Source: the human T2T-CHM13v2.0 reference genome, Homo sapiens. Taken from it: a stretch of DNA of 64,000 bases. Location of the stretch: NCBI RefSeq assembly GCF_009914755.1, contig NC_060927.1. The stretch is one strand, 5' to 3'. Shown one piece after another: positions 1-64,000 of this stretch. A program made the position numbers and the translations under genes. The first letter of the stretch is position 1. Every line of letters starts with the position of its first letter. Below the pieces are notes generated by a model, which saw only the letters and a list, made by a program, of their open reading frames with translations, ran no database searches and was not told the origin of the DNA.

Positions 1-680
1 CTACCTACTGGGACAGTTATAATCAAAAAGAATAACAAATGTGGGTATGGATGTGAAGAAATTGGATCCCTCATATATGGAAATGTGAAATGTTACAGCC
101 ACTTGGAAAATGGTCTTGTAATTCCTTAAATGATTAAATGGAGAATTATATCACCCAGTTGTTTCACCCCTTAGTATATACCCCACAAATGAAAATACAT
201 GTTCCTCAAAAACTTGTACACAAATGTTTATAACAGTATTATTCATAATAGCCAAAAAGTGGAAACCACCCAAATGTCCATTAGTTGACTAATGTGTAAA
301 CAAACTCTGGTATAGTGGAATAAAATTTGTCAATAAAAAGGAATCAAGTGCTGACAAATGCTACAACATGGATGAACCTTGAAAATATAAGTAAAAGAAG
401 ACAGTCATAAAAGGCCACATGTTGTATGATTCCATTTATATAAAATGTCCAGAATATGTAAATCCATAGAGACTGAAAGTAAATTAGTGACTTTCTAGGG
501 TTGGGGGAAGGAGGAAACAGGGAATGACTGCTAATGTATTCAGGATTTCTTTCTGGGGTGATGAATGTCTTCTGGAATTAGTGATCAATACACAACTTAG
601 TGAATATATGAAAACCACCAAATTTCACACTTTAAAAGTGAGTTTTATGGTAGGGAATTATGTATCAATAAAAGTATTAT
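1..680 (+). mobile_element. Old L1 (L1M-type) 3' fragment
   Basis: L1 3'-end motifs (tattcataatagccaaaaagtggaaac, aacatggatgaaccttgaaaa, atgattccatttatataaaatgtccagaat); ends near aataaaa. Confidence 0.75.
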
Positions 681-2489
681 TTTAAAAATCTTAACAACCA
701 TGAACATATTTTCATGAGAAATCCACAGTAGTGTCTTTTAAATTGTTATGTTCAAAAGATTTTTTTTTTTAACAGCAAGGGGGGAAAAGTAAGGAAATGA
801 TGCTTTTCACCATCATTGGGAAAACCGCCTCTGTAACCATATTTTACTCCTACTCCCTCTCTCACCTCCCCTTACTGCTCCAAACTCTGAGGCTGCAAGA
901 CACCCAAGTGGGAGTTTGGAACTTCCAAGGCACAGTCTTTTTATCTATTAGCAAATTCATTTTTAACCACAAAGGTCTGAGGGCACACTCTTACTGCATT
1001 CAATACAAGTCTTGGACATTCCATTTCTGTCATCTAGAGCATCATATAGTGGCAAAGCCCTAGTCAGATTTATCTCTGGTGCCTTTCCAGCTTTCATTTC
1101 TGTTCCACTGCTCCACATCCTAGGGACTCAGGGGCTCTTAGGTGTCTTCTGATTCTCAGGAGCCTGTACCAGACCTGGCCTCATCTGCACCACAATCCCA
1201 AGATCAGAATTACTCTCCTTTTCTCCCACCTGATCAAAACTATTTCTGGTTGTCTCTGCTTCTGATTTTAATTAATTAAAATTATTCATGCTAAAGCTGA
1301 AGGTAACAATTGCTAATCAAAACTAATGTCTTAAATGTATTTATTTTATGAAGGTATTTCCTAGCTTTGTTCACTGAAAAGGCAAAAACAGTGACAAACT
1401 GAAAAAAAATGAGCCCCCACTAAGGAGTCTCTAAAAACATTTCTTTAAAAGAACCAGAGCCCATTGGGAGGAATGTGTGATTCCAACTCGGGCAGAAAAC
1501 ATTTAAAATCAGTCTGGAATATCTTGTCAGAAAGAAAGCTATCAATGACCACTGATGATGTGTTGAAAGGACTCGGGAGCCAACTTAGAAGGGTTCCCAA
1601 TGGGATTAAAAGGAACAACTGAAACAGTCTAGAGCACATCACGTGTAAAAATGCAACGTAAGGAAGTGCAAGAAAACCAATTTGTTCATTTTAAAACTGG
1701 CAAATAAAGGGAAAGAATCCAGCATTTATTCCACATTTTCTGCATGGTTTATGCCTTAAGATAACCAAATAGTTAATGTGAAGGGGGAGAATACCACCAT
1801 TTTGCAATCCCTAATGAAATGAATGGATCTAGGTAATAATCACCATTGTCTGCTAAAAAAAAAAGATAGATGAAAGGTTGATGGGGAACTTTCTAAAAGG
1901 TGAATCAGACTGATAGCATGTACTGAACAATCTTAATATGAAAAGAGACAAAATTGGCATATGCCTATTGATGTGGCATAATAAGACAGACACAATACCA
2001 CCTATGACATTCTTGCTAAAAGATCTAATCTAAATCTTTCAAGCCTCAAAAATCTGTTTACAAGGAATAGAGGAGTTTGGAGAATATGTTGGGCAACACC
2101 ATGGGGGTGTGATAAGCAAAATCTAAAATTGAGGGACACTATAGGACTAAAGACTGGTTTCTTTAACAAATAAATTATTTTAAAAAGTAAGAGGGGAGAC
2201 CTATAGATTTAAAGAAACTCAGGAAGCATCAGCCATATTCAGTTTGTGCACCTATTTTGAATAAGCCAACTGTAAAAAAAAATGAGCCTATCAGAAATTT
2301 CATCTTAATAGGATTTGATCATAATATACTGATAATAAGGAACATTTAAAAATTATATTAGTATTTCAGTTATGATTTTGAAATACATACTGAAGTATTT
2401 GTGGATGAACTAATATAATATTTGGGATTTGCTTTAAAACAATCTAGTAAGGGGTAGATAGTAGATGGAGTTTAGGTTAAACGATATTT

Positions 2490-4086
<1,597 letters not shown>

Positions 4087-4096
4087 GACTGAGAAT

Positions 4097-4411
<315 letters not shown>

Positions 4412-4929
4412 TTACTATATAGAGATGTTCATTGGGGAGAAAGTCAATAGAGTCTTGAATATTCTCGTGATGTGCAGAATAATTGTGTAGAGATTATTTT
4501 AAATCATAAATACATCTTATATCTTAATATCTTAAATATGTTTTGTTTTCCATATATACTTAAGATATTTCTATGAAAATGTCTTATCCTAATATTTGCC
4601 AGCAAGAGTCTTGTGTAACCTTTTGAAAGTTGAGTAATAACTGTAATGCTGCTTTGCTTATTTTTCATAAAACAGTGATTTTCTTTAATATATCTGAAAA
4701 TGCATTTTTCATTTATTTTTTCTTATTATTATATGTATATATCAAGTGTGGCATTTGAGAGTCTGTTGATAAAATTTACAAAAGTAGAATTACAATTTTA
4801 TGTTAATGATGAAAGAATGACTTATAATATTCACCTGATTGTATCTCTTATTTTGTGTGCTTTTGTTAAACATATGTCGATTTATTTTGCCAACATGATT
4901 ATATAGACAGAGAACTCCTTTTCTTTCAG

Positions 4930-5089
4930 GTTGGTTCATGTGATCCTGGTTAATGGAACATAAGTGAGATTTTATGGGTGACAGGGAGAGAGATCAGGCT
5001 TGACTTGAGAGCACGTGGGAAAAGAAGGGGGCTATCTCTTCGCAAAGATTTAAGTATCTTATAAGAACTGTTTGCCAGTGCAATTATGA
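4930..5089 (+). other. FAM162A: Candidate alternative FAM162A exon ending in ATG-A, in frame with exon 2
   Basis: Acceptor ctccttttctttcag| at 4929, donor |gtaagt at 5090; ATG at 5086-5088 with A at -3. Confidence 0.6.
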
Positions 5090-5202
5090 GTAAGTGTATT
5101 TGTGCCTAATTTTTATTTTTTAAAAGCTCAGGTGATTATAATTTCATCTGTGAAATGTTGGAAGTATAGTCTGATTAAAATAGTATATATCTAAAAAAAA
5201 AA

Positions 5203-5660
5203 AATAGCCATTCTGGCTGGTTGTGAGATGGTATTGCATTGTGGTTTTGATGTGCATTTCTCTAGTGATCAGTGATGTTACTTTTTCTTCTGTATGCCTG
5301 TTGGCTGCACGTATGTCTTCTTTTGAAAAGTGTCTGCTCACGTCCTTTGCCCACCTTTTAATGGGCTGGTGTTTTTTTTCTTGATAATTTGTTTAAGTTC
5401 CTTATAGAGCTGGATATAGACCTTTGTCAGATGCATAGTTTGCAAAAATTTTGTCTCATTCTATAAGTTGTCTGTTTGTTGATAGTTTCTTTTGCTGTGC
5501 AGAACCTGTTTAGTTTCTGCACAGTAAAAGTTAAATTTATTAGATCCCATTTGTCCATTTTTGCTTTTGTTGCAGTTGCTTTTGGCATCTTCATCATGAA
5601 ATCTTTGCCCATTCCTATGTCCAGAATGGTATTGCCTAGGTTGTCTTCCAGGGTTTTTAT
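5203..5660 (-). mobile_element. L1PA-type fragment, continuation of 2490-3375
   Basis: Resumes the L1 sequence aatagccattctggctggttgtgagatgg; minus-strand ORF2-like peptide [15 protein letters not shown]. Confidence 0.85.
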
Positions 5661-6313
5661 AGAGGTTAAATGGTATTTATTAGCCATATAGCGATCATTG
5701 TTGAAAATGGGTGATGAGTATATAGGGGTTCGTAATGCTACTATCTGTGCTTTGAGTTTAAATTTTTAAAATAAACTATATATATTATATATATAGTTTT
5801 AAAGTTATATGTAGTTCAAAACTACATCTAAAATTGATTTCTAATTAAGGACTTGTGGCTTGCAAGGAGCAAGGCTTTCTAGAGTCACTTGCTGACCACT
5901 GCAGCCCCCTAACCAGTTTATCAGCATCGTATTGGCAACTTGGTGACCTAGTTTATCACTTTTGGGAGGTTACTAATCTTTACTTAAACAGCCCTGATGC
6001 CATAATACATAATATTGCCACCAGAGCCATTGTTATGATAAGACACATGTGGGAAGTACTTATTTAAAATTTACAGCTGATAACATTTTTATGTTGTAAA
6101 TTCCTAATTTCCTAATCAATAAAACATTTATATTTTAAAACAGCATCAAGCATAGCACTTTAAATATACTATGTGTATCTTACATATAGTAAATTCATTT
6201 CCTAAATGAACTACCTTTTATAAATGAAACGTAACTTGCGGGTATTTCTTATTTTGAGAAAACATCACATTTTCTTTCTTTCTTTCTTTGAAACATTTTC
6301 CTCTCTTTTTTAG

Positions 6314-6436
6314 GAAGCTGTTTTAGGTTATGTGAAAGAGATGTTTCCTCATCTCTAAGGCTTACCAGAAGCTCTGATTTGAAGAGAATAAATGGATTTT
6401 GCACAAAACCACAGGAAAGTCCCGGAGCTCCATCCC
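6314..6436 (+). CDS. FAM162A: FAM162A (HGTD-P, mitochondrial protein) exon 2
   Basis: ag|...|gtaagt; encodes SCFRLCERDVSSSLRLTRSSDLKRINGFCTKPQESPGAPS. Confidence 0.95.
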
Positions 6437-6620
6437 GTAAGTTTTTATTTTTTCTATTTATGGAGTTGGTAGCTCCCAAAGAGTAGGAAAACTTGGAATC
6501 AAAAGAACCCAAAAGAGAAGAGGTTCCTATATCATACCCTCCCATGTAGAGAGAACACATTGTGTTCACATTGTGCATGTGCACATGACCAATATGAGCA
6601 CAACATGGGAGGCCTGAGGG

Positions 6621-6833
6621 AGGCCCATGTTCCTACATCATACCTCCCATGTTTTACTCATATGCAGGCCCATCTTCCTACATCACACTTCTCATGTTTT
6701 ACTCATACGTAGGCCCATGTTCCTACATCATACCTCCCATGTTTTACTCATATGCAGGCCCATCTTCCTACGTCACACTTCTCATGTTTTACTCATACAT
6801 AGGCCCATGTTCCTACAGCAGACCTCCCATGTT
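6621..6833. repeat. 45-bp minisatellite, ~4.7 units with alternating variants (90-bp higher order)
   Basis: aggcccatgttcctacatcatacctcccatgttttactcatatgc alternating with aggcccatcttcctacatcacacttctcatgttttactcatacgt. Confidence 0.95.
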
Positions 6834-7811
6834 GTATTAATATTGGTCATGGGCACATGCACAGTGGTTTCTTCATTTTCAGCATTTGTCATTTTCATCT
6901 TCTTGCCTGTAGGGTTGGACTGGAGCTTTCTGTAGGAGAATGGATGCACCAAAGTAAATAGTAGTCCAGAAATTATGTTTTAAAGAACTCTAAAGATGAA
7001 CCAAATTAAGATATTATGCGTTAGGTAAAATATAAGCAGGGCCTTCTCCTTATCACCCTCACTGGCTCTCCCTTTGCACTGATTTTTATCTCTATTCCCG
7101 ACTTATTAATGAAATGACTCAGATGGCATATATTCCCTTCAGAGTCAGCAAATCTTTAAGTAGTATTCATGCTCTTTCCTTCCCCAACTGGGTCTTTTCC
7201 CGTCTTCTTTTAGTTACAATACTGCTGTTGTCTTAGTCATCCAAGTTTGAGGTTCTTCGTGACTCCTTCCTCTTTGTCTTAACCAGTCTCCACATTCTTT
7301 CAGTCATCCTCAGACTGACCTCATCTCTCTTTCCACTGCGACAACTCTGGTTCAGAGAATATCCGCTCACCATGGTATTACAGGCTCCCATTTGGACTTT
7401 TTGCCCACTCTACCGTGTCCCCCTTTTCTGTCTCCATCCATTGTACAGATAATAAGCCTTCCTAAAACATTAGTTTCTTCCTTGTTTCAAAATGTACAGT
7501 AGTTCCCAATCAAGTCTAAACCCCTTAGCCTGACATTCAAGATCTGGTAAAATCTGATTGTACCTTACAAACTTTTTCTTAGTCTGCTGAAGTCAGACAA
7601 GCTCCTCACCGTTTCCTTGGGATTTTATAATCTTATTTGGAAAATGAAGCATCCTAAGAAATTCCATTCAAATAAAGTTCTAATTAACTTGAGGTTTCTC
7701 AGTGTTTCTGTTTAGTGACTAGTTAAAAAGCACTAATACCATTTTTCTGTTGTTAAATTTGAGAGTTATAATCTCAAACACATAAAATTTCTTGTCTGGT
7801 TTTTCTCATAG

Positions 7812-7917
7812 GCACTTACAACAGAGTGCCTTTACACAAACCTACGGATTGGCAGAAAAAGATCCTCATATGGTCAGGTCGCTTCAAAAAGGAAGATGAA
7901 ATCCCAGAGACTGTCTC
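7812..7917 (+). CDS. FAM162A: FAM162A exon 3
   Basis: TYNRVPLHKPTDWQKKILIWSGRFKKEDEIPETV; ag/gtgagt boundaries, phase consistent. Confidence 0.95.
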
Positions 7918-8437
7918 GTGAGTGCTGAATTTAGTATTACAAGCAGCTTTCATTTCTCACTGATCTAAGGGAAAAGCAATGCCTCTGAGTTCCAACTGTT
8001 TAAAACTTTTCAACCAAATTTGAAAACATTTTTCACTTTTCCAAATGTTTTATCTTTGGTAAGTACTTGGAATATAAACAATGCTAGAAAACCTGTGTCT
8101 TATCATTGTTAAGTTACACAGTGACTGGTGAAGAACTGTCAGGTACTCTGAAGTCAATTGATTATTTGATTTCATCCCCTGGCTACAGAAGTGTGACTTT
8201 TTTAAAGTTTGTTTTTAATCTAGGTATATAAATTAAGTACCATTGACAATGACTGTATTCCCCCAAATCCACTTAAGTACTCAACCTTAGGTGTAAAAGT
8301 ATTTAATTGCAATATTCTGGAATTCAGGAAAGAGTGCTTCCTGTCACCAACTTCCTTAAACCTAAGGGAAGGGATCTTGGCTGGGATCATGGAACTTTTT
8401 CAGAGTTTGTAGATGATGAGTGCAGGTTCCTCCAACC

Positions 8438-8657
8438 CAGTTTCTCAACTCAGTACTATTGATATTTGGGGCTTGATAATGCTTTGTGGCAGGGGGGTGT
8501 CCTATTTGTTGGAAGATGTTTGGCAGCATCCCCGGCTTCTGCCCCCTACATGCCCGTAGCATTGCGGCAGTGCTGACAACCAGAAATGTCTCCAGACACT
8601 GCCAAATGTCCAAGGGGCACGAGCGGGGTGGGAATCTCCCCTGGTTGAGAACCAGTG
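8438..8657. mobile_element. MER20 (hAT-Charlie) DNA transposon
   Basis: cagtttctcaac...aatgtctccagacactgccaaatgtcc...ggttgagaaccagtg. Confidence 0.8.
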
Positions 8658-9838
8658 CCCTAGCCTCATGTTAAAGACCCTGACTGGCTGGCATCTTGGC
8701 TAAAAAGAGATTCTGAGAAATAGATGTCATCTCCTCTGTGAGGCATCATCCTATTCAGGGACAGGGACTTCAGACAAAGCTCATGGAAGTTCCCTGTCAG
8801 CAAGAAACTATTCCTGGATCTTCTGGTCTCTGGTTTCAAGTCATGATTGAAAAAGATCTGAGCTCATTCAGGATTTCTTTCCCAGGGAAATATGTAGTAT
8901 TTACTTTCTGTTTACAACAGCTTTAATAGAGCTTTTCTGCTTCTGCCAGTCAAATTGATAGCACATTACTTTAACTAGAATTATTTCAGCAGGAAAGCCC
9001 TGGTTTTTCTTAGCTCAAGTCATGTATTCTTCTGGGAAATAAGAGAATACTGGAAATAACAGTGACATCAGGTTCTTGCCTATGCCCTAATTCTTCCTAT
9101 ACCAGCAGAAAATAAGCTGGTAGACACCCATGGCCTTAACAGATGCTGTATAGGCTTTGCTATAGAACACCTTCCTCAGTCTGCCTAATAGTTGGTTCCA
9201 AGATCCCCTCAGGCCCAAAATACTACCTCACGAATCACTCTGGAAGGGTCTTTTCTGGGCCTGGGCAGCCATTTGTCCTTGTGCTGGTAGTTCTGAACAG
9301 GCACTGCTTAACTTGCCCATTCCTATTACTCCCTATGGAATGGATTACTTTTCATGAGGATCATGGCACTTCAAATCCCATAAAATACCGTCAACATGGG
9401 AAGTCAGTTTGTGGTTAGTGGAATCTCAGGTGCTCCTAACTGACCAATTTGACAGTCCTTAGCAGTTGTCTTGGGTTCCTGCCAGCCTGCAGGCCCAGCT
9501 TAAGTGCCTGGAGAACCCCGTCCACATGCTGCCTCACAGGTCCCAGCTCCTACATCACATTGTACATGGCTTCATCATCTTCCTCCTTCCACCTGCAACA
9601 TCCCAGACTCTTTGCCTCCTTCCAAGCATTTTTAAAGTACTCCCCTCCCCAATTTTAAAAGTAATATATGTTAAATATCTCAGGGGAAAGAAAGCACTTC
9701 AATCCCATCATCTAGAGATAATCACTTCCTATTTACACATCTACTGAGAAGGCCATAAATTAATCCTGGGCCCCATAAGGGCTCCACATCCCCTGCCTTG
9801 AGGTTCTGCCAGACACCGAGGTAACAGAATCGTGACCA

Positions 9839-9965
9839 CCAGGTGTGGCAATGCATGCCTATAGCCCCGGCTGCTCAGGAGGCTGAGGCAGGAGGATCGC
9901 TTCAGTCTAAGATTTTGAGTCAGCAACATGGTGAGACCCCATCTCTTTAAATAAAGTAAATTAAA
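9839..9965 (+). mobile_element. Alu monomer (FLAM-like)
   Basis: Degenerate Alu left-arm motifs with A-rich tail. Confidence 0.7.
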
Positions 9966-10836
9966 AATAGAACCATGACTCACTGCCTACTTGCAAAATC
10001 ACCAAGGTAGATTGGCCTTTAGACTCTTCTATATTAAGCCTCTTAGGTTTCACACAAGAATGATGAACCAACCATCAACTTTTTTTTAAGGCACATGGGT
10101 CTGTATTCAGTAGATAGGTTAGAAGAGCTGCACTTTGGCACTTGCCAAAGACCACAATATCAAGTTCACTGTCACTCAATTTTAGCAAAACATTTGTTTA
10201 AAAAGATAAATATTGAGGAGCATTGCTTAAAGGATCTTCCTACTATTTTACATATTCTCAAATCTATTCTGGGTTCAAGACAGAGAGCAAAAAGCTGGGT
10301 ATATGGAGCACATTGGTTAACTTTCTCCAATGTTTGATCATTCTGAATTGTGCTTTGTGTTGAAACATATGAAGCTTATTGTAGTATCTGTTGTCGAGAT
10401 GTTTTCAGACGATGACTACATCACATAATGTCTTCTTAAGAACCTCAGGGAGAAATTACTGTTTCACTTCTAGCATTTATAGGCTGCTTGGAAACCTGAG
10501 AGCCAAAATTGGGGTCCACCATAGCAAGTGTAGATTAATATGCCTTGCCCATTTTTTTTTTTTTTGGCTTTGTTCTTGACTTCTCTTTTTGTTTTCTTCT
10601 TTTGTACTTAATTGTGTGCTATCCTGTATTTTATACATAAATGAGTTACGAAAAATGCCTCATCCTCCCCAAAGTCCTATGAGATCTCTAGGCCCTTTTT
10701 AAAGAGATCTCTAGGTCTCCCTATTTATATTTATAGACACTACTACATTTTGAATTTATACACAGCCTTTTATCCTGAGCAACTTCAGAAAGGGAAAAGT
10801 TAATAACTTTCTCTCATGATCTCATTGTATTACTAG

Positions 10837-10945
10837 GTTGGAGATGCTTGATGCTGCAAAGAACAAGATGCGAGTGAAGATCAGCTATCTAATGATTGCC
10901 CTGACGGTGGTAGGATGCATCTTCATGGTTATTGAGGGCAAGAAG
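10837..10945 (+). CDS. FAM162A: FAM162A exon 4 (transmembrane segment)
   Basis: LEMLDAAKNKMRVKISYLMIALTVVGCIFMVIEGKK; ag/gtgag boundaries. Confidence 0.95.
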
Positions 10946-11454
10946 GTGAGAAGGGGTTTCTTCTCTATCCAGTATGTATGTTCTCCACCAAGAACCTAGA
11001 GTAAATCAGGGATTGACCCTTGTATTTACCCTCTGAGAAGAGGAGGCTACTTTCTACATTACATGAGAAAAGATAAGCAAAAAAATAAGACATATTGGGA
11101 ACAAGCCTGGAATATCATCCTTGGGGATAGATAGCAAATCCTAACTTTGGCGTGGTGAAGAAGGACTAGATTCATTTTGTGTAATGTAAATTTAAAAAGT
11201 GTTTCTGATGACAGGTGTCATAATGTAAATTAAGAAATAGGACACTGGCATATTTAATCACCCACTGCATATTTCCAGAGTGCTCTTGGTACCCAAGTGT
11301 ATTTACCCTCACCATAACTGCCTTCAGCATGGTGAGCTTTCTTAGCGGGGTTCTTTATTTGAAGCTCAGCCAGACAGGGCCATGTGTCTAAGGACCACAG
11401 CTCCTAAGCAGTACATAGGAATACAAGTCCAGAAATCTTTAGCACAGATTATAA

Positions 11455-11830
11455 TTAATAGCTATCACTAATTGAACACTCACTGCATTCCAGGTACTTT
11501 TCTAGCTGGTATCTCATCTGAACCTCACAAAAACACTGTAAGATAAGTATTATTAGGACCTGATTTATAGATGAGGAAAACTATAGCTTAGAAAGCTTTA
11601 GTAACTTGCCCAAGGCCACATATCTCCTTAATGACGAGCCACAGTGTGAACCTAGACCCAATTCAGGTAATAGGAAAATTCCTCCCATTTATTGAGTGCT
11701 TATTATGTAACAGGCACTGTTAAGCTCACTTAATCACCCCCATAACCCTAAGAGGTAAATAGTTTTCCCAAACTCACACAGCTAACAAGTGGCAAGATAA
11801 AAATCTAGACCCAAGTTTGCAGGTTACCAA
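11455..11830. mobile_element. MIR fragments
   Basis: MIR core motifs atagatgaggaaaact, gtaacttgcccaaggccaca, tttattgagtgct. Confidence 0.65.
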
Positions 11831-13294
11831 ACCTCATACTATACTATCTTGCTATTAAGCCATAGTTATTTTTATATTCAGCAGCTTTGGTCAAATTCTT
11901 CTTTTAATACCATGTATAATTCTATATATCACAGCTTCCATGTGGAAAGTGATGTCTTACAACTACTTTAAGATACTAAAAAGGTCCTTCTATACACGCA
12001 CTCTTAACTGACTTTCTTATCCTCAGTAATTCCAGAGTAAAAGGAAATGTACTTTTGGCTGTCTTCATTCTTGCAGTTAAATGGAAATACTGACCATTTT
12101 AGGCTGACCTCATGGGAGTACGAAGGGGCAAATGTGCTGAGCTGGGTGAAGTTCTCTTGAAAACTCTGTTCCCACCCCACTTCATTTTTTCTTGTCTCCC
12201 TCTTTGACCTCTCATGCATAGTTCTCAGATTAAAACCAGCAGAAACATGTGGACAGGACTGTGAGCTTCTAGGATTCTGAGAAATTTGCATTGCTTTTGT
12301 GTACTCGATTGTACTAGCTGAGTTTAAATACTCCAGAAGCAAATTATTCACCTGGAATCTCTTCTAGCATCATCCAGGGGTATATGCTGTGTATTTTAGA
12401 GAGTTCTTCTCCTGTTCTTTACCATAAAATTGTAACATTTTAGTTTTATGGAATTTCTGTTTCCATAAATACTACTGGAATGGAGAACTTTTGAACTCAA
12501 TGTGATTTGGAAGAGAAAAATTAGCCATTGCATATTTTGCTCTCACCATCAACTTCCCTTTCTCCCCCCGCTCCCCCACCCCCCGCCACATACCCAATTC
12601 TTTTACATATGAAATTACACAGATAGAAGGAAATATCAGCTTAGGGTGCTAGTTTCACTATTTGGTATAAAAGTGTTGAAACTGGCCTGTATGTAAGCTT
12701 CATAGAAATCTGACCGTTTACATGGAGGGAAACAAGGGAAGAGGACGGTTGCCTCCCCCACTCAAAGGTTGGAATTGTAGTACAGATACTCGTGGAAATC
12801 ATCAATGGTAGTATTTGGGTAAAGTCTGGGATTCCCAAAGCTGAATGTTTTTGGTAAAAGAGAAGTGAGGAACTAGAAGGATCTGAGTATGCAGATAAGT
12901 TGGGGAAGGAGAAATGGCAGCAACAGAGAAAAGTGAAAGAAGAAAAACGGGATAGAAATGGCAATGAGAAGGTATTTAGTATAAAAGAGAAGTGGGGTGG
13001 AATGAGAAGAAAGTATAAGAGAAAAGGAGAGGATAAAGACTGAAAGAAAGGGGCCAGAAGGGAAGAAAAAGGAGAGGTGTGGCACTTCTTACTTATGCTT
13101 GAGTGGATGAGCTGCTGTTCTTGGAAGCGTACGAGGAAGTTGAAGCACATAGAGGAAACTGCCGTGCTCAGTGTCCAAGCAGCAGAGGACTCCATGCCTC
13201 CATGCCTCTGTTAACCTGCTGTCATCAGTGCAAGGTAAAGACACCCTCCCCTGACCAGCATACAAATCACCTGTTCAAATCTGTTTTGCTTTAG

Positions 13295-13387
13295 GCTGCC
13301 CAAAGACACGAGACTTTAACAAGCTTGAACTTAGAAAAGAAAGCTCGTCTGAAAGAGGAAGCAGCTATGAAGGCCAAAACAGAGTAG
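13295..13387 (+). CDS. FAM162A: FAM162A exon 5 coding part
   Basis: AAQRHETLTSLNLEKKARLKEEAAMKAKTE then TAG. Confidence 0.95.
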   Translation, partial: AAQRHETLTSLNLEKKARLKEEAAMKAKTE

Positions 13388-13536
13388 CAGAGGTATCCGT
13401 GTTGGCTGGATTTTGAAAATCCAGGAATTATGTTATAACGTGCCTGTATTAAAAAGGATGTGGTATGAGGATCCATTTCATAAAGTATGATTTGCCCAAA
13501 CCTGTACCATTTCCGTATTTCTGCTGTAGAAGTAGA

Positions 13537-13542
13537 AATAAA
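13537..13542 (+). terminator. FAM162A: Proximal poly(A) signal of FAM162A
   Basis: AATAAA 150 nt after the stop, followed by a GT/T-rich element (gtgttttattgttttg). Confidence 0.7.
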
Positions 13543-14240
13543 TTTTCTTAAATAATGACTGTGTTTTATTGTTTTGATCCAAGTCAAGTGTAGCCTCTCA
13601 GCCTTTTGGAGAAAAATGAAACAATTTATTTCAACTTGAATACCAACTCTTCAGAGAAGCAGGTACCATATCTTACTTCTCTTCCCATTATCAAAGTAAC
13701 CTCTCCACAGGCGAACTCATTTTGAGGAGATAAGGAAGGCCAGTTGAGTATATGGCCCAGGTGCAGCTTGGAGGGCCAGCCTTCTCAAATGTCCTGGTGT
13801 ACTGGTGGGGAGGCTGCCCCCTAATAGAGCGAGCGCTGAGAAGCAGCCAGACCACATTCTATAATCTTTGAACATGCTGGCAGATGGAGGCTTTTAGGAG
13901 AATAGTTTTTTAAACATTCTGACAAGGTCCAGCCAGGAATTTCTAAGGACTTAGAAATCCCAGCGTCATGGAGTTGCTTGGGGTCAACACAAGTCACCTC
14001 TTAGCTTCATGCCTTAGAATTCTCAACTGGCTGTTTTCTTACCACCTGAGAAACTAAATTTCTCAATTATAAAAATCTCATGTATTATTACTGTTAGAAG
14101 TATTTGCACCTCATATATATCTCATTTACAGTTTGACCTTGGGATATCGAGTTGTCTCATATTTAGGTATGAATACAGGTTTCTATTTTAAACATTGATT
14201 CTCACATGCTTCTTAATTATTCATGGATGACAAGCCATTA

Positions 14241-14683
14241 TAGTAGTCCCTTCTTATCCACGGCTTTGTTTTCTGTGGTTTCAGTTACCTGAGGTCTGAA
14301 AATATTAAATGGAAAATTCCTATAACAATGCATAAGTTATAGATTACATACCATTCAGTGTAGCATGATGAAATCTCTTGCCAATCTGTTCCATCCACCT
14401 GGGATGTGAATCATCCCTCTCTCTGGTGTATTCACACTGTATGTGCTAGCCGTCTCTGTTACGAGATCAGCTGTCGTGGAATCAGTGCTAGTGTTCAGGT
14501 AACTCTTATTTAATAATTGCCTCAAAGTGCATTGTGCTGTGCCTAATTTATAAAATAAACGGTATCATAGGTATGTATGTATACGAAAAACATAGTATAT
14601 GCAGGGTTGGGTACTATCCACAGTTTCAGGCATCTACTGGGGGGTCTTGGAATATATCCCCAGAGGGTAAGGGGTGACTACTG
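14241..14683. mobile_element. MER44-like (TcMar-Tigger) element
   Basis: Terminal inverted repeats tagtagtcccttcttatcc / gggtaaggggtgactactg with TA flanks. Confidence 0.8.
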
Positions 14684-15116
14684 TATACAGCCATGCCAAC
14701 ATGCTGGTTCTCAGAGAGTTATAAGAGAGATTAAAAATACATGCAGCTGTTTGGGCACTTTCTTCCCAAATAAAATACCCAGTAAAATGTAACATACTAC
14801 CTATAGCTTGATAATCTATCTGAGGATGTTTATGATGTCTGTCTATATACTTTAATTTGGCCTTAGCTTCTTTGTAGGTATCAAGTTATCACTTGCAAAT
14901 TTATTTTCAAAAAGCATAGTTTCTTGTACATTTTAGAAGATTAGTTTTTCTTATTTTGGGACACCTACACCAATGTTTTAAATGTGGATAAATTTTAATG
15001 TGGAATTTCTTTTAAAAATAATCCTCTTCATAGAGCAATACAACAAAAATGTGTTGTATCTTGGAGATTTACATTATAAATGTAGTAACATTTATGAGCT
15101 TAAATTTAATGAAACC

Positions 15117-15409
15117 TTTTTTTTTTTTTGAGACAGTCTTGCACTGTCGCCCAGGCTAGAGTGCAGGGCATGATCTCAGCTCACTGCAACCTCCGTCTCC
15201 CGGGTTCAAGCAATTCTCGTGCCTCAGCCTCCTCAGTAACTGGCATTATAGGTGTGCACCACCACACCTGGCTAATTTTTGTATTTTTCATAAAGACGGG
15301 GGTTTCACCATGTTGGCCAGGCTGGTCTCAAACTCCTGACCTCAGGTGATCAGCCTCCCTCGGCCTCCCAAAGTGCTGGGATTACAGGCATGAGCCATGG
15401 TGCCTGGCC
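15117..15409 (-). mobile_element. AluS
   Basis: Full reverse Alu with poly(T). Confidence 0.95.
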
Positions 15410-15416
15410 AAACGTT

Positions 15417-15422
15417 TTTATT
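15417..15422 (-). terminator. WDR5B: Candidate distal poly(A) signal of WDR5B
   Basis: tttatt on + (AATAAA on -); another at 15899-15904. Confidence 0.5.
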
Positions 15423-15866
15423 ACAAATATTACATTAAACTAAAGCTCACAACTGTTACTATGCATCAGGAATTAACAGTCATTTCTCATTTGTGTTATT
15501 CTCCTATTTGATAACATATAGTGACTATCTCTTTATGGGTTAAATATCAGTTTCTTGGCCAGAATTCAAGATCTGCCCCTAACTAATCCTACTTCTCCCA
15601 GTACCCTTACAGCACTCCTACCCTACTAGTAACTCTGATATCTCATAGTCCTCAGATTTATCAAGCAAACGAAACTGAATGAGCACTACTATAAGGTACC
15701 ACAAACTACAAAAGGAGACAGTTTTGCCCTTGTTGCTTTCAGTTAAATTATTGTGCTATTTTTTGCTTAATTTCTAGGTTTTTTTTGCGTGTTTATCATG
15801 TCTCCGTAGGTAAAGTGGCCAGAAATCTTTTTCTACTTTACATTTCCTGTAAGTGCTGTTTGTTTG

Positions 15867-15872
15867 AATAAA
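15867..15872 (+). terminator. FAM162A: Candidate distal poly(A) signal of FAM162A
   Basis: AATAAA followed by GT/T-rich sequence. Confidence 0.5.
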
Positions 15873-16734
15873 GTTAATGTGTGAGGTTACGGTTACTTTT
15901 TATTTTTAATCAACATGATAGTTTTGGGAATTTATTACTAAAATTTATCAAAGCAGGCAAGGAATGAAGTTGTATCCTTCACTGTCAAACATTACTTGAG
16001 TCCCTTTACTACACAAAAAAGCCAAAGAATACAAGAATACAGAGACATACTTCCTGATTCCACAGAACTCATAATCTGGAAGCACAGCCCATGAAAGCAT
16101 TTCAGTACAAACTGGTAAATAATAGGGACAGGAAAACCTAACTAACTCAGCTGTCAGCTGTGGTTGCAGGCAGGCCGGCAGTGGATGGTTCCTTCAGTGA
16201 TTTCTGAACTGAGTTTGAAGCATGGGCAGGAATTAGTAGGTCAGACACAGAACAAAAGAAGAGCAGTCTTCATCAGACATTTAGCTTGCCTGAAAATCAC
16301 AAGCACAATCTAAAAAGGTAGTGAAAGGTCCTTGAGAAACACCATTTATAATGTTGTTTTGGTTTTTGAAATTTTTAGACTCTTAGAATGAACCTAACCT
16401 TGGCGTATTTTTCCGGTTTTTTTCTATGGACCATTTCATATCCCATCACACAGAATATTACCAAAAGTGTGCAGGTAGCATCTGCCATGTCTCTCCAGTC
16501 CTCCACCAGCATCCCAGGCTTATGCACTTGTTCATCTGATCTCCCAAACCAGAAACCCTGGAATTATTTCAAATTCCCTTGCTCCCCTCTTTTAATCAAT
16601 CATCCTGTCCTGTCAACTTTACTTCTAAATATTTCTCAAATACACTGATCCTCTAGGATAGTCACTGAGAGGAATGAGAAATTGTCCAGTGACAGACAAA
16701 TGAAATTATTAATAGGCCTCAAGATTAGAAGTCA

Positions 16735-17885
<1,151 letters not shown>

Positions 17886-18090
17886 GTTGCTCAAAAAAGA
17901 TTGGTAGTCAGAAGCTGAATTCTAGATGTGCTTTTTCAACTATCTCATTTTGTAAATGTAGTGTATGAATCTCAAAATTTAACAATAGACAATTTTTAAA
18001 ATACCAAACTGCCAAAATTAAAAGAAACTGTCTTTTTAAATATCCAAGTTTTTTGGCCAACTTGGCTCTACTACTTGATTTTCAAAGGGA

Positions 18091-19233
<1,143 letters not shown>

Positions 19234-19399
19234 TTAAACTGTGAGACGGAATCAGCAGCACGGCTTGGACTTCAAGTTTTCATCTTTTTGTTAAGTACTT
19301 GAGAAATACTGTTAGAAGGATCCTGTGCGCTGTCAGCAAGTAGGACACAAATGTTCGGCATTCCGTTAATACATAAAGCCTTCAAAGCAGGGGCGACGC

Positions 19400-20120
19400 G
19401 AGGGGCACTCTCTACAGAAAGTATTCTTTCACCGCCGCCCCCCTCCCCAGGTCGAAATGTTTCGGAATGCTGAGCAGCCCTACCAGTCAGGCTAGGTACT
19501 TGAAGATGAATGAACCGCCGCTTTTAGCGGATTTCAGAAGCTAAAAGCCTACGAAGCCACCGAAACTGGAAACTCTGGCCTGTCGGCTACTTTTGCACGT
19601 ACCAGCAGGTGTGCACTGCCGCGTCAATCTCCAACAAAGCCGGAAAAGCAGCCTGGCGCATGTGCAAAGGAAGTCCCTCCTACCACTACCGAGCCGAGAT
19701 GACCAATGGGAGACGGCCATCTGCGCCTGCGCAAAAAAGTCGCCAATGTTCATTTCCGGTCTTTTTCGCCCCGCCCTTCAAATGCGAAAGCGACTGCCTT
19801 CTTGGGTGAGTGCATTAGCTGGGTAGGGTCTGTCCCGGACCTAACTGGATAGTGTGGGAAGCAGTGGATCGTTGTTTCAAAAACCATTTCTTTTTGGAAA
19901 TTATCACAGAGAAGGACTAGATTTGCGGATGCCTACCTTAGCTGCAGGCTTAGGCCCACACCTGACGCGTAAGCTGCCTAAACGGCAGCTAACGTAGATC
20001 CACCCAGACGCCGGAAACGGGGGAAGCTCCTGCTTTGCTTGGGTTCCGCTCCCTCCTGTTTGTTGTGGTGTGGAGCCAGGTGGCATGTGTGGCGATGGAG
20101 TCACGGGGCGGGTGACAGAA
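19400..20120. promoter_or_regulatory. CpG-rich bidirectional promoter of WDR5B and a divergent transcript
   Basis: CpG-dense; CCAAT (19703, 19743), YY1-like cggccatct (19714), NRF1-like tgcgcctgcgca (19722-19733), ETS tttccggt (19753), GC box gccccgccc (19768); + strand donor gg|gtgagt at 19806. Confidence 0.75.
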
Positions 20121-20369
20121 TTTATGCCAGATTGTAAAATTCCTGGTTTAAGTTTCCCCTGGAAAAGTTTCGTAAAGGTTAAGAAACGTGTCTGTTGAGG
20201 TCCTTTAAAAGCCGGTGCTCTGCTGGGAGTAACGAGCAAACGTTTGTTTTAGCATCTACGGCTTAAGCTTCCATAGAGAAGTCGGTATCTCAAAGTTGCT
20301 TGAAACAGAAAAGGACAAAGAGGTTGGTGGAATAGGGTAACGGATAAGGTTACTCTTAAGGAGGTTTTA

Positions 20370-20568
<199 letters not shown>

Positions 20569-20651
20569 GACTTTTAAACAATAGGTTTACCAAAAAACTG
20601 GAAGGCCTACTAGTTTCTCCAACCTGTTGTTGCTCAGTAAAGAGTGCCCGA

Positions 20652-20939
20652 GGCCGAGCACTCACGCCTGTAATCCCAGCACTTTGGGAGGCCCAGTCGG
20701 GCGGGACACTTTAGGTCGGGTGTCCGAGACCAGCCTGACCAACATGGCGCAACCAATACTGCTAAAAATACAAAAATTAGCTGCGCGTGATGGCGCACGC
20801 CTGTAGTCCCAGCTACTCAGGAGGCTGAGGTGGGAGAATGGCATGAACCAGGAGGTGGAGGGTGCAGTAAGCTGAGATTCCACCAGTGCACTCCAGCCTG
20901 GGCAACAGTGAGACTCCGTCTCAAAAAAAAAAAAAAAAA
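20652..20939 (+). mobile_element. Alu
   Basis: Full Alu, TSD aagagtgccc. Confidence 0.92.
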
Positions 20940-21904
20940 GAGTGCCCAAGAAAAGCAGAAAAAACGTGGCTTAAAAGATTTTACTGGTGGCTGGTCACGA
21001 TGCAAATGTCTCATCAGCGTCAAGAATTTAAAAGCACTTGGAAACAATGGGTATCCTATTGTATACTTATTAGGGATAATTGAAAGTCTTGGCCTTTATA
21101 AGGCACAACAGGCACCGTTAGGTCACCTGTAATAAACCGACTGTAGTTAAAATATCATTACTTTAAGACCCTACCAGTCTAGGGGGAGATTTAAATAAGA
21201 ATTGGACAAATACTTTAGTCTTAGCTAGTGCATATTAACTGTATAAACACAGTGAGGTAGTCCTGAGAATGAAGACTCTAAAATGGTTTAGAGTATTTAT
21301 TTCTATACATTAAATTACAACGGTTTTTAGCTATTAAGGTCTCCATGGACCTCCCCTTGTTAACACTTTTAGAAATTTTTTTTCCTTCAGCATATCTTAA
21401 AGTTCAGTTCTAACTAAACCCTGCTGCTGCTTTTCTCTTCCCATTAGCCTGGATTAGTGATTTTTGCTGAGAAGTTTAGAAACTGCACCAATTGAAAACT
21501 ATTTCCATTTTTATTAACTCAATAAAAGGTAACGTAAAAGCCCCTTGGAGCACAGGAGCAGAATTTAATCATTGTTTCAAATAATTTAAATCTGCATTTT
21601 CCAGTAACTGTTGTATGCACTAGAAGAGTAAAATTTAAGAATCGTGAACACTTGACATGAAGGCTAGGATAGGGTATTAGTGCTGGAATATATTTAGCCC
21701 ACCACAGCTATCACAAGCAAGAGAGAGGGGGGGACACAATAAAGGATGTGTTGATAGGAAGATCCGGAAGTTATTTTTCTTCAGATTTTCCTAAAATCTG
21801 AAGAAATTCCTATTAACAAAATCCATTTCTTGATGTCTGGGATTTGTTTACAAATAGCATTAGGAACATATGCAAACAAAATCAAGGCTATGAATATAAC
21901 TAGG

Positions 21905-22197
<293 letters not shown>

Positions 22198-22499
22198 GAA
22201 TATAACTAGTTATGTTCTATTGTTTATTCATTCATGTTCTGATATTAACATGTAGTCCTAACATTGTAGTCCTTAGGAAATTAGAACTAAGATTTTCAGT
22301 TTACTTGCTTGGGAGGATCAGCGACATTTCGGTGCAGGAGCACGGAATACTGATACAGGTAAATCCGAAGTGGCAGAACAGAGATTTGCATTTTGGGTTC
22401 CTTATTTATTCATTTATGAGACGGAGTTTTGCTGAATACTGATACATGTAGGTAAATCCAAAGTGGCAGAATAAGAGATACGCATTTTGGGTTTCTTAT

Positions 22500-23020
<521 letters not shown>

Positions 23021-23996
23021 ACCAAGCAAAATTTCTTACATGGTCTCATTAACAGTTTCTATTTCTGCTGCCCTTAATCTTTACCATCTAAGTGCTTTGG
23101 AAGTTTCCTCCCTACAGAAATCAACTAGATTTCTTTAAATTTCCCAGACATCTTAGAAATGAAAGTCTCTTATCTTAATATAGTTTAAAGGTGTGTTTCC
23201 CTTGCCCCTCAGTATTGTAAATATCTAAACAGATGTGTTGCCACAAATGGGGCAATTTTTAAATTTAAAAACAATTTTTTTTTTGTATGTGTGCTGGACC
23301 AAACCGTGGCATGGGAGTGATTCCCACATTAAGGAATGTCTCAACATCCTTCATAGCAATTCTTGACTACCAAATCCAGTCTCAATATCAAGCATTAATA
23401 GAACTATGTATACCTAGTTGCTTAAGACCATTAGCCAATGTATGAAAATCTAGTTGGGCTTTATAAATATGGAGTGGCCACGTAACATTATCTAAACTGG
23501 GACATTTTTAAAAGTGAAAGGGGGCAGTAAAATAATTCACAGGTGTTAGCTGATCTCCAAATGTAAACTGGGGCTGTGCCCAGCAGACACTACTTTTGAC
23601 TTCCCAAGAGGACACTCCTCATAATCGTAACTTAATCTTGCAACCATTTCACACTCTGGTAGTTTACACCTCAGCCTGCGCAGGTCTCTCCCAAACCTGG
23701 TACTGTTCTCTCACCACCCATTACGGTCTTTTGCGTTTCTGTTTTCTCCTTACCCATCACTGTATCTTAATAATGCCCAGCCCAAGTGATGGGTAAAGCA
23801 GTGATCCTTATTGAGGACTCCCAGCGGACTACATTGGCCTTCTGCAGGTTAAGTGGATATGAATAAGAATGAGTAATTTTACTTTCTGCAAAAAAACACA
23901 GACATGACTGTATATTAATTTAAAATTAGAGAAAACAATGACTCCTTCAAAATGCAAGTGAAATGGGGCAACAATCATTCAAGCTATCTTTAATAA

Positions 23997-24331
<335 letters not shown>

Positions 24332-24608
24332 TAAACCCAGTAATTTTGTACGATTTATAAAACAATGTAGTCTGCAGGAACTAAGGCTATGTTTTGCCTC
24401 AAATGTTCTTTGTTTTCAGAATAAAATACTTGGTCAGTGGAATCTCTTCAACAAAATAGAAGAGAAGCAGTCATGGAGTGAAGAAATAAATCATCTTTGT
24501 TTCTACTCATCTGTCACTTATGCAATACATACAATATGTAAAAAGGAAAAATCCCTGTGTAATAGCCTAAGGCAACCAGCAGCTTCCACGTCGGTTGGAT
24601 ATTAATAA

Positions 24609-24996
<388 letters not shown>

Positions 24997-25359
24997 TAAC
25001 AATGTTTGATTTTGTAAACTTCAGGTCAAATCATGTCTTCTGAAAAGTAACTGCATATAAAACACGTTGAGACATTTGCTTAAGATGTTGATCCTGGTTT
25101 CAAGTAACAGCATAAGGGAATTCCTTTGAATTTTCTTTTATCAAGCACCCTTTACTAACATCACAAAGATGCATGCATATTCCTTCATTTAGTATTTATT
25201 GAATGTCTACTATGTGCAAGGCACTCACCCATGGCCTGACAGACCACATTCAAGTACAAAGAATCATTAGAGCCATTCCAAATCTAAGTGTCAGAACACT
25301 TTGAAGCAGGATGTAGAGTGGTCAGAATGACTTGAGGTAAAGCAGAAACACTCAACAAC

Positions 25360-28300
25360 CAGTACATTAAAAGGTGATTTTAATTTTTGACATTCCTTGG
25401 GATGATATTCCTTTAGGAAGAAGTAGACTGTGTTAAATTCGCATCCATGGCACTGCTTCCTGAGGCAGTAATTCTTCAAAGCCTTTCCTTCCGTGTCAAT
25501 ACTTTCCACATTTGTGTGTTTGAATGGATCCATGTGTTTAGCCATTATTTTACTAAACACAAAATCATTTGCACAAAAAAAAAAAAAAAAAAAACCTATT
25601 ACCATACTTGTCTGGTCATACAGAATTTTAGCACCACAGAAGAGGAAAGATGTTTGGCCTGAGAGGGCCTACACTCCAGTCTGTGTAACCTAAAAGCAAC
25701 TTAAGCCTGATTTCGTCATTTTAAGGGTGCTGATGGTAAGCAGGAGTCAGGAAGAATGGTCTAACAAAAAAGGCTGGCCCAGCTGTGGTTGCCAAGTCTA
25801 GTTCTGGGAGATCCTGGGCACGGAACTACTGCGTGGCCACTGCTTTCTTCAAGACACAGAATTTGCAGGGCTCTTCCCCGCCCTTGGACAGCCATCTAAG
25901 TGTTGTAACCTTGGGGCAAAGTAATTTCTCGTAAGTCTTCACTTTGTCATCTATAATATAGTGACAATTATCAAAGAACATTTGGAAGACTACATGAGAA
26001 AAAAGGAAAGCCCTTAGCCAGGTATCTGGTGTACAATAGATGATCAAATAAAGACATGTTACCTTAATTTGACCTACAGGGAAAACACTCTGGGACTTCG
26101 TTTACCCTTAGTTGAAAACAGAACGGAACACTTCTTTTCTTTCTTCTTACCCCAAGCTTCCAGATGTATTTTATGTCCAGTAGCAATTTGATATTTTAAA
26201 TTAGCATATAAATATTTGCTTTATCAGATATTCTGATGTCCTGGTATCCATTGTTATAACCTGTATATAACCTGTAATCCTGAAGTGCTGGGATTACAGG
26301 CATGAGCCACCACATCCGGCCATAAACCCAGTAATTTTGTATGGCAGATAAAACATTTTATGGAATATTCTTTATGATAGCCAACTTACTGTAGTAGTCA
26401 CATCTGACCTTTGATAATTTTTTTAAATTAAGTTCTGATGACAGGAAAAGATAGACCAAAATATTTCCCAACCTGGCAGATATATACTTAATCTGTTCAG
26501 CTCACAACAGAGAGAAATGGTCATATTGAGATGGATAAAAATTCAGATTTGAGACTTCCATGTATATAGGCATACCTGTGTCTGCAAATGAGCACATTTT
26601 GGAACGTAGGAGTTAGCATACAGTATGAAAGTTGAAAGCAAACAATGCTGGTTTCTAAAAGTGGATCCCTTTTCTTCACTGAACATCATCCTTAGACACC
26701 ACAATTTCCAATATACTTAAAAACCATCAACCCCTAAAAAGTTATAATGATTTGCCTATTGATATAAAAATTTTCACAAAACTAGCGAGAAAGAAAAACC
26801 CCTTGACTCCAGGAAAACCTTTTCATAACGCATCCCCCAAGTTGGGGGATTAAATCGCTGAAATGTTTATTTAGCACTAGAGAAGTAAATTCAAAGTTGC
26901 CTGTGGGTAGACGTACAATAGAATTGGTTGACAAAGTTTGGTTTATAAAATATACTTACATATTGTTTCTTAGGCAAAAATCGGCAGCAATCTGGAATAA
27001 TTCAGATTTTTTATGAGATTAATTGCCAATCTTTTTATCTGTGACGATAATGCCAAAAATGACTCAGAGCCAATAACCTTCATCTGTCATATGGAAGAAA
27101 CAATCCTAGGGCAATAGTTTTTTCAAAAGCGGAACTGACAAAGATAAGCGTTTAAAAGGGTCTTGATCAATTAGTTACAGGAACATGAAAGAAAGTGTTC
27201 CACAGAGAACTGTGTCTCCTAAAATCTCTTTCTTCTATCATCTACCTTACCCAAAATTTCTCAATCCAACCACATCTACCTGCTGGTCCATCAGATACCA
27301 GATGCCTTTACATCCAAAATTCTCTTAATGCTTTTTTTCCCCCACCAAAGTTCTCATTACAAATAATATAGATTGGAAGTTTGGAGGATGGAGGGGAATA
27401 AAAAGGAAAAGTAAAACAAAGTCACTTTCCCCAATCCATATATAAAACTACAAAAGAGTTTTCCTGTATTGAAATTAACATGCTTTTGTAATGAGCAACG
27501 CCTTAGTGGTAGGGTATTCAGTGAATTTAAACTAAGTTAACAGAATCTGAGAGGCAAAGAACTAAAAACAGGATATACAGTTACCCCTTAAAATGTCATT
27601 TCTGTTACCAAAAAGCCTGCTTCAGTACCAAGTTCCAACATATCTGAGTTATGCTACTTCACTTTTAGCCAATTCCAACTTTGATACTTTAAGAAAAAAT
27701 CATTTTATTGTTAAAAAAGAAAAAAAAACTTAGATCTTATAGTTCATGAACTTCTAGGACAAGATAAATTCCTCTGTTTTAGACACAAAATAGATCACGT
27801 CAGTTAAATAGACTTTGTTTTAATTCACTCACTGAAACATCTCCAACTACTAGCAAAAATTCCGAATGTCTGAATGCACACTACTCTTCCTAATGTGGGG
27901 AGACAACTGTGTGCTTTGTATCTTTCCCACTCAAATTGGCTTATAAAATGAAATTATTTTAACTATCCAATGGAAGGTACATAATTTAAAACATCCTATA
28001 GAAATGACATGTTACTAGTAATTTACAATTTTAAAAAACAGCCACAAAAAAGTCAAAGCTAAAAACAAGATTTTTACTATGAATCAGTGCTTCTATTATC
28101 CTTCTGAAAGAAGTTATATTTTAATGTGATGTAAAGGCAACATTGAAATTTCTTCTTTAAATTAACCACCTAATTTATCCCTAAAATTACAAAGAATCAG
28201 TCTTTTACAGGTCAAGTGCAGTAAACTAAAATGTTCTCTCAGCACAAAGCAGCACTAGAAAAAGTAACAGTTATAGATGGGAGTTGACTAGTTTTGCAGT

Positions 28301-30214
28301 GGCTGCGCCATCAATAACAAACAGACATCAGACGGTATCCATCCCAGAGCACAGACACTACTACAGACTAGATGCGAAGAATGCGTCACACTCTTGGCTG
28401 ATAAATGTCCTTTGTCTTTGACTCTTTCTAGTTTGAATGAAGTGGATTTTTTAAAAGTTTAAATCAGGTCACATAAGTTGGCTGCTTAAATAACATCATG
28501 ATGAGGTATGAAAAGCTCTGAATATCCCTTACATTCAGCAGGATTTACCAGAGATGTATAATAGCTTGTCAGGGGCAACTTCCAAATAGTTTTTACACTT
28601 TGGGGTTATAATGAATTCTAGAAGAGGACAAGTCTAAAAAGGTTTAAAAGGGTATGCTCTGAAACAGAGGTGAGCAACCTTTTCCTTCAGAATTCACTTT
28701 GAACAGCACATCAACAAAAAAATCTTCTCTGGTAGTGTATCCCAACATTGAGTCAAGATGGCCAACTAGCACCGAGAAGTCGTATTGAACTCATTTGCAG
28801 TTGTCTTGGCAATTAAGCGTATTTTTTCATTCCAGTCCAAGCACAAATGTGGATCACTGAACACAGTACTGGAAGCGCCATTTGCAGGTACAGATTGCAG
28901 TCATCATTAAATGAGCCAGAAGGCAGATACTGTTTTTATTTTGTGTGGGGGGAGGGGGAAGCGGCACAGTACTAGCAGGAGATGAAATAAAATGATTAGG
29001 AAACAATGAGGTTATAAGATCACTGTTCTTATTTGGGTTAAGCAGGTCATGTTGAGAAGATGGTTATTTCTTTCAGATAAGGATGCTACATTAAAGGAAT
29101 CGTGTGCAGCATGAAAAGATTAGAATCGAGCTGCACCTAAGAAAAAAATCCCAAAGTTACTTTCAAAAGTATGTGTTATCTGCCAGTCACAGAGGGGAAA
29201 AGCACCTAGGGTGAACTCCAATTTTTTAATGAGGACCTTGATCAGGACCACAAAGCCTGAAACATTTATTTTAATGCAGAAACACAGCCCCTAGTTACAC
29301 TGATTGCATTTGGGAAAATTGGAGGGTTTTTTCTTCCTTAGTTTTTTTTATTAAATTACAGGATATGGTTTTCGATTACTAAGTATTCGAAATCCTCATA
29401 CCAGCAACAGAAATGAACCACTTCCAAATTCTAAGACACAAAAGACCAAAGAGAAGCAAAAGCGATACAAATTAATATGTGCCCCTCTCCTTTCTGCTCT
29501 AAGGGAATCTACAAACCAGTATCACATTTAGGAGTCAAAGTGTTAATTCTTCAGCATTCCTGACAACTAGAAAGCACATTCACTGAAGGCTGAAGGTGAG
29601 GGAGTGGATGGTTTAACTTTAATATCTGAAGAATGGCGCCAATAGAGGAAAGAAAACCATCCAATCTCAGTAAGGATTAATGCAAATCTGGCTAGAAAAA
29701 GCCACTAGGTAATCCAAGGGTTCACTGTGGAAGAACTCATGAAAAGTACTCTGAAGTATACACAACAGGTCTAAACATCTCCCTTGTCGTTAAGTAGTTG
29801 TGTAAAATTCAAGATAAAGATTTAGTCTCATCTTTTAATGTCAGTTTTTTCCCCCATGTTAAAGGGAATGAGGAGGAGTCCTCTTTTATTCCCCCACAAG
29901 AAAAAGGGAGCCACATTAATATGTGTATATTCCCATAACTCTAATGTAAGTGCGGATCTCCAAAGCCTAGGGATTTTTCCGTAAAAGAGAGTGGGCCGTT
30001 CTGGTTACCCTTTTATTAGAAGGGTATTCCACCACAGAGAGCCGGAGGTTTTCCAGATGTGTGTAAGAGAGCAGGTGCGCAAGGCAAGCAAATGAGCGCA
30101 AACAGTATTATGGAAAACATTTGAGAAGTTAGCTCCATGAGGACTGTGGGCTCCACAAGAGGACTCGACTGGGTAGCCTGGTCTGACACAGGAACGTGAA
30201 AGCAGAGTATTGCT
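25360..30214 (-). other. KPNA1: KPNA1 long 3'UTR (distal end approximate)
   Basis: Repeat-poor AT-rich stretch after the stop; several minus-strand poly(A) hexamers (29347, 29265, 28935, 27704, 26866, 25379). Confidence 0.6.
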
Positions 30215-30402
30215 TCAAAGCTGGAAACCTTCCATAGGAGCCTCACACTGTTGGAAGATGTACTGCTGCTGGTTAAGGTCAACCTGGGGTGCAATGCTGC
30301 TGTCTTCATCTTCGGTCCCGAAGTAATGCTCAATAAGATCAAAGGCCTTTTGGTAGATCTCCTGGTTTTCATGACTCTGTAAGAACTCAATTTTATCCAG
30401 AC
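30215..30402 (-). CDS. KPNA1: KPNA1 (importin alpha-5) last exon 14
   Basis: [28 protein letters not shown]...EAPMEGFQL then TGA. Confidence 0.96.
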
Positions 30403-30767
30403 CTAAAATGAAGAATAAAGGAAAATCTTTATTGAAAACTTCAATAAATATTGGAAATTCCATAACTATATATTCCTAAACTATATTTTGTCATATATCT
30501 CTGTTCTTGATGTAAAGAAAGATTATTTGTATCTCATAAGTATTTTATAATAGCACAGAAATGACTGCTGGGATTACATCTGAAAGCTAGTATTATAAAC
30601 TGACATCTTAAATACATATGCAAGTAATATCCAGTCTGCAGAAGCAGCAATTTCCTAACAGTCCTCTTTTCATCCAGTGCCTAGCAGTAGTAGTATTGTT
30701 TTTACTGAACTCTATCTATGACCCAATTCATTCTTGGCCATAAACTTCTTCAACCAAAGCATCTTAC

Positions 30768-30946
30768 CATAAGCTTCTTCAATCAAAGCACAGTAAGGGT
30801 TAATGCCAGTGCCATTCCTTTTGGCTTCCTGTTCTCCAAGCCTCAGGATATTTTCCAAGCCATTTAGGGCAACCTGTACAATCTTAGAGTCCATGACCGT
30901 GAGGAGATCACAGAGCGGCTTGATACAACCCAGTTCTACTAGGTAC
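30768..30946 (-). CDS. KPNA1: KPNA1 exon 13
   Basis: [34 protein letters not shown]...IEEAY; ag/gt boundaries. Confidence 0.96.
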
Positions 30947-31689
30947 CTAAATACAAAGAATAATGTAGTCAAACAAAACTTTTAATTTTGTTAAACTTAT
31001 GAAATTAGTGAGCAAGTCATCCTCAACTTCACTGCAGAGACTTAAAAAAAAAAACAAAAAACAAGCACTCTTTCAACCATACAAGCTATACCTTTTCACA
31101 AAACAAAAACAAAAAACCCTCTAAATAAATTATCCCAAACCAGTTCTCTGGCACCTTTCTCCATTCTTTTCTCTTCACAATTTATGCATTCCAAAAACAG
31201 GAATACTTACTTATTAATACCTTGAAATGAGCGACTCATCAAAATAGTATAGGTTTGAGTAATTTCATCTTTGTTTCCATAGATAGCCACACCTCTCAAA
31301 CATGACACTCTTGGTGCTAAAAGCCAGCACAAGCCTGATAAGCCAAATCTTTCAAAGATGATTAGAATTTTAGTAAAGTAAGTTGTGGGAAGAATAAACA
31401 AATGTCAGAGGATTCTAGAACTGGTATTTTTCCTTTAATTCAAGCAGAATGTATAACCGTATGTAATCAAGATTAATCATACTTGAACTTCAGAGACATG
31501 ATTACTGTATCACATTCACAGTAAATAGTCATGTCATTTTTTATCATTCTGGTTTCTCAAGTTGAGTACAGAGAGGCAGGGATAATGAATCCAGTTGCAT
31601 TATGTGAATGTTTGGTAAGGTCATTTTGAAACTTACTGCTAGTGCTAATCTATTTCTTTCTCACATATTGCTTTTTTGTGTGGGGGAGG

Positions 31690-34045
<2,356 letters not shown>

Positions 34046-34394
34046 ACTTTGTGTCACTCGTGAGCTTAGACAGGCCAAGTCTTCCCAATACCCAAGACTG
34101 AGGCTTTCATCCCAGTATTCACCAGTCGATTACTTAATCATCCTTGTGAAAGAACGACCTATAGCAAGACTGACCTGCCACCTCCAAAAACACTGCATTC
34201 TCTCACTTTTCCTCATGCTATTCTCCCCTCCAAAATTGCCAATTCTCTATACAAATAGTAAGTTTCACTTCTTTGATGAATGTTTCTCTAATTTCAGTTA
34301 ATAATCCTTATCCTTCATTAAGAACATGTGTTATATATGTATTAACATTTGATTATATTCAACCTAAAATTCTAGATGTTTCCTAAAACATTCT

Positions 34395-36320
<1,926 letters not shown>

Positions 36321-36889
36321 AAGCTGCTACCAAGGGAGCCATTTAAGTCTTGAGCTGCTACAGCTCCTCCCTTTAACAAGAATACCATAGTACTTTAGAA
36401 GATACCTGCCTCTACTAAATTTGGCACTTCATTCTCAGACATACCACTCTTTCAATTCTGATCCAATTCTACTATTAAGACATCTAAACTAAAAAGGGCA
36501 AGAGTGAGTTATTAAACTTGGGCTCAAGTTCTACAAGTAACCTATATTACCCAAGATATTTCTGACAAGTAGCTCCAGAGTAGGTTGAAGCAAGGATTTC
36601 TATTGCCTCAAGCCTCGACTATGCCTACTTCTTATATCCCAGGATTGTTTTTCAGCAAAAAGAAATGGGAGAGTTATAAAGAATTAAATACACATCTAAT
36701 TATGACACCAAGGACAATTTCCTAAGGACTGGAACTAAACATTCTTATTTGGTAAGATCGTCTCTCACTTACTTTTCCCCTCAAAGGCAGCTAATCTTTT
36801 ACTCTAGGTAATATGTGGGAGGTTATAAAGTGATAGACACAATAATAATTTTTCTTTAACTTACAATATGCTGCCTGATTGGTACTTAC

Positions 36890-37017
36890 TTGATCTGTTC
36901 AGCTGATCCTCCAGAAGTTGCATTTGTGATGGCCCAAGCTGCTTCTTTTCTTGTCCGAAATTCAGCAGTTTGTAAAATACTAATGAGGGCTGGGAAAATG
37001 TTGGCATCTATCACAGT
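36890..37017 (-). CDS. KPNA1: KPNA1 exon 12
   Basis: [42 protein letters not shown]; ARM repeat. Confidence 0.96.
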
Positions 37018-37136
37018 CTAAAATTAAAGAAAAACTTAAATGGAAAAAACTGTGAGATTTATAAAAATATTCATGATACTAATTATAATTTCTAAGCTAG
37101 TTTGACTATTAACACCCCTTCTCCTGTCAGAAATAA

Positions 37137-37529
<393 letters not shown>

Positions 37530-38793
37530 TAATCTCCTATTTTCTCTGAGTTCTTTTCTCTTTCACTTTCCTCTTTTGTTCTGCCCACAGTAACAAATTG
37601 TTAAGAGCTCAATTTTCTGCTCCTCTGCTATTCCATTCTCTCATAGCATGTGAACTTCCATGTGCGAAAACTCTCTAGTCCTCACTTCTCACTGGAGCAT
37701 CAGCCCAGGGTAGCCAGCAGTTTACGTTAGGTCTGCTAGTCATCTCAAACACATCATCTGCCCGCTATATCAAGTTTCCTTTTAAACCCCTCTAGTTCAC
37801 AAAGGCTATTAATTTACATTCTCAATTTTTAAAATCCTGAGTCCATCTTTTTCCTTTCCTTTGGCATTGCCATGCTATTCTCCAAGCCACCACCTCCCAG
37901 ATTACCAAAATAAGACTTATAGTTGGATGGAGTACTTTTACTCAATCCCCTTCATGTACTAACACTAAAGTAGCCTTCCCAAAATTACTTTCTCCCTGTT
38001 TCTTCCTGGCTCAAGTACCTAACATGGGTTTATATCATTTCCTACATTAAGAAACTGAGAAGTTCTGCATAAAAAAGCCTGGTGGTGACAGGCAATCAAA
38101 TACAGATGAAATCACCTCATATGAATGCTATAGATTGTTATAGCTATTAATCTCAGTTCCTAATTCAGCATTTTGGGGACAAAATGCTTTCCTGGTCAAA
38201 AACTCTTATTATACCTGTGAAGGACGTCAACAAAGTTTGACAAAGTTGATTACTGGAAAGACACCTAATCCCGGTCCTGTCATTTTACTAGAGGTGCTCT
38301 TGAGCAAATCATTTTAATTCCATGAGCCGTTTCATCTTTTTATTCAAATTTTTTATTGACAAATAATAATTGTATATATTTATGGGATACAATGTAATGG
38401 ATGCTTCAATACACACACACAAACACACACACACAAAATTGTGGTAAATGAAAACCTTGGATTAGATGATCTCTCTGTTTCCATTCATCTCCAAGGCCCT
38501 CTATGTCTGTGTTATATCTTTTCCTACCCACTGTTCCATCCTTGAACATTGCCCAGGCTGAACACTTTGGCCCACTGCTTGTCGTCCACTTGAGTTACTC
38601 TCCCACCAATACAAAGACAAAAGTAAAAACCAAGTAACTATTTAAAGAAAAATGGGTATCCAAAAATTCATGAAAATTTGAGGCAATCTACATGGGTCCA
38701 CTGGAAAAATAAATATCTTACTTGGAAAGCGTTAAAGCCAATCGTGCTCAGCATAAAGCCCATCAAAACATTTTGAAAATACAAGACATTATT

Positions 38794-39832
38794 TGTTGCA
38801 AGAAGTCAGGGACCCTGAATGGAGGGACCATGAAGCCTGGCAGAAGGACATAAATTGTGAAGATTTCATGGACATTTATTAGTTCCCCCAAATTAATACT
38901 TTTATCATTTCTTACACCTGTCTTTACTGCAGTCTCTGAACATAAACTGTGAAGATTTCATGGACATTTATCACCTCCCCAATCAATACTCTTATAATTT
39001 CCTATGCCTATCTTTACTTTAATCTCTTAATCCCGTCATCTTCATTAAGCTGAGGATGTATGTCGCCTCAGGACCCTGTGATGATTGCATCATAAAGCAT
39101 GTGTGTTTAAACAATATGAAATCTGGGCACCTTGAAAAAAGAAGAGGATAACAGCGATGTTCAGGGAACAAGGGAGATAACCATCAGGTCTGACTGCCTG
39201 AGAGCTAGGCGGAACAGAGCTATTATTTCTCTTCTTACAAAAGTGAATAGGAGAAATATTACTGAATTCTTTTTCTCAGCAAGGAACAGTCATGAGAAAG
39301 AGAATGCATTCCTAGGGGGAGGTCTCTAAAATGGCCACTCTGGGACTGTCTGTCTTATATGGTTGTGGATAAGGGATGAAATAAACCCCGGTCTCCCTTA
39401 GCGCTCCCAGGCCTATTAGGACGAGGAAATTCCCGCCTAGTAAATTTTAGTCAGACTGGTTGTCTGTTCTCAAACCCTGTCTCCTGATAAGATGTTATCG
39501 ATGACAATGCATGCCTGAAACCTCATTAGCAATTTTAATTTCGCCCCGTGCTCTGCCATTTGCCTTGTGATATTTTACTGCCTTGTGAAGTATGTGATCT
39601 CTGTGACCCACAACCTATTCGTACACTCCCTCCCCTTTGAAAATCACTAATAAAAACCTGCTGGTTTTGCAGCTTGGGGGGCATCACGGAACGTGCCGAT
39701 ATGTGATGTCTCCCCCAGACAGCCAGCTTTAAAATTTCTCTTGTACTCTTTCCCTTTATTTCTCAGACCGGCCGACACTTAGGGAAAACAGAAAAGAACC
39801 TACATGAAACACTGGAGGTGGTTCCCCTGATA
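38794..39832 (+). mobile_element. MER11 solo LTR (HERV-K11/HML-8)
   Basis: Starts tgttgcaagaagtcagggaccc; repeated cataaattgtgaagatttcatggaca; 6-bp TSD attatt/actatt. Confidence 0.9.
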
Positions 39833-39998
39833 ACTATTTCTTGGGTCTTGGTGAAACATCAAATATTAACGGCAACAGAAAAAATGAAGGCTTAAGTGTA
39901 AATTTCAAAAGACTTAACATCTATAAGCTAGGATAAAGTAAAAAGCTGACTATGAAATAAGACAACAACATTGAAAGTGGTCTTCAAAGCAATAATGA

Positions 39999-40308
<310 letters not shown>

Positions 40309-40398
40309 AAAAACAAATGTGTTTTAAAGGGTGACTGAGAAAAAAACCTTACTTTTCAATAAAAATACTGAAAGAGAAGTTAGGTCCTATGAGGTTAC

Positions 40399-40524
40399 CT
40401 GGATCTGTGCCCTATTTCCAGCTGTAATATTAGATATCGTCCAACATGCTTCCTTTTTGATAGATTCCTTTGGGCTACTCAGCAAATGCAATAAACTCTG
40501 CAGAGCTGAGCAATTCAGAATTAC
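40399..40524 (-). CDS. KPNA1: KPNA1 exon 11
   Basis: [42 protein letters not shown]. Confidence 0.96.
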
Positions 40525-41259
40525 CTAAAAGAAAAAGTTTGAAAATTTTACTTATTGTATTGTTCTAAATATCAATGTTTAACTTAAGGAACACATTTTA
40601 TGAAAGACATAACATCTCCCCTTGAAATTTTATAAATAAGTAACTTTATACAGGTAAAAAAAAGTATTCACTGTTAATAAGAATTAGTTTCTAAGAGTAT
40701 CAGTACAGTTTCATTGTACACATTCACAACTGCTAAACTGTACTTAATAAGATACAATAATGTTACTATTGTAATTACAAAAGCATTACTCATTCACCTT
40801 CCCATCCCAATAGCGTAAGTCTTCTGAATGGGTAAATATATCAAGTGGCCAGAAAAGTCAGGAGTCTCAGATTTGTAGGTCCTCTGATAACACACTACTT
40901 GGTAGTCAATGAACGAATACGTACTTAATGAGGTATATTAGATGCTTTATAGGATACAAAGATAAAAAAGATATGACCTCAGCTATCAGTTTATAAAGGT
41001 GAAGGAGGTAACACAAATACACATGAAGAAGGAGACCTACTCTACTAGAAACTAAAATAAGTTTGATTAAAATAGTATATGGCAGATTTAAGAATTAATC
41101 ACTAAACAGAGAACAGAGATCTATTCTAGAAACAAATGCAGCTATTTATAAAGTTTATAATAAGTTAATCCTTTCTTCCAATGACTTGTGGCTATGACAG
41201 AACTGGAATAAAAAGCTAAACAGATTAAAGACAATTTTTTCAATATCATTTCTTAACCC

Positions 41260-41950
<691 letters not shown>

Positions 41951-42414
41951 ACCCTAAGTCACCAAAATAAATTTGCAACTACTTAAGAGTAAATATTTTT
42001 AAAAGAAATCATAAAGCAGAATATTAGAAAATAGCTGACTTGGGGATGGTAAAAGACTGTATGTATGAGCATAAAAATAAAGAAATTATAGGGGAAAATA
42101 AAAATTTCATGAAACATGTTTTCATGTCAAAAATCGTAACAGATTTTAAATGTACACCATCCACTGTGAAAAATATTTGCAACAAATGAGAGGGTTGCTA
42201 TGTGTAAACTGAAAAGAGAAACTAAAATTTTAATAGAAAATTATCTCCTAAGTAATGAAAGAAATGCAAATTAAAATGAAGTCTTTTATGCCTATTAAAT
42301 AGGCAATAGGATTTCATTAGCAAAAAGAGGGACTGACACTGCACATAAGCTAGAAATGAAAAAATGCAGAGACAAGCTATTACAAAGTACTGTAAGAACA
42401 GACTACTGAGGCTA

Positions 42415-42715
<301 letters not shown>

Positions 42716-44827
42716 TGATGAGGCTATTACAAAAGAGTTCTATGCCCCAAAAATAATAGGCTAGAAAGAAGAATGAGACTAAAATCTTAAGGAGAAATTC
42801 CTTTGAATCTTTCAAGTTTCTTTATCTTACAGGCACTAAAGCAGCTTATTATTTCTAGAGGAAGATAATGCAAATAACATTACTTTAGGAAAGATTCAGC
42901 TGTTATTAGGGGGAATAAATTGAGAAGAGTAACTGCTTAGGACAGTCGGAGGATGGATGGGTACAGCAACAACCTGTGTGTGTGACAAGGACCAAAAGTA
43001 CGTAATTTGATGGGGATCTAGTAACAATAACAATCAAGAAGACCCAGCAACTTGCTATACAAACTATAAGGGAGGGAGACACCACATGTAACTGCAAAGT
43101 TTCATGTGTAGGTAAAGAGAATAGTTATATCATTACCTGAAATAGGAAAAATAAAAACTTGGAACTTGCCTTGTGGGGGAAAGAAGATATACTGTGAGAC
43201 AAACGTGAGATATGCAAGCAGAAATATGTAAGAAACTACTGCAGATATAGGACTGAAACTTGAGATAGGTCAGAACTAGATGTAGAGATTCAGAACTTCA
43301 TTGCATTCAATAAATATTCTTTAAGTCCCTATATATTGTGCCAGAAATTATTAGATTTACAGAGGCACAGAAATAAACACTGACATAATCCACCTCTAGA
43401 ATCTTAAAATCTAGTAATTAGTTACAATACAATGTGATTAATATTCTGATGGATAAAGAAAAAAAAATAAGTACCTAACTTAAGAGTTTAGGGTCAAACA
43501 GGGCTTCTCAGAGAAAATAATGTTAATACCAAGACTTGAAGAACAAGAAAACATTAGGAGCAGAGAATGTGGATATGTGTGAGGTGGCAGTCAGAGCAAG
43601 GGGTAGCAGTGGAGACACATGTTCCAGGCAGAGGGAATAAAGCATGCGTTAAAACTCTGAGCTGAGAGTGGCCACAGCCAATTCAAGGAACAAATATGGC
43701 AAAAGCATACAGCATATGGAGGTGGGTGAGGGACAGAAAGATACTGATAGGGTTCAAAAATTCAGAGGGTATAAAAGACTCCATAGTTGTTAAAAGCCTC
43801 TTTCCCCTTCTTGTATCCCAGCCAACCAGTTCCCCTCAAAGACAACCAACATTTTCAGTTCCCTGTATATCCTTCCAGAGAAATTTTATGCAAATATAGT
43901 CAAACATATATTCTTTTCTTCTCCTATTCTCTTCTGAAGTGTCTGAACTAAGCCCTGCAAAGGATGAATAGAGACAGAACAACAGGACTTAGTAACTGAT
44001 GATGGAGTTGGAGGAGAGGAAAGAATCAAGCTGATGTCCAGGTTTCAGGGGAACTGATGGTGCCATTCACTGATACAGGGAACATAAGCAGAGGTTCAGG
44101 TAATGCAAGGGGAAATGAGTTCCCTTGTGTACAGAATATATTTAAAGTAAATACATTACAGTTAGAAGACACCTGAGAGAACAAATCTAATCTCCTTAAT
44201 TTTAGAGATTAGAAAAGACATTAAATGTATTGCTGAAAGTCAGAACTGGTGAAGAAAACGCTAAGGCTAAAACCCAATTCCCAATTCTGAATCCATGCAC
44301 ACAAGGGTAATCACTGACATTATAAATAAGATCTATGAATGAGGCAGAAGGATTGCCCCGTGGAAGATGTCCACAAAAGGAGACAAGAGGAAAAGGAGCT
44401 TGCTAGGGAGAAATAAATGGTCGATGAGGCAGAAGAACTAAAAGACTTCAACATCACAACACAGCTGAGATTTCAGGAAGAAATATGGCTAGAACAATGC
44501 ACTGTGAATGGTGTGTCTTGATACAGAAGTTGAATAGAGTAGATGGTGACATTAGAAAGTAGGAGGGAAGAATCTTCCTCACACAGGGGACTTACCATGT
44601 ACAAAGGAGAAAGCTATCAGAGAAGGTGATATTGAGATGAAAAAGACAGAGAAAAGATGCTACTAGAGGATTCTGATGCCCATGAGAACTATTTCAAATA
44701 GGAGTGAAGAAAAACAAATCTGCCTGACCAAAAAATAGTCACTATCATACGACAACCCCAAACTACTACAAGCAACAGGTCAAGTCAGAGATACTAAAGG
44801 TATTGAGAGTAGATGCCTAAACCAACT

Positions 44828-45125
44828 TTTTTTTTTTTCTTTGAGCTGGAGTCTCACTCTGTTGCCCAGGCTGGAGTGCAGTGGTGCGATCTCGGCTCAC
44901 TGCAACCTCTACCTCCTGGGTTCAAGCGATTCTTCTACCTCAGCCTCCAAGTAGCTGGAACTACAGGCGTGTGCAACCACGCCCGGCTAATTTTTTGTAT
45001 TTTTAGTAGAGATGAGGTTTCACCATGTTGCCCAGGCTGGTGTCGAACTCCTGAGCTCAGGCAATCCGTCCGCCTCAGTCTCCCAAAGTGCTGGGATTAC
45101 AGGCGTGAGTGACCGCCCCCGGCCC
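44828..45125 (-). mobile_element. AluS
   Basis: Full reverse Alu. Confidence 0.92.
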
Positions 45126-45261
45126 AACATTTTTAAACATTAGTGTAACAGAGTATCAAGTTTCCCTAATAATATGGAGTAAAATACGATAATAGAAACA
45201 TGATCATGAAGTTCAATATACTGTTTTTAAAGGACAAAAAAAAGTTACCACTTCTTCATAC

Positions 45262-45340
45262 CTGTGTCTGAATATCATCCCCTGTGACAATGTTTCCCAC
45301 AGCTCGCAAAGCAGGAGAAACCACTTTATAATCATTATGC
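45262..45340 (-). CDS. KPNA1: KPNA1 exon 10
   Basis: [26 protein letters not shown]. Confidence 0.96.
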
Positions 45341-46049
45341 CTGCAAAAACAAAAAGTAATGTTATAGCAAACAGTTCTATCCTTAGTTTCATTTCCTTCC
45401 AAGACCAAAATTAAAAAACAAAAAAATTGTGATAGAATTTTAGAGCAGAAATGTACCCATGGGGCTAATTAAGGGAATGCTTATCATGATGATGGAATGT
45501 CTGGTGTTCCCTAGAACTGTCTTTCCCCTTATTTTAGTACATTTGGAAAAAACTACCAATCTTTCCTAGGAATCTTTCCCAGGTATTCCATCACCTGGAT
45601 TCCAACTTTTCCCTCTCATTCTTTAGTATAGGTTTCATTTCCTCTTTACTGGCTTTTGTATGGTTGCTGAGATAATTGAGAGCAATAATTAACATTTACG
45701 CAACATTTTTAAGTTTTATAAATTGTCTTAATTTTCAGACGTAAAAGTGACACATCAACAGCTGAACTAACTTGAAAATGCAAGTCAGGAGTCACACTCT
45801 AAATACAAAGGTCTTTCAACTAAACTTACTAAATAAGCTGCCTTACTGGTCCAAAAACCACTCCACAAAGCCATATATATATATTTGAAGACAGATATTA
45901 AGTCCTTATTTCTAGCTAAATTAAGTCACTATCTTTTGATTTTCCTTAAGGGTCCTATTTTTCCCTCCACTTTAATGAGACCGATCACTCTTCTAAAAAC
46001 TAAGCCAGTTCCTTCAAATTTAACATGTGATGATTAAAAAGAAATGGCT

Positions 46050-51984
<5,935 letters not shown>

Positions 51985-52797
51985 AAAAAGAAATGGCTAA
52001 AATATATAGTAGTCTAGTGACTAAAGAATACAAAGGATTACTTCCCAGATTTTGAATGATGTACTTCAGACTCCTGCAGCATCATACTGCCATTAATTCA
52101 CATTAGCACTACATTACTGATCTGCATCCAGTCTGTAGCCTGCTATAATCCCAGAGTTTTCTATTTTGTATTAATACATTATAACTATCTAATATATTCC
52201 AAATGTCATGTTTGCGACAATGTCTCTTTGCATCTACTTTGTACTTTAAATCTCCCATACCTTGTAACTGTACCATTTCTCCATTATGTTATCACTTTCA
52301 TTTTTTTCTTCTGTAGTATCTAAAAATTTGATTAATACAGTCTCAAATTATTTATGTCACGAGTAAATCTTCCACTCCATTATCAAAAGCATCACGGAGA
52401 TGATAAAGCAAAATAAGATTGAATTTCTGATACTTGTCTAAAATAAGCTCTAAATGAGACAGACAGATAAGGAATGACTATTTTAGTGGCAGTATGCCTT
52501 CTGATGTCCGGTGGTTGATCTCAGGCCATCCAGTATGAGCCTGGAACTACACATATCAGAGTTTTCCCAATGTTTCTGCTAAAGGCCTGCTAACAGCAGA
52601 GGACTAAGAGGTTCTCTATAAGCCTCAATAAAACAAGACAAACAGATCTGACATCAAAATAAACAAGTAACAAAAACAGTAGCCCAAAGCACAATAAATC
52701 AATTATCATGTACAATCAATTAATATTTAAGTATTAGCAGCTAGAAAACTAGTACCAAGGGAGAGAAAGTGGACACACTTTCTAAAAGATATCTTAC

Positions 52798-52961
52798 ATC
52801 AGCAGTTCCACAAGTCTCCTACATACTCCCGCATCGATGACCGCTTGAATTTTATCATTGGGTCCATCTGATAGATATGAGAGGGCCCAGCAGGCATCAG
52901 CCAGTACATCAGTGTCACTGACAAACAGCAACCAGGAAAGCACATTCAGACATGGAGAAAC
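52798..52961 (-). CDS. KPNA1: KPNA1 exon 9
   Basis: [54 protein letters not shown]. Confidence 0.96.
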
Positions 52962-53363
52962 CTGTAAAAGGAAAATGATGATTATGAAATTCAATAGACT
53001 AAAAGCCAGAAGTGAGGTGAGATACTCAAGAAGGCAACCAGGCATGTACTTGGTGACTTCTAGGGTGATTTACACTTCTAAAGATGAAGCAGCAAGTACC
53101 TAAGTGGCATTTCCATCTTTGGCAATGTTGTCAGTGATCTTGCACTAATCTGTAGTCAAAGCCCAAGGAAAATAATTTCAGAGAGCAAAGTTTTATATAC
53201 ATCAATTCTTGGAGTAAGACTCCCTATCAAAACACATTCTTTGTGGACTAAACAGGTAAAGGAACTTTCACAAATGTGAAAACTAGGAAATTCTGTATTT
53301 TAGATACTTTGTTAAAGACCAAAAATGCTAAGGTTTTGTTCAGTGAAAAATGATTCCAAATTA

Positions 53364-54380
<1,017 letters not shown>

Positions 54381-54757
54381 AATCTCATGGACTCCCAGAG
54401 AACTCACAGACCACACTTTGAGAACCACTGTTTTAAGAGAACTGAAAGGATAGTCTCCTAAACAGTATACTAATTGTATGAAGCCTAATTTCAATAAGCT
54501 TTACAAATTCTTCCTTCATGCTATGCTTTATTTGCAGTCCCATCGTAAATGTGCACCTTCAAGCTATGCTCTAAATTTGCTTTTTAAATAATAAAGAGAA
54601 CCAACAAAAACAACAACAACCCTGTTTCTCCAAAAACAGATAAAATTCTAACATTTTAAATTTTAACAAAAATTATCTTCCTGTTCACCTTACCATTGGT
54701 TGCAATACTCTTTTAATTGTATTTTTTCTGCCAATGTCCCAAAAGCATAGTCCTTAC

Positions 54758-54857
54758 CTTTGCAAATTCTGGAGGTGGACTTTTCCCTCTACAGAGATTA
54801 GACAAAGCCCATACTGCATTCCGGGTCATGGTCAGGCGGTTTTGCTTTGAAAATAAC
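54758..54857 (-). CDS. KPNA1: KPNA1 exon 8
   Basis: [33 protein letters not shown]. Confidence 0.96.
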
Positions 54858-55199
54858 CTAAAAGCACGATGGTACAATGGTAAACTATGTAACAGACAGT
54901 GATTATCTGATGACATAAATACTAAATAATAATACTTTTGATAAAGAGATGTCTTCAGATAGCTTTTCTCCAGAACATTAAAACTTCATTAATTCTGATG
55001 CAAGTAATTCAGAATTCAGAATTTTGGCATGGAAAAAGATAGGGTGCTTGAGGAAATGATCTAAACAAGAAAATATCTGGAATTAAAAATAACACTAGAA
55101 AATCCAAAATGATTTCCAAACATGTAATGCTTTCTGAGGAATCTCTTACATTTTTATTCTCAAAAAGAAAAAAAAAGGAAGAAGGAAGAAGAAACTTAC

Positions 55200-55288
55200 T
55201 GCAAAAGAGGGGGAAGGATATTGCAGTCTAAGACATAGTCCCTGCACATGGTACTATCTCCAGCAATGTTGCCAAGAGCCCAGACTGC
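55200..55288 (-). CDS. KPNA1: KPNA1 exon 7
   Basis: [29 protein letters not shown]. Confidence 0.96.
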
Positions 55289-55486
55289 CTGTGAAAGAAT
55301 CATTCATTAATAAAGGTTACATAGTTTAATTCCCTCATAATTCTTTCAGATGCCAGTATATCACAATAACACGTTCATCAGGGAGTCAAATGAAACAGTT
55401 GTAGGATTGGGGGAGGAAGATAAATAATATCCTAAAGTGTACAACAAACAGAAGGTATTCGGTTTATTAAAGGAAAGAACTAATTC

Positions 55487-56176
<690 letters not shown>

Positions 56177-56184
56177 CTAGCCAC

Positions 56185-57233
<1,049 letters not shown>

Positions 57234-58720
57234 CTATAAAGATAAAAATAATTTTCATTATCTTTTTAGAATGTAAAAGTTTGTTTACTTATAACAGTAA
57301 CATTTTCTGTACATGAAAAAAAGATTCTGAGATCATTATTTGCACATAACCTATCAGTTGAGTACTATATTAATTTTAAAAGAAGAATATCCAGAAGAAA
57401 TACCTCAACCTAGAAGAATATTCAGGGTGTCTAAAATTTCAGTTCAAGAAAGAGTAAACATGACACCATAAAAAGAATGAGAGAGTGTTACATATGCTGA
57501 TATGGTATGATCTCCCAAGATATAAATGAAAACAAAATGCAAACAGTGTACATTAATATGGCATTATACCATATTTTCTAAAAGCGTTAAAAAGGAATAT
57601 ATGCATTAATTTACTTATTGCACAGATTATCTTCAGAATGAGTTAGAGGAAACTAAATACTTGTTGCCTGCATAGAAAGGTGATGGTAACTAGGGAATAA
57701 GGATGAAAAAGATACTTTTCACTGGAAAGCTTTATGTGCCTTTTAGCCTGTACCATGTATGTTATCTAATAAAAAAGATTTAAAAACTTCTGTAGAATGG
57801 GCAAAGTAAAATGGGGGGAGAATGTTAGTGTGAAACATAAAATACAGGCACAGTGAAAAAGGCAAAAGGTATCAAATGATAAGTAGGTGAAAGGAGTTAA
57901 CAGCACATAATGAAAAGAAATGACAACTTCAAAGAATAAGAGCTTCCAATAAATGAGAGAGCTCCAAACCAAAATACAGAGATAGGACTTTTTGGGCATT
58001 CTTAATAGGGAGGGAAAAATGAAGGTAAACTGACTAAAGGTTGATATATAGCATTACAGCACTGGTAAACAGAAGATATAAAGGAAATTATGGCCAACAA
58101 AAAATAGAGCATATTACTAAAATATATCTCTAACACTAACTTGACTCTTTAGCTTAATATTGAGAAATCCAATAATGAACTCTTTTCTATTTAGTTAAGA
58201 GTTCTTAATTACATTTCAGGTTGTTTCTTCCACCATTCTGTCTTCTATTTAATAAAGCACATACACAGAAAAAAAGAAAAATTCCATGGCATGTCCTTTA
58301 AATCAGAGAAAATAACAAGTCGTCATCAAATGACCTGTGATTCTTCTAAGCTTCCAGATTAACTAAAAGGTAGCTGTCAGGTAGAAAACTAAATTCATTA
58401 ATCTTTGGGAATAGAGGAAGACAGGAAAATGGGCCATCTGATCAAATCACGTTCAAAGCCATGTTAGTGATAGAAAATTCATAGCAGAAGACACATAACC
58501 AATGGATGTTCCAAAGAAAACTATAAAAGTGACATACATGAGTGAGGTAAGGTGGTTTAGTAGCAGCAGGGAGGCCCAGAGTAGGAGTACTTCGGTTAAA
58601 GAGCCCGTATCTGGTCCCTTTTTGTTATAACAAAAATTCTGGGGACTTACAGATTAAACCCCAGATATCATGAAATAAAAATTCTTCCCATATTTATCTC
58701 TATGATTAAATTACTAATGA

Positions 58721-59088
<368 letters not shown>

Positions 59089-60919
59089 CTTTATATTTTC
59101 AAAGTACTATTCACATACTCGCAGATGATCCCTACAACAACCCAGAGATGTAAAGTATCTGGCTTTTCTTGTGTACAAATGAGGAAACTATCTGAAAAAA
59201 AATCCAACAATTTGACTAATGACTCGAGTAATGTTACACAGTCAAAGACAAGGACTAAGTTACAGCCTCCTAATCTAATACATTACGAAGCCCAGTCATA
59301 GTTTCCTGAAACATAATGCTGACCCAGAAATATTTCATTTGCTTGTAGTTTGGATATCTAGTTCAAGAAATTTTAAATAACAGTATGCCAGATTATTTAT
59401 ACTAAAAAAGAAAAAACAAGTTCACCTAAGATGTAGTTTCTTTTGCTTACTAGGAAAATTAATTTGTAAACCAGAGTCATATGATGTAAGTATAAAAGCA
59501 AACTGTCCCACCACAAGGCAAGCTCAAAGTTCAATAAACAGTCATCAGATACTGCAAACATAAAGTCAAATAAATGAAAACTCTAAGGAAAAGCAATCTG
59601 GAAAAAAAATAAGATCAGAATACATACCATCTGTATACAAGAAAAAGATTACAGTGAGATTTGGATGCAAAAGAAATTATAATAATAACCTGGGTATACA
59701 GGGATATAGTACAGAGTTATTGGTGAGAAAAAATTACTTAGAATTCTAATTGGTGCCAGCGTTCAAACTGCTATTTTGAGTTTAGCACCAAAGATCTCAG
59801 GGGAAATGAGGGAGAATTCCAGAAGCTACACAAGTTAATAAAATAGAGAAGCAAAACAATTCAAGTGACAATGACTAAGAAAATGAAAAGTAAGTGAATA
59901 ACAGCCTGAATACAGATGGTAAAAAAAAGAAATTATTACATCTTAGCAAAAGAATAACATGCCAGTTATGCTTATCACTAAGTAGTACACAATGATGATA
60001 ACCTCTCAATGCAATTCAGGAATGAAAATCAAAAACAGTTTTGCTATTATTGGGGATAGAAGTAGATGGGTAACTGTAACAAGAGGACCACTGAAAATAC
60101 AACCATATTCATGCATTAATAAGGCAATAAAACACACACACACAGGGTGCTGATTACTTTGCTGTTTTCACTTTGTGAAAGCTAATCAAGCTGTATTTGT
60201 GAAATTTTCTACACCCATCTATACATGTGTGATATGTATGTATGTTTATGCAGGTATCCACATATGTATGAGAGGAGGGAGTAAAAAACAGAATTTCCCT
60301 GAGTATAGGCCTCTGTTAATGTTAGAAGAAGTAACTGTTAAACGTATTTAAGTATATGTTTTTAAAAAATTAGATGTACTTTAAACTACATAACTTCCCT
60401 TTCATCATAGTCTGTACTTTAAAGCTGTATTCCACTGAGATTTGCCATCTATTTTTTTGTTTTTTCTAAATGTTTCAGCCTTGGGTACTAGATTAGAATT
60501 TAACATGAAATAGTTGTGAAATGGGAAAGCCTAGAATTGATGGCAAACACATATGCATAAAGTTATGATAGAAACAGCCAAAAAAATTAATTAAAGTAAG
60601 CAACCCTGTTACCAGGAAATCATTAACCTGGAAAAAAAAAAATCTAAGAAATGGTATTGCCTGAAGTAACAAATGGTGGCCAAATAAAATCTTCACTTCT
60701 TTTGTTGTTTTAAACTACTATATTCTTAATATCCAAGAATGGCATCATACAAGGAAACAAGCTATCATGCAGCTGGAACTACTTATAAACTGTAATTCCA
60801 CTCATTATTTTTCACTGTCCTGAACTCACTAAATAAGGCTACACCTGAAATCTGCACACTGAAGGTTTGATGTTTTCTCTCTTCCCTTTCTTAGTCTCTA
60901 CCTTCTGGCGCTCAGTTCC

Positions 60920-61085
60920 TTAAATAAGGAAAATGAGAATCCAAAGCTGAAGTACTTCTGACCTCCTATCAAGTTTCCCACTCCAGGTTGAGGTACGCCT
61001 GGTTCCCTTTCTCCATTTGGATCAGGACTCTGTTGCTGGCCACTTTGCCGGTTCCACTCTGGTTCCTAGCAAATGCCAGGCTCAC
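60920..61085 (-). pseudogene. Decayed cerebellin (CBLN1-like) terminal exon, copy A
   Basis: cag|[35 protein letters not shown] then, after frameshifts, NLIGGQKYFSF-GF-IFLI*; compare recalled CBLN1 [65 protein letters not shown]. Confidence 0.85.
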
Positions 61086-62843
61086 CTGGAGAGCAAGTGA
61101 AAAGAAAGGCTCACATCAGAAAAATAAACCCAGATAGCAAACTCTGCAGAGAACAGTGCCTGAGTCATCTGAGCAACTTTCCAGGAAAGGCAGAGAGATC
61201 AATGAAGATGGGAAAAGACACAGGAGGATGAAGGCTTACTGCAGTTTATCACATTAAGCTTTTAGAGGGGACAAGAAAGGCAGAAAAGGGGAAACTAAGC
61301 CAATGTAATTCAAATTTACAACTTTTCAAGGATTATCTGTCTAATATTTGGAAATAGAAGGCAATATATTTATTTCTAGCTATTTTTATAAACTTCTATA
61401 AGAAAGTTTGGGAATGCCACATCTCAGCATTGCAAAGGACAGCACAAAGATACTGGGCCTGGACTCAAAGAAGCAAAAAAGTAGGCTCACAGACCATGCC
61501 ATAAACCAGACCAGTCTCATGACAAGGGCTCAAGTCTATCTGAGACCTAGATGTCACTGAGCTTGAGAATGCGCTTAGCTAAAAGCCATTGTCTGCTTCC
61601 AAAATCCTAGATTCCACCCATGTTCACCTTCAGCACCTGGGTAGCAATGCTCAAAGCAGGCACTTTTATCTCCCTGGTTTGAGGTACCTTACTGACTTGG
61701 GAAGCCAGAAAGAACATAAAAAGACCCTTCAATAGGATTCACAGTTCTTTATCTATGGAATGAAGAAATTAAGTTTGTCCACAAGATTTATTAGTGAGCT
61801 GAGCCATCAAATTTCCTCTTGGCACCACATAGCATGACTCTCCTTCTGGAAGAGAAATGACAAAAGCCCTATTCCAAAGGTGCATTATTCAAGTTCTAGT
61901 AAGCAGGTAAGAGTATCAGGGATAGCTTACATCTGTCTGCTCTCCAAGAAGGCAGAGGAAGGAGTAACCTCCAAGCTTCCCAGAGCATGTCTAATTATTT
62001 GAAAGCATGGTAGATCATCAAGTCTCCTGGCTTTAAGGTCTCTCTCGATATATTTGCCCCCTTGCTTCTGAGGTGGTCAAAGGTCCCCACTAGTCACAGT
62101 GGAGGGAGAACACCATGGTGTCCTTAAATGTGCACATAAAAAAGCTAGAGATGGCCCTTAGATAACAAACAGTTGGTTATTTCTCAGAGTTAGGACAGCT
62201 AAGACTATCCTCATAAAATCATGAGGTTATCACTTCCGGAGGAATCATTTTGCAATATTTCAGCCTAATTATTAGTTTGCACAAGGGTGGAATCTGGGAG
62301 TTTACATAGAAGCAAATTAGAGATTTCTGAAGGCTTTCATCTTCAGATGTGTTAAAATACAAGTTCCAAGATTACAGAGTAATGAATTAAAAAAAGATGT
62401 AGAATGTCTTAGCCAGAAGAGGGCACTGTCGGAGAATGTACTTGTACTTTTTAAGGAGTACAAGGGAATGCAGAGATGGGGAAAGATCCATTTCTCCGAC
62501 TTTTTTCATTTTAGATCTGAAAGGTTATATACCATCTATATTTAATGCATAAAAGAACTACCACCTAATAAAAACCGCCAGATCAAGGAGTAAATTCAGT
62601 ATCTCTCATCTACTCTCATTCCCAGAGACAGGAAAGAAACACTTTTTTCAGCATGAACAAAATAATTTTCCCTACCTCCCTCTTCCTACAAAGCATTTCA
62701 AATGATAAACTGCAGTAAGGTTCCTCATTTGGTCCCTCTGGTTCTCGGCAGGTTGCTTAGGGGATCAGGCTCTGTTCTCTGCAGTGTTGGTTGTCTGGAT
62801 TTCCTTTTATCCTGAGAAAAGTCTCTCTTCCCTTGCTCTCAGG

Positions 62844-63041
62844 GTGAACGTGATTATTTTTCAGGTGTCTGATGATCCTGGCCTTAGATGGGGACCAGAA
62901 TTACAATCCAGGAGGCAGCTAGCAAAACAGAACCTTAATTCAAATGAGCATGGGAACTGGTAAGTGTCAAACTGGAGAAGAAAAACTGATGCGACATTGA
63001 AGTACTCTACCTTTTCTGGATTTCTTGTTTTTCCTCTGGAA
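62844..63041 (+). pseudogene. Decayed cerebellin-like terminal exon, copy B
   Basis: Frameshifted ...ALDGDQN..QEAAS..LIQM..KLEKKN.. and exact YSTFSGFLVFPL (63003-63038), the cerebellin C-terminus; stop position reads GAA. Confidence 0.88.
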
Positions 63042-63591
63042 GGAACTCATCACCGCAACAAAGAGTGTAAAACAAAGAGAAAGAAGGGATAGGAGGAAAG
63101 GAGAGAAAACATCAAGGCAAATCATCAAGTTGTATGAATAATCTATAATGGTGTAGACAGTAAGGAACCTGGGGACAGGAGCTATCACTTAACAAAAATG
63201 CCCCAGTGTCTACATGGCTCCAGCCTTAGAGTAAAGAACAGCACACAAGGGGTGGGGGATATCTTTGATTAACTAGTTTTTGGCAAATATTTACTTAGAA
63301 AGATAATCCCATTTTGTGATCAACTTGGTACCTAACCAATTTTTATAGCTGCATAGTCTCAGGGCCCAAGCCTTTGAGATTAGATCCTACAGGTGAGAAT
63401 TTAGGGATCACATGTATTTGTAACTAATAAAGGCACTGACTCAGTTGGTTACTCCAGGGAAGTTTACTAAAAAATCATCAGTTTCTAAAAACCCAACTTT
63501 ATCCAGGGGGAAAAAAAATAGTAGTTTAGAATTTCTAGGATGAGAGTCAGCTGACTGTTGGTTTCTTTTCTTATGAAAATTATTGAATACT

Positions 63592-63920
<329 letters not shown>

Positions 63921-64000
63921 TTACAAAATTTCCTCTTGGAATCCCTTATATAGTACAGTACTGAAAGCCTAAATTGACACAGCAATAAGTACACAGATTC

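What the first reader, a model, noticed from the sequence alone, without database searches (positions are those of the whole stretch)
4915..5095. Transduced segment supplies a ready-made exon giving FAM162A an alternative start (possible exon shuffling)
Seen: strong acceptor at 4929 and donor gtaagt at 5090 define 160 nt ending ...caattATGA. Spliced to exon 2 (GAAGCTGT...) it reads ATG AGA AGC TGT TTT = MRSCFRL, in frame, giving a 144-aa protein. The exon also has three short uORFs and a CACGTG (E-box/HRE core) at 5012-5017. If spliced after the canonical exon 1 (phase 1, recalled), it stops the normal frame at G-W-F-M-TGA. Inference: a primate-specific switch that shortens the N-terminal mitochondrial targeting region or damps translation. 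A similar short isoform may already be annotated, but I do not know of its retrotransduction origin being described.
Basis: partly seen in the sequence, partly recalled or inferred. Interest (0 to 1): 0.7.

Follow-up and report, generated by a model that had tools for sequence, protein, structure and literature searches.

The report
Retrotransposon-copied intron became a minor exon
A jumping gene copied 0.8 kb of chromosome 12 DNA into the first intron of the mitochondrial gene FAM162A, where one letter of difference completes a splice site and likely creates a minor exon that would lower the amount of the protein without changing its mature form.

Summary
In detail: 4930-5089 has a good acceptor and a GTAAGT donor, and ATG 5086 is in frame with exon 2 (144 aa, 16,515 Da). 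The retrotransduction origin is confirmed. The exon lies in a 1.8-kb Alu/L1 chimeric insertion with a 15-bp target-site duplication and a poly(A) tail, carrying 0.8 kb copied from chr12:15.646 Mb (inferred EPS8 intron 1), where no L1 remains. 'Ready-made exon' is not supported: the source has the acceptor and the ATG, but its donor position reads ATAAGT, and the E-box is absent. This is best read as exonization of copied intron, not exon shuffling; which copy changed is unpolarised. A 144-aa, 16.5-kDa FAM162A entry is already in UniProt (F8W7Q4), and this is the only consensus donor of 13 sites that could give it. Published N-terminomics puts the mature start at residue 56, so both isoforms would give the same mature protein. 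The exon is no better conserved than its flanks. Splicing and translation were not testable. I found the origin in no paper searched. Real and tidy, modest interest.

The parts
3061..3378 (-). older antisense L1, left of the insertion (host element; extends further left, to about 2486)
   Evidence: 3061-3378 and 5218-5650 align to adjacent stretches of other L1 copies (L011 1561-1258 then 1237-832; window 51603-51304 then 51297-51093); left end from inverted repeat I13
3364..3378 (+). left target-site duplication, 15 bp, preceded by a T-run (TT/AATA endonuclease-type site)
3376..3652 (+). near full-length sense Alu without an A-tail, forming the 5' end of the insertion (Alu/L1 chimera)
   Evidence: D2, D3; junction at 3652/3653; Alu identity by similarity to the neighbouring Alu and recalled consensus
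3653..4070 (+). 5'-truncated L1 3' end, sense, 7-8% from its 5 nearest fetched relatives; AATAAA at 4066
4097..4392 (+). later Alu inserted at the L1 tail/transduction junction, with its own 15-bp duplication (4082-4096, 4393-4407)
4394..5189 (+). 3'-transduced unique sequence, copy of chr12:15,646,958-15,646,132 (minus strand); 50 mismatches in 792 columns, K2P 0.066
4930..5089 (+). candidate 160-nt cassette exon (acceptor shared with the source)
4953..5003 (+). two short uORFs (4953-4967, 4974-5003); last stop lies 82 nt before ATG 5086
5086..5088 (+). alternative ATG (A at -3), in frame with exon 2; also present at the source
5090..5095 (+). donor GTAAGT; the source reads ATAAGT
5174..5204 (+). 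ATTAAA poly(A) signal (5174-5179) and A-run (5193-5204) that end the transduced RNA
5203..5217 (+). right target-site duplication
5218..5650 (-). older antisense L1, right of the insertion
6314..6436 (+). FAM162A exon 2, the acceptor partner
   Evidence: RefSeq table in the finding

Best explanation
A single Alu/L1 chimeric retrotransposition copied 0.8 kb of chromosome 12 DNA into FAM162A intron 1, and the copy, which has a GT donor where the source has AT, likely works as a low-inclusion cassette exon that would lower FAM162A output without changing the mature protein. Steps. (1) Shown: insertion anatomy, source locus and direction chr12 to chr3. (2) Inferred: the parent L1 sat in sense orientation in EPS8 intron 1, read through its own poly(A) signal to ATTAAA 0.8 kb downstream, and is absent from the present locus; reverse transcription then switched to (or was ligated with) an Alu RNA; age roughly 25-30 million years. 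(3) Inferred: an A-to-G change completed the donor in the copy. (4) Inferred from a database entry: the exon is spliced at some level. (5) Predicted: after exon 1 the normal frame stops at 15 codons; some ribosomes reinitiate at 5086; the 144-aa precursor keeps 43 of about 55 cleaved residues and the cleavage site, so it would mature to the normal protein. Net effect: near-neutral, slight loss of output.
For: 15-bp duplication, poly(A) signal and tail. One other match in the genome, on chr12, in 2 of 2 searches. Source lacks duplication and tail, and the L1 part finds only one 80-bp hit in about 40 kb around it. Host L1 is split at one point. PTB-domain exons 100 kb downstream and a GC-rich island 20 kb upstream on the same strand. 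Donor ATAAGT at the source and no GTRAG-type donor in the 420 nt after the source acceptor. UniProt F8W7Q4 is 144 aa, 16.5 kDa (PMC12015642 supplement rows) against 16,515 Da computed; 1 of 13 ATG-N|GT sites in the intron has a consensus donor. Mature N-terminus at 56, predicted cut after 54 (PMC13672106 supplement rows and passages). No conservation excess. Monkey records use other intron-1 exons onto exon 2, so minor exons here are recurrent.
Against: No RNA or ribosome data seen. RefSeq lists 1 transcript, without the exon. The F8W7Q4 sequence itself was not seen, only its length and mass; 7 other ATG-N|GT sites would give the same mass, though with poor donors. 0 of 50 retrieved FAM162A proteins start with the short N-terminus (90% clustering can hide it). 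The A/G donor difference is unpolarised: 15 G(window)/A(source) and 10 reverse differences. The gene name EPS8 rests on domain position plus recalled map position. The first 12 residues are conserved across 30 canonical-type N-termini, and N-terminal GFP partly disturbs import (PMC13158519 section 3.1), so import of the short form could differ.
Confidence: 0.6

Rival explanations
1. True exon shuffling: the segment was already a spliced exon of the source gene when it was copied, and the source donor later decayed (G to A).
For: Acceptor, ATG and the rest of the donor hexamer are present at the source; direction of the A/G change cannot be told from two copies.
Against: No GT at the human source; no conservation excess over flanks (p=0.47); the copied unit is 0.8 kb of unspliced, intron-like 26-29% GC sequence.
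Confidence: 0.1
2. Pseudo-exon or splicing noise: the exon is almost never included, and the 144-aa entry comes from a rare cDNA with no translated product.
For: Absent from RefSeq; 4 comparable pairs in the intron; ATG lies behind three short ORFs; the one peptide row seen for F8W7Q4 is shared with the canonical entry.
Against: It is the only one of 13 sites with a consensus donor that fits the 144-aa, 16.5-kDa entry. This rival differs from the best explanation only in degree.
Confidence: 0.17
3. Selected regulatory switch: inclusion is regulated (for example by hypoxia) and tunes FAM162A dose or mitochondrial import in catarrhine primates.
For: Frame, Kozak -3 A and 82-nt spacing suit reinitiation; N-terminus matters partly for import; FAM162A rises in hypoxia (PMC12648380 passage).
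Against: No conservation excess; mature protein unchanged; E-box absent at source and unremarkable; no CpG-island promoter near the exon (CpG o/e 0.31-0.34).
Confidence: 0.07
4. The main output of the insertion is a terminal exon: splicing to 4930 and cleavage at the copied ATTAAA site (or the L1 AATAAA), truncating some FAM162A transcripts.
For: ATTAAA 85 nt behind the donor was used once, as the end of the insertion shows; GU-rich sequence follows in both loci.
Against: No 3'-end data; the GTAAGT donor upstream would suppress cleavage (general knowledge); the genomic A-run can mimic such ends by internal priming.
Confidence: 0.06

Closest known systems
L1-mediated 3' transduction (catalogues: bioRxiv 10.1101/2021.07.12.451456, 183 top-confidence L1 3' events in CHM13, passages seen; PMC9311842, passages seen)
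   Same: L1 3' end + unique flank + poly(A) within one target-site duplication; single source on another chromosome.
   Different: No parent L1 at the source; an Alu caps the 5' end; an exon-like unit lies in the transduced part. Whether the CHM13 table lists this event could not be checked (supplement not seen).
Alu/LINE-1 chimeric insertions (PMC13174262, 452 events; passages and supplement search seen)
   Same: Near full-length sense Alu fused 5' of a truncated L1, one duplication of 11-17 bp, endonuclease-type site.
   Different: Carries a 3' transduction and a second nested Alu; my estimated hg38 coordinates, the duplication motif and both gene names gave 0 hits in 6 supplement files.
Exonization of intronic retroelement insertions by a splice-site point change (Alu exons; search listing only, mechanism recalled)
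   Same: Lineage-specific insertion, one change completing a splice site, minor isoform with premature stop.
   Different: The exonized sequence is unique host DNA carried by the element, not the element's own sequence.
UniProt TrEMBL F8W7Q4 (FAM162A, 144 aa)
   Same: Length 144 and mass 16.5 kDa match the computed product.
   Different: Sequence and exon structure of the entry were not seen; the accession was recalled and then confirmed in papers.

Membership tests
L1 3' transduction | Target-site duplication enclosing element plus flank | tested here: met
   15 bp at 3364 and 5203; host L1 split at that point
L1 3' transduction | Order L1 3' end, unique sequence, poly(A) signal, poly(A) tail | tested here: met
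L1 3' transduction | Unique part maps to a distant source without duplication or tail | tested here: met
   chr12:15,646,132-958
L1 3' transduction | Parent L1 directly upstream at the source | tested here: not met
   No L1 at the junction; one unrelated 80-bp hit in about 40 kb. Loss of an unfixed parent is inferred; a second template switch is not excluded
Alu/L1 chimera | Sense, near full-length Alu abutting a truncated L1 inside one duplication, without its own tail or duplication | tested here: met
Alu/L1 chimera | Both parts absent together at the orthologous empty site in outgroups | not testable with these tools
   no primate genomes held
Exon shuffling by transduction | Segment has both splice sites at the source | tested here: not met
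   source donor position is ATAAGT; ancestral state unknown
Exon shuffling by transduction | Segment is an annotated or expressed exon of the source gene | not testable with these tools
   no chr12 annotation or RNA data available
Exonization | Inclusion in spliced RNA | tested here: inconclusive
   indirect only: 144-aa, 16.5-kDa database entry; absent from RefSeq
Exonization | Splice site gained after insertion | tested here: inconclusive
   copy GT vs source AT, no outgroup

The most novel reading that the evidence does not exclude
The transduced piece was a cryptic terminal exon of EPS8 intron 1 (acceptor plus ATTAAA 245 nt downstream, no donor), which one A-to-G change turned into an internal, start-bearing cassette exon of FAM162A that catarrhine primates now regulate to tune the dose or import of a cristae protein: a traceable birth of a regulatory exon from transduced unique DNA.
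Probability: 0.07. Interest if true: 0.65.

Novelty: new member of a known kind. Interest (0 to 1): 0.3.

Why it matters
Fixed human exons that can be traced to transduced unique DNA are few, and here source and copy both survive, so the birth of a splice site can be dated and polarised with a primate alignment. It also warns that 'transduction = exon shuffling' needs the source splice sites checked. For FAM162A biology the effect is probably small: proteomics tables that list F8W7Q4 do not thereby show the short isoform (the one peptide row seen is shared), and both precursors would mature to the same protein.

Tried and rejected
Ready-made exon: rejected on the source donor. E-box/HRE as a feature: rejected as unremarkable and not shared with the source. 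Own promoter at the exon: no CpG enrichment, not excluded. Segmental duplication or chr3-to-chr12 direction: rejected, because duplication and tail are only on chr3. Sibling transductions or a surviving parent L1: none among 2 matches; the 40 scored L1 relatives of 7,967 candidates were 89-92% identical apart from self, and the 5 fetched showed no transduced tail. Protein search with exon 2: 50 FAM162A proteins, 0 with the short start, uninformative because of 90% clustering. Literature: searches (listings read) and the supplement search showed no description of this exon's origin; the library lacks most subscription papers. Three papers looked up by recalled id were not held, and bioRxiv supplements (CHM13 transduction table) were not seen. 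Earlier scan findings were not available. A crude hydrophobic-moment check (recalled scale) gave 0.69 for the first 11 residues of the short form vs 0.27 for the canonical: no sign of lost amphipathicity, weak evidence. No structure or complex prediction was run: the mature protein is unchanged.

Full report
Observation. The sequence features are as described. An acceptor ends at 4929 and GTAAGT starts at 5090, bounding 160 nt; ATG 5086 spliced to exons 2-5 gives an open 144-codon frame. Exon 1, fetched from the genome, has 34 coding bases, so the phase is 1, and inclusion ends the normal frame after 15 codons; two further uORFs (4 and 9 codons) follow, the last stop 82 nt before ATG 5086. By simple rules the sites sit at the lower end of the window's 13 annotated acceptors and 11 donors, and 4 comparable acceptor/GTAAGT pairs exist in the 18,462-nt intron, of which only this one carries an open in-frame ATG. 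No trained splice model was available.

Anatomy of the insertion. A 15-bp duplication at 3364 and 5203 encloses about 1.8 kb and splits an older antisense L1 whose two halves align to adjacent stretches of other L1 copies. Inside, 5' to 3': a near full-length sense Alu without tail (3376-3652); an L1 3' end (3653-4070), 7-8% from the 5 nearest fetched relatives; an A-rich tail into which a later Alu inserted with its own 15-bp duplication (4082/4393); 0.8 kb of unique DNA (4394-5189); ATTAAA at 5174 and an A-run. Alu/L1 chimeras of this form are a described class (452 events, PMC13174262, passages read); a search of its 6 supplement files with estimated hg38 coordinates, the duplication motif and gene names gave no hit (coordinates estimated from recall, so weak).

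Source. The unique part has one other match in the genome, chr12:15,646,132-958, minus strand: 50 mismatches in 792 columns, K2P 0.066. The chr12 copy has no duplication, no tail, and GU-rich sequence after the ATTAAA, so it is the donor. No L1 lies at its 5' junction, and the L1 part finds a single 80-bp hit in about 40 kb around it: the parent is inferred to have been lost or never fixed; a further template switch is not excluded. PTB-domain exons lie 100 kb downstream on the same strand and a GC-rich island 20 kb upstream; with the recalled map position this is EPS8 intron 1 (inferred; no chr12 annotation seen). The divergence is near the recalled human-macaque value, suggesting 25-30 million years (inference; no primate genome was available).

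Was the exon ready-made? Not in the human source. The acceptor and ATG are shared, but the donor reads ATAAGT and the E-box CATATG, and no GTRAG-type donor follows the source acceptor within 420 nt. The exon is not better conserved than its flanks (12 of 160 vs 38 of 632, p=0.47). Which copy changed cannot be told from two sequences (15 vs 10 A/G differences either way). Exonization of copied intron is the simplest reading; shuffling would need an ancestral GT and exon use in EPS8.

Is it used? Indirectly, likely. UniProt F8W7Q4 is a FAM162A entry of 144 aa and 16.5 kDa (PMC12015642 supplement rows). The computed product is 16,515 Da; a plain 10-residue truncation would be 16,356. Of 13 ATG-N|GT sites in intron 1 that would give 144 aa, 8 give that mass and only 5086 has a consensus donor. 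Against: the entry's sequence was not seen; RefSeq has no such exon; 0 of 50 retrieved proteins start this way; the one peptide row seen for F8W7Q4 is shared with the canonical protein (PMC10362333 supplement, cut when stored). Monkey records splice other intron-1 pieces onto exon 2, which map to human -9352..-9296, -8985..-8932 and -12048..-11989, so minor exons in this intron are recurrent.

Consequence. Human mitochondrial N-terminomics lists FAM162A with a mature start at residue 56, Tyr removed by ICP55, and a predicted MPP cut after 54 (PMC13672106 supplement rows, 12 of 21 files searched, and passages; numbering checked). The short precursor swaps 12 residues for 2 and keeps the rest of the cleaved leader, so its mature form would be identical. 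Those 12 residues are conserved in 30 canonical-type N-termini and N-terminal GFP partly impairs localisation (PMC13158519 section 3.1 read), so import efficiency could differ. The likely net effect of inclusion is a small loss of output through the early stop and uORFs, partly rescued by reinitiation (general knowledge of uORF reinitiation and start-proximal escape from NMD, recalled).

Novelty and verdict. Transduction, Alu/L1 chimeras and exonization are all known kinds, and the isoform appears already annotated. The link between them at this locus was not found in the searches; the CHM13 transduction table and several older papers could not be seen. Verdict: real retrotransduction, probable minor exon, exon shuffling not supported, function probably slight. 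New member of a known kind; interest 0.3.

Noticed in passing
window 6560-6866: Element with inverted arms (6569-6635 / 6800-6866, 81% complementary) around 4.7 copies of a 45-bp unit in FAM162A intron 2; looks like a small DNA-transposon relic with an internal minisatellite.
   Followed up: no
G000 C12:15,646,392-15,646,130 (L002, minus strand): At the source, acceptor + ATTAAA 245 nt downstream + GU-rich tract without a donor resembles a cryptic terminal exon / intronic poly(A) site of the inferred EPS8 intron 1.
   Followed up: partly
window -9352..-9296 and -8985..-8932 (L005): Human counterparts of alternative intron-1 exons annotated in mangabey and macaque FAM162A records, with AG and GT sites intact.
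   Followed up: partly
L005, FAM162A exon 1, codon 10: This assembly reads Val where Q96A26 has Ala; likely a common variant in the cleaved leader.
   Followed up: no
window 2860-3070: Antisense Alu nested in the host L1, apparently with its own short duplication (D6, D14): three Alus and two L1s stacked within 3 kb.
   Followed up: no
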